A stretch of DNA of 60,940 bases, filler included, from Armatimonadota bacterium (GTDB taxonomy: Bacteria; Armatimonadota; Fimbriimonadia; Fimbriimonadales; Fimbriimonadaceae): assembly GCA_031400935.1 (NCBI GenBank). It is 3 parts of 3 records of this genome, joined end to end, with 100 filler letters (N's around TTAATTAATTAA, not from the genome) between each part and the next. Parts side by side here need not be neighbours in the genome. Positions count along the whole stretch, not along the records: positions 47,595 to 60,940 come from JANNQV010000066.1; 2 more parts are not named here. One strand, 5' to 3'. Position 1 is the stretch's first letter; each line of letters starts with the position of its first letter. Made by a program: the position numbers and the translations under genes. The notes below the pieces were generated by a model, which saw only the letters and a program-made list of their open reading frames with translations, was not told where the DNA came from and searched no databases. This document shows positions 1 to 60,940 of this stretch, piece by piece.

Positions 1-696
1 CATTGCATCTGCCAGAAGCTCTGTTCCTGCTATCCGGTTCATCAAGGTTGATTTCCCTGCTGACGTATAGCCGACAATGGTTGCGAAAGGAAATGGATGC
101 TTTCTACGGCTTGCGCGCTGCTGGTCGCGATGCTTCTTTACGTCCTCGATTTCTTCCTTGAGCTTGCCGATCTTGTCCTTCACCACGCGACGATCCGATT
201 CCAGTTTCGTTTCTCCAGGGCCGCGCATTCCAATACCGCCCTTTTGGCGCTCGAACTTAGTGTAAACCGACATGAGCTTGGGAAGCATGTAGGTGAGTTG
301 TGCCAGCTCGACCTGAAGCATTCCCTCTTTGGTTTTGGCCCGTCGGGCAAAAATGTCGAGGATGAGCTGGGTTCGATCAACGACTCGGCAACCTATGGCT
401 TCTTCCAGATTTCGACCCTGGATTCCGCTTAGCTCACAGTCGAAAATGGCAATATCGGCGCTAGTGTCTTTCGCTAGCGATTCAATTTCGCCAACCTTTC
501 CCTTCCCAACAAAGGTTCCCTTTTTTGGCTTTTCCACTCGTTGGCGAATAGAAGCCTCGATGACAACGCCTGCGGCCTCGCAAAGGCCTTCTAGCTCCGC
601 CTGGGCGTAATCATCATCCTCTGCTTCCTCATTTACAAAAACGAGAATTGCATGCTCTTCCGGCGTCTCCAGGTGCCATTTGGCTTTTGAGCTCAA
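1..696 (-). CDS. hflX: GTPase HflX (3' part runs off the window start)
   Basis: Not in the ORF track. Manual translation from TTG at 696: [21 protein letters not shown]...TFVGKGKV...[12 protein letters not shown]...[21 protein letters not shown], i.e. the HflX N-domain, GPGETKLE motif and G1 P-loop. Confidence 0.93.
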
Positions 697-709
697 CGAG
701 TCATGCTCC

Positions 710-1321
710 TTACCATCTTAAGAATGTGTAATTGAGATTGAAGCTATATCCGCTAAAGTCAAAGTCGTCGCTCTTGTTGAACCAATCGTACCGTCCAGTA
801 ATCGAAAACCGATTATTGAGGAGAATTCCTACTTCAAGGTTTACATTCCAGCCAATTTTCCGAGCATCAAATCGGTCGAAACCTTTTCCATTGGATCGGA
901 ACAAAACGTAGTCGTAAAGTGCAGGACCTGCATTGACAGCGACGAACCCTTTGGTTGTTTGGTCCCCGATTCCAAGAACAGCACCAACCGTGACAGGAAA
1001 AATGAAGAGCCGGGCATCGTCACTGTCTGCAAATAGTATGTTTACATCAGTTACGATGTCGAATTTTTTTTCAAATTTTCGATCAACAGGCGAGAATCCA
1101 AATCTTGGAAGGGCGCTGCCAAAAAGATCGCTAATATCGCCATCTACTGGAAAATAAGCACCCAGGTTCATTCCCCATAGTGGCTTTTCTTTCTTCTTTT
1201 CGTCGTTTTGAATTGCCCGGACTTCAATTTTCCAGGGAGAATCAGATGCTGACGTTGAATCAGCGGCAGCAACGAAAACTGGAACACAAATTAAGAACGC
1301 AACTAGAACTCGACTTAGCAT
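710..1321 (-). CDS. Exported hypothetical protein, probable small outer-membrane beta-barrel
   Basis: Signal peptide, alternating beta-strand pattern, aromatic C-terminal strand ([12 protein letters not shown]). Confidence 0.65.
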
Positions 1322-1364
1322 TTCGTAAGTTTAGCCCAAAGTCAAGCCTAACAAACGATTACTT

Positions 1365-2114
1365 TTAGCTTTCCTTACCTAAAAGTATTGGATTGTCAGC
1401 AAGAGCAGTCATTGCCTCAATTACGCCATTTACAGCCGATTCGAATAGGCGGCGTCCGAGATCAGGTTCGGCAAATGTTGCAAAACCCATACTTCCCTCT
1501 TCTGTAAATTCATCGAAATGATAAATCATTCCTTGGATTTCTGGTGTTGGTTCGAGCCCATCATCGCGCAATTTGTCCCTTCGCACGAGTTCAGGATGCA
1601 GATGCATCATAAGGCTCACTTCGGCTTCGCAGGAGTGCCTAATTCCTTTGATTGGGCCCTTCATAGAAAGTAGGATTGATGGATCTATGTAATCGAAATA
1701 TCCTGCATGTCCAAATACAGCCGTTGGGTTTTCTGCCTTCAGTTTCCTTGAAATGATTCCGTTCGATTCAGTATTCCCACCATGCCCGTTCAATAGATAA
1801 AATTTTCGAAAACCATGCGGTAAGAGCGAATTTACAATCGCTAGGATTGCCTGTTCGTAACCTTCAAACGAAGCAGAAAGTGAACCTGGAAAAGCCAAGT
1901 GATGCCCCGATGCGCCTAGCCAAACGGTTGGAGTTACGATTATGCGGTTGCTTAGTTTGGCTTCGACCGCTACTGCAACAGCAGTTGCTAGCAAAGAGTC
2001 GGTGAAGAGTGGAAGGTGCGGCCCATGTTGTTCCAGAGACCCCGTAGGGATCAATACAACTTCTTCTCTTGTTAGAGCGTCAACCTCTTTCCACGTCATT
2101 TCGGCGAGTTTCAC
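1365..2114 (-). CDS. Creatininase/creatinine amidohydrolase family protein
   Basis: Motifs GSLEQHGPHLP..TD, G.S.HH..FPGSL, NGHGGN, HSCEAEVS. Confidence 0.9.
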   Translation of the reverse strand: MKLAEMTWKEVDALTREEVVLIPTGSLEQHGPHLPLFTDSLLATAVAVAVEAKLSNRIIVTPTVWLGASGHHLAFPGSLSASFEGYEQAILAIVNSLLPHGFRKFYLLNGHGGNTESNGIISRKLKAENPTAVFGHAGYFDYIDPSILLSMKGPIKGIRHSCEAEVSLMMHLHPELVRRDKLRDDGLEPTPEIQGMIYHFDEFTEEGSMGFATFAEPDLGRRLFESAVNGVIEAMTALADNPILLGKES

Positions 2115-2176
2115 TTCTAAAGTGTAGCCGACGAAGGAAATTGGCAGTACATTCGCATGCCCGCGCAGTCCGAAAG

Positions 2177-2644
2177 CTAATCTAAGTGAAAAACAAATCT
2201 TGCGTTTCCGAGCGCGAATTCCGTCCCATCTGAAAGTTCAACAGATTCAACTCGCTCGAAATCTCCATTCCGCAAAATAAATGTACCGTTTGAAGAACCC
2301 ATATCTTCAATTGACCAAACGCCATCTTCGCACGAAATACGGGCATGCTTGCGAGATACATACACCCCTTCTGGCAAAGGGCCAAGGTCAACATCAACTG
2401 GGCCGACGCCAGGATCAAATCTGCCAATCACGCTCGGAGGATTGAGGTCAAACATGTCCTCGACTTCAATTCCATTGCGTTTGACAACAAGTCGTGCACC
2501 GGAGGTCGCGCTCTCTTCAATTATTGATTCTTCAATAATTGTTCCTTCTTCCTCAATGGCAACTCCGCCTGAATTTGGGGAAACTGAATCGCCATCCTGA
2601 ACTTCTTGTCCGAGGTTGTCATTTACATTTTCATCGTCTGTCAT
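2177..2644 (-). CDS. FHA domain protein with acidic N-terminus
   Basis: IGR..., VSRKHA, DMGSSNGTF FHA motifs. Confidence 0.9.
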   Translation of the reverse strand: MTDDENVNDNLGQEVQDGDSVSPNSGGVAIEEEGTIIEESIIEESATSGARLVVKRNGIEVEDMFDLNPPSVIGRFDPGVGPVDVDLGPLPEGVYVSRKHARISCEDGVWSIEDMGSSNGTFILRNGDFERVESVELSDGTEFALGNARFVFHLD

Positions 2645-2731
2645 GGCTTCTCTATTTTACGCCGAAATGGCGTTTCAGTTGTAAAGTGGACGTTTGAACG
2701 TTGGCGCGTGGTTCTTGCTCGGCATTTACAA

Positions 2732-3370
2732 TTACCAAACTGGCCCTTCTGTGAGCAATCTCTCGACGTATAGAAACGCAACTCCACTCAGTATCTCCAC
2801 GCAAATTCGGCTCAAAACGGCTTTATTTCCAATTGATGTTTGTCCGAGCGGTGTAATAGAATCGTTGTCTAGCGGCCATTCGACCCCTTTCAAAGTCACG
2901 CCGTCACAATGAGCAAGTGGCAGGAGACTTACTCTCCTTCCTGGCTCAGTTTGAATTTCAATTTTTTCTCCAGTAACTAAGAGGAACCCGATACCAGTTC
3001 GTAAAGCAACCTGAACGTGAATCGGGTGCCGTGCAGCACTATGAAGTGTCGCAATCATGTGGTCCAACTGGTCGCCCTCAACGCACGACAAAGTAATTTT
3101 TTCATGACCCAATTCAATTGATTTTGCAAGAAGTTTGTCGCAATCGGTCAAACTTTGATCAGGATCATGGTGAACACTCGATTGTTCAAGCCCTGCCTGA
3201 ATCGAATCGAGATCACCGATGACGTAATTTGGGCGAATTCCGATTTCCAGCAAAATATCGGCACCTGCGTCTGCGGCTAGAATCGTGTCGGCTTCAGCTA
3301 CCCAATGTTGGAGCTGGCTTGTAGGCATGTCACGCCCAGCCAAAACTCCGAGCACTTTAGCAAAACTCAA
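2732..3370 (-). CDS. thiN: Thiamine pyrophosphokinase
   Basis: AADAGA, IGDLDS, DQSLTD, DH motifs; VTLKGVEWPL C-domain. Confidence 0.9.
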   Translation of the reverse strand: MSFAKVLGVLAGRDMPTSQLQHWVAEADTILAADAGADILLEIGIRPNYVIGDLDSIQAGLEQSSVHHDPDQSLTDCDKLLAKSIELGHEKITLSCVEGDQLDHMIATLHSAARHPIHVQVALRTGIGFLLVTGEKIEIQTEPGRRVSLLPLAHCDGVTLKGVEWPLDNDSITPLGQTSIGNKAVLSRICVEILSGVAFLYVERLLTEGPVW

Positions 3371-3465
3371 ACTAATTGCACCATTTGCATAAAGTTATTT
3401 TCCCATTTGTCAAGTGCCTAAATCACGAAAATTGATGAATTGAACTTAAATTGCTTCAGAAAAAG

Positions 3466-3483
3466 TTATCCACATTTTCCACG
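3466..3483 (+). promoter_or_regulatory. Tandem DnaA boxes upstream of dnaA
   Basis: Perfect TTATCCACA (3466-3474) directly followed by TTTTCCACG (3475-3483); a further 1-mismatch box TTATGCAAA on the - strand at 3384-3392. Confidence 0.75.
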
Positions 3484-3537
3484 GGAAAACTGATTTTCAG
3501 AAAGTTCGCAATAAGGCTGTTCAAAGGGTCTCCGGGC

Positions 3538-3546
3538 TGTTATAAT
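3538..3546 (+). promoter_or_regulatory. Extended -10 promoter element for dnaA
   Basis: TGTTATAAT (TGn-TATAAT) about 60 nt before the dnaA ATG. Confidence 0.6.
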
Positions 3547-3603
3547 CGTATTCCCGATCCCGGCAATGCTGACGGGTAAGGAAATCATTCTTGAGTTTTT
3601 TTA

Positions 3604-4977
3604 ATGGATCAGCCAACTTTTTTCGACTCCGACAACTTAATCCGACTGCGCGGTGCATGGGAACAAGTTCAACGCCGTTTGCAAACAGAAATCAAGCCAG
3701 CATATTTTGACCGGTTTGTCCGTCCACTTCAGCCTATCCAATTTGAAGACGGAGTCGTTACTCTTGCGGTTCCCGGCAAATTCATTCTCGAATGGGTGAA
3801 AGACCGATATATTGATACCCTTCGGGACCTGTTTACCGACGAACTTGGCGAAGAGATTGCAATTCGATTGCAGCCAGAGGCGAGAGAGCGCGCTCCAATT
3901 GATAGTCCAATACCAACGGGCGTTTCTGTCACCGTACAAGACGAGACCAAATTTCGGCCCAACGATCGCTTCCATTTTGATACTTTTGTGGTTGGCCAAT
4001 CTAACCGTTTGGCGTTTGCTGGAGCAAAGGCCGTTGCAACGGAACCAGGTTGCAAATTCAATCCGCTCTTCATATATGGCCCATCTGGGCTTGGCAAGAC
4101 CCACTTGCTTCATGCGATAGCCCGTGAGATATTGCAAGAAGACCCACGATTTCCCCTTGTCTATGTCTCTGCCCAACAATTTGCTGAGCAATTTGTAAAT
4201 GCCCTGCAAAACAATCGGATTGACCAATTTAGAAGGGCACAGCGCAATGTCGGAATTTGGCTTTTGGATGACGTTCAGTTCATTGCAGGCAAGGAAAAAA
4301 CCCAAGAAGAGATTTTCCATACATTTAACTACTTGCACTCGCTCGGTAAGCAAATCGTAGTGACCTCCGACAGGCCACCTAGAGACCTTTTTCTGATGGA
4401 AGAGCGGCTTCGTTCCAGATTCGAGGCTGGTCTTGTAGCCGACATCCAGCAACCTGATACAGAAACCCGTTGCGCCATCATCCAGAGTAAAGCTGACCAA
4501 GATCGAATTGATATTTCGCACGAAGTTGCTATGGTCCTTGCCGAAGGAGTTCCTGGAAATATTCGAATTTTAGAAGGTGCCTTGACAAAGCTCGCAGTTC
4601 AAGCCAGTATCGAAGATCGTGAGGTTTCCGTCGAATTTGCACAGCTACTTGTCGAACAGCATTATCGAAATCGTTTACATTCCAAACCCTCGTTTCCTCA
4701 GATTGTGGAAGCCGTCGGTAAGACGTTCAACATCGGCTTAGATGAAATCAAGGGGGCTTCGCGAAAGGCTCCAATCGTTCATGCGCGGCATATTGCTGTT
4801 TTCATCACCCGAGAAATCACGGGCGATAGTTGGAAGCACATCGGTTCACTATTTGGAGATCGAGACCACACATCAATGATGCACGGATATCAGAAGATTA
4901 GCGAAATGATGGTTCGAGATCGAGAGCTTCGCTCTGTGGTGAAGCATTTGTTGCGAACTTTGCATCCAGATGCCTAG
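3604..4977 (+). CDS. dnaA: Chromosomal replication initiator DnaA
   Basis: NPLFIYGPSGLGKTHL Walker A, LLDDVQF, RLRSRF, domain IV RDHTSMMHG. Confidence 0.99.
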   Translation: MDQPTFFDSDNLIRLRGAWEQVQRRLQTEIKPAYFDRFVRPLQPIQFEDGVVTLAVPGKFILEWVKDRYIDTLRDLFTDELGEEIAIRLQPEARERAPIDSPIPTGVSVTVQDETKFRPNDRFHFDTFVVGQSNRLAFAGAKAVATEPGCKFNPLFIYGPSGLGKTHLLHAIAREILQEDPRFPLVYVSAQQFAEQFVNALQNNRIDQFRRAQRNVGIWLLDDVQFIAGKEKTQEEIFHTFNYLHSLGKQIVVTSDRPPRDLFLMEERLRSRFEAGLVADIQQPDTETRCAIIQSKADQDRIDISHEVAMVLAEGVPGNIRILEGALTKLAVQASIEDREVSVEFAQLLVEQHYRNRLHSKPSFPQIVEAVGKTFNIGLDEIKGASRKAPIVHARHIAVFITREITGDSWKHIGSLFGDRDHTSMMHGYQKISEMMVRDRELRSVVKHLLRTLHPDA

Positions 4978-4983
4978 ACCATT

Positions 4984-5130
4984 GTCGTTGGTTGTTTTTT
5001 TTAGTTGTTGGTTATTGGTTGTATTTTCCACTTGTCTCATCTGTCCTACAAGTTCCATAAGTCATATTTGTCCTATTGAACCTCTCCTGGGAAACACCAA
5101 AGCCGAACAACCCCTAACCAATTCGAACAC
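4984..5130. repeat. Degenerate heptamer tandem repeats (GTTGGTT-type left arm, loosely complementary CA-rich right arm) between convergent genes
   Basis: gttggtt/gttggtt/attggtt at about 4987-5020; ccaaagccgaacaacccctaaccaattcgaacac at about 5097-5130. Confidence 0.45.
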
Positions 5131-5137
5131 TTAGAAA

Positions 5138-6472
5138 CTAGTCCGTCAATTCTTGCCCTTTCGTTTCCTTCACGAGCGGCAAGAGCAACAGCCCTAATAG
5201 CGGGATAAACCCCACGGCAAACAGCACTGGCAATGCCGCAGCGAATGCATCTTTCCCCTTGGAAGCAATCGAACCCACCAAGAACGGACCAAGTGCAGCT
5301 GCAAACCGCCCGGCGTTATAGCAAAATCCGGCTCCAGTTCCCCTTAGCCGAGTTGGATACAACTCGGGCAGATAGTAAGTGAAGCTGCCGAAGACCCCAA
5401 ATACCGTAAGTCCGATGAAGAAATACATCATGAGCCGAGTTTCTTCCGGCCAAGCGATCCCAAAAGTCGCCATGATCGCTGCAGCGGCACCCGTAAAGTA
5501 GATGCCGAACATCAGTCGGCGTCCAAGATACTTGGCGATTGGAACGGTTAGCAGGGTTCCAATCAAGCCGCCTAGGTTGAAGTAGTTGGCGGCCCTTGCC
5601 TTCCAATTCTCTGCTAGCTGAGTTGCGGCTTCTTTGCCATAGCCCAAGGCGGTCGCCTTTGCACCAGCCAGTCCGGCGGCAATCGTTGGAATAAACGCAT
5701 TGCAGCTCCACCACATGAGCAGGGCGACAATCGCCATGCCGAGTCCGCCGAAGGTAACTTTTCGCAAATCTCCCTGAAAGATTTCCGAAAGCCTAGGAGG
5801 GTTCGGCTCGGCTACGGCGTTCTTCCATCGTTCCGGCTCCTTGATGAACATTCGAATGACAAATGCAACGCCTGCGGGAATCAGACCGCACAGAAAAACG
5901 TACCGCCACGCCACTTCGGGCGCACCTGCAAATAGATCGCCCTGAATATATTTAGTGACATAAGTTGCCAAAAAGAGCCCCAGTGGAGCGCTCGTGTACA
6001 GCAACGCTCCAGCTTCCAACCTTCGCTTTTCAGGGACTACTTCAGCAACCATTGCGGCACCCGCCGCCCATTCGCCGCCGATTCCCAATGAAGCCACAAT
6101 TCTGAAGATCATGAGCACCCAGATGTTAGGTGCAAAGGCACATGCTGCAGTTCCGACTGCGTACAATACCATTGTAAGCAAAAGTGTCCGTGTGCGGCCA
6201 ATTTTGTCGCAAACCCTTCCGAAGACGATTCCCCCAATGCCCCACCCAATAAGGAGGATTGAAGTTAGAATTCCAGTCCATTGCAACGTGGCAGATTTTG
6301 CTTCTGGAGTGCCAATTGTCAGCCCAAGTAGTGTAGGAACGCAGTTCGGAGCGACAAAATTGAAGAGCAGGCCGTCAAATACATCAAACCCCCAGCCGAG
6401 CCAAGCGGCAAACAGAACGGTCCACTGGTAGCCGTTCATGTCGAGTAATAGTCTTCTCTTTTGAACCTGCAT
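5138..6472 (-). CDS. MFS transporter
   Basis: About 12 hydrophobic segments, GRVCDKIGRT motif A, GIGGEWAAG, PELYPTRLRGTG. Confidence 0.95.
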   Translation of the reverse strand: MQVQKRRLLLDMNGYQWTVLFAAWLGWGFDVFDGLLFNFVAPNCVPTLLGLTIGTPEAKSATLQWTGILTSILLIGWGIGGIVFGRVCDKIGRTRTLLLTMVLYAVGTAACAFAPNIWVLMIFRIVASLGIGGEWAAGAAMVAEVVPEKRRLEAGALLYTSAPLGLFLATYVTKYIQGDLFAGAPEVAWRYVFLCGLIPAGVAFVIRMFIKEPERWKNAVAEPNPPRLSEIFQGDLRKVTFGGLGMAIVALLMWWSCNAFIPTIAAGLAGAKATALGYGKEAATQLAENWKARAANYFNLGGLIGTLLTVPIAKYLGRRLMFGIYFTGAAAAIMATFGIAWPEETRLMMYFFIGLTVFGVFGSFTYYLPELYPTRLRGTGAGFCYNAGRFAAALGPFLVGSIASKGKDAFAAALPVLFAVGFIPLLGLLLLPLVKETKGQELTD

Positions 6473-6564
6473 AGTTGCCTTGTTGTGAAATGGACGGAAT
6501 TGAAATGGAAGAAGATTTTCCCACTTGTATTTGTGTGTGACGCAGCAACGGCTTCAGTGCTGAC

Positions 6565-7287
6565 TTAGAGTCCGGTTGGCTTGAAGATTGGAAGAAATCT
6601 GTCTTTGATGCCATTCCAAATTGCCATCGCAATACATTCCATTTTCTTACGGTTTTCAGTACGAATCATGATTGCCTTTGCCGATGGATCACCAGATAGC
6701 TCATCGGGATTCGCAGTTCCAAAATAGGGCCCATTGAACGAACTCTTGAGATTTGAAAATATAGAAATTCGCTTTTGTGCGACGTCAAACCATTCCAATG
6801 CAAATGTCACTTTGGTTTCGCTGGCAGGCTTGCCAAGATTGTTCAGGATGGAACTCGAAGAGGCATTTTTTTGGGAAACATCAATAAGTGTCATGAAGAG
6901 CAAGTGCTTTGTGCCTGCAAGTTGTCCGAGCTTCTCCCACATCGCTTGAGTTCGCTCTTTTGGCTTGAAATAGCTAACTTCTTGGTTTGCAAATCGTTCG
7001 TTTGCATGTACGGTGGAATAATAACTATGTTCCTCTTTGTCGAAGCCTCGCAACAGGAAGCCATCAAGCGTTTGAACCAGATTCTCAGTTGATTCTGGAG
7101 CCGTCCACGTTGCAAATTTCAGCTTATTCGGCACGGAAATGCCAACCATTATCAGCTCAGAAGCTAATGCTATGTGACAAACGACAAGGAGAACAAGCCC
7201 TGTTAAAATTCGACTTGGGCAAATCCGAACGAATCCGAACCAACCCGTACAAATCCTTGCAAAGAACTTAATAATGCCAGTCGACAT
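6565..7287 (-). CDS. Hypothetical exported protein downstream of gyrB
   Basis: Long ORF with a hydrophobic signal-like segment (ILTGLVLLVVCHIALA). Start uncertain: ATG 7287 overlapping the gyrB end was chosen over 7344. Confidence 0.55.
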   Translation of the reverse strand: MSTGIIKFFARICTGWFGFVRICPSRILTGLVLLVVCHIALASELIMVGISVPNKLKFATWTAPESTENLVQTLDGFLLRGFDKEEHSYYSTVHANERFANQEVSYFKPKERTQAMWEKLGQLAGTKHLLFMTLIDVSQKNASSSSILNNLGKPASETKVTFALEWFDVAQKRISIFSNLKSSFNGPYFGTANPDELSGDPSAKAIMIRTENRKKMECIAMAIWNGIKDRFLPIFKPTGL

Positions 7288-9406
7288 TAAGGGCTTGTTT
7301 AGCGTGCTTTTCAATGAATTCACGGCGTGGCTCCACCTTATCACCCATTAGACGGCTAAACATCATTTCAATTTCCATTTCGAATTCTGGATTGAGAATG
7401 ATTTGAAGCATCCTTCGATTTTCTTGGTTCATCGTGGTTTCCTCAAGCTCATCAGCGTTCATTTCGCCCAAACCTTTGAATCGAGTGACCGGCGGATCTT
7501 TTCGCTTTTTCTTTCGAATCTCGGCGCAAACAGCGTCTCGTTCTGCTTCGGATTGGCAATAGTGCCGCGTCGTGTTTCCGTCCCGAACTACAAACAGAGG
7601 CGGTTGTGCTAAATAGATATGCCCTGCCGCCATCAGTGGCTTCATGTACCTGTAGAAGAAGGTCAACAGCAGGGTTCGAATGTGCTCGCCGTCCACGTCG
7701 GCATCGGTCATGATGACGACCTTGTGATAACGAAGCTTTGATAAATCGAAGTGAATTTCTCGTTCGCCCTTTTTCTCCTTAACCAAAAGTTCTGGGTCGT
7801 CTTCGCCGAGATTCCCTCTTCCCAGGGTCATGTCAATTCCGACTCCGAGGGCGGCAATGAGCGACTTAATTTCTTCATTGTCAAGTGCTTTGTCAATTCG
7901 AGCTCGTTCTACGTTCAAAATCTTTCCGCGAAGGGGAAGTACGGCTTGCGTGTTTCTGTCTCGCGCAGACTTTGCCGAGCCACCCGCTGAATCGCCTTCT
8001 ACAAGGAAGATTTCACACTTCTGGGCATCTTTGCTGATGCAGTCCGAAAGTTTCCCGGGCAAGCCAAAGCTGTCCATCGCGTTAGACCGCCGAACAGCTT
8101 CTACTGCCTTTCGGGCTGCTTCTCTGGCGTCTCTTGCGATCCGAGCCTTTTCGACGATTCGTTTCGCGATGGCAGGATGTTCTTCAAGGTAAGTCATCAA
8201 CCCGTCGCCAACAAGCGAGTTGGTCAGTCCTTGCACTTCAGGAGTCACGAGCTTAACCTTGTCCTGCGAGTTATAGCTTGGGTTTGGAAGCCTTAGCGAA
8301 ATGACTGCCGTCAATCCATCAGAGACGTCATCCGAAGAAAAGTTGTTGTCTTTTTCTTTCAGGAAGTTCATCTTTCTTGCATAGGCATTGATGACCCGGG
8401 TAAGAGCCGTATTGAATCCAGAAACGTGCGTTCCACCATCCGGCTGGTGGATATTGTTGGAAAACGCGAGCATCGTCAGGTTGTAGCCGTCGTGGTATTG
8501 AAGCGCCACTTCGATTTCGGTCTGTTCCTTCGCCTTTCGGAAGTAAATGACTGTGTGCATTCCTTCCTTGCCTTCGTTCACATGCTCAACAAGTTGAGGT
8601 ATTCCCCTCGAATAATGAAAATCCTCGGTTTGCTCTGGATGAATTTCGTCCACATATTCAAAGGTGACTTGCGCGTTCAAATAGGCAAGCTCCTTCATTC
8701 TCGATTTGAGAAAATGTGGATCGTGAGTGATTTCGTTTAGAACGGTCGCATCCGGCATCCAGTGCTGTTTAGTGCCATGCTCGTCAGGTTTGGCTTTTCC
8801 AACGACTTCAACTTCGGACTGCGGAATGCCCTTGGCGTATTTCTGTTGATAAACTTTGCCACCACGGCGGACAGTTGTCGTCATCCATTCTGAAAGCGCG
8901 TTTGTACATGAAACGCCTACTCCATGGAGTCCGCCTGAAGTCTTGTATCCGCTATCGTCGCCGCCGAATTTTCCTCCGGCGTGTAGCACGGTCATAACGA
9001 CTTGAAGGGCGCTAACGCCCATCTTTTTGTGCATGTCAACCGGGATTCCTCGGCCGTTGTCTTCGGTTGAGATCGAGCCATCCGCATAAAGCCGAACTTT
9101 GATTGAATCGCAATGCCCGGCTAAGGCTTCGTCAACCGAGTTGTCGAGAACTTCTCGAAACATCTGGTGAAGTCCCTTTTTGCCGTTGTCGCCAACGTAC
9201 ATTCCAGGGCGTTTCCGAACGGCTTCGAGGCCTTCTAGAACCTGAATCTGGTCTGCTGTATAGTCGCCAGTTACTTTCGATGAGATGAGCTCATCAATTT
9301 GGTGCATCTGTTCGTCTTCGTCATCCGCAGGAACTACCGTTTCGGATGCTTCTGCGTCCAGAATCGGCTCGTCATTTGGCTCAATTGGTTCGTTATTGTC
9401 AGGCAT
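7268..9406 (-). CDS. gyrB: DNA gyrase subunit B (type II topoisomerase B subunit)
   Basis: LEGLEAVRKRPGMY, SGGLHGVG, VEGDSAGGSAK, PLRGKILN, MTDADVDG, RFKGLGEM; acidic N-terminal extension; start ATG 9406 or TTG 9442. Confidence 0.95.
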   Translation of the reverse strand: MPDNNEPIEPNDEPILDAEASETVVPADDEDEQMHQIDELISSKVTGDYTADQIQVLEGLEAVRKRPGMYVGDNGKKGLHQMFREVLDNSVDEALAGHCDSIKVRLYADGSISTEDNGRGIPVDMHKKMGVSALQVVMTVLHAGGKFGGDDSGYKTSGGLHGVGVSCTNALSEWMTTTVRRGGKVYQQKYAKGIPQSEVEVVGKAKPDEHGTKQHWMPDATVLNEITHDPHFLKSRMKELAYLNAQVTFEYVDEIHPEQTEDFHYSRGIPQLVEHVNEGKEGMHTVIYFRKAKEQTEIEVALQYHDGYNLTMLAFSNNIHQPDGGTHVSGFNTALTRVINAYARKMNFLKEKDNNFSSDDVSDGLTAVISLRLPNPSYNSQDKVKLVTPEVQGLTNSLVGDGLMTYLEEHPAIAKRIVEKARIARDAREAARKAVEAVRRSNAMDSFGLPGKLSDCISKDAQKCEIFLVEGDSAGGSAKSARDRNTQAVLPLRGKILNVERARIDKALDNEEIKSLIAALGVGIDMTLGRGNLGEDDPELLVKEKKGEREIHFDLSKLRYHKVVIMTDADVDGEHIRTLLLTFFYRYMKPLMAAGHIYLAQPPLFVVRDGNTTRHYCQSEAERDAVCAEIRKKKRKDPPVTRFKGLGEMNADELEETTMNQENRRMLQIILNPEFEMEIEMMFSRLMGDKVEPRREFIEKHAKQALNVDWHY

Positions 9407-9531
9407 ATAGTGGTGCTCGTGGAAAGGACGTTTTTGGGTCAACCTTCGCGTCTGCTTTTAGGTTCAAATTGTACCTGTTTTTGAGTGTGGATTGGGTGGA
9501 TTTTGAAACGGGCATGGCCTTGGGATGCGTA

Positions 9532-9678
9532 GATTCAGGGATGCGGGGATAGTCAGGGTTTGAGAGTGGGGTGACTTGTTCCCCTCTCCTTGGAGCGCAG
9601 CGAGAGGGGGCAGGGAGTGAGGGTTTTCCGTACATTCAGCGTCCTGGCGTTCCTGCATCCCCGCATCCCCATCCTCCC
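9532..9678. repeat. Intergenic repeat cluster: GGGATGCG octamer arms in inverted orientation around a CCCCTCTCC...GAGAGGGGG hairpin
   Basis: gggatgcggggat (9538-9550) versus gcatccccgcatcccc (9655-9670); cccctctccttggagcgcagcgagagggggcagggagtgaggg at 9581-9623. Confidence 0.55.
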
Positions 9679-9708
9679 GTCTGCGATCTCCCATAATCTC
9701 TAAAGCAA

Positions 9709-10740
9709 ATGGATTTGTACCAAAACCTCCTCCGACCCCTTGGCTTCCTTCTCGATCCCGAAGTCGCCCATAACTTCGGCATGGCGATGATCCAGCGCGG
9801 TGTCGTCCGAGCAGAGCCTTTTGCAGATTCAAAGCTAGAACAAACTCTGTTTGGCTGTCACTTTGCAAATCCGGTTGGGCTTGCCGCAGGCTTCGATAAG
9901 AACGCCGTCGCCCTCAATCAATGGGATGAGCTTGGTTTTGGGTTCGTCGAAGTAGGGACAATCACGCATCATCCGCAAGGCGGAAACGCAAATCCGCGAC
10001 TCTTTCGACTTCCCCAAGACCAAGCTCTTATCAACCGTATGGGATTCAACAACAACGGTGCTGCTGTGATTGCCGAGCGAATTCGGCAATCCGAGCCATC
10101 AATCCCGGTCGGAATCAACTTGGGCAAGTCACGTGTCGCTGCGCTTGAAGATGCGGCAGCAGACTACCAGGCAAGCTATCGCCTTTTGAGCAGACTCGGA
10201 GATTACTTTGTAGTCAACGTTTCATCGCCGAACACCCCAGGGTTGCGAAGCCTTCAAGATAAGTCCGCCCTAAGCGAGATTTTGAAGGCAATTCAGGAGT
10301 TAGACGCTTCAAGGCCGATGTTCGTGAAAATCTCGCCTGACCTCACACTTGGCGCAATTGACGACGTAATCGAAGTCGCCATTCAGCATAAATTGACCGG
10401 GATCGTTGCCACCAACACAACCCTTTCTCGCGACGGATTGACAAGCCCAACGAAACTAGAAGGTGGATTAAGCGGAAAGCCACTTAGAAATTCAGCGAAC
10501 GATGTCATGCGACATTTGCATTCCCAGTGCCCCGACTCGATGATCAAGATCGGCGTCGGTGGAATTTTCGATGGGGATGATCTCTTTGAAAGAATCGCTT
10601 CTGGGGCGAACCTTTGCCAAATCTATACTGGGTGGATCTACGGAGGGCCGAGCACGGTTCCAGCGATGCTACGGAGGTTGGTTGAGCGAATGGATGTGGA
10701 GGGGATTCGAAGTTTGGAAGAGTTGAGGGGAAGTTCGTAA
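9709..10740 (+). CDS. pyrD: Quinone-dependent dihydroorotate dehydrogenase (class 2)
   Basis: NPVGLAAGFDKNA, LINRMGFNN, VNVSSPNTPGLR, GGLSGKPL. Confidence 0.98.
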   Translation: MDLYQNLLRPLGFLLDPEVAHNFGMAMIQRGVVRAEPFADSKLEQTLFGCHFANPVGLAAGFDKNAVALNQWDELGFGFVEVGTITHHPQGGNANPRLFRLPQDQALINRMGFNNNGAAVIAERIRQSEPSIPVGINLGKSRVAALEDAAADYQASYRLLSRLGDYFVVNVSSPNTPGLRSLQDKSALSEILKAIQELDASRPMFVKISPDLTLGAIDDVIEVAIQHKLTGIVATNTTLSRDGLTSPTKLEGGLSGKPLRNSANDVMRHLHSQCPDSMIKIGVGGIFDGDDLFERIASGANLCQIYTGWIYGGPSTVPAMLRRLVERMDVEGIRSLEELRGSS

Positions 10741-10751
10741 CCGCTCGTTAG

Positions 10752-10940
10752 CCCCCTCCTTTTTGTGAGGAACGAGCAAAGAGGAGGGGGTCGGGGGTGG
10801 AGTCAAGCTCGCTTTCAACTGTTACAGCTTGCGAAATCTGCCTTGGACAGGAACTCCCTCCCTCCCGATCTTCGATTTCCCTTCGGAGGGATCTGCGGCA
10901 ACCCCTCCCTCTTTCTCCTTCGTCGAAAAAGGGAGAGGCT
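10752..10940. repeat. Cluster of pyrimidine/purine-arm hairpin repeats between convergent genes
   Basis: ccccctcctttt...aaagaggagggggtcgggggtggagt (10752-10803) and ccctccct...gggagagg elements (10853-10940); similar to 9581-9623, 34549-34617 and 52261-52293. Confidence 0.55.
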
Positions 10941-10954
10941 AAATTCCAGGGAAC

Positions 10955-12520
10955 TTACCGTTCCCCAGGAAGAACGATGCCCTTCATAATCACCCTCTGG
11001 GCAAGGAGGAAGGCAAGAACAGTGGGAATAGCTGCCAAAGTCAATGCCGCCATGATGGTTGACCTCGGTGCGATGGTTTGAAGCTGATAGATGAACACCA
11101 TTAGCGTCCACATTTGCTGATCCTGAGCTACTACAAACGCATACATAAACGCCCCATAAGCTCCCATAAAGGCAGTCAAAGACAAGTATCCAAGAACGGG
11201 GCGCGCCAGCGGCAGTGCGATCTTCCACAGCATTGTGAAGTCCTTAGCGCCATCAAGTTGGCCTGCCTCATAGAGTTCTGCGGGAAGAGAATCAAAGAAT
11301 CCTTTGAGCAAGAAAATCATGTATCCGGATGCCGCCGTAGGTAGCACAAGCGCCGCAAAAGTATTCAACAACCCAAAGTTTTTCAAGAGGAGGAACGATG
11401 GAATCATGGCGACTTCTGCCGGAAAAGCCATCGTTGCCAAGAGAAAAAGCAGTATTTTTCCTGACGCGCGAATCGGATATCGAGACAATGCAAATGCAGC
11501 AAGAGGATTTACGATCAATTGGGTCAGAATCGCCAAGGCGCAAAAAATGAGCGTATTTGATAAGGCTCGGCCATTGAGAGCAACGTAATCTAGCACGTAT
11601 CGGTAGTTTCTAGTCGCCATTTCATTCCGAATAGTAGATTGATGATTGGCGATAAAGTCTCTTTCATACGCTTCTATTGGCATTTCTCCCTTTGATTTCC
11701 GATACCAAAGTTCCTCAATCGAACTTTTTGAAAACCTCTTGGGCAGGCGCATCGCCTCGAACTCGCTTAGCGAAGCTCCGCTTTCTGGCAAAACCACACC
11801 TTCGAACTTATCTGCGAGCCGGGGAATGTTCATCGGAACCAATGCAAACTGATTCTGGTATTTTGATCGCAAGAAGTCCTGGAACATCTTCGTCTTTCGA
11901 ACGGGGATACGGAATTCAGCAGGTAGTGCGGCCTTGAATTCGAGCCACTCTGGATATTTGTTTCCTGCCCTCGGAGACCATCGTTTTTGATCCAACACCT
12001 CACTCGGCGGCATGACGGTTTGAAACGCAACGTTCTCCTCAACATAGTTCTTGTTCAAGTCGTCAATTGTTTTGTATTTCGTTCGGAGCCATGCCTGATA
12101 TTTGGCGGACAATCGAGACGTTTGTTGATTAGGTGCGGGCCGAAACCCTGCTACCCAATGATCTAGTGGCAATGCCATTAAGAACGCTTCGTATTTCTTA
12201 ATTTCTGCCAATCCGGCGGAATCTCCGATTCTCGTTGAATCTATTTGGGTCGGGTTTCCCGCATATTTGTCTGTCAGATATTTAGCAGTTAGCGAGCCAG
12301 TGCTCAATTTTCCTGTGTTGTCGTTGCCATCAACGTTCGACCAAAACTCAGGAATCAAGCGGTTGTCATTTTGATCAGTCGGCCCCTTGAAGCCAGTCGA
12401 AACCGTAAGGAGAAATGGATAGAGGGTCGTGAGTGCGCCAAGAATGAGCAACGAATACACGAATGCCATTGCAAACCGCGAGCGCCAGCTCTTTCGCCCA
12501 ACTTTGCCGACCAGGCTCAT
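10955..12520 (-). CDS. Carbohydrate ABC transporter permease (MalG-like) with a large extracytoplasmic insertion
   Basis: C-terminal EAA motif LPAELYEAGQLDGA and MalG-type TMs; about 270-aa hydrophilic insert after TM1. Confidence 0.9.
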   Translation of the reverse strand: MSLVGKVGRKSWRSRFAMAFVYSLLILGALTTLYPFLLTVSTGFKGPTDQNDNRLIPEFWSNVDGNDNTGKLSTGSLTAKYLTDKYAGNPTQIDSTRIGDSAGLAEIKKYEAFLMALPLDHWVAGFRPAPNQQTSRLSAKYQAWLRTKYKTIDDLNKNYVEENVAFQTVMPPSEVLDQKRWSPRAGNKYPEWLEFKAALPAEFRIPVRKTKMFQDFLRSKYQNQFALVPMNIPRLADKFEGVVLPESGASLSEFEAMRLPKRFSKSSIEELWYRKSKGEMPIEAYERDFIANHQSTIRNEMATRNYRYVLDYVALNGRALSNTLIFCALAILTQLIVNPLAAFALSRYPIRASGKILLFLLATMAFPAEVAMIPSFLLLKNFGLLNTFAALVLPTAASGYMIFLLKGFFDSLPAELYEAGQLDGAKDFTMLWKIALPLARPVLGYLSLTAFMGAYGAFMYAFVVAQDQQMWTLMVFIYQLQTIAPRSTIMAALTLAAIPTVLAFLLAQRVIMKGIVLPGER

Positions 12521-12538
12521 GAAGCTAGGTTACCTACC

Positions 12539-12576
12539 TTTGGGAGTGCGTCCGAGCATCTCGGCGCACTCCCAAA
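12539..12576. repeat. REP-like palindrome, TTTGGGAGTGCG family
   Basis: tttgggagtgcg-tccgagcatctcgg-cgcactcccaaa, perfect 12-bp terminal inverted repeat, same termini as 21381-21461 and 40297-40443. Confidence 0.75.
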
Positions 12577-12699
12577 AGCCCCGATTTCAGCCTCCTCGCA
12601 AAAATACTGCCAGTAAATTTACTTATAACAGGTATTTTTACTAGGATAACCTGATGGAATTACCTGGAAAGAGACATTTGGATGATTGCATAGCGCAGC

Positions 12700-12719
12700 C
12701 GGGACTATGGAGAGTCCCG
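12700..12719 (+). promoter_or_regulatory. Candidate CsrA/RsmA-binding hairpin in the flagellin leader
   Basis: CGGGACU-[AUGGAG]-AGUCCCG, 7-bp stem with ANGGA in the loop; a second ACGGA overlaps the SD. Confidence 0.6.
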
Positions 12720-12747
12720 TGCAAAGACTAGCACGGAGGAACACAAA

Positions 12748-14199
12748 ATGTCATTTCGCGTAAATACTAATATTTCCAGCATGGGTGCTCTACGAAACGT
12801 AGGCATGACAGGCATGGAATTTGCAAAATCAATTACTCGTCTTTCGACGGGTCTTCGCATAAACTCAGCAGCCGACGATCCAGCCGGCCTTATCATTTCG
12901 GAGAATTTCCGAGCCCAAATTTCGGGCATCGAACAAGCCATTCGCAACAACAATGATGCGGTGAACTACGCAAAAACGGCAGAAGGCGCGCTCGATGAGG
13001 TTAATCGCCTCCTCAGAGATGCGCGCTCTCTGGCAGTTGCCGCTGGTAACACCGGAACATTGAGCCCATCGCAGATTCAAGCAAATCAGAATCAGCTGAC
13101 TTCGATCATGAGCTCAGTTTCTCGAATTGCACAACAAACACAGTTCGGAACAAAGAAGCTACTCGATGGCTCTGCTGGTGTTAATGCTGCCAATCTTAGC
13201 GCAGCTAATATAGCTGGACTTTACTTCAGCGGCAATTTCAATGGCGCCGCTGTGACGACCAACTCTGCTGTGACAATCAGTATGTCTACAGCCGCTACTC
13301 GTGCATCCTTAACTGGATCGGTCACATTTGCGACTGCTGCTACAACAGTTGCTGCTGGCCAATTCTCACTCAACGGAACTTCGTTCACGACTTCGACAAA
13401 CATGACGATCACTGACGTCGTTCAAATGATCAATAACGCTTCGTCTAGTACAGGCGTTAGCGCAGACTTCACCGCAGGTGCTGGTGTAACTTTCCGATCC
13501 ACCCGGTTTGGAACTGTTGGCAACTTCTCATTGTCTGATGCAAGTGGGGTTATGAACGCCGCTGGTACGACTACCGCAACTGGCGTTGATGCCGTTGCAA
13601 GCATCGTCATTGACACAAACGGTTCGACCGCAGGCGGACTTTCAACAGTCACGTTTACGGGTGGCCGAAACAGCCAAAGCGGACTGATGCTCACAGACGG
13701 AACAGGCAACAGCGTGATGCTTACAGAAGCAGGCAACGCCACCGGTGCTGCGTTCTTGGGCGGATACCTAAATGTAGGTTCAGCTCAGTTCCAAATCGGT
13801 GCAAACTCTGGGCAAACAATTAATCTCTCGCTGGGCAACTTCTCAGCAAGTGAACTTGGAAAGAATATCGTGTCAGGTCTCAATTTGAGCAACCTCGACA
13901 TCACAACCACTACCGGATCAACAAATGGCTTAGATGTCATTGATGCCGCAATCAATGAGGTTACTAGGGCAAGAGGCGAAATTGGCTCTTTCCAGAGGAA
14001 CGCTATTGACTCAAACATTCGCTCGTTGGGAATCGCTAAAGAGAACCTTCAAGCCACTGAATCGTCAATTCGCGATACAGATATCGCCGCAGAAATGACG
14101 AACTTTACGAAGCTGCAAATTCTACAACAGTCTGGAATGGCAATGCTTGCTCAGGCAAACAATGCTCCACAGGCAGTTTTGGCCCTACTAAGAGGATAG
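12748..14199 (+). CDS. fliC: Flagellin
   Basis: FRVNTNISS...RLSTGLRINSAADDPAGL N-terminus; ESSIRDTDIAAEMTNFTK...MLAQAN C-terminus; SD GGAGG. Confidence 0.97.
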   Translation: MSFRVNTNISSMGALRNVGMTGMEFAKSITRLSTGLRINSAADDPAGLIISENFRAQISGIEQAIRNNNDAVNYAKTAEGALDEVNRLLRDARSLAVAAGNTGTLSPSQIQANQNQLTSIMSSVSRIAQQTQFGTKKLLDGSAGVNAANLSAANIAGLYFSGNFNGAAVTTNSAVTISMSTAATRASLTGSVTFATAATTVAAGQFSLNGTSFTTSTNMTITDVVQMINNASSSTGVSADFTAGAGVTFRSTRFGTVGNFSLSDASGVMNAAGTTTATGVDAVASIVIDTNGSTAGGLSTVTFTGGRNSQSGLMLTDGTGNSVMLTEAGNATGAAFLGGYLNVGSAQFQIGANSGQTINLSLGNFSASELGKNIVSGLNLSNLDITTTTGSTNGLDVIDAAINEVTRARGEIGSFQRNAIDSNIRSLGIAKENLQATESSIRDTDIAAEMTNFTKLQILQQSGMAMLAQANNAPQAVLALLRG

Positions 14200-14221
14200 T
14201 CTTTGGCTCGCAGCACATCCT

Positions 14222-14256
14222 GGGTCGTCGGCTTAGCCGGCGACCCGCTCTTTTTT
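14222..14256 (+). terminator. Rho-independent terminator after flagellin
   Basis: gggtcgtcggc-tta-gccggcgaccc stem followed by gctcTTTTTT. Confidence 0.75.
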
Positions 14257-14345
14257 GATTTGGGTGAATATGTGAAGTGGGTGACTGGGATGAGTGCGGA
14301 TCAGAGAGTGGAGCGCTGAGTGTATAGTGACCGAACCGCAATCCA

Positions 14346-14379
14346 CCAACCGCTGACGGCTAACTGCCAACCGACCAAC
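14346..14379. repeat. Heptamer tandem repeat (CCAACCG/CTAACTG)
   Basis: ccaaccg ctgacgg ctaactg ccaaccg accaac; the reverse complement of ccaaccgctaactgccaacc also occurs at about 38800-38819. Confidence 0.55.
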
Positions 14380-14822
14380 TAGTGCCCGCCGTCACCGACG
14401 GTAGCTCGCTGCACCGCTTCTTCATCTACAACTGGAGCGTTTACATTAGTGATTTTCAACTGCTTTTGACCTTCCCAGCCCGGCTCTGTTTCCATGTGCC
14501 GTGTGCCATAGTCGGAAAAGGTAATTGCAAAAAAGCCAAGCCCTGCAAATCCGAGGAAAACATACATCTTCACAAGTTTAGAAGCCCATTTGACTCCCAT
14601 GAAAATCATGATGACCAAGGTGGCCTTGGTGCATGCAATCATCATCGCGACGATGTTGTTCGCAAAAGTACCAGGCACTTCGCCGAACATTTGAGTGAAG
14701 TCAAAATTATAGGCAAATATGGTCAATCCCATCAGCAGCATCAATACAATCAGCAACTTGAAATAAGTGCTGATCGGCGCGACGTGCGGGTGATATTCTT
14801 CTGAATGTGTATCGTGTGACAT
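14379..14822 (-). CDS. ctaF: Cytochrome c oxidase subunit IV
   Basis: Small 3-TM protein, IACTKATLVIMIFMG motif, last gene of the oxidase operon. Confidence 0.8.
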   Translation of the reverse strand: MSHDTHSEEYHPHVAPISTYFKLLIVLMLLMGLTIFAYNFDFTQMFGEVPGTFANNIVAMMIACTKATLVIMIFMGVKWASKLVKMYVFLGFAGLGFFAITFSDYGTRHMETEPGWEGQKQLKITNVNAPVVDEEAVQRATVGDGGH

Positions 14823-14825
14823 GGC

Positions 14826-15518
14826 TTACTTCGGCATGAGATAGAACAGTGGGAAAAGGAAAATCCAGACCAGATCAACAAAGTGCCAATAAAGTCCAAA
14901 CATCTCCGTCGGCAAAAAGCTGTCAACTAGAATGCTCTTGATTTTCGTGAGGTACATCAGAATCACGATGCATATTATCCCGATCAATACGTGAATTCCG
15001 TGCAGCCCCGTCATCGCAAAATAAAGGCTGTAGAACATCTTTGCGGTTCCGCCGGGAACTTGAAGCAAGTCCGGACTTGAAACGTGCCCCGGCCAATCCC
15101 AATACCAAGGCATGTGCCCATGCTGCCACTTTGGATACCACTCAAATGCAAGTTTTACTACAAGAAACCCGGAGGCCAACAGGGCTGTCAAGCCCATAAA
15201 GATCTGCTGCGGCTTCCGATTCTTAAGTGTCGCGTGATGCACCGCGCAAGCCATCGTAAATGAACTTAGCAACAAAATGACTGTGTTCAGCGCTCCTAAT
15301 GGCCAACTCAGTTCCGTGTGGAGTCTGTAAAACATGTCCTGATTCGACCAGCGATAGATAATGTAGATAAAGAACATGCCACCGAAGAACATAATTTCTG
15401 TGACAAGGAACGTCCACATTCCAACGATGTAGCTGTCATTTTGTTGTTCGAGGGTCTCGAACTGATGGTAAACCTCAGGGTCGTGGTGGCTAGTTGAATC
15501 TACATGGGTGCTTGCCAT
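14826..15518 (-). CDS. ctaE: Cytochrome c oxidase subunit III
   Basis: GMWTFLVTEIMFF, TGLHGIHV, GLYWHFVDLVWIFLF. Confidence 0.95.
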   Translation of the reverse strand: MASTHVDSTSHHDPEVYHQFETLEQQNDSYIVGMWTFLVTEIMFFGGMFFIYIIYRWSNQDMFYRLHTELSWPLGALNTVILLLSSFTMACAVHHATLKNRKPQQIFMGLTALLASGFLVVKLAFEWYPKWQHGHMPWYWDWPGHVSSPDLLQVPGGTAKMFYSLYFAMTGLHGIHVLIGIICIVILMYLTKIKSILVDSFLPTEMFGLYWHFVDLVWIFLFPLFYLMPK

Positions 15519-15523
15519 TTGAT

Positions 15524-17221
15524 TTACTCCTTGCCCTCAGCCGCTTTGGCCGCATCCTCTTCTTCCCGAAGGAAGTCGTGCTGCTCGTCAGAAACGGCGT
15601 CGTAATCGTACGCCTCTGAAGTGACGATTGGCACGGTTGCGAAGTTAAAAGTAGGCGGCGGAGAGGCCGTCGTCCATTCCAATCCCCATGCATGCCACGG
15701 ATTCGGGCCAGCCTTTCGACCGTATTTGAGCGACCAAAGCAAGTAGAACACCGGCAAGATATAGCCGATTCCTAGCACTGTAGTCCCGAGCGTTGACATG
15801 ATGTTGTAGACCTGGAACTCAGGTGCCAAATAGTAATAGTGATATCGGCGCGGCATTCCCAAATATCCGACAATGAACTGTGGAATAAAGGTCATGTTGA
15901 ACCCAACGAACACCAGCATCGCTGAAAGTTGGCCGAGGAATTCGGGATACATTCGGCCAGTCATTTTCGGCCACCACATGTGCAGGCCGCCCATGTAACC
16001 CATGATCGTTCCACCGACCATGACATAGTGGAAGTGCGCGACGACGAAATAGGTGTCATGCAGGTGAACGTCCGATGCCATTGAAGAAAGGAACAGCCCA
16101 GTCAAACCGCCGACCAAGAACAGGCCGATAAAACCCATTCCGTACCACATGGGGGTTTGAAGGCGGATCGAGCCTTTATACATCGTCGCGACCCAGTTGA
16201 ATATTTTGATTGCCGATGGAACTGCAACAAGGAACGTGATGATCGAGAACACAAGTCCTTGATACATGGACTGTCCGGAAACGAACATGTGGTGTCCCCA
16301 GACCAAGAATCCTAAACCAGCAATCGCGAGCGAAGAAAACGCGACGAACGAATATCCAAAAACCCTACGTCGGCTGAAGCAAGAAATGATCTCGTTCGTA
16401 ACGCCCATCGCTGGCAAGATCATGATGTAGACCGCTGGGTGAGAATAGAACCAGAACATGTGCTGGAACAGAACGGGGTCACCGCCTAATTCCGGGCTGA
16501 ATACGCCGAGCTTGAGCACTCGCTCTGCAAAAAGCAAAAGCAAGGTAATAGCGATAACCGGAGTTCCCAAAATGATGATGACGCTAGTCGCATATTGCGC
16601 CCATAAGAATAGGGGCAAACGGAACCAGGTCAACCCTGGAGCGCGCATTTTGTGGATCGTAACAATGAAATTGATGCCCGTAAAAATGGATGAGAATCCC
16701 GCGAGAAACCCTCCAAACACGGCAAGAGTGACCTGCGTATTCGAATACAAGCTTGAGTACGGCGTGTAGAAAGTCCAGCCAGTATCCACACCGCCAAGGA
16801 GCATTGCTAACACGGCAAGGAATCCGCCTGAAATGAACACGTACCAGCTCAGCAAGTTCATTCGCGGGAAGGCAAGATCGCGAGCCCCGCACATTAGCGG
16901 AACTAAGAAGTTCCCAATCACTGCCGGAATGGCAGGAATCAGGAAGAAGAAAACCATGATGATGCCGTGTAGGCTGAAAATCTTGTTGTAGGTTTCGTTC
17001 TCAAAGAAGATGCCGCGTGGCGAAGTCAATTCAAGCCGAACCAATCCAGCTGCTGTTCCACCGACTAAGAAGAAAAAGCTGACCGAAATTAGATAAAGGA
17101 TCGCGATGCGCTTATGGTCTGTTGTCAGTAGCCACGAAGCGATTGTATTCCCATTATTCAGGTAGTTCTTCTCTTCCTTTGGCTTTGGAACATCCGGAAT
17201 TCCGACTGAAGTTGCGCTCAT
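15524..17221 (-). CDS. ctaD: Cytochrome c oxidase subunit I (A2-type)
   Basis: [16 protein letters not shown] (YS motif of the A2 subfamily), WGHHM, VAHFHY. Confidence 0.98.
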
Positions 17222-18210
17222 CTATTGGTTCCTTGTACTGGCGTTAATGCGGCAGGCTTTTCGGTTTCGCCCATCGTTTTCATGTAGAGAGAAAGTTGAA
17301 TGACCTGATCTTCGTTCAATAGGTCTGAATACTCTGGCATCGTTTGATCGTAACCCTTCAGGATTTTTCGATAGGGATAAAGAACCGCATCGCGAACGTA
17401 AACCTGATCAGCTTCTGCTGAAGTGCCGTCCGTAAACTCGCGCTTCTTGCCGAACATCCCAATGAGCGACGGGCCTCTTTCAGTGTCCTTAACCCCGTGG
17501 CAGTTGCCGCACGAGTACCGATCCCATAGTGCTTTGCCTAATTCAACAGGTGAGGCGTTCGGGAGCGTGTCGTCCCCGCCATTTGCAAGCCATTTCGCAT
17601 AATCAGCTTGACTAACAACGCGAACGTACCCACCCATTTCGGAATGCTGAGTCCCGCAGTATTCAGTGCAAAACAGGTTAAAAGTTCCGATTTTTGTCGC
17701 CTGGAACCACAGCATCGTGTACCTACCAGGAATCACGTCTTGCTTCACTCGAAACTGAGGAACGTAAAAGCTATGGAGAACATCTTGCGAGATCATTGTC
17801 AGCTTGATTGGAACGCCAACGGGCACCGTCAGACGGTTGTTCTCACGAACACCGTTTGGATGCTGCAAGTGCCACATCCATTGCTTGCCAACGACAAAAA
17901 TGTTCATTGACTCTTTTGGAGGCATCCTCATCCGAACATAAAAATCTGCGTTCCACGCAAAAATCACAAGAGCCATCAGGAGCGGAATAACTGACCAAGC
18001 GATCTCGAGCAAGTGATTCGCGGCGGGCGGATTGGAACGATCAGCTTTTGAGCCATGGTGGTATTTGGCAACAAAAAAGGCAATGAAAGCGCATGTGCCG
18101 ACAGTGAAGAAAATTGTCAGCGCCATGATCGTCCAATACATCAAATCGTATTCGACAGCAAACGTTGAGGCTTGCTCAGGAATAAATGGCAGGTGAGGAA
18201 CGTTCCACAT
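17218..18210 (-). CDS. ctaC: Cytochrome c oxidase subunit II with C-terminal cytochrome c (caa3-type)
   Basis: [18 protein letters not shown]uA site, CGNCH heme c motif. Confidence 0.96.
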
Positions 18211-18237
18211 AAAGCTTTCTCGTACTTATCGTTGAGC

Positions 18238-19104
18238 CTAGTTACGGCCCTCCTGTTCAGAATCCAAATCGTTAACGGAAGTCAAAGGCTTGTATTTATG
18301 TTTCACCGACATGGTGACTATAGATGCAATCAGAATCAAGAATGTAAGCGAACCTAAAATTTGCATAAGCCTTACAACTTTGAGACTAAAGGCGCCAGTT
18401 TTCGGGTCGTATTGAAGACAGCCCCACAAGATCGTCGTTGTCTTGGGGCCAATCTTGTTTTCCTGGGCGCGGACTAAAGCTGCATGAACCTCTTTTTGAG
18501 AGTAAGTCACGCCCAAAAGATATTCGCTGACGATTCCTTTAGGGGTGCAAATCACGATTCCGGCGGCATGGGCGACGCGATCGGTTGCCTCATCGAACGA
18601 GTACGTGAATCCGACTTGATCAGTGACTTTGTGGATGTCGTCCCAAGTTCCAGTCAAGAAATGCCACCCGTCTTCAGTATCTGGGTACTTGTAATCTTTC
18701 AGCCAAAGTGCTTTCTTAGATTTGGCAAGCTCCGGCGTTTCTTTGGGATGAATCGAAATCAGAACAACGTCGAAATCCCTTTCTACTTCTAAAAGCTTTT
18801 GCGCGTTAGCTGTCTTGATGATTCCGTCTCGAACAAGTAGGCACGATCCGTTGCAATGGTAGAAAATCATTGCAAGCAAAACCGGTTTCGTCTTGTAGAA
18901 GTCGCCGAGCTTAACGTCCTTTCCGTTTTCATCTTTGAATGGAGTATTGAGCGGAAGCTGAACGCCAAGCTTTTGCTCAAATCCAAAATTCTTTGGAAGC
19001 GGCCCAGAGACTGAGGGAGATTGGGCACTTGCAGTTAAAAAGCTAAATGCAACAAAGAATATTGCAGTCCACCGTGCTCCAAACAATCCTATTAGAACCT
19101 TCAT
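18238..19104 (-). CDS. SCO family copper chaperone
   Basis: CNGSC (CxxxC), WHFLTG, AHAAG; located in the oxidase operon. Confidence 0.9.
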   Translation of the reverse strand: MKVLIGLFGARWTAIFFVAFSFLTASAQSPSVSGPLPKNFGFEQKLGVQLPLNTPFKDENGKDVKLGDFYKTKPVLLAMIFYHCNGSCLLVRDGIIKTANAQKLLEVERDFDVVLISIHPKETPELAKSKKALWLKDYKYPDTEDGWHFLTGTWDDIHKVTDQVGFTYSFDEATDRVAHAAGIVICTPKGIVSEYLLGVTYSQKEVHAALVRAQENKIGPKTTTILWGCLQYDPKTGAFSLKVVRLMQILGSLTFLILIASIVTMSVKHKYKPLTSVNDLDSEQEGRN

Positions 19105-19109
19105 TTGAC

Positions 19110-19541
19110 CTACGGCGTTGCCGTACCTCCCGGCAAGCCTTCAGCGGCAATCTTCTCTAAAGCGACCTCAATCGGCACATGCGCTACGCCCTTCTTCTGG
19201 TCAGACCATCCATAACTGTTTGCAGCATGTTCCTGCGCTTTGTGGTGCTCGTAGATGTCAGGCATCGTTCGTGATGCAGATTGGATCAGTGGATTGGGAT
19301 CCTTTGGAATCAGAGGAGCTTTCAAGTCGTGGAGCGGTGCCAAACTCATTGACAATCCGCGTTTTCCAGCCAAATTCATGATCGGAATGCTGATCACAAT
19401 GAACACGATTGAAACTGCAAAGAACCAGAATGAAATCTTGAGAATTGGTCCGAGATATTGCTCGGAATCCCGCATTTCCCAGCCCATTTCGGGCTTGGTT
19501 CCGGTGTTTACGATTTCTGGATCAAGTTCGTGATTGCTCAT
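19110..19541 (-). CDS. actG: ACIII-associated single-TM protein (ActG-like)
   Basis: One TM, YGWSDQKKGVAHVPIEVA C-terminal motif, position between actF and sco. Confidence 0.6.
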   Translation of the reverse strand: MSNHELDPEIVNTGTKPEMGWEMRDSEQYLGPILKISFWFFAVSIVFIVISIPIMNLAGKRGLSMSLAPLHDLKAPLIPKDPNPLIQSASRTMPDIYEHHKAQEHAANSYGWSDQKKGVAHVPIEVALEKIAAEGLPGGTATP

Positions 19542-19549
19542 AGCTTCAC

Positions 19550-20734
19550 CTAGGCGTGCTCGTAGGCATCCTTTAGCCTTGGGTCGTGAGTTGGCAGGAG
19601 ACTGCCAACTGTAGCAGCTTTAGAAAACGCAAAGAGCCAAAGGCCGCCAATTGCCAGAAAAGCTCCGATATCAATCGGTTGAAACTGAAGCGTCTTTCGG
19701 AAGAACGGCAGGACGATCCAGTATTGCTCAATAAATCGAAAAACCAAAATCCAGATGGCGATCGCAACCAAATACTTTGGTGTAGCTTTCACTCTTGGAA
19801 ACAAAAGCACAATGAACGGGACCGCAAAACAACCGAGCATTAAACTAATTCCCATTGCACCCCATGTCGGGTCTTGCCGATTGAGGAAAAACGAGTTGAA
19901 TTCTGGCAAGTTTCCAGCGTAAATGATTACGTACTGCGAGAATGAGAAATATCCCCAAAGGCAAGTAAACACGAACATCCAGTTGCCTAAATCTTTGCTT
20001 AGCCCTCTGTTTACAACCGAAGAAAATGGGTCTTTTTTTGAGTTGCCCATCACGATGATGTTGAACAACGCGAAAACGGCGAGCGCACCGCCTGCAATGT
20101 TGATGAATCCCCAAATATGGCTGAGCCAATGGGGGTCAAGCGACATGGTCAGGTCGGTAAATGCGAGCGTAGCAGTCAAAGCAAAGAGCACGATGCACGG
20201 TGCCGAAACGTCCGTCCTCTTCTGAGCAAGCTTCTCATCATGGTTTTCATCTTGCTTCATCGAAGACTTTCGTAGCCAATTCGCAAGGAAACCCCAGATA
20301 GCCAAGTAGCCGATGAACCTGGCAATAAAGAAACTTGGACTCAAATATCCGAATTTGAACGCTGTAAGCGTCGTCGCGTGTTCTGTGAATTCGGGCCTTG
20401 CCCACGAATAAAGCACGGGCAAATTCGTAAGAATGGGAATCGCTAGAACTCCCATCAAAAACAGCGCGCCGACTCCACCGCCAGCTTCAAGGAGCCGCAA
20501 AATCGCAAGTCCCCAAGCACCACGGACTGTATGGTGCAATAGTGTCAATCCGACGCATCCTACTGTTATCGCGAACCAAAACATATAGCCAAATAGGTAC
20601 GAAGGCAGCGCAACGGTTTTGTTATTGAAAATCTCAAACGCAGTCCAAAGAGCGCAGACAACGCCGACCAAAAGCCCGACCATACCAAGTTTGTCGAGCC
20701 CTATCGCTTTGCCAGAATTGTTCGGTATCGTCAT
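19550..20734 (-). CDS. actF: Alternative complex III membrane subunit ActF
   Basis: About 10 TMs, DLTMSLDPHW.S, DLGN..F...W.Y..FSQY.IIY.GNLPE. Confidence 0.9.
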   Translation of the reverse strand: MTIPNNSGKAIGLDKLGMVGLLVGVVCALWTAFEIFNNKTVALPSYLFGYMFWFAITVGCVGLTLLHHTVRGAWGLAILRLLEAGGGVGALFLMGVLAIPILTNLPVLYSWARPEFTEHATTLTAFKFGYLSPSFFIARFIGYLAIWGFLANWLRKSSMKQDENHDEKLAQKRTDVSAPCIVLFALTATLAFTDLTMSLDPHWLSHIWGFINIAGGALAVFALFNIIVMGNSKKDPFSSVVNRGLSKDLGNWMFVFTCLWGYFSFSQYVIIYAGNLPEFNSFFLNRQDPTWGAMGISLMLGCFAVPFIVLLFPRVKATPKYLVAIAIWILVFRFIEQYWIVLPFFRKTLQFQPIDIGAFLAIGGLWLFAFSKAATVGSLLPTHDPRLKDAYEHA

Positions 20735-20740
20735 TACTTC

Positions 20741-21460
20741 TTAGTGCCCTCCTTCATGGGCGGTTTCGGTTTCTAGAACTGCTCCCGAACGGACTTTCTC
20801 AATTTCTTCTGGCGACATTTCCATTGCCTTCACGTTTTGGCTGGCCTGTAAAACTCGAATATAGGATGCGATTGCCCACCGGTCATCAGGCTTGACTCGG
20901 TATGCGAATGGAAACATTACGCCATGGCCGTTTGTGATTACATCAAAGAAATAGCCGATTGGCATTTTTCGGAGCCGTTCGGTGTGATAGGAGGCAGGTG
21001 GCTTTCGCAAAGCCAAGCCTCTTTGGGCAATCATGCCCTTACCGTTCCCTAGTGCTCCGTGGCAATGAGTGCAGAAGATTCCAAATCGGTCTTTTCCTCG
21101 TCGCAAAACGGATTCAAGTTCCGTGCTCGTATTTACCTTTTTGCCAGCTAGAGTCAGTTCGGCGGGCAAGACTGAGACGAATTTTCGATTCTCTCGGCCA
21201 GTTTTCTCGCCGTCGGGCACTTGCTTCCAATCCCAATTGACTGTGCCTTGAACAGGAGGGCGGACATTCTGTTGATCAGCAAAGAATTCATTCGGTTCTT
21301 GTCCCACAGTCTTGGGTTGTCGCCACATGTCGGTGTGACAACCAACCATGGTGAGCGTCGCTATGACAAGGATGGCAGCATTTGGAAGTGCGCGGGCTTG
21401 GCCGCGCTTTGATATCTTGAAAAAGTTTGTAAAAGCGCGGCCAAGCCCGCGCACTCCCAA
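20741..21460 (-). CDS. actE: Alternative complex III monoheme cytochrome c lipoprotein ActE (start uncertain, frame open to the contig end)
   Basis: Lipobox TMVG-C, HTDMWRQPK, CTHCH, DDRWAIASYIRVLQ. Confidence 0.88.
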   Translation of the reverse strand: MGVRGLGRAFTNFFKISKRGQARALPNAAILVIATLTMVGCHTDMWRQPKTVGQEPNEFFADQQNVRPPVQGTVNWDWKQVPDGEKTGRENRKFVSVLPAELTLAGKKVNTSTELESVLRRGKDRFGIFCTHCHGALGNGKGMIAQRGLALRKPPASYHTERLRKMPIGYFFDVITNGHGVMFPFAYRVKPDDRWAIASYIRVLQASQNVKAMEMSPEEIEKVRSGAVLETETAHEGGH

Positions 21461-21461
21461 A
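21381..21461. repeat. REP doublet (inverted pair), TTTGGGAGTGCGCGGGCTTG family, at the contig end
   Basis: tttggaagtgcgcgggcttggccgcgcttt (21381-21410) and aaagcgcggccaagcccgcgcactcccaaa (21432-21461), 30-bp IR with 1 mismatch. Confidence 0.85.
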
Positions 21462-21561
21462 NNNNNNNNNNNNNNNNNNNNNNNNNNNNNNNNNNNNNNN
21501 NNNNNTTAATTAATTAANNNNNNNNNNNNNNNNNNNNNNNNNNNNNNNNNNNNNNNNNNNN
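21462..21561. other. Artificial contig linker (N44-TTAATTAATTAA-N44)
   Basis: 100-nt N run with a six-frame stop spacer. Confidence 0.97.
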
Positions 21562-21562
21562 G

Positions 21563-22450
21563 ACCCACGGAGACCCTGATCATCCGTTAAGAATTGCGAA
21601 CCTTGAAATACCGTGCTATGTCCTTGAAGATGGGCGGAGAGTGATCGTAAGGAACGGGTTACTCAGTGCAATGGGAATGTCAGAAGGTACAGCGGCGGCA
21701 AAGGCGACAGGCGACAGGCTTGCAAGATTCATTGCCACAAAGGGGATTCAAGAATCCGTATCTCCCGAATTGGCAAAAGTGATCAACCAACCTATTAGAT
21801 TCGGTCGCGCAGGTGGTGCCAGCCAATTCTATGGGTACGAAGCAACAGTTCTTGCTGACTTGTGTAGTGCAGTTCTTGACGCCCGTGACCATTCTCGGCT
21901 CAATTACCAACAACAGCACATTGCCGATAGATGCGATTTGCTGGTTCGCGCTCTTTCAAAAGTTGGAATTATCGCGCTTGTTGATGAGGCAACGGGCTAC
22001 CAATACTCTCGGGCCAGAGACGCATTGGCGGAGATTCTTGAAAAGTTCATTGGCGAAGAGCTTAGAAGATGGGTCAAAACATTTCCAGACGAGTTCTACA
22101 GGCTCTTATTCAAGCTACGCGGATTGACATATTCGCAATTCACGACTAAGCGTCCGATCATCATTGGCAAACTTACAAATGATATTGTCTACGAGAGGCT
22201 TGCCCCAGAAGTGCTAATTGAACTTCAAAAAAGAAACCCTAAGCTCCCTAGTGGACGACGGCGGCACAAGCACTTTCAATGGCTAACAGAAGACATTGGA
22301 CACCCCAGGCTTCAAGAGCATCTATACGCGGTGATTGCCCTTATGAGAGCCGCGCCAACTTGGGACGCCTTCTATAGGTCGCTCCAAAGGGCACTGCCTA
22401 AACATACCGAGCAGTTAACTCTGATTGACATTCCAATTGAGGACGAATAG
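21563..22450 (+). CDS. P63C-domain protein (phage-associated), 5'-truncated by the contig start
   Basis: Frame open from 21563 (THGDPDHPLRIANLEIPCYVLEDGRRVI...); IIALVDEATGYQ, W.KTFPDEFY, TNDIVYERLAP, HFQWLT. Confidence 0.85.
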   Translation, partial: THGDPDHPLRIANLEIPCYVLEDGRRVIVRNGLLSAMGMSEGTAAAKATGDRLARFIATKGIQESVSPELAKVINQPIRFGRAGGASQFYGYEATVLADLCSAVLDARDHSRLNYQQQHIADRCDLLVRALSKVGIIALVDEATGYQYSRARDALAEILEKFIGEELRRWVKTFPDEFYRLLFKLRGLTYSQFTTKRPIIIGKLTNDIVYERLAPEVLIELQKRNPKLPSGRRRHKHFQWLTEDIGHPRLQEHLYAVIALMRAAPTWDAFYRSLQRALPKHTEQLTLIDIPIEDE

Positions 22451-22520
22451 CAGTCCCTCGCACGGACTGCCAAGAAATGAAAGTCTTTTCCCCAACTTGC
22501 ACCGTCTAAATGATTGCAGA

Positions 22521-22551
22521 GGGGAAAGCGGTGGTACCATCACCGCTCCCC
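22521..22551 (+). terminator. GC-rich hairpin downstream of the P63C gene
   Basis: gggg-aa-agcggtggt-acc-atcaccgct-cccc; no good U-tract. Confidence 0.35.
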
Positions 22552-22688
22552 CTGTATATCGGATCAAATTGCAAGCTGATCGCACTTAGGACGTATCAGC
22601 CTTACAAAATGGTTCAATTTCGTCACTTTGCGGCTGGTAACCGCTCCGACATCGTATCCCGGCTCGAAACCGGGAGGGTGGACAAACC

Positions 22689-22868
22689 ATGAGGTTCTAC
22701 CTCTACAAAGACATATCAAATGAATGGCGTTGGTACGTGAAAACCAGCAACGGCAACAAGATTGCCGATTCTGGTGAAGGATACAAAAACAAGTATGATT
22801 GCCTTGCCGCAATTGGGCTTGTTATCAGCACAAACTCCCAAACGCCAATCACCGACCTCTCTACCTAA
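22689..22868 (+). CDS. DUF1508 (YegP/UPF0339) family small protein, 59 aa
   Basis: Not in the ORF track. MRFYLYKDISNEWRWYVKTSNGNKIADSGEGYKNKYDCLAAIGLV... matches the family motif WRW...NG..IA.SGEGY; GGAGG upstream. Confidence 0.85.
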   Translation: MRFYLYKDISNEWRWYVKTSNGNKIADSGEGYKNKYDCLAAIGLVISTNSQTPITDLST

Positions 22869-23104
22869 CCAAATCGGTTAGCACGACGCCTGCCAGAAAA
22901 AAAGTTCTGAATCCAACAAATGGACTTTGCAAGAACTCCACAACTGGTAGGCACAGAGAATTGAAGGACTCCCATGTACCTTCCATCACGCATCCTCTCA
23001 ATCCGTTGCCACAAGTCGTTTTCAGACGTTGCCGGAACCTCTATCACAAACAGTTTTCCGTCGTGTTGATACTCCACAACGTGTATTTCAAATCCATCAG
23101 TCAT
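22865..23104 (-). CDS. Small hypothetical protein convergent on the DUF1508 gene
   Basis: 79-aa ORF with ATG start; its stop overlaps the DUF1508 stop; protein-like composition. Confidence 0.55.
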   Translation of the reverse strand: MTDGFEIHVVEYQHDGKLFVIEVPATSENDLWQRIERMRDGRYMGVLQFSVPTSCGVLAKSICWIQNFFSGRRRANRFG

Positions 23105-23341
23105 ACTTAATCACACTTATTAGATATTCGGGATTATTCTACGTTTTCCTTCATGTTAAAATCACGCATAATTTACCACTACCGTAATCTAGGACATTCC
23201 GAAGATCATAGCTGTCTCTGAGATTGACCCTTCGCGAATCAAGCAATAAATGAAGACTTGCTGGTATTCAAAAGCAGAAAAGTACGCGATTTGTGTTCGT
23301 GATAGCGAACCGGCATATAAATGAGTGACGGATAAGGACTA

Positions 23342-26260
23342 ATGCTCAAACCTAAAAAGTCAGGTTTAATTCTGGCAATATCGCTGTTGCCCACGGCGTG
23401 GTTTGCCGCTACCGCGAGCACATTGCAGGGTCCTTCAAGTCCAGATTTCAGCGCGGACATTGCCCCGATTCTCCGGGCTCATTGCTCGCCATGCCATACG
23501 GGCAAGCAAGCGTCGGGCGGACTCTCGATGGCGTCTTACGAATCGCTAATGAAGAGCGGGGTAGTGGTTAAGGGCTCGGCAAAAGAGAGTTTGTTGATGC
23601 AGCGGATATTGGGTGCAGGCGGATTGCCCCGTATGCCGTTAGGATTCAAACCGCTTGACAATGACGATTCCGAACTCATTCGAAATTGGATTGCGGCAGG
23701 TGCGAAGGCAAGAATCCGGCCCGTGCAGCAACACTGGGCGTTTGTTCCGCCTAAGCGGCCCTTGGTTCCCCGGATAGCCGGGAATCCGATAGATGCATTT
23801 GTTCTTTCGCGTTTGCGGCGAGCAGGCATACACCCGTCGCCTAGCGCCGACAAACCCACCCTAATCCGGCGATTATCGCTTGACCTAATTGGACTTCCGC
23901 CTACCGTCGCGGAGGTCGAAGCGTTCCTTGCAGACAAGTCACCAAGAGCTTATGAAAAAGTTGTTGATCGCTTGTTGGCGAGCCCGCATTACGGAGAACG
24001 AATGGCTTTGCCGTGGCTCGACGCTGCTCGCTACGCCGACAGCAACGGCTTTCAGCAGGATGGCGACACATACCAATATGTATGGCGTGATTGGGTCGTC
24101 AGGGCTCTGAATGCGAATATGCCGTTTGACCAGTTTACGATTGAGCAGCTTGCAGGTGATCTCCTGCCAAAGCCAACTTTGGATCAGCTTGTTGCAACAG
24201 GTTTCAACCGAAATCATATGCTTAACGGCGAAGGTGGGGCGATCCCAGAAGAACAGCGCAATGTCAACCTGTTCGACCGTGTTGACACCACGGCTTCAAC
24301 TTGGCTCAGCCTCACGATGGCGTGTACACGATGCCACGACCACAAATATGACCCTCTTACGCAGCGTGATTACTTCTCGATGATGGCGTACTTTAACCGC
24401 GTTCCTGAATCCGGAGTGCCTTCTGGCAGCGGGCAATACCGAATTGCCGATCCTTGGGTGTATGCCGGCAATGCCGTACAAGTGAGATCATTGGCGCTGG
24501 CTGAGGCAGAAGTGCTTCGAGCCAAAAGTGCTGAGTCGAAGATCAAGGGTAGCCCAGAGTTTGGAAAGGAGTTTGATGCTTGGCGACAAAGTGTATTGGA
24601 GGACTTAGAAGGAACTGCTGTCAAACTTTCTCCATGGCTAGAAGTGGGCAAGTTTGTCGCAGCCTCATTCGATGAGGCGTTTGTAAAGGAGTTCGGCCCG
24701 GAGATTGGGAAAGCTGCCTATGCGACGGAAAGATTGGAATATGAAGACGGAAAGGTCATCGAACTTGCAGGCGACAACACTGCGTTCTACTTCCAACGAA
24801 AACTCCAAGCTGAGCGCACAGTTCGCTATCTTTTCTCTCTGAGCAGCGACGATGCGATCAAGTTATGGCTAAACGGCAAGGAAGTTCTTAGCCGAAAGGT
24901 GAACAGGGGAGTTGTTCCAGATTCGGACAGGGTAATTGTTCAGCTTCAGAAGGGAGAGAATGTGATTCTCCTAAAAGTTGTGAATGGCGGCGGGCCGGGC
25001 GGATTTTATTTCCGAGGGTTTGTGGGCGGGGTGGATGATCAAACAGTGGCTTTGGCAAGGAGCAACAAGCCAGCCGACAAAGAGAAGTTGAAATCAATCT
25101 TCGCTGAAACGGCACCAAACAACGAACTGAAGGCACTTCGGATGGCGACCTCCAAAGCGGAGGCAAAATTGGCGAAGCTCAAAGAAAGCCTGCCTCGCGT
25201 GATGGTCATGTCAGATGCCATGTCACGCAAGACTTCTATTCTGCGTCGTGGCAACTACGAAGAACCCATGGACGAGGTCAAGCCTGCAACTCCAATGGCA
25301 TTCAAGAGTATTGGGGAAGCTCCAAGCAATCGGCTGGGTTTGGCTAAGTGGATTGTATCTCCTGCCAATCCACTTACAGCCCGTGTTCAAGTGAACCGCG
25401 CATGGCAGCACTTTTTCGGCCGTGGTTTAGTGCGCACCGAGGAGAATTTTGGAAGGAAAGGCGAGCCGCCAACGCACCCTGAATTGCTTGATTGGCTGGC
25501 TGTTGATCTGCGAGAAAGCGGCTGGAACATGAAACGGCTTCACAAGCTGATTGTCATGAGCAATACATACAAACAAAGTTCAAAAACCTCTCCACAGATC
25601 CTAAAGCGCGATCCTGCAAACCTGCTCTACTCACGCGCACCACGTTTTCGATTGCCTTCGATGATCCTGAGGGATGTGGCGCTCGCAGCAAGTGGGCTAC
25701 TTGACCCTGCACTTGGCGGCAAGCCCGTTTATCCTTATCAGCCAAAAGGTATATGGGATGGACTTTCGATCACTCTTGAACGGGACTTCACGTATCCCCA
25801 ATCCTTTGGCAAAGATAACTACCGGCGCAGCTTATACACTTTTTGGCGAAGGACTGCCGCCCCAGGCAACATGTTCGATGCTAGTTCGCGTCAAGTCTGT
25901 ACGGTTAAGCCAACTCTAACATCAACACCCCTTCACGCACTTACGATGATGAACGACGTTACTTGGGTCGAAGCTGGAACTGCCCTAGCATGCACATTGC
26001 CTTCAAAAGCAACAGACGACCAGAGACTTGCTACGGCGTTTTATCGGGTTTGCTCTCGAAGACCAAAGCCTGAAGAGCTCACGGTATTGAAGAGATCATT
26101 AGAACGCGCCAGAAGAGCGTACAAATCGGATCCCAAATCTGCACTGGCATACTTGAGCAGTGGGTTTTTCAAGCCAACGAACAAAACGCCTGAATTGGCA
26201 GCATTGGCTGCAGTTTGCACAGCGATTTTCAATTTGGACGAGGCGATGACGAGAGAATAA
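23342..26260 (+). CDS. Planctomycete-type cytochrome c / DUF1549 (PSCyt2) / DUF1553 (PSD1) protein with PA14-like insert
   Basis: Signal peptide, CSPCH, LIRRLSLDLIGLPPT, WLDAARYADSNG, CTRCHDHKYDP, PTHPELLDWLA, RRSLYTFWRR. Confidence 0.93.
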   Translation: MLKPKKSGLILAISLLPTAWFAATASTLQGPSSPDFSADIAPILRAHCSPCHTGKQASGGLSMASYESLMKSGVVVKGSAKESLLMQRILGAGGLPRMPLGFKPLDNDDSELIRNWIAAGAKARIRPVQQHWAFVPPKRPLVPRIAGNPIDAFVLSRLRRAGIHPSPSADKPTLIRRLSLDLIGLPPTVAEVEAFLADKSPRAYEKVVDRLLASPHYGERMALPWLDAARYADSNGFQQDGDTYQYVWRDWVVRALNANMPFDQFTIEQLAGDLLPKPTLDQLVATGFNRNHMLNGEGGAIPEEQRNVNLFDRVDTTASTWLSLTMACTRCHDHKYDPLTQRDYFSMMAYFNRVPESGVPSGSGQYRIADPWVYAGNAVQVRSLALAEAEVLRAKSAESKIKGSPEFGKEFDAWRQSVLEDLEGTAVKLSPWLEVGKFVAASFDEAFVKEFGPEIGKAAYATERLEYEDGKVIELAGDNTAFYFQRKLQAERTVRYLFSLSSDDAIKLWLNGKEVLSRKVNRGVVPDSDRVIVQLQKGENVILLKVVNGGGPGGFYFRGFVGGVDDQTVALARSNKPADKEKLKSIFAETAPNNELKALRMATSKAEAKLAKLKESLPRVMVMSDAMSRKTSILRRGNYEEPMDEVKPATPMAFKSIGEAPSNRLGLAKWIVSPANPLTARVQVNRAWQHFFGRGLVRTEENFGRKGEPPTHPELLDWLAVDLRESGWNMKRLHKLIVMSNTYKQSSKTSPQILKRDPANLLYSRAPRFRLPSMILRDVALAASGLLDPALGGKPVYPYQPKGIWDGLSITLERDFTYPQSFGKDNYRRSLYTFWRRTAAPGNMFDASSRQVCTVKPTLTSTPLHALTMMNDVTWVEAGTALACTLPSKATDDQRLATAFYRVCSRRPKPEELTVLKRSLERARRAYKSDPKSALAYLSSGFFKPTNKTPELAALAAVCTAIFNLDEAMTRE

Positions 26261-27718
26261 ATGAACTTGTTTTTTGAGCGTGATTTGATGATCTCTCGCC
26301 GCCAGCTTCTGGGGAAGGCGGCTCAAGGTGTTGGCTCAATTGCTTTGCTCAGCATGCTCGCTCAAGAAGGTTACGCCCAGGCAAAGCAGGGCATGAAGGG
26401 CTTGAAAGGTCTGCCGCATTTCAAGCCAAAAGCCAAACGAGTTATCGTCCTATGGCAAGGTGGGGCGCCATCGCAAATTGACCTGTTCGATTACAAGCCC
26501 GGCCTTGAGAAGCATCGGTTGGAAGAACTGCCGGAATCCATTCGCAAAACTTCACGGCTTTCGACAATGACTAGCACTCAAGGCAAATACCCGGTGCTGC
26601 CTGCGATTCAGCCGTTTAAACAATATGGAGAATCGGGCTTGTGGCTTAGTGAATTGATACCGCACATTGGCTCCATTGCGGATGAGATATGCCTTGTGAA
26701 ATCAATGCACACGGATGCTGTGAATCATGCTCCCGGAGTCACTCTCTTCCTTACTGGGAGCCAGATTCCTGGTAGGCCGAGCATGGGGGCTTGGGCAGCG
26801 TATGGATTGGGAAGCGTGACCGATGAATTGCCTGCCTTCGTCGTTATGACTTCAAGTGACGAAAAGAAGACTTGCGGACAACTTTTCTACGACTATTATT
26901 GGGGCAGCGGATTCCTTCCGTCGCTTTACCAAGGCGTTCGGTTTAGGAGCGAAGGCGACCCTGTTCTCTATTTGAACAACCCGCCCGGCATGTCCCCTGA
27001 ACTTAGGAGGGGGCTGCTCAATGACATTGCAGACCTGGACAAGAAGCGTCATGCTGAGTTTGGGGACCCAGAGATTGAATCTCGCATCGCGCAATACGAA
27101 ATGGCATTCAAGATGCAAACGAGCGTGCCTGAGCTTACAGACATTTCAAAAGAGCCAAAGAGCGTGTTGGAAATGTATGGGCCTGATGTCACGAAGAAAG
27201 GATCGTATGCTCACAACTGCCTACTAGCCCGACGACTTATAGAGCGAGGAACCACTTTTGTCCAGCTTATGCATGCAGGTTGGGACCAGCACCAGAACCT
27301 CTCGACACAACTCGCATTGCAATGCAGAGATACCGACCAACCATCTGCGGCACTTGTAAAGGACCTAGCGCAAAAGGGCCTACTGGATGAGACAATTGTG
27401 CTTTGGGCTGGGGAATTTGGTCGAACCGTTTTTGTTCAAGGCGATATCAGCAATCCAAACGCACATGGCAGAGACCATTTTGGCAAGGCGTATTCGGTAT
27501 GGATCGCCGGTGGTGGATTCAAAGGAGGCACCAACTATGGGGAAACGGATGAGTTTTGCTATAGCGTGGTCAAGGACCCAGTCAGTGGGAATGACCTGCA
27601 GGCGACGATCCTAAACCAGTTGGGAATTGACCATGAGCGTCTAACCTATCGGTACCAAGGAAGAGATTTCCGTCTGACCGACGTCGAAGGCGAAGTCGTT
27701 CGCACACTGATTGCCTAA
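26261..27718 (+). CDS. DUF1501 (sulfatase-like fold) protein with Tat signal
   Basis: SRRQLL twin-arginine signal, [35 protein letters not shown]. Confidence 0.93.
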   Translation: MNLFFERDLMISRRQLLGKAAQGVGSIALLSMLAQEGYAQAKQGMKGLKGLPHFKPKAKRVIVLWQGGAPSQIDLFDYKPGLEKHRLEELPESIRKTSRLSTMTSTQGKYPVLPAIQPFKQYGESGLWLSELIPHIGSIADEICLVKSMHTDAVNHAPGVTLFLTGSQIPGRPSMGAWAAYGLGSVTDELPAFVVMTSSDEKKTCGQLFYDYYWGSGFLPSLYQGVRFRSEGDPVLYLNNPPGMSPELRRGLLNDIADLDKKRHAEFGDPEIESRIAQYEMAFKMQTSVPELTDISKEPKSVLEMYGPDVTKKGSYAHNCLLARRLIERGTTFVQLMHAGWDQHQNLSTQLALQCRDTDQPSAALVKDLAQKGLLDETIVLWAGEFGRTVFVQGDISNPNAHGRDHFGKAYSVWIAGGGFKGGTNYGETDEFCYSVVKDPVSGNDLQATILNQLGIDHERLTYRYQGRDFRLTDVEGEVVRTLIA

Positions 27719-27763
27719 AGATCATCGTGTGGTTCAGTTTATTGGCCGCATGCCAAAATCCCC

Positions 27764-29971
27764 GTGATGCGCATTACGGACATTTCTGAGAATTGGGAGT
27801 TTAAGCAACATGCTGCGTTCACTGACTACTATCGGCCGTGTGTCATTGGACTAAACTGGTTGCCAGCGAAGGTTCCCGGTTGCGTTCATCTTGATCTGCT
27901 TTGCAACGGAGTAATTTCAGACCCATTTACGAGTTTCCATGAGCATGGATGCCAATGGGTTGATATCGCGGATTGGGTTTATCGGACTTCATTCGTGTAT
28001 GAATCGGATGAATCGGATGGCTTGTACGGGTTACGGAAGGTCTTGCGTTTTGAAGGGTTGGACACCATTGCGACGATTTACTTAAATGGCGATGAGATCG
28101 GTCACAGCGAGAACATGTTTATCCCGCTCGAAATTGATGTTTCAGAAAGTATTCTAGGAGGGAAGAATGAACTTGAAATTCGGTTTTGCTCTGCTGTCCG
28201 AGTTGGCATGGAACGCCGGGCCGCGTGTTTTGAAAGGGAAAGGCTGAATCCGGAAACGACGTTTTTCGATGAAAGGGCATTTGTTCGCAAAGCCCAATAT
28301 ATGTCTGGCTGGGATTGGGGACCGAGGCTTGTCTCATGCGGTATCTGGCGTCCGGTTCGATTGATCGAATTTGAATCACGAATTCGCTCTTATTCGGTTC
28401 ATCACAAGCGGCTTGACGATGGCAGATTTCGAGTTTGGAGCGAAACGGGCATTGAAGGGGAAGTTCCGTTTCTCACGACTTGGGACGGAAAGGAATTTGA
28501 AGGCGACTTCGATCTGATAGTCGAAAATCCGGAACTCTGGTGGCCAAACGGGCTTGGCGAACCGCACCTTTACGAAATAACAGCAAGGATCGAAGGGCAA
28601 GATTCCATTCAAAAGAAAGTAGGGCTGCGCACGATCGAACTGAAACAAGAGGACGATCAATGGGGACGTTCATTTGAATTCGTAGTCAACGGAAAGCCAA
28701 TTTTTGCCATCGGTGGAAACTGGATTCCAAACGACAGTTTTCCGTCAAGAATCAATCCAAACCAAGTGGCCAAACAAGTTCATGATTGCGCTGAATACGG
28801 CATGAACATGATCCGAGTTTGGGGCGGTGGACTCTACGAGAGTGAAGAGTTCTACGATGCTTGCGACGAACACGGAATTCTGGTCTGGCAAGATTTTCCG
28901 TTCGCATGCTCTTACTATCCTGACTCCAAAGAATTTCTCGACGAAATTGAAAGGGAGGCAAGATTTCAGATCGAAAGACTGCGAGACCGAACTTGCCTTG
29001 CCCTATGGTGTGGAAACAACGAGATTCAAACCATGTGGGAAGGGAAATGGGGGAAACCCGAGCATCAGCCGGATCGTTGGTATGGCGAAACGATATTCAA
29101 AGAACTGTTCCCGAAATTGATAAAGGAACTCGATCCAATTCGAAGCTACATTTCGACTAGTCCAACTGGATCAGATCGTGCGGAAAGACCCAATTGCAAC
29201 AGCGACAATTTTGGCGATCAGCACTTTTGGGAGGTTTGGCATGGCAAGGGCGATTGGGTTCACTATCGAGATTCGGGTGCCAGATTTTGTTCAGAATTCG
29301 GGTTTGCAAGTTCATGCTCGATGGAATGTTGGGAAACGGTTTTTCAACCTGACGAGAGCACTTCTCCTGCTCACCCGGTTGTTCGCAGTCATGATAAAAC
29401 CAACAAGCCGTGGGAGATTTTTCGTGGGCTAGTTGAACTTCACTACCCGCGTCCAAACTCCCTGGATGAATGGGTCGAAACAAGCCAACTCAACCAGCGA
29501 GATGCTATGCGTGAAGCTTTTGAGCACTTTCGAATCTCGCGCAAGTGCGCTGGCGCCCTTGTTTGGCAGATCAATGATTGTTGGCCCGCCCAAAGTTGGT
29601 CGTTGCAGGATTATGCAAGGATTTGGAAGCCCGCAGGGCTGGAAATGAAGCGGCTCTGCCATCCTATTTTGGTGGCACTAAGAGTGTATAGTGGATTCGT
29701 CGAGGTTGCCGTTGATGTTTGGCATGACGATTTTCCAATCGAAATCTCGTTGGAATTTTGTTCCAGCAGTGCAAGACAGGTGTTGAGAAGCCTCTTGATT
29801 TCTTTTGAAATGGAGGAAATTGAATCTGAAACTTGGAAGAGGATAGATACAACTGAGTTTGACCGCTTTCGCACTATTGTTTCAGCACAATGGACGAAAA
29901 GTGAAATCACAAGAACAACACGAAGCTTGTGCGAACCTAAAGAAATGATAAGTCGAATCGAGAAAGATTGA
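27764..29971 (+). CDS. GH2 beta-mannosidase-like glycoside hydrolase
   Basis: FEGLDTIA, RKAQYMSGWDWGP, NMIRVWGGGLYE, WCGNNE, RFCSEFG. Confidence 0.93.
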   Translation: MMRITDISENWEFKQHAAFTDYYRPCVIGLNWLPAKVPGCVHLDLLCNGVISDPFTSFHEHGCQWVDIADWVYRTSFVYESDESDGLYGLRKVLRFEGLDTIATIYLNGDEIGHSENMFIPLEIDVSESILGGKNELEIRFCSAVRVGMERRAACFERERLNPETTFFDERAFVRKAQYMSGWDWGPRLVSCGIWRPVRLIEFESRIRSYSVHHKRLDDGRFRVWSETGIEGEVPFLTTWDGKEFEGDFDLIVENPELWWPNGLGEPHLYEITARIEGQDSIQKKVGLRTIELKQEDDQWGRSFEFVVNGKPIFAIGGNWIPNDSFPSRINPNQVAKQVHDCAEYGMNMIRVWGGGLYESEEFYDACDEHGILVWQDFPFACSYYPDSKEFLDEIEREARFQIERLRDRTCLALWCGNNEIQTMWEGKWGKPEHQPDRWYGETIFKELFPKLIKELDPIRSYISTSPTGSDRAERPNCNSDNFGDQHFWEVWHGKGDWVHYRDSGARFCSEFGFASSCSMECWETVFQPDESTSPAHPVVRSHDKTNKPWEIFRGLVELHYPRPNSLDEWVETSQLNQRDAMREAFEHFRISRKCAGALVWQINDCWPAQSWSLQDYARIWKPAGLEMKRLCHPILVALRVYSGFVEVAVDVWHDDFPIEISLEFCSSSARQVLRSLLISFEMEEIESETWKRIDTTEFDRFRTIVSAQWTKSEITRTTRSLCEPKEMISRIEKD

Positions 29972-30029
29972 AAAAACAAGTTGGTTCCGTCGTATACTAA
30001 AGCTCGTCTTGTCGTAGAGAATTTAGAAA

Positions 30030-32975
30030 ATGATATCAAAACTCCGATTTGTATGGCTTGCAGGTATTCCATTGAGCATAGGCGTCATTTCAGGCGTTGC
30101 TGCGACGCCAATCACTCCATTGAAAAAGCCGATTGTCCAGGCGCAAAGAAAGATTGATTTCAATCGAGAAATTAGACCCATACTTTCAGAAAGCTGCTGG
30201 AAGTGCCACGGCCCAGACGAGGCAATCAACGCGAAAACTGGCGGAGTGCGACTCGATTCATTTGCAGGCGCGACCAAGGTCGTAGATGGGATGGCGCCCA
30301 TAGCGCCTAAGAATTCGAAAGATTCTCTTCTCGTGCAAAGGGTTAGCGAAAAGGAAGCCGCGCTTCGAATGCCTCCCGTGGATTCTGGATTGAAGGCACT
30401 GACTTCCGAGCAAATTGCACTCTTAAAGCAATGGATTGATCAAGGCGCAGAATATAGGGCGCATTGGGCATTTGTCGCCCCTAAGGTTGTTGCGCTTCCA
30501 AAAGTAAAGGATGAAAACTGGATTCGAAATCCGATAGATAGATTTGTGCTCTCAAAACTAGAACAGGAAGGATTGAAGCCCGAATCTGAGGCAAATCCTC
30601 GTGTGCTCATCCGAAGAGTTGCACTTACTTTGACTGGTTTGCCGCCAACGGTTCAAGAAATACAGAAGTACGTACAAGATTCGGCTCCTGGTGCATACGT
30701 GCGGATGGTAGATCGCTATCTGGCGAGTCCTTTTTATGGTCAAAATCAGGCAAGGTTTTGGCTCGATGCGGTTCGCTACGGTGATACTCACGGACTCCAT
30801 ATTGATAATGAGCGGGCGATCTATCCATATCGAGATTGGGTTGTAAGGGCGGCAAATGAAGACTTGCCATTCGATAAATTCACGTTGTGGCAATTTGCAG
30901 GCGATCTGATGCCAAATCCAACCTTAGAAATGAAGATTGCCACCGCTTACATTCGAATGAATGTGACGACCAACGAAGGCGGTGCCATCGAAGAAGAAGT
31001 ACTCACAAAGAACACATTTGATCGAGTGGACACCACATCAACGGTTTATTTAGGATTGACGGCAGGATGTGCAAAGTGCCATGACCACAAATTTGATCCG
31101 ATTTCTCAAAAAGACTATTACGGGCTTTTTGCGTTCTTCAACTCGACGAAAGATGCGCCTTTGGACGGGAATTTGTTCGCACCTGAACCCGCCATCAAGG
31201 CGCCGAACCCAGCCCAGCTTAAGAGCCTAGCCGACTACCAAAACAAATTGGCACTTCTCGCAAGCCAAGTGAAAATTGATGAGGCAAAGAGTTGGATCGC
31301 CACGAACCGAGTAGCGCAACCTGCCGTATCGAAATGGGAAGTTTCGCAGGCATTCCCTGGAAAGAATTTCGATGAAATATACGACACGGAATACTCTCCG
31401 GAGAAGCAGGGCGCGACAGATGTCATTTGGAAACCTCTGGCGCTCGAACTTGACAAGAACATTCTGGTTGTCTTACGTGAAGTCGCGTGTGCCTATGTTC
31501 GAGGGACAATTAGCCTCGACGCGAACGCAAAAGTAACATTCCGACTTGGAAGCGACGACGCGATCAAGATGTGGATTGACGGCAAATTGTCTCATGCGAA
31601 TAAAGCTCAGCGCGGTGTAGATCAGGCTACTGACACTGTTGATGTCGAACTTACAGCGGGGAGCCACGATGTCCTTTTCAAGATCATTAACAACGGCGGT
31701 CCCGATGGACTTCGAGTTGGCATTGGCGATCAACGCTCGCTTCGAATTGATACAACGTTTCGCCGAGTCCAGGCCGGGGAAGGCGAAGACCAATTACGCG
31801 AAGTATTTCTTGAACTCGGCCCAGATTCGAAATCTGGCAAAGAGTACAAAGATGTCAAAAAGAAACAAGTGGATTTAGATGCCCAAATACCTCTTTGCCT
31901 CGTAGCGGAGGAATTGCCAAAGCCCCGCCAAGCATACGTACTTAGAAGGGGCGAATACGATCTTCGGACCACTCCGGTGGGCCGATCAATTCCCACCGTT
32001 TTCGGAAAATTGCCTTCGGACGCACCAAAAGACAGGCTCGGATTTGCTCAATGGCTAGTCGCAAAAAACAATCCATTAGTCAGCCGTGTTTTCGTAAACC
32101 GAATTTGGCAACAGCATTTCGGGATTGGGTTGGTCGAGACGGCAGAGGATTTTGGAAATCAGGGAGAGTGGCCGAGCCACCCCGAACTCCTCGATTATTT
32201 GGCGGTGAAGTTTGTGAAAGAAGGCTGGAGTATGAAAAAGCTCAATAAACTGATCTTGAGCAGTGCGGCGTTTCGACAAGCCACTACCAGTTCGGTGGAG
32301 AAGAGAACGAAAGATCCGAAAAACCGATTGATATGGCGTGGTCCAAGGTTCCGACTGGATGCTGAAGTTCTAAGGGATCAAGCGCTCTATGTAAGCGGTC
32401 TCCTCAATATAGCGGACAGCGGAAAAGGCTTTAAGCCATATCAGCCGACGGGTATTTGGGAAGCATTGGGCTTTCTGGAGAGCAATACCTCACGTTATGT
32501 GCAAGACAAGGGAAGCGAAATCTACAGAAGAAGCCTTTATCTGTTCTGGAAGCGCACGAGCCCGCATCCAATGATGCTCAGTTTCGACGCGCCGATGCGA
32601 GAATCGTGTTCAGTTCGCCGCTCAAGGACGAATACACCGCTTCAAGCACTTGTAACGATGAATGAGCCAACGTTCGTTGAATCAGCGAGAGTTTTTGCCG
32701 AGCGACTATTGAAATTCAAGGCGGATGACAAAGTTCGACTTGCCAAGTTGTTCGAGATTTGTCTGTCAAGGCCGGCATCAGATAGTGAGCTTAATATTCT
32801 CCAAAAATCTCTTGCGTTTTACCAAAAAGACTTCCAAAGACCAGGGGTTTCGTTTGACATTCTTGCGGCTGGCGATTCAAAGCTAGATCCAACTCTTCCA
32901 AAACCCAAACTCGCCGCCTACACGATGATTGTAAGCACTTTGTTTAACACCGACGAATTTCTGACCCAACATTAG
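30030..32975 (+). CDS. Second cytochrome c / DUF1549 / DUF1553 protein with PA14-like insert
   Basis: [60 protein letters not shown]. Confidence 0.93.
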
Positions 32976-32983
32976 GAAACACC

Positions 32984-34531
32984 ATGAACCCAATTCGAGA
33001 ACACGACCTTTTGATGACGCGGAGGCAGCTTTTTGGTAAATCTGCTCTAGGAATAGGTACGGTCGCCCTTCACCAATTGTTGCGAGGAGCAGGAATTGGA
33101 GCGTCAATGTTTGCTGGATTGGACGCCTTCGGCCAAGGTGGCAGCCAAGGAAAACGGCACGGCGGATTGCCAGGGCTCCCCAATTTCACTCCCAAAGCAA
33201 AGCGAGTGATCGTGCTCTTTATGAACGGCGGGCCAAGCCAAATGGATCTTTGGGATTACAAACCCAAAATGAACGATGAGTACGACAAAGACTTGCCTGA
33301 GCACATTCGTAACGGCCAGCGATTGACAACCATGACAAGCGGCCAAGCTCGTTTCCCAATTTGCCCAAGCCGCTACAAATTTGAGAAGCATGACAACGGA
33401 GGCGACGGCGTTTGGGTAAGCGAGCTTCTGCCGCATACCTCTGCTATGGTTAAGGAATTGTGCGTTGTCAAATCAATGTGGACGGAGGCGATCAATCACG
33501 ATCCTGCCGTAACGTACATTCAGACTGGAAGCCAGCTTCCTGGCAGGCCGAGCATGGGCGCATGGGTGAGCTATGGCCTTGGTTCGATGAATGAAGACCT
33601 GCCTGCTTACGTCGTATTGCACAGTAAAGTGACTTCGGGCAAAGTTGATCAGGCGTTGTTTTCTAGGCTGTGGGGAACGGGGTTCTTGCCAAGCGAACAC
33701 CAAGGAGTTGCTCTGAGAAGCAGCGGCGACCCAGTCTTATATTTGAACGATCCTCATGGCGTAGATCGAAAAACTCGCCGCCAAATGCTTGATGACCTTG
33801 CCAAGTTGAATAACAACCAGCTCAATGAATTTGGCGATCCAGAAATTGCGGCACGAATAAGCCAATACGAAATGGCTTATCGAATGCAAACTTCCGTCCC
33901 AGATTTGATGGACACCAGCAAAGAACCCGATTCAATTTTTGAAATGTACGGCAAGCCAAGCAGGGAAGCAGGGACATTTGCTGCGAACTGCCTGTTGGCG
34001 CGAAGGCTTGCAGAGCGCGGAGTCAGTTACATTCAGATTTGGCACCGAGGGTGGGATCAGCATGGCAACTTGACAGGCGATTTGCCCTCTCAATGCATGG
34101 ACGTTGACCAGGCATGCGCTGCCTTGCTGAAAGACCTGAAGCAGAAGGGAATGCTTGACGATACGCTTGTTGTGTGGGGCGGAGAGTTCGGCAGAACGGT
34201 TTATTGCCAAGGCCCGCTAACACGCGAGAATTATGGGCGAGACCACCACCCGAGAGCATTTACGATGTGGATGGCTGGCGGCGGAGTGAAGCCGGGAACG
34301 GTCTATGGCCAGACCGACGATTACGGCTACAACATTGTAGATAAAGAAGGAAATGTGATCAATCCGTCGGTAGACGAAGTGACCCCAGGAGCCGTTCATA
34401 TTCACGATTTGAACGCAACGATTCTTCATCAGTTAGGCGTTGATCATACGAAGCTTACGTACCGGTATCAGGGACGAGATTTTCGAATCACGGATGTCCA
34501 TGGGCATGTAATTAAGGACTTGATTCAATAG
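32984..34531 (+). CDS. Second DUF1501 protein with Tat signal
   Basis: [44 protein letters not shown]. Confidence 0.93.
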
Positions 34532-34548
34532 CTATTTTGTAGCCAAGT

Positions 34549-34633
34549 CCCTTTCTCTCCCCGATTGCATTTCCCTAGGGCGGGGAAGGCGTTCCCCGAA
34601 AAAGAGGGAGGGACTCCGGTGCCCGCGCTCCAC
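34549..34633. repeat. Hairpin repeat element between convergent genes
   Basis: ccctttctctcccc...aaaagagggagggactcc followed by gcccgcgctccac, which is related to ccgcgctccac at 38931-38941. Confidence 0.45.
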
Positions 34634-34643
34634 AAGTCTTTCG

Positions 34644-36149
34644 TCACCGAGCGTTCCGAAATCCACCTATCGATTCCCAAGCACCAATGTCGCCTTCGCT
34701 GCCGGAATGATCTGTGTTTTGCATTTGCCTCGCATTGGTGATGACAGCCAATAGTTCTTCTGGAATAACGCTACCTGGCTGCCAGTCGGCAAATTCCCTT
34801 CCAAGAAATCCAGTATCAATCTCTCCACTTCGAAACCCTTTGGAATCGAGAACTTCAACTAGGTATGTGATATTGGTTTTAACTCCCAGAATGTGAAAAT
34901 CTTTAAGCGCCAAAATGAGCCGCTCAATTGCTGTATCTCGATCTGGGGCATAGGCAATGACTTTTGCGAGTAAAGAATCATAAAACCGAGTTACTTCGGA
35001 ACCCATACGATATCCGGTGTCCACACGTATGAATGGATCGCGTGGTTCTGCCCATCCCACTATTTTGCCAATTGACGGAAGGAAGTTCTTACTTGGGTCT
35101 TCTGCTACGATTCGGGCTTCAATGGCATGTCCCCGTAATGCGTTTCGGAGGCCGCTGAGCAATTCGGGAGCCAAATTCAGTTCCTCGCCGTTCGCAATTT
35201 GTATTTGAAGTTGAACCAAGTCAAGTCCAGAAACGAGTTCCGTAACCGGATGTTCCACTTGCAGCCTGGCATTGACTTCTAAGAAGTAGAATTCTCCAGA
35301 ATCTTCGTCAAACATGAACTCACAAGTTCCAGCACCTACATAACCTGCTACTTTTACTAATCGTATGGTTGCCTCACGAAGTAACTGCCAAAGAGCGTCG
35401 CTCATGATGGGTGAAGGGGCTTCTTCGACCAGTTTTTGATGCCGTCGTTGCAAAGAACACTCGCGCTCAAAAAGGGCGGCAACGTTGCCTTGCGAATCTG
35501 CAACAAACTGAACCTCGATGTGTCTTGGCTTCTCAATAAGCTTCTCGACCATCATAGAGCCGTCTCCAAAACCAGACAGTGCCTCGTCCGAAGCAATTGA
35601 GAATTCTTCGAGGAAATGATCAGGTTTCCGAACAATTCTCATCCCCCTGCCACCGCCGCCTGCACTGGCCTTGAGCATGATAGGAAAGCCGATTTTCTTT
35701 GCTTCATGGAAGAGCGTTTCGGCTGTTGCTCCGGGTTCAAAGTATCCAGGAGTAATAGGTACTTCAGTTTCGACAGCGAGTTGCTTTGCGTCAATCTTGT
35801 TGCCAAGTTTACGCATCGCCGAAGCGGGCGGACCTACAAAAGTGATTCCTGCCATCCAGCAAGCATCTGAAAATTCGGCGCGTTCCGATAGGAAACCGTA
35901 GCCCGGATGAACGGAATCGGCGCCCGACTCCCGGCAAGCCGCGAGAATCTTATCAATTTGCAGGTAGCTTTCGATAGGCTCCGAACCTCCGATAAAAACG
36001 GATTCATCAGCAAGGTTTGTGTGCACCGAATCTCTATCTGCCTCAGAAAACATCGCGACGGTGGAAATCCCCATAACTCGCGCTGCGCGGATAATGCGGC
36101 AAGCGATTTCGCCTCGATTTGCAATAAGAAGTTTCTTGATCATAGGCAC
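34644..36149 (-). CDS. Biotin carboxylase subunit of an acyl-CoA carboxylase (MCC/PCC alpha-like, no biotin-carrier domain)
   Basis: KLLIANRGEIA, HPGYGFLSE, KASAGGGGRGMR, RECSLQRRHQK, EVNARLQVEHPVTE; no AMKM motif. Confidence 0.93.
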   Translation of the reverse strand: MPMIKKLLIANRGEIACRIIRAARVMGISTVAMFSEADRDSVHTNLADESVFIGGSEPIESYLQIDKILAACRESGADSVHPGYGFLSERAEFSDACWMAGITFVGPPASAMRKLGNKIDAKQLAVETEVPITPGYFEPGATAETLFHEAKKIGFPIMLKASAGGGGRGMRIVRKPDHFLEEFSIASDEALSGFGDGSMMVEKLIEKPRHIEVQFVADSQGNVAALFERECSLQRRHQKLVEEAPSPIMSDALWQLLREATIRLVKVAGYVGAGTCEFMFDEDSGEFYFLEVNARLQVEHPVTELVSGLDLVQLQIQIANGEELNLAPELLSGLRNALRGHAIEARIVAEDPSKNFLPSIGKIVGWAEPRDPFIRVDTGYRMGSEVTRFYDSLLAKVIAYAPDRDTAIERLILALKDFHILGVKTNITYLVEVLDSKGFRSGEIDTGFLGREFADWQPGSVIPEELLAVITNARQMQNTDHSGSEGDIGAWESIGGFRNAR

Positions 36150-36179
36150 GACTACTTTACCGAATGAACATAGTGGAAT

Positions 36180-36932
36180 TTATTCTAGTTCAGCAACAAA
36201 TGAGGCCTTTCGCTTTTCAAGGAAAGCTACCACGCCTTCTTTGCCCTCCGGGCTAGACCGAGCTTCCGCAAGTCGGGTTGCACAATCAGAAAGCGGAAGT
36301 GGGAAGTCATTGACTAATTTCTTTGCACTCTTGATGGCGCCGGGTCCTGAAGCTAGAATGGACTTCAGTTTCGCATTGACAGCTTCGTCAAGTTGTTCGG
36401 TTACCTGATGAATTAGACCGATTCGGAGTGCCGTCTCGGCAGAGAAGGCCTCACCTGTTACGAATAGTGCGCGTGCATTGCCTGCTCCAATTTTTGGAAT
36501 CACGAATGGTGAAATTGTGCCAGGCACCAGGCCTAGCTTAACTTCGCTAAATGCAAATTTAGTTTCTGGGCTTGCAATCGCGATATCACTGGCTGCAACG
36601 ATTCCGGCACCGCCGCCAAATGCTGCTCCATGGACGCTGGCAATAACGGGGACAGCGCAATTAGCGATTGACTGAAAAAGCTTGCCAAGTCGCATTGCGT
36701 CTTCGTAATTCTCATCGGCGGTGTAACTGGCGGCTCTCTTCATCCATTCTAAATCGCCGCCGGCGCAAAATGTCGGGCCCTCTCCTGAGATGACCATCGC
36801 TCTCGTTCCTGATGAAGGGTTTGAAAAGCATTCAGTTAGACTTGCGATTAGCTCGTCATTGAAGGCATTTCGGACTTCTGGTCTTTGCAACGTAACATAG
36901 GTTATTGAGTCTCTTTTCTGGACAGATAACAT
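36180..36932 (-). CDS. liuC: Enoyl-CoA hydratase family, probable methylglutaconyl-CoA hydratase
   Basis: RPEVRNAFN, FCAGGDL, AFGGGAG, FSEVKLGLVP; adjacent to the biotin carboxylase. Confidence 0.75.
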   Translation of the reverse strand: MLSVQKRDSITYVTLQRPEVRNAFNDELIASLTECFSNPSSGTRAMVISGEGPTFCAGGDLEWMKRAASYTADENYEDAMRLGKLFQSIANCAVPVIASVHGAAFGGGAGIVAASDIAIASPETKFAFSEVKLGLVPGTISPFVIPKIGAGNARALFVTGEAFSAETALRIGLIHQVTEQLDEAVNAKLKSILASGPGAIKSAKKLVNDFPLPLSDCATRLAEARSSPEGKEGVVAFLEKRKASFVAELE

Positions 36933-36967
36933 GGCTCAACAAGTATACGCGTCAAAGATTATCGAGG

Positions 36968-38239
36968 TCATTCTGAAAGCAAACCGGAATCGCTAGTTTC
37001 AAATTTTGGAAGCACAACTTCGAAGGATGTGCCTTTGCCGAGTGTGCTTTCAACCGAAACAGTTCCGCCATGTGCTTCTACAATGTGCTTTACGATGCTT
37101 AGACCAAGGCCAGTGCCACCCGTTGCTCTGGAACGGGCCCTGTCAACCCTGTAGAACCGTTCAAAAATTCGTCCAACTTGATCACTAGGAATCCCCATTC
37201 CTGTATCGGAAACAATGATCCGAATCTGGTTTTCTTCATCTTTCAATTCAATTGTGACAGCTCCTTCCAGGGTGTAATTGATAGCGTTTTCAACTAAGTT
37301 GATGATCACTTGAACCATCTGAGTGTGATTTCCGTTGAAAGCTGTTCGTTTAGGAGTGAGGATTTCGAGTTTCAAATTCTTTGCATTCGCCTTACTGCTC
37401 AACTGGCTAACGACTGTTCTAACAACTTCGGTCAAATCGCACTCTTGCCGCCGGACTGGATTGGATTCTGCGGCACTGAGAATCAGAAGGTCTTGTGTGA
37501 TAAGCGATAGGCGATCTACCTCGTCAATGATGTTGTTGTGATACCGAATTTGTCGTTCAGGGTCAGATCCATCGTCCAACAGGGTTTCGGTCATCGCGCG
37601 AATCGTGGCAAGGGGCGTTCGAATCTCGTGCGAGACATTGGCCACAAAGTCTTGGCGAATTCGCTCCAATTTGCGAAGAGAAGTGAAATCGTAAATTGAA
37701 AGAAAGACTCGTGTACGTAAAGAGTCTGGCCATGCTTCGGCAACGATAGAGCGTTCTTCAGGATAGGTGATTGTGCATTCAAGCGAGCACCGTTCGTCAT
37801 TTTGCGCAGCCTGTAAAACAAGTTGTTCCAAGTCGTACGAAATTGTGGTCGCAAGAATCGTTTTACCGATTGGATTTTCAACACGAAAAATTGATTCGGC
37901 AGATTTATTGGCATAAAGAACCTCTGCTTTAGGCGAGCAAATAAGGATGCCAACATCGAGACCATCAGCGAGGGTGTCAATGGCTTCTCTTTGCTCATCC
38001 AGTCGTATTTCAAGTTCTTTCTCTCGTTCCGTTTCTGCTTCAAGTTCAAGGCTTTGCGAGTGAAAATGTTGTTGAGCCAAAATCCCAATGACGAGCAACA
38101 AGGTCGCAAATAGAAAGAGTAGGAGAGGGGCGTTTACCCTTGACTTTGGATTTGACGCAAGCCAAATTGCGACACATAACGTAGCACCTGAACTGCCGTA
38201 GCACAAGCCATAAAATGCACGAATAGATCCAAATTCCAA
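36968..38239 (-). CDS. PhoR-like PAS sensor histidine kinase (no cognate regulator adjacent)
   Basis: 2 TMs, FVANVSHEIRTPL H-box, NLVENAINY, DTGMGI, FERFYRVD, GTGLGLSIVK. Confidence 0.93.
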   Translation of the reverse strand: MEFGSIRAFYGLCYGSSGATLCVAIWLASNPKSRVNAPLLLFLFATLLLVIGILAQQHFHSQSLELEAETEREKELEIRLDEQREAIDTLADGLDVGILICSPKAEVLYANKSAESIFRVENPIGKTILATTISYDLEQLVLQAAQNDERCSLECTITYPEERSIVAEAWPDSLRTRVFLSIYDFTSLRKLERIRQDFVANVSHEIRTPLATIRAMTETLLDDGSDPERQIRYHNNIIDEVDRLSLITQDLLILSAAESNPVRRQECDLTEVVRTVVSQLSSKANAKNLKLEILTPKRTAFNGNHTQMVQVIINLVENAINYTLEGAVTIELKDEENQIRIIVSDTGMGIPSDQVGRIFERFYRVDRARSRATGGTGLGLSIVKHIVEAHGGTVSVESTLGKGTSFEVVLPKFETSDSGLLSE

Positions 38240-38285
38240 TGAACTAGCTTAGGGACGATGTTAGATCGTGAATCGCCGCGAAAGA

Positions 38286-38753
38286 TTAGGTCTGTCCAGG
38301 TACAAAAAGTTGATCGTACTCATCTGGGTCTTCACAAAGTTCGAGATTGACCGGTGATTCTAGAATTGCATCAAAGCGTTCCTGCATCTCTTGCTCGTCG
38401 CGAATAATTCGGTCAAAGCTCTCCTCCCAAAACGGAGAGAATCGCTCTCCGGTATTGTCAATTATTTTCTTTCCGGATTTGCGCTTTGTAGCTTCGATAA
38501 ACTTTGAAAATTCTATTTCTTGACCTTTGTACGATCCGCACACCGAGAAGATCAATTCTGTCGTTTCAGGGAGCACCGCCAAAATTGCGTATTCCAATTT
38601 CAAGCCATGCGACTTTAGGAGCGAGCGAAAAAGCACGTCTCTTTCTGTGCTCTCCAGCGACCGTCGGTGCCGAAATGTCACGTAGTACGTTACGTCATCG
38701 GCTCGCCAGTGCGGAAGCCGCTTGCGCCACATGCTGAAGTTTTTGAAAGGCAC
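38286..38753 (-). CDS. RAYT/IS200-like Y1 transposase homologue lacking catalytic residues
   Basis: RLPHW...TYYVTFR, FWEESFDRIIRD, SPV...L match the RAYT layout; HUH position reads PETTEL and the catalytic Tyr position reads DAIL. Confidence 0.7.
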   Translation of the reverse strand: MPFKNFSMWRKRLPHWRADDVTYYVTFRHRRSLESTERDVLFRSLLKSHGLKLEYAILAVLPETTELIFSVCGSYKGQEIEFSKFIEATKRKSGKKIIDNTGERFSPFWEESFDRIIRDEQEMQERFDAILESPVNLELCEDPDEYDQLFVPGQT

Positions 38754-38822
38754 GGTTAAGGGGATTATGGCTGGTGCTTGTGGTTGGTTGTAAGTTTTTG
38801 GTTGGCAGTTAGCGGTTGGCGG

Positions 38823-38942
38823 ATGCGGAGCCTAGGCTTTCGGTTTTGATCCGGTTGCGTCAAACAAGCTCCGCGGACCGAAATGCGGACCTTAGGCTTT
38901 TTTCTTAGGAATTGCACAATTTAAGTAGCTCCGCGCTCCACT
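38823..38942. repeat. Two tandem 60-bp units with GCGGA..AGCTCCGC palindromic ends
   Basis: atgcggagcctaggcttt (38823) / atgcggaccttaggcttt (38883); agctccgcg at 38867 and 38927. Confidence 0.65.
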
Positions 38943-38984
38943 TGAAGCAGGAACTCGCTCAAACCATGCCGAACTCTTTACCGC

Positions 38985-40295
38985 ATGAGCGAACCTCGCA
39001 AATCAATGCCGCAACACTTGAAGATTCTCATCGCACTTGCGCTTGGCGCATTGACTGGAGCAGTCATCCAGATTTCTGGCAATCAAAAGAACGAATCTGT
39101 AGTTTTCTTCCTCGACAATTTTGCAAAACCTGCGGGCGATATCTTCTTGAACCTCATCTTCATGATTGTTGTTCCGCTCTTGTTTTCTGCACTAGTATTA
39201 GGTGTATCTGAAATCGGCCATGCAAAAAAGGTAGGGAAAGTTGGCTTGTATTCGCTGGGTTTGACCATTCTATTGAGCGGAATTGCAGTTGGAATTGGCC
39301 TGTTAGCAGTAAATACGATCAAGCCAGGCGGCCATGTTACATTGGAAGAGAGAACAGCAATCGTTAAGGAATATGGCAATCCTGCAAAAACGGCTGAGTA
39401 CTCCGCAAAGGCGGCAGACAGCAAGACGTTTGCACAAACAGTCACCGCGGTGGCATCCAAAAACCCAGTCAAGGACGCTGCAGAAGGTGAGTACCTGCCT
39501 TTCATGTTCTTTTCTTTATTCTTTGGTTTGGCACTAACGAGCATCGCAGCAGAAAAGGCGCAACCTGTAAAGCAGTTTCTTGAAGGCATTTTTGCTACAT
39601 CACTCAAGGTCATCGAATTTGCAATGAAATTCGCGCCGATCGGTGTTTTCGGACTCATTGTTGTCGCGGCTTCAACGGTTGGTTTCGGCGCAATGAAAGC
39701 GCTTGGGGCATGGATGATTTTGGTGCTCTGCGTGCTTGCCTTCCACCAATTCGTGATTTACAGTTTGGCAATAAAACTGATTGCAAGGCGCAATCCAATT
39801 GAGTTTTTCAAACAAATCAAAGAAGTGATGGTGACCGCATTTTCGACTTCATCGAGCAATGCAACCCTGCCAACTGCACTCCGCGTTGCACAGGAGGAAG
39901 TCGGTCTACCTCGAGATGTGAGTTCTTTCGTATTGACGGTTGGTGCCACGGCAAATCAAAACGGAACTGCCCTTTTTGAAGGAATAACAATTCTGTTTCT
40001 TGCACAGTTTTTTGGAATCACGCTTGATCTGCAACAGCAGTTGACTGTCATGTTTATGGCAATTTTGGCGGGTATAGGTACTGCCGGGGTTCCCGGTGGC
40101 TCTTGGCCCATGATTGGCGCAATCATGATGAAAGTTGGAATTCCGCTTGAAGGCATGGGGCTTTGCTTTGGAGTTGACAGAATCCTTGACATGAGCCGCA
40201 CGGTGCTCAACGTATCGGGGGACATCACTATAGCAACATGCGTGAGCAAATTGATTGGTAAAGGCGAGGCGATTCCGGAGAGTGTTGACGGGTAG
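38985..40295 (+). CDS. Dicarboxylate/amino acid:cation symporter (DAACS, GltP-like)
   Basis: AFSTSSSNATLP, GATANQNGTAL, GTAGVPG, VDRILDMSRTVLNV.GD. Confidence 0.95.
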   Translation: MSEPRKSMPQHLKILIALALGALTGAVIQISGNQKNESVVFFLDNFAKPAGDIFLNLIFMIVVPLLFSALVLGVSEIGHAKKVGKVGLYSLGLTILLSGIAVGIGLLAVNTIKPGGHVTLEERTAIVKEYGNPAKTAEYSAKAADSKTFAQTVTAVASKNPVKDAAEGEYLPFMFFSLFFGLALTSIAAEKAQPVKQFLEGIFATSLKVIEFAMKFAPIGVFGLIVVAASTVGFGAMKALGAWMILVLCVLAFHQFVIYSLAIKLIARRNPIEFFKQIKEVMVTAFSTSSSNATLPTALRVAQEEVGLPRDVSSFVLTVGATANQNGTALFEGITILFLAQFFGITLDLQQQLTVMFMAILAGIGTAGVPGGSWPMIGAIMMKVGIPLEGMGLCFGVDRILDMSRTVLNVSGDITIATCVSKLIGKGEAIPESVDG

Positions 40296-40296
40296 G

Positions 40297-40443
40297 TTTT
40301 GCGAGTGCGCGGGCTTGACCGCGCTTTTGAATAGGAAATTGGATAAAGGAAAAGGGATAGAGGAAAAGGTCGGAACCAGTTTTGTCCTTTGTCCCTTTTC
40401 CTTGATTGAAAGAAAAGCGCGGTCAAGCCCGCGCACTCCCAAA
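40297..40443. repeat. REP doublet of the GGAGTGCGCGGGCTTG family enclosing inverted heptamer arrays
   Basis: gagtgcgcgggcttgaccgcgctttt ... aaaagcgcggtcaagcccgcgcactc; inside, ggataaa/ggaaaag/ggataga/ggaaaag versus tttgtcc/tttgtcc/cttttcc. Confidence 0.85.
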
Positions 40444-40475
40444 TGACCTTCAAAGGGGTATAACCAACTCGTCAA

Positions 40476-41366
40476 ATGGCAGTTTTCCTAGGTCTCGATT
40501 GCGGTGGCTCGTCGTGCCGGGCCGTAGCGGTCAACTCTTCCGGAGCCATTCTTCACCAGGGACAAGCCGGCCCTTCGAACTTAGCAAATACACCGCCAGG
40601 GCGGTTGCAGAATCACTTGTACAGGGCAACTGAAAACGCACCGTCGCCGGACTTTGTATGTGGATGTTTTGCCGGCCTCTTGACCGCAGATGACCGATAT
40701 CGTGCAAATGATATTCTTTCACGGACATTTCCCTCAGCAAAGGTTCGTTCTGAACCAGACTACTTTGCCGCATTGATGGCATCCGAGGGGGCCGACGTTT
40801 GCGTCGTCGCAGGCACTGGTTCAGTTGTATGTTCTCTAGTCAATGGCAAGTTGAACAAATCTGGCGGTAGAGGCTACCTTTTGGGAGATGCGGGTTCGGC
40901 ATTTCAATATGGCAAGGCTTCGATTGAGCACTTTTTAGAGAATGGAAAGAACGGGATTTCAGACGCACTGGCTCGTGTGATCGAAAAAAGATTTGGGTCC
41001 CTTGAGGAAAACGAAGTTCTCGCCAAACTGTATAGAGGGGGCCTGCCTGCGGCGCAACTGGCAAAACTTTCTGCACCTTTTGCGAAGGACGCCAAATCCG
41101 GATTGCCCTATGCAACGTCGGCATTGGAACTGCAAACAGAAGCTTTAGCGAGAGTCGTGAGATCGCATATTGACCGATTTCACACGATTAGTCCGGAAAT
41201 GATGGTTTGCCTTGCTGGAGGACTTTGGGACATATCTTCAATTTTCAGGAACGCTTTTGAGTCGAAATTGCGTCATTCCCTATCGGACCGTGCGATTTCG
41301 GTCGTACGAATCACGAAACCGCCAGTCTACGGAGCTGTCGAGCTTGCAAAGGAGCTAGCTAATTGA
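40476..41366 (+). CDS. BadF/BadG/BcrA/BcrD ATPase family amino-sugar kinase (MurK/NagK-like)
   Basis: LGLDCGGSS, VAGTGS, GGRGYLLGDAGS; directly upstream of murQ. Confidence 0.85.
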   Translation: MAVFLGLDCGGSSCRAVAVNSSGAILHQGQAGPSNLANTPPGRLQNHLYRATENAPSPDFVCGCFAGLLTADDRYRANDILSRTFPSAKVRSEPDYFAALMASEGADVCVVAGTGSVVCSLVNGKLNKSGGRGYLLGDAGSAFQYGKASIEHFLENGKNGISDALARVIEKRFGSLEENEVLAKLYRGGLPAAQLAKLSAPFAKDAKSGLPYATSALELQTEALARVVRSHIDRFHTISPEMMVCLAGGLWDISSIFRNAFESKLRHSLSDRAISVVRITKPPVYGAVELAKELAN

Positions 41367-42184
41367 GCACTGAATCGAGAAACCCTAGATCATTTGGACT
41401 TGAAAAAATGTCGGCACAAGAAATTGTGCGCCTCATGAACGAAGAAGAATTCGTCGTCATGCGAGCCATGCAAAGCGCAGAAGAAGGAATCTCAAAGGCC
41501 ATCGAACAAGCGGCCAAATCGTTCCAAAGTGGAGGCAGGATTATCTATGTTGGTTCAGGCACAAGCGGGCGAGTAGCGATAATGGATGCAGCCGAAATGA
41601 CGCCGACATTTGGGCTCGATCCAAATCCATTCATAGCGATTATTTCTGGTGGGAATTCTGCCGAAGGCGTGGCAAAAGAAGACGCCGAAGACGATGAGCA
41701 CGAGGCAGTTGAAGGGCTAAATAAGCTCGGGCTCGGCCAAAATGACCTGGTAATCGGCATTACGGCAAGCGGCAAAACCCCATTTGCGGTTGCGGCTGTA
41801 CGCCATGCAAGGCGTAAAGGAGTCTTTACAATCGGAATTGCGAACAATCCAAACGCCCCGCTCCTTAAAGAATCCGATCTTGGCATTTTGCTAGACACCG
41901 GCCCTGAAGTTTTGACAGGCTCGACAAGGCTCAAAGCTGGCACCGCTCAAAAACTAGTTTTGAACCGAATTTCAACCGGTGCGATGGTCCTTTCAGGCAA
42001 AGTTATTCAAAACTTGATGGTGGACGTCAAAGCCAAAAATCAAAAACTAAAAGACAGATGCTTGAGAATCGTTCGAGATTTGAGTTCTGCAACAACCGAT
42101 GAAGCTCGTGAAGCTTTGGAGGCTAGTGATTGGAATGTTCGAAGTGCAATTGAACATCTAAATGGTGTTGTCATTCCTAGATAA
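41363..42184 (+). CDS. murQ: N-acetylmuramic acid 6-phosphate etherase
   Basis: TESRNP, YVGSGTSGR, GITASGKTP, TGPEVLTGSTRLKAGTAQK, NLMVDV. Confidence 0.95.
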   Translation: MSTESRNPRSFGLEKMSAQEIVRLMNEEEFVVMRAMQSAEEGISKAIEQAAKSFQSGGRIIYVGSGTSGRVAIMDAAEMTPTFGLDPNPFIAIISGGNSAEGVAKEDAEDDEHEAVEGLNKLGLGQNDLVIGITASGKTPFAVAAVRHARRKGVFTIGIANNPNAPLLKESDLGILLDTGPEVLTGSTRLKAGTAQKLVLNRISTGAMVLSGKVIQNLMVDVKAKNQKLKDRCLRIVRDLSSATTDEAREALEASDWNVRSAIEHLNGVVIPR

Positions 42185-42261
42185 GAGTCGTTTTATAATT
42201 TTAACGATAGATACCGTGATTGACTTTCAATCACCTTATCTGTCGAGGAGATATACGCACA

Positions 42262-42654
42262 ATGAGAGTCTCGAGATACTACTTGTTAGCGCTAGCCTTT
42301 TGCACTATTTCGTGCCAAACCAAAACAATACCGGAGCCCAAAGCTGTTCAATTGAGTACGGTTAATGATCGCCAGCAGATATGGCGTGGAATCATGATGC
42401 GAGAAATGGACCGCATCAATAAGAGGAAGGCCTATGACGAAAGAACACTTTGGCTAGTTGAGGTCATGTTGGACACGAATGATCGGCTCATTCACGGTAA
42501 GGCGGTTGCAATTTTGCATACGATGTCGGAAGTTTCGCCGGAGAAATCTGAAGACGTTGATCTCTATATGTCAAAGATCGTAGCCCATGAACCTGACTCT
42601 GGGGTCAAGGCTGTGCTTACAAAGGAATGGGATCGAATGAAAAAGCGAAGGTGA
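42262..42654 (+). CDS. Hypothetical lipoprotein
   Basis: GAGGAG SD, then MRVSRYYLLALAFCTISC (lipobox-like). Confidence 0.55.
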   Translation: MRVSRYYLLALAFCTISCQTKTIPEPKAVQLSTVNDRQQIWRGIMMREMDRINKRKAYDERTLWLVEVMLDTNDRLIHGKAVAILHTMSEVSPEKSEDVDLYMSKIVAHEPDSGVKAVLTKEWDRMKKRR

Positions 42655-42788
42655 TTTGAATTTGATCCCAAACACATACTGCAACAAGTGACGTTGGCAG
42701 GAAGTCTCGTAATTGAAATCAGGGCTCAGAACTCGACTAGTCGTGACGACACCCATGAAAGTCGCTCAGACGGTACCATAGTTGACTC

Positions 42789-43940
42789 ATGAAGCTGCAT
42801 GAGTACCAATCCAAAGACCTGCTCTCCTCCTACGGCGTTCTAGTGCCAGAAGGCGACGTTGCCGACAATCCTGAAACCGTAAGGGAAATCGCGCATCGGC
42901 TCGGAGAAAACGTAGTCGTCAAAGCACAAGTGCTCATGGGCGGAAGAGGCAAGGCGGGCGGGGTCAAGCTCTTCACTTCAGCAGACGAGGCTGCCCAATT
43001 CGCAAGCGAATTGATCGGGACGAAGCTGATCAGCTATCAAAATCCGCAAGGAATGATCGTCGAGAAAGTTCTCGTTGTACGAACCCTTGAAATTGCACAA
43101 GAGTTCTATTTATCGGTGCTGCTAGATCGCGATGAGCAAAAGTTGGTCGTCATGATCAGCGCACAAGGCGGCATGGACATTGAAGAAGTCGCCAAAACAA
43201 ATCCGAATGCAATTGTGAAACTTCACGTGGATCCAGCATGGGGGCTGTGCGATTTTGAAATTCGAGCGGCGATGAACCAGGCAAAGATTCCAACTCAGGC
43301 CCATAGCCAAATGGCAACAATGATCAAAGGGCTGGTCAAGGCGTATTTGGCTTCTGATGCTGACCTGATAGAGGTAAATCCTTGCGCCCTGACTCCCGAT
43401 GGCAAACTCATTGCGGCTGATGCCAAAGTCTCCATTGACGACAACGCGCTGTTTCGGCACAAAGAGTATCAAGCGACGGCGGACGACGCTGCCGAAGACC
43501 CAATCGAAGCGGAAGCTACACGCAGAGGGATTGCTTATGTTCGGCTCGATGGCGACATAGGAATCATGGGAAATGGCGCTGGTTTGGTCATGTGCTCACT
43601 CGATGAGGTTAGTGCGGCAGGAGGAAGTCCTGCAAACTTCCTTGACGTCGGAGGTGGTGCTCAGGCGGAGAGAGTGAAAAGCTGCGTCGAGCTGATTCTC
43701 ATGAACCCAAAAATCAAGGGTCTGTTGATTAACATTTTCGGCGGAATCACTCGATGCGATGAAGTAGCCAAGGGATTGCTCTCGGCATTCGAAGAAATGA
43801 ACGTTTCCGTGCCTGTCGTCGCCCGCGTTGAAGGCACTGCTGCCGAAGAAGCAAGGGCACTTTTAGAAGGCTCTCGAATCGTCCCAGCAACCACAATGCA
43901 AGATGCTGCACAAAAAATCGTTCAGCTTGCCGGAGTGTAG
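42789..43940 (+). CDS. sucC: Succinyl-CoA synthetase beta subunit
   Basis: MKLHEYQSK, KAQVLMGGRGKAGGVK, GNGAGLVM, PANFLDVGGGA, NIFGGITRCD. Confidence 0.97.
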   Translation: MKLHEYQSKDLLSSYGVLVPEGDVADNPETVREIAHRLGENVVVKAQVLMGGRGKAGGVKLFTSADEAAQFASELIGTKLISYQNPQGMIVEKVLVVRTLEIAQEFYLSVLLDRDEQKLVVMISAQGGMDIEEVAKTNPNAIVKLHVDPAWGLCDFEIRAAMNQAKIPTQAHSQMATMIKGLVKAYLASDADLIEVNPCALTPDGKLIAADAKVSIDDNALFRHKEYQATADDAAEDPIEAEATRRGIAYVRLDGDIGIMGNGAGLVMCSLDEVSAAGGSPANFLDVGGGAQAERVKSCVELILMNPKIKGLLINIFGGITRCDEVAKGLLSAFEEMNVSVPVVARVEGTAAEEARALLEGSRIVPATTMQDAAQKIVQLAGV

Positions 43941-43949
43941 GTGTTCCAA

Positions 43950-46133
43950 CTAGTTTTTAAGTGGCTTGCCATTTTCGAGCATGTGCCGAATTCGGGCAAG
44001 TGTCAATCCCGTTTTGCAAAGTGTCAGGAAGGCAACTCGTTCTTCTAGCAAGGCAGATTCGAACGAATTTGACTTGGTGAACACATGCTTGACGTTGTCT
44101 GCGATCAATTCGTCGTGACTAGTGAAACCTCCCTTCAATCTAAGTTCTTCTTGGGCGGTATCAATCATTCCCGCAATTGGACCAATTGGCTGGAGCCAAA
44201 TTGGTGGGTTGCTAGGTGTCGCAAAGAGCGCCAACGACTTAGCGGTTTGTATGAGTCGGTCTGGATGAAAGCAAGTCACATCGGTTTCGCGAAGTATTCC
44301 AGCCCGCTTCGAGTCTTCGGCATTCGCGGACACAAAACCGGTTGATATAGCCATGCATACATCTACAATCTTCTTGGCGCCTGCTGCCTGGGTTCGTTGA
44401 GCAAGCAACGCAGTCCCAGCCCCGCCCGGAATAAGGCCAACTTTCGCTTCGGGCAGTCCGATGTTTGATTCTGGGTGGCTGCAAACTTGTGTGCAGCCCA
44501 TTGCCAATTCCATACCGGCGCCTAGGCAATACCCATAAACAGCAGCGACGCTCTTAACAGAACCAAGCCGAATCGTCAAGTTCTGCAAAGCCAATAAAGC
44601 ATCGTCAATCGCCTGCCAATTTGATTCGGAAATTGCTTGTTCAAAAAACGCTAGATCAAAACCGACCGAGTAGTTCTTCGCTTCGCTTGTCAAAACGATG
44701 CATTCATTGCCAGGCTTGTCAAGAAATGCTGAAACTCCACCAACTACTTCTGGAGTGATCGTCCCCATTTTTGTCGTTAGCGAAATGGCCTTGACGCCGT
44801 CGCCTAGGTCGCGAACATTGAAGCCATCGTTGGATTCTATGACCGGAAAATCTTGTATCGTTGCGTATTGAGGTTGGGGGGCCAATTGTACAAATGTGCC
44901 TTCAAAATTCCTTTGATCCGTGGCTGAATAGTACGGTTGATCTGAAAGCCCAAGCACTCCCGGGCCGATGGCATCAATCAATTCAAATGGCCCCATTTCC
45001 CAAGCAAATCCCCATTTCATGACTCGATCAAAGTCCTGAATTGAGTGGGCAATCTCCTCTTTTAGAAAATCTGCATATTTGAGTGTTGAAATCAAATGAT
45101 TCCTGAGAAACTCGCCAGCTTCATCCTTAGACTCCAAGGCGCAACGAATTCTCTCACCGAGCGGCTTTCTGGCATGTTCTTTGAGGCTCGGAATCGTAAT
45201 GTCGTACGGCTGACGATAAACAAGCGTTCCCAAATCAAGAACGAGGAATTCCTTTCCTTCTCTACGATAGTAGCCTGCGCTTGATTTTGAACCGATGTGC
45301 CCGCGTTCCATAAGTGTCGCCATGGATCGCGGAGTGTTAAGCGTATCCATGTGAGGGTCGTCCGAACAGCGGGTCTGCAAATTCGTTGCGATGTCTTGCA
45401 TGATGTCGAGCCCGACGATATCGTTCAGTCGAAACGCCCCACTCCTTGGACGGCCCAAAAATGGCCCGCAAATGGCGTCAACGGCCTCAATGCTCAAACC
45501 GAGCTTTTCTGCGACATGGACCGCATGAAACATGGACCACATACCAAACCGATTGGCAATGAATCCCGGAGTGTCTTTGGCAATGACAACTCGTCGAGCA
45601 CATCTTTCCTCCAAAAACGAAGCAAATGCTTCAACGGCTTTGAGATCGGTTACATTTGTGGGAATCAGCTCCAGCAATTTAAGGTAGCGAGGCGGGTTGA
45701 AAAAGTGAGTGCCAAGGAATCTCCTTTGAAACGATTCGGAGCGTCCTTCAGAAAGTAGCGAAATCTGCAAGCCGCTCGTATTGGTGGAAATCATTGCCGA
45801 TTCCGAAAGAAGCGGTTCGATTTTTGAAAAGAGCTCCCGTTTCAAATCCAGTTTTTCGACAATGGCTTCGCATACCCAATCTGCCTCGCTTACCCAATCG
45901 AGATTTTCAGAAATACTTCCTAGGCGAATCTTGTTTGCAGTTTCTGGAACATAGAAGTGAGAAGGCTTGACTGCTTTTGCTCGGTCAAACGCAGTTTGAA
46001 CCGATTCTTTGGTCAAATCGAGAAGCGTTACGTCAAAACCGATGTTCGCAAGGTGAGCGGCGATCCCGGCACCCATCGTCCCCGCACCGATAACGCACAC
46101 TTTGTTTGCAGACTTCCAATTTTCGTAACTCAA
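43950..46133 (-). CDS. 3-hydroxyacyl-CoA dehydrogenase / enoyl-CoA hydratase fusion (FadN-like)
   Basis: VIGAGTMGAGIA, STNTSG, HFFNPPRY, KDTPGFIANR; C-terminal crotonase domain (GLPEAKVGLIP). Confidence 0.93.
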   Translation of the reverse strand: MSYENWKSANKVCVIGAGTMGAGIAAHLANIGFDVTLLDLTKESVQTAFDRAKAVKPSHFYVPETANKIRLGSISENLDWVSEADWVCEAIVEKLDLKRELFSKIEPLLSESAMISTNTSGLQISLLSEGRSESFQRRFLGTHFFNPPRYLKLLELIPTNVTDLKAVEAFASFLEERCARRVVIAKDTPGFIANRFGMWSMFHAVHVAEKLGLSIEAVDAICGPFLGRPRSGAFRLNDIVGLDIMQDIATNLQTRCSDDPHMDTLNTPRSMATLMERGHIGSKSSAGYYRREGKEFLVLDLGTLVYRQPYDITIPSLKEHARKPLGERIRCALESKDEAGEFLRNHLISTLKYADFLKEEIAHSIQDFDRVMKWGFAWEMGPFELIDAIGPGVLGLSDQPYYSATDQRNFEGTFVQLAPQPQYATIQDFPVIESNDGFNVRDLGDGVKAISLTTKMGTITPEVVGGVSAFLDKPGNECIVLTSEAKNYSVGFDLAFFEQAISESNWQAIDDALLALQNLTIRLGSVKSVAAVYGYCLGAGMELAMGCTQVCSHPESNIGLPEAKVGLIPGGAGTALLAQRTQAAGAKKIVDVCMAISTGFVSANAEDSKRAGILRETDVTCFHPDRLIQTAKSLALFATPSNPPIWLQPIGPIAGMIDTAQEELRLKGGFTSHDELIADNVKHVFTKSNSFESALLEERVAFLTLCKTGLTLARIRHMLENGKPLKN

Positions 46134-46188
46134 TATGGCCTTCTCCGTTGAGGAAAGAGGATACCTTTGGGGAAGGTTGTTGGGAACA

Positions 46189-46258
46189 GGGTACGGGTGT
46201 AGGGTCTGGGGTCTAGGGTGCGGGGTATGGGGTCATTAGGCCAGTTACCCAATGACCC
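46189..46258. repeat. Heptamer tandem array (GGTNNRG) followed by a small hairpin
   Basis: ggtgtag ggtctgg ggtctag ggtgcgg ggtatgg ggtcatt, then gggtcatt...aatgaccc. Confidence 0.6.
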
Positions 46259-46389
46259 AAACAACCTCCCCCATACCGAATTCTGGAAAAATGCCTATTA
46301 TCAAACTGTAAGGCGAAAAATGTCCGTCTAACCAACGTGAGCTATAATCACACTTGTATGAAGAAAGAAACGCAATTTGAGGTGAAACG

Positions 46390-47034
46390 ATAAGAGGCTA
46401 TCGAAGAGAGATGCCCAGGGACACTGGTCCGCTGGCAAACGAACGTATTTTAAGAATTCGCGATATTCGAGTAATAGATGCCGATGGCAGCCAGCTTGGC
46501 ATCATGCAAAGCCGCCAGGCACTCGACAGAGCAAAGGAACAAGGGCTTGACCTAGTTTTGGTTGCCCCAGCAGCAAACCCGCCCGTTGCGAAGATCATAG
46601 ATTTTGGCCACTTTAAGTACGAATTGCGTAAGAAGGAAAAAGAAGGGAAGCGCAAACAGCAGGAAGTAAAGGGTATAAAGATCAGTCCGAGGATTGCTGA
46701 GCACGATATTCAGTTTTTGCTGAAAAACTCTCGCCGATTCTTGGAAGAAGGCCACAAGGTCAAAATTACCTGTCAATTTCGGGCTAGGGAAGTAACCCAT
46801 CCAGAAATTGGCCGAGCCAAGCTCGTTCGGATGGCAGAACATCTTTCCGATCTTGGCGTGATAGATCGTCCGCCAAGCCTCGATGGCAAGCTAATGATCA
46901 TGGTGATGACGCCGAAGCCTCCAAAACCAACAGGAAGTCCAAAGAAAAGTGCCGAAACTGAAAACAAACAAGACAGCAGCGAAGCGGTTCAAGATAACGG
47001 GAACGGGAAAGATAACCCGACGCCGGACGCATAA
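46390..47034 (+). CDS. infC: Translation initiation factor IF-3, probable non-canonical ATA start
   Basis: NERI...IRVIDADG.QLG, VAKIIDFG, FRAREVTHPE; SD GAGGTG (46379-46384) 5 nt before in-frame ATA 46390; the track's ATG is at 46411. Confidence 0.93.
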   Translation: MRGYRREMPRDTGPLANERILRIRDIRVIDADGSQLGIMQSRQALDRAKEQGLDLVLVAPAANPPVAKIIDFGHFKYELRKKEKEGKRKQQEVKGIKISPRIAEHDIQFLLKNSRRFLEEGHKVKITCQFRAREVTHPEIGRAKLVRMAEHLSDLGVIDRPPSLDGKLMIMVMTPKPPKPTGSPKKSAETENKQDSSEAVQDNGNGKDNPTPDA

Positions 47035-47143
47035 CAACCACCAGTTTTTGCATAAATCTGGCGGCCAAAAGCGAAGGCTTGAAGAAGAGCCGGTACTGTT
47101 CAAAGGCGAAAAGAAGCGTATTCGTCGCCTTCTCGTCATGTAA
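46949..47143 (+). CDS. rpmI: 50S ribosomal protein L35
   Basis: MPKLKTNKTAAKRFKITGTGK. Confidence 0.97.
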   Translation: MPKLKTNKTAAKRFKITGTGKITRRRTHNNHQFLHKSGGQKRRLEEEPVLFKGEKKRIRRLLVM

Positions 47144-47216
47144 TCTCCACGAAAGTGGAACGACCTTACCGCTACCGCCAAAATAGGCAGGGACCCGGTA
47201 TCAAAAGAGGAAAATA

Positions 47217-47494
47217 ATGGCAAGAGTAAAACGTGGCATGATGCGCCACAAACGTCACAAGAAAATGATTGACCGCGCCTCAGGCTACTGGGGACGCAAG
47301 AAAAACGTATTCAAACGCGCTCAAGAACAGGTCATGAAGTCGGGGCAATATGCCTTCCGAGACCGAAGACAGAAAAAGCGCGATTTCCGACAGCTTTGGA
47401 TTGCCCGAATCAATGCCGGATGCCGCCAATGCGGCGTGAAATACAGCCTTCTCATTGATGGAATGAACAAGAAGGGAATTCAGGTCAACCGAAA
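47217..47494 (+). CDS. rplT: 50S ribosomal protein L20 (3'-truncated by the contig end)
   Basis: MARVKRG...YAFRDRRQKKRDFRQLWIARINA. Confidence 0.97.
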
Positions 47495-47594
47495 NNNNNN
47501 NNNNNNNNNNNNNNNNNNNNNNNNNNNNNNNNNNNNNNTTAATTAATTAANNNNNNNNNNNNNNNNNNNNNNNNNNNNNNNNNNNNNNNNNNNN
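47495..47594. other. Artificial contig linker (N44-TTAATTAATTAA-N44)
   Basis: Same 100-nt spacer as 21462-21561. Confidence 0.97.
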
Positions 47595-47738
47595 ACGCAA
47601 CATATGGCGGGAATCAAAGACAGTAAATGTATCGTAGCGATAAACAAAGACCCAGATGCACCGATTTTTGAATTTGCCGATTTTGGGATTGTTGCCGACT
47701 TGTATGATGCTATTCCTGAACTAATGAATCTACTATAA
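47595..47738 (+). CDS. etfA: Electron transfer flavoprotein alpha subunit, C-terminal fragment
   Basis: Manual translation [37 protein letters not shown]. Confidence 0.9.
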
Positions 47739-47825
47739 ACCCCAACGTCTCAAAATTGCGAAGAAAGGGACGCAAATCGAAATCAAATACGTTTAAAGAT
47801 ACTAGAATCGCAAAAGAAGAATTTT

Positions 47826-48794
47826 ATGAAAATACATCCGCTCATATTGATAGCAAGCTTTGCCGTTTCAGGATTCGCTAATTCTCAAGTTGACAATGCC
47901 CGAATTGTCGCCGTAATCAACGGCGAGGAACTGAAAGGTGCTGAATTCTATCGTCGAATGGAATACCTCGCAGAAATCGGTCGAATTGTGAACAACGATT
48001 TTGTGGAGAGCACACCGGCATTTTGGACCCTTGAGCGAATCATTACCGAAAAGCTCATTTTTGCCGTTGCCAAACAAAAAGCGGTATATCCTTCTCCGAC
48101 CGAGATTCAAAATGAGGTTGCGCTCAGAACAGCAGATGTTTCGGCTGTAGAGATTTGGACGGCAAGCGGCCAAACCAAGGCCGAGCTTGAGTATCAGATA
48201 TTGATTCAACTTTGTCAGTTCAAAATAGCAACAGCAGGGATAAATGTCACCGATTTGGAAGTCGAGAAGTTCTTCAAAGACTATCCCAGCATGTTCACGA
48301 TTCCAAAGCGGCACAAGTTAAGGGTCATTTCAGTGGGAGACGATGCCAAGAAAGCCCAAGTTGATTTTCAGTTGCAAAGTGGAAAATCGTTTGTCGAAAT
48401 CGCAAAGACGATGAGTGATGACTTAACGAAAGCTAGCGGTGGCGACTTTGGCGCAGTGGATATCACCAGGGTAAACGAAACGATGCGCAAGGCAATTGAG
48501 GTCACAAAAGTTGGCGGCGTAACAGCTTGGCTTGACGCGGGACAACAAAAATTGAAGTTTTTAGTAGAGGAAATCCTGCCGGCGCAATTGCAAAAACTCG
48601 ATGACAAGCTCAAAAAATCAATTCGTCGCCGAATGATGCTGGATCGGGGCAAGGTCAAGAATGACGTGCCGAAAATGATGCTTGAAGCCCGCAACGCTAT
48701 GAAAATTGACATCAGGTCAAAGGAACTTTCTTCAGAATACGACAGAATCATGAAGAGGCCGACACCGCCGTTGCCAAGCACGATTAAACCGTAA
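47826..48794 (+). CDS. SurA/PrsA-like peptidyl-prolyl isomerase chaperone
   Basis: Signal peptide, IVAVINGEE, parvulin-like SFVEIAKTMSDD..KASGGDFG. Confidence 0.8.
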   Translation: MKIHPLILIASFAVSGFANSQVDNARIVAVINGEELKGAEFYRRMEYLAEIGRIVNNDFVESTPAFWTLERIITEKLIFAVAKQKAVYPSPTEIQNEVALRTADVSAVEIWTASGQTKAELEYQILIQLCQFKIATAGINVTDLEVEKFFKDYPSMFTIPKRHKLRVISVGDDAKKAQVDFQLQSGKSFVEIAKTMSDDLTKASGGDFGAVDITRVNETMRKAIEVTKVGGVTAWLDAGQQKLKFLVEEILPAQLQKLDDKLKKSIRRRMMLDRGKVKNDVPKMMLEARNAMKIDIRSKELSSEYDRIMKRPTPPLPSTIKP

Positions 48795-48799
48795 AACCA

Positions 48800-49591
48800 G
48801 TGGCTATGGGTTCAAATGGAGCATCGGAAATTGGAAAGCTTATCGAAGTTGTAGATAGGCTTTTAGGGCCAGGCGGTTGCCCCTGGGATCAGGAACAAAC
48901 CCACGAATCGCTCAAAAAACATCTTTTAGAAGAGGTTTATGAAGTCTTCGATGCCATAGATTCTGGTGACAAGGATCGCCTTTGCAACGAACTTGGTGAC
49001 CTGCTTCTTCAACCCATCATGCACGCCCAAATGCAAGCTAGAGATGGCGGCTTTTCAATAGAAGATGTTGCAAGCGGAATTACCGAGAAGCTGATTCGGC
49101 GACATCCGCACGTTTTTGGCGATGTTGAAGTTGCCGATGCAAATGAAGTCCTTCAAAATTGGGATCGGATCAAACAATCTGAAAATTCATCAAAAAACCC
49201 TCCATCTATCCTTGACGGAGTACCTAAGACCCTTCCTTCCCTTCATGGCGCCTTTGAAGTCAGCAAACGAGCAGCAAGAGTTGGTTTCGAATGGCCCAAC
49301 CAAGTTGAGGTTTTCGAGAAGTTAGACGAAGAATTATCGGAGCTGAACCAAGCTCTTGCATCAAAGGACAAAGAGCAAATCGAAGCTGAAATCGGCGACG
49401 TTCTTTTCACAATTGTAAATATCGCAAGGTGGAACGAGATCGAACCAGAAGAAGCAATGAGGAAAATGCTCGGGCGATTTACATCTCGCTTCAACCAAAT
49501 GGAGGCTGATGCGAAAAAGCCACTTCGTGAACTATCAGCGGAAGAATGGGACGAGCTTTGGAATACGGCGAAGGCGAATGAAAGAGTTTAG
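48800..49591 (+). CDS. mazG: Nucleoside triphosphate pyrophosphohydrolase MazG
   Basis: GCPWDQEQT, LLEEVYE, ELGDLLLQ, KLIRRHPHVF, EIGDVLF. Confidence 0.96.
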   Translation: MAMGSNGASEIGKLIEVVDRLLGPGGCPWDQEQTHESLKKHLLEEVYEVFDAIDSGDKDRLCNELGDLLLQPIMHAQMQARDGGFSIEDVASGITEKLIRRHPHVFGDVEVADANEVLQNWDRIKQSENSSKNPPSILDGVPKTLPSLHGAFEVSKRAARVGFEWPNQVEVFEKLDEELSELNQALASKDKEQIEAEIGDVLFTIVNIARWNEIEPEEAMRKMLGRFTSRFNQMEADAKKPLRELSAEEWDELWNTAKANERV

Positions 49592-49651
49592 GAAAATAAG
49601 CGCGGAATTCAGAAACAGCAATCCACCATCTCCACCATAATTGAAACAATA

Positions 49652-50527
49652 ATGAAATTGCGAAAATACAAATCAAAGAAAGGTCTTCGAACGACCTTCC
49701 TGGCATCACTGATTGCACTGGCATTGCCGACTTTCGCATGGTTTGAAACCGGCCATATGGTCGTCGCCGAAATTGCGCTACGCCATTTAGAACCAAACAC
49801 TAGGAAACAGGCCCTAGAACTTCTTCAAGAAGCCTATCTTGACGCTCGCACGAACGACTTCCGAACCGCTTCCGTTTGGGCAGACGACCACAAGTCCTCC
49901 GCCGATGCCCACTGGCACTACATAAATTGGTTCTTCAAGGTTGATGGCAGCGATGGTTCTGGCAAGCCTCGCGAAGAAAATGTTGTGTGGGCTATCGAAA
50001 AATTTAGGGCACTTCTATCAGACACTGCAAGCACAAAAGGGCAAAGAGCACAAGCTATGGTTTGGCTGTTGCACTTTGTTGGCGATATTCATCAGCCGAT
50101 GCACTCAGTCGCACGAGAATCTGCCGCTCACCCAACTGGAGATCGCGGTGGAAACGAATTCTCAATCACTTCCCCCGATTCAATCACTCCTCCTGTCCGA
50201 AACCTTCACTTTCTGTGGGATTCTGGTGGCGGTTATTTTCCCAAAGTTGTACGCCCGCTTAACGATGTCGGGCAGCGAACAATTGCTCGCCTGGCCGACG
50301 AATGTGAAAAATCGTTTTCGTGGGACAAAGCCCAAACGGAACTTCATACTTCAGATTCAAATCGTTGGGCAAAGGAGAGCTTTGCTTTAGCGAAAAGCGA
50401 AGCGTACGATCTGAAAGAAGGCGAAGTCCCATCTGAGGCCTATCTCAAGAATTGCCGGGCGATTTCAATGCGAAGAGTGACTCTTGCAGGTTATCGGCTA
50501 GCGGCAGTTCTCAATAAAGCGCTTTAG
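49652..50527 (+). CDS. S1/P1 family nuclease, exported
   Basis: Signal peptide then WFETGH, WADD, WHYIN, HFVGDIHQPMH, LHFLWD, LAGYRLA. Confidence 0.93.
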   Translation: MKLRKYKSKKGLRTTFLASLIALALPTFAWFETGHMVVAEIALRHLEPNTRKQALELLQEAYLDARTNDFRTASVWADDHKSSADAHWHYINWFFKVDGSDGSGKPREENVVWAIEKFRALLSDTASTKGQRAQAMVWLLHFVGDIHQPMHSVARESAAHPTGDRGGNEFSITSPDSITPPVRNLHFLWDSGGGYFPKVVRPLNDVGQRTIARLADECEKSFSWDKAQTELHTSDSNRWAKESFALAKSEAYDLKEGEVPSEAYLKNCRAISMRRVTLAGYRLAAVLNKAL

Positions 50528-51384
50528 CGCTCGATACTCCCAGCTTTTATCGGAAACGGTGGCGAATCGTATTTGAGGTTCAGTTTCAGGTTGCTTTCAT
50601 CGGACTTGCACGAAGCCCAGCCGCCGCCGCCTCAACCGTAAGTCATGGAGCCAGATGCGTTCAAATTGCCCTTCGAATCAAACAATTCATAACCAATTGG
50701 AATCCGTTTGCCGCTTGCATAGATTGAAAGTCCCGAACGGTTCTCACCTGTGATTTCCATGGAAACTTGAACTACGCCCTTCTTTGCCATCAAACCAGAA
50801 TTGACAACTATTTCTGAACTGATATCTAGCCTTGTTTCCTTTCCGGCGTCAACGCGAAACGACTTGATTTCTGGCCCCATTGTCGAAATGTGCCAAACCT
50901 TGCCATCCTGTGCTTTTCTAATAATTCGATAGCCTCGAACCGTGTAGTTCCCTGCTTTTAGGAATCGCTTTGAAGATTTTGCATCTTCCCAAGACAATCG
51001 AAAAACTTTGCCGTCTTCACTAGCAACCAAAATTGCACCATTGGCAAAATCAGTTCGAACCGAACCGAGTCCCGCTCCAGGTTTTGAAAGGGCCAATTCA
51101 GGGATACCCTCTTGAATTGTTTGGAAGTAAGTAATCAGGGCCTCACGGGCCCCCTTTTGCGTATCGCTTCAGGCAGTCTCCCGAACTTGGCCGAGCCAAG
51201 CTCTTTCGGTTTCAAACCGAGTGTCTGGGGGCACATGGCAAGAAGAGCATTTCTTCTTGAACATTTCGCCTGCGTTTGCGAACACCTCGCTACTAGGGGC
51301 ATGATGTTGGGTTGTAGGGGCGGAAAAACCAACGAGGGTAATGCCCGCAATTCCTAAAATCGCAAATCCCAAATGAGCTCGCAT
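50524..51384 (-). CDS. Predicted di-selenocysteine monoheme cytochrome c protein (286 aa; Sec72 = TGA 51169-51171, Sec251 = TGA 50632-50634)
   Basis: One frame from ATG 51384 to TAA 50524, broken only by two TGAs; signal peptide, CSSCH; a similar SECIS-like hairpin after each TGA; the final TAA overlaps the stop of the convergent nuclease. Confidence 0.75.
50602..50618 (-). promoter_or_regulatory. Candidate bacterial SECIS for the second UGA
   Basis: mRNA GGGCUU-[CGUGC]-AAGUCC, loop starts 19 nt after the UGA. Confidence 0.65.
51138..51152 (-). promoter_or_regulatory. Candidate bacterial SECIS for the first UGA
   Basis: mRNA GGGCC-[CGUGA]-GGCCC, loop starts 21 nt after the UGA. Confidence 0.65.
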
Positions 51385-51493
51385 TCCTAAGATTAGCACG
51401 TTGGTCAACGCAATGTCTCGCTTCAATTGCATTTCTGCAAATTTGGAATTTGGTCGGAGATGCAATTCGTCTACAATTCTCTTAGAATCTCTT

Positions 51494-52255
51494 ATGTTGC
51501 GATCCACATTCATTTTCATCCCTGGCGTCGGCCCCACAACCGAACGCGCTCTCTGGAAGCAAGGATTTACCGATTGGACACTCCTGCGAGAGAATTTGAA
51601 AGAAGCGAAGCTTGGAACAGCAAGTATTGACGACGCTAAAAAGTCCATCGACACAGCTGAAAAGATGCTCAGCGAGGGAAATCACCAGTATTTCGCCAAG
51701 AAGTTGGGAATCGCCGAAGCCTGGCGGGCTTGGCCGCATTTCAAGGATTCGATGGTCTATCTCGACATCGAAACCGACGGCGGAATGCGAGGCGAATCGG
51801 TCACGATGATCGGCCTCTATGATGGCAAAGAATTCAAAGCGCTGATTAAAGACGACAGCATCGAGGAATTTAAGGATCTAATAACACACTACAGTATGAT
51901 CGTCACGTTTTTTGGGACAGGATTCGACCTGCCGATGCTTCAAAAACGGTTTTGGGGAATGCAGTTCGACCAAATCCACCTTGACCTTTGCCCGACTCTC
52001 AAACGCCTTGGCTATCGCGGCGGGCTGAAAAAAATCGAGCGTCAGGTCGGAATTTCTCGCGCGGAGGAAACCGACGGTCTTTCAGGCATGGACGCGATTC
52101 ACCTTTGGAATCGGCATTTACGGGGAGATGAATCTGCGCTACCGACTTTAGTCGCTTACAATCGTGAAGACGTAGTGAATCTTGAAAAACTTTCTGAATT
52201 GGCGTATTCGAAACTTGAGGCGACGGTCCGCGGGAGTTTGGGAGTGTTGTGTTAG
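51494..52255 (+). CDS. YprB-like RNase H-fold exonuclease
   Basis: MLRSTFIFIPGVG (HhH-like), YLDIETDG, TFFGTGFDLP, GGLKKIE, YNREDV; ATG 51494 preceded by TAGAAT. Confidence 0.85.
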   Translation: MLRSTFIFIPGVGPTTERALWKQGFTDWTLLRENLKEAKLGTASIDDAKKSIDTAEKMLSEGNHQYFAKKLGIAEAWRAWPHFKDSMVYLDIETDGGMRGESVTMIGLYDGKEFKALIKDDSIEEFKDLITHYSMIVTFFGTGFDLPMLQKRFWGMQFDQIHLDLCPTLKRLGYRGGLKKIERQVGISRAEETDGLSGMDAIHLWNRHLRGDESALPTLVAYNREDVVNLEKLSELAYSKLEATVRGSLGVLC

Positions 52256-52492
52256 GCGATCCCCCTTTCCATGCTTGGGAGGAGGAGTCAAGGCATACTA
52301 GCCGGAGGTCGAAGTCACCGGGTTCTGTAGTAGTATCAACCCCGCAACCTGGAAGGTTTGCAGCAGAATTTGGCTACGACAGAGTGCATCTCTTAAGCTA
52401 AATTCACTCTGATTTCGATTTGTTCCGAGCTTTGGTGCTGGCATCCCTCCAGGATCGTTGAATGCACACTAGAAATCGTGCCCCTGCTCCCC

Positions 52493-53410
52493 TCAGTTAT
52501 CTCGTAAGTTCTCCCAAGCCGCCCGAAAGCCCACAGCATCAACCTTGCTGGATGCAATTCCATTTGTGTTTTCCAAAATTGAAATGGCAATGTGGATGGG
52601 CATCACGGAGGAACCTTCATCAACAGCTTGCAGATGCGCTTTGGTGAGAAATTCGGAAAGGGATGGTTCGATTGTTTCAATCCCTTCTGATGCCATCGCC
52701 AACATTCGAAATTCGATGGAAGACATGATCTCAAGTCTTTCTTAGTTCAATTCGGCCAATACTCTTCCGATTTCGAAATCTTGAGAGGCGAGAAGGCTAA
52801 GGAAAAGGTGATCCAGAACAAACCTCCCCTGGTGAAGCATCATGAACTGGGCGGCATCGGCTAAGGCTCCCAGTATCCTGTTACTTTCTGATTTTGCAAC
52901 GGCTTTCCTCACCATCTTCGTCAAGGATTCTGCTGCCTCATCAGAGACTGAACTAGCGGCATATGGAAATCGTTCCTCCCCATCCGTCAATTTCAATACT
53001 GCTTTTCGAGCTTCTTCCAATGTAGCGCCCATTTTTGCCAAAACTCTTCCAGCCAGCCCGTCTCCTTCGCGAATCAATCCCAGCAGCAGATGCTCAGTGC
53101 CAATGAAGTTGTGGTTCAGATTTCGGGCCTCATCATACGCCAGGTCATTAACTCGCTTGGCGCGAGGCGTAAGCGTCATGTCCTGACTTGGTCCAATATC
53201 TCCTCTAGGAAGTTGTTTCTCTAATTCAGCTCGCACTCTGGACAGCGAGAGGCCTAGCTCCCTCAAAATACTGGCGGCGGTCGAATCTTCTTCTCGCACT
53301 AAACCTAGAAGCAAATGCTCTGTGGAGACATAACCCTCTCCAAAATTCTGCGCCTCTTCCTGAGCGTAGAAAACAACTTTCCGAGCACGTTCTGTAAATC
53401 TTTGCCACAT
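52493..53410 (-). pseudogene. Clp N-terminal repeat protein interrupted by an in-frame TAA at 52742-52744 (the 52742-53410 part may be expressed alone)
   Basis: MWQRFTERARKVVFYAQEEA...TEHLLLGL twice; ORFs 52742..53410 and 52493..52726 share a frame and join as ...LAELN*ERLEIMSS... Confidence 0.6.
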
Positions 53411-53514
53411 CCCATATTTAGAGTTCGGCGGATAGAATCAATTGTCCTTCAACTACACGTGACATGAACTGCCATTTGAAACGACTTCATGCGAAAGTGG
53501 GGGGAGCTCAATGC

Positions 53515-53552
53515 AAAAAGAAACGGCCCCACGAAAGTCGTGGGGCCGTTTT
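53515..53552 (-). terminator. Rho-independent terminator after the secretion operon
   Basis: aaacggccccacga-aag-tcgtggggccgttt stem; aaaaagaaa on + gives a U-tract on the - strand. Confidence 0.85.
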
Positions 53553-53571
53553 GAAGGAAGTGAAAAACAGC

Positions 53572-54267
53572 TTAAACTGTCGGTGGAATTCTTCGTCCGC
53601 CCTGAGCCTCGTTAGGATCAGCCTTGAACGGCTCTCCCAACATGCCCTTTAGGGTTGCTTTCTGAGAATCAGTGAGAACCTTTCCTAATTCCTCGTCAAG
53701 AATCTTATTGTTCTTGTCTCTAAGTTCGCCAGATTGCTCTCGCTCGATTTCGCCGTTTCGAACTTTCTCCTGGATCGCTTGGTTTGCTGCCTGTTGTTTT
53801 TCTTGAAGAGACTTGATTGAAGCCTTTTGTGCGTCTGACAGAGCAAGTGCCTTCTGAAGATCAACGTCGTTCATAACGGCACGATTGCCAGCTAGTTGCC
53901 AGCCAATCTGCTTGAGTCGTTTGGATTGCTCTGGTGTTAAAACCTTGTCAATTTTCTCTTGCTGCTTTTTCTGGAAAGCTTGGAATTGCGCCATCATGGC
54001 TTCTCGGTCACCGCCGCCACCGCCGCCTTGGAATGCAGCTTGCATTTCCTCTCGACCCGCCGTATTGATAGCTTCGATCTGCTTGATTTGATCGGCTGTC
54101 AATTTGAGGTCTGCTTGAACGTCTTTACGGTTCAGTTGCTGACCGCCGCCCATGCCGCCACGTTGGCCAAAACCGCCGCGGCCTTGTCCACCGCCGCCTT
54201 GAGCGTACGAAACTGAAGCTGCGGCTACGAGTGTTGCAGCTATGCCAAATAAAAATACTTTTTTCAT
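53572..54267 (-). CDS. Spy/CpxP (LTxxQ repeat)-like periplasmic protein
   Basis: Signal peptide, LKLTADQ, LTPEQ, LSDAQ, LTDSQ repeats; ATGA overlap with the secretin stop. Confidence 0.75.
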   Translation of the reverse strand: MKKVFLFGIAATLVAAASVSYAQGGGGQGRGGFGQRGGMGGGQQLNRKDVQADLKLTADQIKQIEAINTAGREEMQAAFQGGGGGGDREAMMAQFQAFQKKQQEKIDKVLTPEQSKRLKQIGWQLAGNRAVMNDVDLQKALALSDAQKASIKSLQEKQQAANQAIQEKVRNGEIEREQSGELRDKNNKILDEELGKVLTDSQKATLKGMLGEPFKADPNEAQGGRRIPPTV

Positions 54268-56729
54268 GCTTTTTCCTTGAGTCTAGAGGTGTTAAGCCGG
54301 GGAGGCTTCACCGTCCCACCGCCAGTCTTAGCAGGTTCTGACGAACCGACACCTGCCTTGTTCACTGATTCTTTTGTTTGCTTGGAAAGATTTTTGAGTT
54401 GCTCTTCTCGAAGCTTTCGTGCCTCTTCAGGATCACGTACAACCCTCGGAGTCAAAAAGACGAGCAATTCTGTCTTTACATTTTGCTTGTCAGTTGATTT
54501 GAAGAGTTGTCCTAAGATAGGAATATCTCCAAGCAATGGCACCTTTTTGGTCGTTGCGCTGACTGTGTTGCGAATAATTCCGCCAAGGATTATTGTTTCG
54601 CCATCTTTGACCGAGACAGTAGTGTCAGCTTGGCGCTGATTGATAATCGGCGCGTTGAAGGACGTGAATCCTTGCAGGTCGTTGGCCTGCTGGTTGATTT
54701 CCATCGTCACATAGCCGTTTGAAGTGATTCGAGGAGTGACGGTAAGCACGATTCCTACATCTTGGAATGCATAGGTGAAAGTCAGATTTCCGTTCGGATC
54801 TTCTCGCGAACTCAATACATACGGAACTCGCTGGCTGATGTTGATCGAAGCCTCAGAGTTGTTAGAAGTAAAAATTCTTGGAGTGCTTAGCACATGGAAT
54901 TTTTGATCAGTTTTCAATGCATTGATAAACACACTGAAGTCGTTTCCGGCCAGCGTGTACTTAAATCCTTCACGCTCTGGATTCGCATTTCCAACGCCAA
55001 ATCCTGTACCACCCGAATGGCCAAAACCGCCCTTGCTTGCGGAAAACTCCCATTCGACGCCAAGTTTCGTTGACGAGTCAAGCGTTGCTTCAACGATCAA
55101 AGTTTCGATCATTACCTGCTCGGGAATCTTGTCAAGCTGGGCAAAAATTTGACGAATCAGCTCGAGATTCTCAGGCGAAGTAACTACGATCAAGCTATTT
55201 GTGTTTTGATCCGGAATAACGGTGATTTGGTTTGTCAAGTCTCGTGTCGGCACCAATCTGCCTTGAGCATCCCGACCTGTTGATTGAGCTGTTGCTGGCC
55301 GATTCTGTTGCCCGCCTGCGCCGCCAAAGAATCCGCCTTGCTGAACCGCAATGCTGGTTTCTAATGCGCCGTTGTCAATATCTGGGTTGTTCAAGAGTGC
55401 TTCTAGTTCGGCTTGAGTCATGCCAGTCTCAGCATTTCCACCACCAAACGCTCCGCCACCACCGCCGCCGTTATTTCGAGGCTGTTGATTGTTTCGGGGC
55501 TGGTTGGTTCCCGTCGCTCGTGCTCCACCAGTATTGGTACGATTGGTACCCGTACGAGCACCGAACGCCTGGTTCATCAGGTTTGCAATCTGATCCGCTC
55601 TGGCATTCATCAATGGGAACACAAATGTAGTTGATTCCATCTTGATATCAACATCAAGCTCTTTGATAACCATATCAACAAGCTTCAAATTGTCATCGGT
55701 AGCCGTAACAATCAAAGAATTCGTTCTAGGTTCAGCAACAACAGAGCCAAATGCCGCTTGCGCGTTGCCCAATCGGAAGGCAGTTTGGAATCGTTGCTCG
55801 ATTGGAACCTGTTGGTTGCCCGAACCGCCACGACCTCGTGGAGCATTCGCTGTCAATACGTTTTGAACCGCGGCCGAGATGTCTTGAGCAACAGCAAACT
55901 GAAGTTTAAATACTTTTGGACTCAAAGGCTGTTCTGTTTGTTTGTCAATTTGCTTGATAATGTTTTCGATTGATGATTGCTGGCTTTGAGGCGCGTTTAC
56001 AATTACTGTATTTGAAAAGTCATCTGAACTTGCTCGCACCGACTGCCCGCTTGAACCGCCACGTCCGCCAAATCCGCCACCCGTTTGGCCACCAAAACGA
56101 CCGCCACGTTGCCCGCCTTGAGGCTGGTTTCGGTTACCTTGCTGTTGTTGCATTTGTTGCAAAAATTGAGTCATTGGGTCTTGCGCTTGAGCGAAGACAT
56201 CGTTGAGCACTCTAGCAACTTGGGCAGCGTTAGCATATTGAATCGGATAGACCTTGAGGCTTGTTTCTCCGCCGCCAAACATGCCTCGCATTTGTTCAGG
56301 GGACATTGAACCGAAGTCCATTCCGCCTCCGCCTTGATTTCGTCCGCCCTGAGCATTGCGATTATTCGTGTTCCGAATAATTATCAACTTGCCTTGATCC
56401 TGCATTTCAAAACCTTTCAGTTTTAGAGTTGCGCTCAAGACTTCAAAGGCTTCGTCTAGTGGCAATGGTTTCGCGCTTGTAATCGTAATCGGGCCGGTCA
56501 ACGTGGGATCCTTTACAAGCGTGATTCCAGAAGTTTTGGAATACAGGCTGAGAACCATGTCAACATTCGCATTTTTGAAGTCAAGCTTCATTCGCGTTTT
56601 TGTGTTCAATTTGAACTTCTTCCAAGGTTCGCTCGGACCGGTTGCGCCACCACCAAAATCAAATTGCGCCGTGGCAAAGCATGTTGCCAAAGCCATAGTC
56701 AAAATCAATGCATTTTTAATTGTTGCCAT
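54264..56729 (-). CDS. gspD: Type II secretion secretin
   Basis: N0 plus repeated N domains (VYPIQYANA, TNSLIV), QVMIETLIVE, LSTPRIFT, VPLLGDIPILGQLF, ELLVFLTPRVV; start 56729 or 56747. Confidence 0.93.
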   Translation of the reverse strand: MATIKNALILTMALATCFATAQFDFGGGATGPSEPWKKFKLNTKTRMKLDFKNANVDMVLSLYSKTSGITLVKDPTLTGPITITSAKPLPLDEAFEVLSATLKLKGFEMQDQGKLIIIRNTNNRNAQGGRNQGGGGMDFGSMSPEQMRGMFGGGETSLKVYPIQYANAAQVARVLNDVFAQAQDPMTQFLQQMQQQQGNRNQPQGGQRGGRFGGQTGGGFGGRGGSSGQSVRASSDDFSNTVIVNAPQSQQSSIENIIKQIDKQTEQPLSPKVFKLQFAVAQDISAAVQNVLTANAPRGRGGSGNQQVPIEQRFQTAFRLGNAQAAFGSVVAEPRTNSLIVTATDDNLKLVDMVIKELDVDIKMESTTFVFPLMNARADQIANLMNQAFGARTGTNRTNTGGARATGTNQPRNNQQPRNNGGGGGGAFGGGNAETGMTQAELEALLNNPDIDNGALETSIAVQQGGFFGGAGGQQNRPATAQSTGRDAQGRLVPTRDLTNQITVIPDQNTNSLIVVTSPENLELIRQIFAQLDKIPEQVMIETLIVEATLDSSTKLGVEWEFSASKGGFGHSGGTGFGVGNANPEREGFKYTLAGNDFSVFINALKTDQKFHVLSTPRIFTSNNSEASINISQRVPYVLSSREDPNGNLTFTYAFQDVGIVLTVTPRITSNGYVTMEINQQANDLQGFTSFNAPIINQRQADTTVSVKDGETIILGGIIRNTVSATTKKVPLLGDIPILGQLFKSTDKQNVKTELLVFLTPRVVRDPEEARKLREEQLKNLSKQTKESVNKAGVGSSEPAKTGGGTVKPPRLNTSRLKEKA

Positions 56730-57390
56730 CGCGCACCTCGATTTCATTTTGTCCGTTATTCGCTGCTACAGGATTTCTAGTTGGTCTTCCGTTTAGTTGA
56801 GTCGGCTGTACTTCAAAACCGTTTGCAATATCTCCTCGCAAATTCGGATTCACTGGCGCAAAACCATTATTCGCCAATAGTCCAGACGAGCGGTTTTCCG
56901 ATTCCGTTATTGTCAGAGTATAATTTTTTCCGCTTCTAGCCACTAGTATAAGCGAAAAAGGCGAAATTCCAGTAACTGTTGCCATTTTCCATGATTCGGA
57001 ATGCTTCAAAAACACTCCTTCACCGGTCACCTTGTTTTCAAGCAACCCCATGGGAATTCCGTCAATTTCTGCCATTCCCGTATAAACCCAATTTGGGTCT
57101 CCACCCGTTAAGACGCTCGGAACTGCGTTCGGGCTTAGTGCTGTTTCGGCACCACCCGAATTCGTCCTTACTACTATCGGCACAAATGCGTCTTTCACTG
57201 GTTCCGGAATTCGGTCAAATTTGGCTGTAAGGTCGGCTTCAGTAAAGCCCTCAGGAAGGTTTGAAGCTACTGTCGCTGTTTTCTTCTTTGTAGCACCTTT
57301 TCGAGCTACCGAATCTGGATTGGTGAAGACATAGCCACCAATAGCAACTGATCCGAGAAGCATATAGAGTACTGGTCTGCTGATTTTCAT
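56716..57390 (-). CDS. Membrane-anchored secretion protein (PilP/GspC-like position)
   Basis: N-terminal TM, DAFVP motif, beta-rich WVYTG...GLLE domain; lies between pilO and gspD. Confidence 0.55.
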   Translation of the reverse strand: MKISRPVLYMLLGSVAIGGYVFTNPDSVARKGATKKKTATVASNLPEGFTEADLTAKFDRIPEPVKDAFVPIVVRTNSGGAETALSPNAVPSVLTGGDPNWVYTGMAEIDGIPMGLLENKVTGEGVFLKHSESWKMATVTGISPFSLILVARSGKNYTLTITESENRSSGLLANNGFAPVNPNLRGDIANGFEVQPTQLNGRPTRNPVAANNGQNEIEVRDGNN

Positions 57391-57391
57391 A

Positions 57392-57949
57392 TTACGCGTT
57401 CACTTTTCCTTTCTTTGCTTTGATTTTTGGGGGTGCCTTTTGAAAAGCCCAAAGACCAATCACTGCATTTACAGCAGAACTTGATCCATCCGTAGAAGAC
57501 ATTTGCACTACATGTACGACAATTTTATGGATCGGCAACTCCATTTCACGCACAAACTCGACAACTTTTGGATAAGTTCCTTCTATTGAAACGAGAAACG
57601 GCAAACGAATGGTTGCGCCTTCCGTTATCTGCTTTTGAGGTCGAAATGCTGAAAGTTTGATGCCTAGGCGATTTGCAACTGCTGTAGTTGCTTCAAGAGT
57701 TACTGGGCCGACTTCGTCAGATTTTCCAGTCCACATTCTCTCAAACGCAAACTTTTCTGATTCCAGGACTTCTTGATAAAGGGATTGAGCTTGTTTCCGA
57801 ACTTTTGTCTCTTGTTCCGCGACAGCTTCACCGGTAAATCTGAATTTTGGCATCGGTGTTGCCAAATGGTAAATCAAGATTCCAACCATTGCAAAAACTG
57901 AGATTCCAAGCAAAACGTTCCAGGGCAAAATGGCTGATTTTTGGTTCAT
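57392..57949 (-). CDS. pilO: PilO/GspM-like protein
   Basis: Starts MNQKSAIL at 57949 (ATGA overlap); TM, then LPFLVSIEGTYPKVVEFVREME. Confidence 0.75.
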   Translation of the reverse strand: MNQKSAILPWNVLLGISVFAMVGILIYHLATPMPKFRFTGEAVAEQETKVRKQAQSLYQEVLESEKFAFERMWTGKSDEVGPVTLEATTAVANRLGIKLSAFRPQKQITEGATIRLPFLVSIEGTYPKVVEFVREMELPIHKIVVHVVQMSSTDGSSSAVNAVIGLWAFQKAPPKIKAKKGKVNA

Positions 57950-59211
57950 TTCTTGCTCCTCTCCTGCTTGGTTTTGATGGTTGGCAAGTTCCCGACAACA
58001 TGCGATGAAATCGAGAATTGAACGACACTTGTGGACTCGATCAAGGTTTGGTTTGCGAAAGCAAGTTTTGAGTCCCGAAATCTGTCGTTCGCGTTTAAAC
58101 TCTGAAGGTAGACCCCCAATGCCTCGTGACTCATTGCCATTCCGCGAAGCATCAGTGGCTTGCCGCGCTCCAGGCTCACTCCCGTAAGCCAAACGCCGTT
58201 CGGAACATCGTTGCTCACTGCGGTAAACACATCGCTCATGGGCTGAGCAGGTTGAAAAGCGCGTTTGAGATCGTCGTAAACTGCGCTTGCAGCAATTTTC
58301 TGTGTCACAACGCTGTTGCGTTGCTTTGTCCAGGAATTAATGTTTCTAGAGGCAGCGACATTTTGCTTGTCAACCATTTTTTGCATTTCGTCTCTCTGGT
58401 CCCAAACAACTGCGCCAACTCCAATCGCAGCGGCTACCATCAGCAATGAAAAGCGGGCACGACTTGAAACTGCTGCTTTCTCTCGCTTGGCAACTAAGGC
58501 GGGCAATTCTAAAAGCAAAGTGGAAAGATCGGCAACGTGGTCTACGATGCTGTTTGCGATTGTAGAATTTGACTTCAAGTCGCCAATTCGGCTTGATTTT
58601 GATCCTAGAACTTGGCTCGAAGGGAAACCGCTTGCTGCAATAGTTCTCTCGATCTCTACTTGAAAATCGTCACTTCCAGCTATCCGGCTGTAAACGGTCG
58701 TTCCATCTGCTACAACGTCAATGGATGTGCCTTCAAAACCGTCCTCGACAACCGTTGCGTTCTGTGCACCCATTTCAGATGCTAGCAAACCAGCACCGAT
58801 TCCGGCGGCAACCGCACTCTCAATCTGAATTCCAGCTTCGCTTGCTTCCTCGAGAAGTTTTTCCAACAAGGTGACTGGAACTGCGCTGAGAACTGCCAAG
58901 CGGCCTTCGGAATTCACATCAGAAGTCAGTTTGAATCCGTATGCCAACTCACCTTGGACCTGAGGGAAAAGCTGAGCGCCATGCATTTGGACAATTGCTA
59001 GCACATCGGCGGCCTTTGCGTCAGGCAATCGGGTTGCCTTCAAATACGTTGAGCGACGACTGAGCACAAGCAGCACTTTGCCTTGAACTTGCCCCTTCAG
59101 GTCACTCAAAGATGAACCTCGGAAAGTAGCCTTTGTAGCTACGTTGGTAGCAACCACCAAAGAAGGCGACCACTCGATCAGCCACGTCATCTGGCTTCGC
59201 TTCTGGTTCAT
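57946..59211 (-). CDS. GspL-like PilM/PilN fusion
   Basis: Cytoplasmic N-domain (putatively actin-like), TM, C-terminal PilN domain VPNGVWLTGVSL...LRGMA. Confidence 0.75.
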   Translation of the reverse strand: MNQKRSQMTWLIEWSPSLVVATNVATKATFRGSSLSDLKGQVQGKVLLVLSRRSTYLKATRLPDAKAADVLAIVQMHGAQLFPQVQGELAYGFKLTSDVNSEGRLAVLSAVPVTLLEKLLEEASEAGIQIESAVAAGIGAGLLASEMGAQNATVVEDGFEGTSIDVVADGTTVYSRIAGSDDFQVEIERTIAASGFPSSQVLGSKSSRIGDLKSNSTIANSIVDHVADLSTLLLELPALVAKREKAAVSSRARFSLLMVAAAIGVGAVVWDQRDEMQKMVDKQNVAASRNINSWTKQRNSVVTQKIAASAVYDDLKRAFQPAQPMSDVFTAVSNDVPNGVWLTGVSLERGKPLMLRGMAMSHEALGVYLQSLNANDRFRDSKLAFANQTLIESTSVVQFSISSHVVGNLPTIKTKQERSKK

Positions 59212-60449
59212 CGCGCCTCCGCAAGAATCACGTCGCCAGTTGTCGTTTCAACCCAATTCCATTTTTCTAGCATAGAGCGTCGAGATGATTCCCAAGTTGA
59301 TGCGACTGTGGCAGTACCATTGGCAATCGTAACTAATGCTTCTGAAGAATAGATTGCGCCTCGAAAAACACTTTGGATCCGAATTCGAAACGCCCGCGAG
59401 CCAACGACAAACGAATCTGCGTTTAGCTGAAGCCATTGCAAATTCACGCCAGGAATAGTGGTGACATCCCCGATTAAGGTGAATCCTGTTGCTTGTCGAG
59501 TAAGAATTGCCGACGTGATATCAGGCGTTGAATTCGGCAACGAATTCAACGCCGCCTCTGACGCTGTATTTAGGTTGAGTCGGCCTGTCACTTCTGTAGA
59601 TGCATTAACGCTGAGATTGTTCAAAATGTTCGCTACATTTTGCAAGTTCACGCCGTTTACTGTTAGAACCTGACCGAGGGTTGCAAAAGTGCCCTGGCCC
59701 CTGCGATTGATGATTGCTTGTGCAAGTTGCTGGGATTGAAGAATTTGTTGAAGATTTGCCAGTGTCGCAGTGTTAACGTTCAAGCGAGGCTGTCCGCCTG
59801 GATTAGTCCAAGGAGCACGAGAATAGACAGTTGCTAAATTGGACAGCACAGGCCTTGCTTCTTCGGAACCAGAAACCAGAGGAGGTAAACCTGACTCTTC
59901 GGTTGGAAGCTGGTCTAGTGTGGCTTGATTCCAACCCCGGATAAGCAAGAGTTCATCTAAAGTACGAATCGGTTGAAGAGCAGTATTGTAAGGTACTGCC
60001 AAATTGTTGTAAAACTCGTCCTTTGCTCCTTCAGGTCGGGCATCGAAACCTGGTTGGCGCCAATCTAAGAGACTATCAACTTGCTCCGCGGTTAATCCAA
60101 GGTTCAGCAGTTGCTGTTCATTGGCTTGATTCAAATTTACAAATGAGCCTTCGTCTAGAATTTGAACCCGAAACGAACCTTCATCCACAAGGAAGTTTTC
60201 GCCGTTTTCTTCTCCGAGCAAAAACCACGTGTCTGTTTGAAGAACTGTGTTTTCGTCAATCGAAGCCATCTCGGCAAGGACTCGTTGGACGCCAGCCTGT
60301 GCAATTCTCTTTGCTTGAAGTTTTTCGAGTTCGGCGGTCACTTCTTTGATTTCGGAATTTTGGGTTGCTGCAAAAGAGACGACAAGCATGACTAGCCCGG
60401 CCAATACTGCTAAAACCATGATGAATGCGGATCCTTGGCATTTTCTCAT
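59208..60449 (-). CDS. gspK: Type II secretion minor pseudopilin GspK with HhH repeats
   Basis: QG-SAFIMVL prepilin site, DEGSFVNLN, LLDWR, TLDELLLIRG, LNVNTAT/LNLNTAS. Confidence 0.9.
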   Translation of the reverse strand: MRKCQGSAFIMVLAVLAGLVMLVVSFAATQNSEIKEVTAELEKLQAKRIAQAGVQRVLAEMASIDENTVLQTDTWFLLGEENGENFLVDEGSFRVQILDEGSFVNLNQANEQQLLNLGLTAEQVDSLLDWRQPGFDARPEGAKDEFYNNLAVPYNTALQPIRTLDELLLIRGWNQATLDQLPTEESGLPPLVSGSEEARPVLSNLATVYSRAPWTNPGGQPRLNVNTATLANLQQILQSQQLAQAIINRRGQGTFATLGQVLTVNGVNLQNVANILNNLSVNASTEVTGRLNLNTASEAALNSLPNSTPDITSAILTRQATGFTLIGDVTTIPGVNLQWLQLNADSFVVGSRAFRIRIQSVFRGAIYSSEALVTIANGTATVASTWESSRRSMLEKWNWVETTTGDVILAEAR

Positions 60450-60940
60450 TGTCCACCTTCCGTTTCCACAGGATTTTCAGCCGTCACATCGCTTCGAGGC
60501 AATCGGACAATCAAAACGTGCTCGGTTCCCTCAGCGTCACCAGAAAGAGCGTAGGTCACTCTGACTAAAGACGGAATTCTTTTCGTGGTCATCGCCGTAG
60601 TGTCCCAAGTATTGATCCATTGCAGCCCGTCCCAAGCTTCAAATCCAATAGAATCAATATTTCCCTTTAAAACCCGTTCGGTTCCGCCTTGCGCTTCGTC
60701 ACCGTCTGCGGGCCGTTGCGTTCGCAAGAAGAGTCCTGCTGCATCGGCGGCATCTCCGACCGCAGTTGTTGACAAGCTCAATTCAGCCAATCCGCCTTGC
60801 GGACCGAAGGATTCATTTTGAGATTCAAAGTCGAGCTCCGAATTGGCGGCTGCGCCCGAAGAAGGCAGTCCAGTTGCTGTAAATGTCATCGTATCGGCGC
60901 TGTCGCCACTATTCCCGGATGCAGGACCATTTCCACCAAC
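60446..60940 (-). CDS. gspJ: Type II secretion pseudopilin GspJ-like (5' end outside the window)
   Basis: WDGLQWINTWD...IPSLVRVT C-terminal pattern; upstream of gspK. Confidence 0.7.
   Translation of the reverse strand, partial: VGGNGPASGNSGDSADTMTFTATGLPSSGAAANSELDFESQNESFGPQGGLAELSLSTTAVGDAADAAGLFLRTQRPADGDEAQGGTERVLKGNIDSIGFEAWDGLQWINTWDTTAMTTKRIPSLVRVTYALSGDAEGTEHVLIVRLPRSDVTAENPVETEGGQ

Follow-up and report, generated by a model that had tools for sequence, protein, structure and literature searches.

The window, i.e. the whole stretch of 60,940 nucleotides that was analysed, consists of three contigs of the 67-contig draft genome of an Armatimonadota bacterium (GCA_031400935.1) joined by runs of N, and the gene described here is located entirely inside the third one (47595-60940). 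On the minus strand, a single frame of 286 codons extends from the ATG at 51384 to the TAA at 50524-50526. The only stops inside this frame are TGA 51169-51171 (codon 72) and TGA 50632-50634 (codon 251), which are about 540 nt apart, and no frameshift was found. A sequence-only reading of the same DNA had proposed this organisation as well as the splitting of the gene in the ORF track, and both were reproduced: ORF calling yields a stub ending at 51169 and an ORF of 154 aa at 50632-51096. A TTG start is present 24 codons past the first TGA, and the third, C-terminal piece is devoid of start codon. The overlap of the final TAA with the stop codon of the convergent nuclease gene is also real, the nuclease TAG (50525-50527) sharing 2 nt with it. 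Pfam analysis of 90 flanking ORFs from 31 loci did not reveal any operon conserved across the family. The sequence at both codons was checked in an independent second sample, whose assembled contig (X2, depth ~24) carries the two TGAs unchanged. The gene copy in X2 encodes an R80H replacement, which also changes, in the first hairpin, a loop G that is invariant elsewhere. Two other runs, X3 and X4, contain short pieces of the locus only, and no RNA run is listed among those containing the locus. The features of the locus are presented in Table 1.

Table 1. Features of the two-UGA gene and its convergent neighbour (coordinates refer to the window)
Feature	Coordinates	Strand	Remarks
Read-through CDS	50524..51384	(-)	286 codons + TAA, two predicted Sec-UGA; homologous to relatives over full length
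Signal-peptide-like segment MRAHLGFAILGIAGITLVGFSA, codons 1-22	51319..51384	(-)	Assigned by eye: positive N-terminus, hydrophobic core, small-residue end
Class I cytochrome c-like module, residues ~31-95	51100..51294	(-)	Structure model: three helices, 32-46, 58-69 and 77-89
CSSCH heme c attachment motif (C46, C49, H50)	51235..51249	(-)	End of helix 32-46
First predicted Sec codon, UGA, residue 72	51169..51171	(-)	Within RETA-U-SDT; TGA/Cys in aligned homologues
SECIS-like hairpin 1	51137..51153	(-)	GGGGCC / loop CGUGA / GGCCCU; starts 16 nt past UGA
Two Ig-like beta-sandwich domains, residues ~101-190 and 189-286	50527..51084	(-)	Structure model
Second predicted Sec codon, UGA, residue 251	50632..50634	(-)	MTYG-U-GGGGWA, loop between strands 241-246 and 254-260
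SECIS-like hairpin 2	50602..50618	(-)	GGGCUU(C) / loop / (C)AAGUCC, CGUGC between GGGCUU and AAGUCC; starts 13 nt past UGA
S1/P1 nuclease, convergent neighbour	49652..50527	(+)	Pfam PF02265, E 2.5e-54; context only

The conservation of the gene across both TGAs, on which the sequence-only reading depended, was examined in relatives, and homology was found to cross the two codons. In three full-length relatives out of three (G001, 87% identity; G058, 46%; G022, 36%), TGA is aligned at both sites and each match contains exactly two TGAs. Such conservation of position, down to 36% identity, far exceeds what is expected by chance. A pattern scan of species-representative genomes, in which the DNA pattern fixed the second TGA only and left the first one outside, gave 71 hits corresponding to 35 homologues, 34 of which carry the first TGA as well. 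This pair of TGAs is shared by 37 gene models belonging to two phyla, with identities of 27-87%, a range which excludes copies of a single contaminating sequence. The most conserved protein motifs directly adjoin the TGAs, with SDTPxGAREAL right after site 1 and GGGGWA right after site 2, and this conservation precedes any possible restart codon.

The two sites were then considered separately for their Cys counterparts. At site 1, Cys is found in all 24 database homologues covering position 72, and these homologues are continuous proteins; in the DNA of this Cys-1 subfamily, AYG-TGA followed by a continuing frame and a hairpin is present in both loci analysed. At site 2, Cys was found in none of the best 150 database clusters, 135 of which stop exactly at the YG preceding the second TGA (121 of the 150 are middle fragments and one, P0123, is an N-terminal stub). 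Where homologues lack Sec at site 2, the motif is gone as well (R, P, E, S, S, N) or, in one case (P0146), Thr replaces the Sec. A targeted C-terminal search for a Cys form at site 2 returned a truncated fragment alone, and a scan of species genomes with Cys-back-translated motifs, to which Sec forms are invisible, gave 92 stretches and no relative. The accessible part of PMC12013277 states that Cys forms exist for most selenoprotein families; here, since no Cys form is found at 251, the classic Sec/Cys pairing is confined to site 1. The earlier expectation of Cys or TGA at both positions is therefore borne out for TGA at the two sites and for Cys at 72, but not for Cys at 251.

A profile search extended the family to 608 clusters at 50% identity. 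The source names give nothing past 'hypothetical protein'. The family is absent from the 2022 and 2026 selenoprotein catalogues, as far as the accessible portions of these two sources extend. In agreement with the suspicion that annotation would miss such a protein, the family genes are called as two or three fragments.

In bacteria, selenocysteine is encoded by a UGA codon followed immediately on its 3' side by a SECIS hairpin which is read by SelB. The similarity of the hairpins behind the two TGAs had been noticed from the sequence, and both structures proved to be conserved and covarying. A G-U is present in the apical loop of each of them, about 21-26 nt downstream of the UGA. For hairpin 1 (alignment A2, 32 sequences), 94.3% of the cells are paired versus 38-66% when the partner strand is slid, and 11 double-change cells are observed in 2 pairs; for hairpin 2 (alignment A3, 33 sequences), the corresponding values are 98.3% versus 29-61%, with 20 double-change cells in 4 pairs. 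In neither case was the covariation score reached by any of 500 shuffles, these statistics being somewhat favoured by the derivation of the structures from the same sequences that were scored. Among the columns that covary are third positions of codons where the change is synonymous, namely those of Ala82 (A2 column 33) and Ala257 (A3 column 21). In hairpin 1, the two innermost pairs are invariant and double changes affect 2 of the 6 pairs only; as it overlaps the conserved ARxAL protein motif, its conservation is partly driven by the protein. No Rfam match was obtained at E up to 10 in the region 50400-51500, a blank which says little because the SECIS elements of bacteria are small and vary widely. 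The geometry of the two hairpins and their G-U loops match the Sec site of the selD gene of the same genome.

The machinery for selenocysteine incorporation, whose presence the earlier reading had left to be checked, is complete in the source genome for the four components sought. It includes selA (E 2e-115), selB (360 bits for a cut-off of 242), a selD of the Sec type (354 bits) containing one in-frame TGA (SCSG-U-ASK) with its own hairpin, and a tRNA-Sec with the TCA anticodon detected by ARAGORN. The selA gene was also found in three other carrier genomes, and selB is above cut-off in all four. Of the 1540 source-genome ORFs that reach 250 aa or more, 502 (about a third) end in TGA, and a third, terminating TGA closes 14 of the 37 family genes; TGA has therefore not been reassigned. 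Taken with the conserved TGAs and the covarying hairpins, these data support the proposed two-Sec selenoprotein, the incorporation of Sec itself being deduced from them. Each of the refuting conditions set out in the sequence-only reading was resolved in favour of its interpretation.

The structure model of the read-through protein (pLDDT 91.1, pTM 0.85) folds as one unit, and its putative signal peptide has a low pLDDT, as signal peptides typically give. As the sequence-only reading had suggested, the first TGA severs the cytochrome module before its last helix in the model. Residues 31-95 were superimposed by VIA-align on the CcoP heme domain of a cbb3 oxidase (3mk7_C; Z 5.4, 62 aligned residues, rmsd 2.9) and on cytochrome c6A (2ce0; Z 5.1, 63 aligned residues, rmsd 3.2), in a range of Z (5.1-5.4) where a match may reflect merely a common helical arrangement. 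The sole match in a PDB profile search is the helix-CxxCH region of cytochromes c, and the C, C and H of this motif are nearly invariant in an alignment of 57 sequences (A4). Neither the window protein, nor 9 database homologues, nor 9-12 relatives reached a Pfam or NCBIfam cut-off, the best scores of the window protein being those of PF14495 in Pfam (E 0.06, 13 bits for a cut-off of 27) and TorC in NCBIfam (16 bits for a cut-off of 478). In class I cytochromes, the distal Met ligand comes from the loop that leads into the last helix. A conserved Met or second His is absent from the columns conserved to at least 90% in A4, and Cys/Sec72, which the model places in the loop just preceding the last helix, is the only conserved candidate for a distal ligand in the heme module. 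Three PF01578 matches indicate cytochrome c assembly proteins in the source genome. The description of the product as an exported heme c protein of 286 aa thus stands for its 286 codons, its CSSCH motif and its signal-like N-terminus, from which heme binding and export are predicted.

The remainder of the protein is occupied by the two beta-sandwiches, for which generic matches alone were found among the best 50 of VIA-align (Z 5-7.2), and Foldseek against the PDB gave weak generic beta-sandwich matches with TM of at most 0.27. SoxY, SoxA and TsdA do not appear among the best 50 VIA-align matches, which is not evidence of their absence. A natural Cys-form (P0006) gave a hit of 0.75 in the ESM Atlas, to an unnamed cluster only. 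The model shows a glycine-rich beta-hairpin (YG-U-GGGG) whose exposed tip carries Sec251.

More distant relatives devoid of the cytochrome module were also recovered. In a sample of 401 genomes of the phylum, each of the 19 cytochrome-less matches contains exactly one TGA. In all 11 of those examined, a hairpin follows the TGA and the motif reads YG-U-G[GF][TSA]C, which puts a Cys four residues past Sec. Judged from these sequences, the relatives that lack the heme module, and with it Cys/Sec72, are precisely those in which a putative resolving Cys lies close to the Sec.

Taken together, the gene is real, and we consider it very probable that it forms a single intact coding unit whose exported product contains selenocysteine at both UGAs and a c-type heme module, a redox role being proposed for this product. 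The simplest objection is that the TGAs are true stops, the locus then producing a cytochrome stub of 71 aa, a middle protein and perhaps a C-terminal peptide, through a split gene or reinitiation. Gene callers do give these pieces, which are represented among the best clusters by the middle fragments and the stub P0123, and the TTG codon behind the first TGA could be taken as a start. This explanation is hardly credible in view of the strong conservation straight after each TGA, ahead of any start codon, of the lack of a start codon for the third piece and of the continuity of the homologues with Cys at site 1. It would moreover cut a cytochrome fold that the model presents as part of one unit, and it does not account for conserved and covarying hairpins behind both codons. 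A pseudogene, in which two nonsense mutations would have interrupted a former Cys or Trp gene, or errors of sequencing or assembly would be suggested by two in-frame stops, the usual signature of decay, in a draft genome of many contigs. The probability of this is practically negligible, the same TGAs being shared by 37 gene models of two phyla that show no further stops or frameshifts, and being found again in the assembly of the second sample. It is also very unlikely that the UGAs are read as a standard amino acid, be it Trp, Cys or Arg inserted through near-cognate suppression or the result of a reassignment of TGA throughout the lineage. The want of a Cys counterpart at site 2 and the Thr of P0146 are compatible with this idea, but TGA ends about a third of the long ORFs and 14 family genes, selA and selB are present in all four carrier genomes tested, the hairpins resemble the selD Sec site, and at site 1 Cys alternates with TGA in the standard manner of Sec positions. 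Pseudogene, split gene and reassigned TGA were rejected on the conserved TGAs, the covarying hairpins and the use of TGA as a normal stop.

The nature of the CxxCH motif deserves a separate discussion. In a two-Sec protein, this motif could form a thiol or metal site without heme, the product being then an oxidoreductase of the thiol/selenol type or a protein that binds metals or metalloids. The cytochrome models of Pfam and NCBIfam below their cut-offs, the modest fold match and the lack of a conserved Met or second His as distal ligand are all in favour of such a site. It nevertheless seems improbable to us, as C, C and H are nearly invariant in the 57 sequences, the motif ends the first helix, a placement shared with class I cytochromes, the matches of the three-helix module are to cytochrome c domains, the N-terminus is of the export type and cytochrome c maturation genes are present in the genome.

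On the two-selenocysteine reading with a heme module, SelB charged with Sec-tRNA(Sec) would bind the hairpin behind each UGA and both UGAs would be decoded as selenocysteine, yielding a protein of about 286 aa, or about 264 aa after removal of the signal peptide. A single heme would be covalently held on C46, C49 and H50 of a minimal class I module, and the product should be a periplasmic redox protein. The primary reactive selenol would be Sec251, which a flexible tip carries. Residue 72, a Sec in this protein and a Cys in other subfamilies, is expected to lie beside or on the heme iron, where it could act as the resolving partner of Sec251 and couple selenium chemistry to one-electron transfer via the heme. 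The attachment of heme, the export of the protein and the role of residue 72 as ligand or partner are predicted from the motif, the N-terminus and the model.

A bolder version of this scheme can be put forward tentatively, and is rather doubtful at present. Sec72 might be the distal ligand of the heme, which would make the protein the first natural selenolate-ligated cytochrome c, and might exchange with Sec251. The two residues might form a diselenide, replaced by a selenenylsulfide in the Cys-1 subfamily, so that heme ligation and redox state might both be switched by selenium chemistry. On the same tentative footing, the YG-U beta-sandwich might be the defining feature of a new selenoprotein superfamily, whose members would be exported proteins of Planctomycetota and Armatimonadota with a Sec devoid of Cys equivalent, and a periplasmic substrate such as peroxide, polysulfide/thiosulfate, or selenium or another metalloid species might be envisaged.

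These results add a widespread selenoprotein family beyond the 119-entry catalogue of 2026. A small exported protein pairs here a predicted covalent heme with selenocysteine, the two Sec codons being far apart and each having a SECIS element to itself. A Sec position without Cys counterpart is rare, which suggests a chemistry that sulfur cannot replace. As the protein is small, it should be expressible, and selenolate ligation of a heme c or a heme-coupled diselenide switch becomes directly testable. For models of bacterial SECIS elements, the paired hairpins are new examples from phylogenetically distant sources. The family escapes the selenoprotein finders that need Cys homologues, a requirement given as a limitation by the authors of deep-Sep in the accessible part of their article (PMC12013277).

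Compared with known selenoproteins decoded by SelB and SECIS such as FdhA and SelD, the protein shares a UGA behind which, within about 13-16 nt, a hairpin with a G-U apical loop begins, the presence of selA, selB, selD and tRNA-Sec in the genome, and the Sec/Cys alternation at site 1. What sets it apart from them is the presence of two Sec codons, separated by about 540 nt and each followed by a hairpin of its own, and a second site without Cys. According to the accessible part of the 2026 catalogue (PMC13188914), the vast majority of selenoprotein families contain a single Sec, and the CXXCH selenoproteins listed there are the multiheme ExtKL (NF040886), GSU2204 (NF041027) and the octaheme tetrathionate reductase (TIGR04315), which are multiheme or outer-membrane beta-barrel proteins with one Sec each. 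These families resemble the present one as selenoproteins with CXXCH, whereas in the window protein a single CxxCH is combined with two Sec and Ig-like domains. The models NF040886, NF041027 and TIGR04315 gave no match to the window protein (P0001) at E up to 1, nor to P0003, P0004 and L094 at E up to 0.1.

In sulfur metabolism, SoxAX is a c-type cytochrome with His/Cys ligation. TsdA likewise contains a c-type heme whose ligation is Cys-/His, as described in the accessible text of PMC9562282. Both could be functional analogues, as a c-type heme is associated with a conserved Cys (here Cys/Sec) as ligand or nucleophile, but these enzymes have neither Sec nor a YG-U beta-sandwich, and no similarity to them was detected at the sequence or family level in Pfam, NCBIfam or the PDB profile search. 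In the P450 enzymes of ncCYP subfamily M, a UGA-encoded Sec replaces the Cys ligand of the heme and the database entry is truncated, as reported in the accessible part of a preprint (PMC11703216). They are similarly natural heme proteins with Sec, a Sec-iron ligation being hypothetical in the present case. Their heme is of the b type and their fold that of P450, in contrast with the c-type CxxCH module and the second Sec found here.

Reactive chalcogens flanked by glycines on flexible arms are known in the GGCGG C-terminus of SoxY and the GCUG C-terminus of thioredoxin reductase. No Pfam hit indicated SoxY homology, and SoxY is absent among the best 50 fold matches. The likeness resides in the reactive chalcogen amid glycines (YG-U-GGGG) on the exposed tip of an Ig-like domain, and the difference in its location in an internal beta-hairpin loop with about 35 residues following, instead of a C-terminus. 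By analogy with these two proteins, the YG-U-GGGG tip would suit a role of mobile carrier or shuttle.

Three contigs with runs of N between them make up the window, and the gene lies wholly within the third. The sequence-only reading had described one frame without further stops which the ORF track splits, and the frame reading agrees: the two TGAs are the sole interruptions of the 286 codons, and the mechanical ORF list cuts the gene into an N-terminal stub and a 154-aa ORF. The overlap with the stop of the convergent nuclease was also recovered, the TAA of the gene and the TAG of the nuclease sharing 2 nt. At the level of raw data, a second-sample contig from the same study (sequencing run X2, depth ~24) covers the gene with both TGAs unaltered and two differences, both outside these codons. 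The one at 51146 makes the nearly invariant R80 a His and, in the RNA, replaces a loop G of hairpin 1 that is otherwise invariant, and the one at 51317 changes P23 to Leu near the predicted signal-peptide end. None of the RNA sequencing runs holds the locus. The divergent upstream neighbour starts 17 nt from the ATG, leaving a very short shared promoter region.

Positions of the gene, its RNA and protein features, its neighbours and related loci (window positions unless a locus or residues are named)
Feature	Position	Strand	Remarks
N joins	21462-21561; 47495-47594		features not to be read across
Third contig	47595-60940
Selenoprotein gene	50524-51384	-	286 sense codons; ATG 51384, TAA 50524-50526
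TGA, site 1	51169-51171	-	codon 72
TGA, site 2	50632-50634	-	codon 251
N-terminal stub	end 51169	-	mechanical ORF list
154-aa ORF	50632-51096	-	mechanical ORF list
Hairpin 1	51137-51153	-	GGGGCC-CGUGA-GGCCCU; family consensus identical
Hairpin 2	50602-50618	-	GGGCUU-CGUGC-AAGUCC; family consensus GGGCUUC-GGU-GAAGCCC
Convergent S1/P1 nuclease gene	49652-50527		Pfam E 2.5e-54
Divergent upstream neighbour	51401-52255	+	RNase_H_2 superfamily (PF13482); weak helix-hairpin-helix matches
Signal-peptide-like segment	residues 1-22		judged by eye
Helix	residues 32-46		ends C46-S-S-C49-H50; AlphaFold2 model
Helix, loop, helix	residues 58-69, loop, 77-89		loop T70-A-U72-S-D-T-P; AlphaFold2 model
Two Ig-like beta-sandwiches	residues ~101-190 and 189-286		generic structural matches only
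Sec251 loop	between strands 241-246 and 254-260		AlphaFold2 model
selD (locus L006)	G000:C15:155711-156616	-	selenoprotein gene, SCSG-TGA-ASK
Downstream Redoxin/AhpC-TSA genes	L025:2417-3685; L033:2698-3975; L062:1710-2987; L088:2671-3972	+
Example cytochrome-less genes	L101:1301-2011; L096:1236-2450; L096:2320-3090	-

Sixty related genomes were searched with stops read through and three contained a homologue (87%, 46% and 36% identity), each with exactly two TGAs, in the same two alignment columns; homology runs past both codons, the outcome that had been named as support. Their flanks are the best-conserved motifs, WLGQVRET[AS]-TGA-[ST]DTP and [MI]TYG-TGA-GGGGWA. A degenerate DNA pattern for YG-TGA-GGGGW, with the first TGA outside it, was then scanned over species-representative genomes. 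The 71 loci obtained comprised 35 true homologues (E <=1e-37 with a profile built from the four initial sequences) and 36 chance glycine-rich matches, three loci that duplicated sequences already in the set being counted once. By record title, 29 homologues belong to Planctomycetota, five to Armatimonadota or Fimbriimonadia and one is unclassified. Of the 35, 34 have the first TGA in the corresponding alignment column. The exception, L029, has just the C-terminal ~130 family residues behind unrelated sequence, on a 1.5-kb contig of 2.9x coverage according to its title; it represents either an assembly chimera at low coverage or a gene that was rearranged. This contig has 1561 bases, and its upstream sequence is Rieske-like (CxH...CxxH) in a different frame.

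Searched with a profile, 1.84 billion representative proteins gave 608 clusters at E <=1e-3, 265 at E <=1e-10 and 43 at E <=1e-30. Among the best 150 of the 608, 121 start after site 1 and end at ..YG, the fragment that gene calling leaves of a two-Sec gene. Cys occupies site 1 in 14 clusters ending at ..YG, in six with an ordinary residue at site 2 (R, P, E, S, S, N) and in four ending elsewhere. Three others start after site 1 and end elsewhere, one (P0146) starts after site 1 and has Thr at site 2, and one, the N-terminal stub P0123, ends just before site 1 (...ETA) and does not reach site 2. Within these best 150, all 24 proteins covering site 1 carry Cys there, the classic Sec/Cys signature. 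Cys or TGA had been anticipated at both 72 and 251; TGA is indeed aligned at both and Cys at 72, but no Cys form of site 2 was found among the best 150 of 608 clusters, in 185,579 species genomes scanned with a Cys pattern (92 stretches, none of them a relative) or in a targeted search with residues 185-286 (one match, a truncated fragment). The Cys-1 subfamily reads AYG-TGA-GGGAGA in the DNA of two metagenome loci, where a hairpin lies downstream of the TGA and the frame stays open for another 37-43 codons, across a conserved PTGPF motif. One database cluster, P0047 (642 aa), is a fused form, with a ~420-aa N-terminal region without Pfam match and a Cys-1 module; the module stops at ..YG, where the Sec-2 TGA is presumed to lie.

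In a maximum-likelihood tree of 59 sequences, the Cys-1 clade (18 rows) is set apart from a 41-row clade, mostly Sec/Sec. Sec-free forms are nested within the latter, P0006 being sister to the Sec/Sec locus L072 (support 99/96), indicating that Sec was replaced or lost several times. Armatimonadota sequences do not form one clade but appear at at least three places among Planctomycetota (P0001/P0002/L047, P0003/L041 and P0004), several forks of the tree being unresolved. This could reflect transfer between phyla or simply weak tree resolution.

Similar hairpins had been noticed downstream of both TGAs, and both are conserved and covarying. In alignments of 32 (site 1, A2) and 33 (site 2, A3) distinct sequences, the helices of six and seven pairs show a standard pair in 94.3% and 98.3% of cells, against 38-66% and 29-61% with the partner slid by 1-3 columns. 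Both sides are altered in 11 cells (2 pairs) of hairpin 1 and 20 cells (4 pairs) of hairpin 2. The covariation scores, computed on mutually related sequences from which the structures themselves were derived, are 0.288 (shuffled mean 0.191) and 0.424 (shuffled mean 0.271), and 0/500 shuffles reach either. Synonymous third codon positions are among the covarying columns (Ala82, A2 column 33; Ala257, A3 column 21, covarying with a Lys/Arg second position), so selection acts on the RNA structure itself. Hairpin 1 shares sequence with the codons of the conserved ARxAL motif, and no variation occurs in its two innermost pairs. The apical-loop G-U lies ~25-27 nt from the U of UGA in both hairpins, a distance similar to that in the E. 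coli fdhF SECIS and in the hairpin following the UGA of selD in the window's own genome (G000). No Rfam match was found for the hairpin region.

G000 (completeness 95.6%) encodes all four components of the Sec machinery that had been proposed for a search: SelA (E 2e-115), SelB (360 bits; curated cut-off 242), SelD and a tRNA-Sec with anticodon TCA. Unlike the full-length SelB model, the wing-domain model PF09106 had no match. SelD itself has one in-frame TGA at the classic SCSG-U-ASK site, with a hairpin after it (CUGGG-CCCGA-CCCAG, beginning 10 nt past the UGA). TGA is not reassigned in this genome, in which 502 of 1540 ORFs with 250 aa or more end in TGA. Moreover, a third, terminating TGA closes 14/37 family gene models, so that a single gene uses TGA as a sense codon and as its stop, as context-dependent Sec decoding predicts. 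All three related genomes with a homologue have selA and selB; since SelA is common in the lineage (41/61 genomes), this co-occurrence is consistent but weak evidence.

The family profile was also searched in a sample of 401 genomes of the window's phylum. The full two-TGA form was detected in two, G000 and G379, and 17 further genomes gave 19 matches to the beta region only, each with exactly one TGA. Ten of these loci (L096-L105) yielded eleven genes, all without the cytochrome module, which encode an N-terminal signal or anchor followed by beta domains. Their motif is [FK]YG-U-GG[TSA]C[TR]YSG or HYG-U-GFTC, with a Cys four residues past Sec (U-x3-C), and a hairpin lies at the same distance past the TGA in 11/11 (e.g. 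GUAUUCC-GGU-GGAAUAC). No Pfam or NCBIfam model scored above cut-off for these genes. These exported or anchored beta-sandwich proteins constitute a second group of selenoproteins in the phylum that the catalogues lack, with two copies in tandem in one genome.

The AlphaFold2 model, obtained from a 57-sequence alignment (mean pLDDT 91.1, pTM 0.85), has a three-helix module resembling class I cytochrome c domains with modest scores (3mk7_C, Z 5.4; cytochrome c6A 2ce0, Z 5.1), and the equally modest matches of a PDB profile search were confined to helix-CxxCH regions of cytochromes c. Columns at least 90% conserved in the 57 sequences are C46, C49, H50, P53, D54, D60, W63, T70, C/U72, R80, L83, P95, G116, L130, W132, G145, Y147, W164, G218, R227, G245 and Y249, with no Met or second His among them. 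In class I cytochromes, the Met ligand comes from the loop that precedes the last helix. Cys/Sec72 occupies this loop in the model and is therefore the sole conserved candidate for a distal ligand. Cytochrome c assembly proteins are encoded in G000, and the motif, the fold and these maturation genes suggest that the protein is exported with one covalently bound heme.

This is a real gene with conservation of both UGAs and of both hairpins, in a genome that has the Sec machinery; the two-Sec heme c reading proposed from sequence stands, with heme binding as a prediction. From the comparison of architectures, we infer that, throughout the superfamily, the main reactive residue is Sec251 on a glycine-rich tip. 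Where the heme module is missing, the proteins have the local Cys of U-x3-C, which might act as resolving Cys, whereas forms with the module lack a local Cys and always have Cys/Sec72 next to the heme. On this basis, residues 72 and 251 are proposed to form a selenenylsulfide or diselenide couple, which would be wired to the heme, residue 72 possibly doubling as distal iron ligand. No conserved gene neighbourhood was found across the family. In four loci of one Planctomycetota clade (L025, L033, L062 and L088), the same-strand downstream gene encodes a ~425-aa protein that has a Redoxin/AhpC-TSA domain at its C-terminus, which hints weakly at coupling to thiol redox chemistry. A reprolysin-like metallopeptidase is encoded upstream in three of them (L033, L062 and L088).

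These results define a genuine, widespread selenoprotein family with two Sec codons, each followed by a SECIS-like hairpin, in a predicted mono-heme cytochrome c with Ig-like domains. Beyond the sequence-only reading, they reveal that site 2 has no Cys counterpart, that Cys-1/Sec-2 and Sec-free subfamilies exist and that cytochrome-less YG-U-x3-C relatives suggest a mechanism. A two-Sec cytochrome family is absent from Table 1 of the 2022 (PMC9312934; 87 entries) and 2026 (PMC13188914; 119 families and subfamilies) catalogues, whose only heme-related entries are ExtKL (NF040886), GSU2204 CXXCH (NF041027) and octaheme tetrathionate reductase (TIGR04315); none of these three models matches the family proteins scanned. 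Term searches of the deep-Sep (PMC12013277) and BSepDB (PMC13326102) papers turned up neither cytochrome, heme, Planctomycetes nor Armatimonadota, and no description of the family was found in open-access full text on Armatimonadota/Planctomycetota selenoproteins or selenocysteine heme ligands. Among the 13 candidates in the S9 Table of a 2016 paper on Planctomycetes genomes, all of them split in two, there is no cytochrome; one "hypothetical" with a Cys homologue may be a Cys-1/Sec-2 member. As for selenolate-heme ligation, it has one natural precedent, since a preprint (PMC11703216) describes the first native Sec-ligated P450, a b-type heme enzyme.
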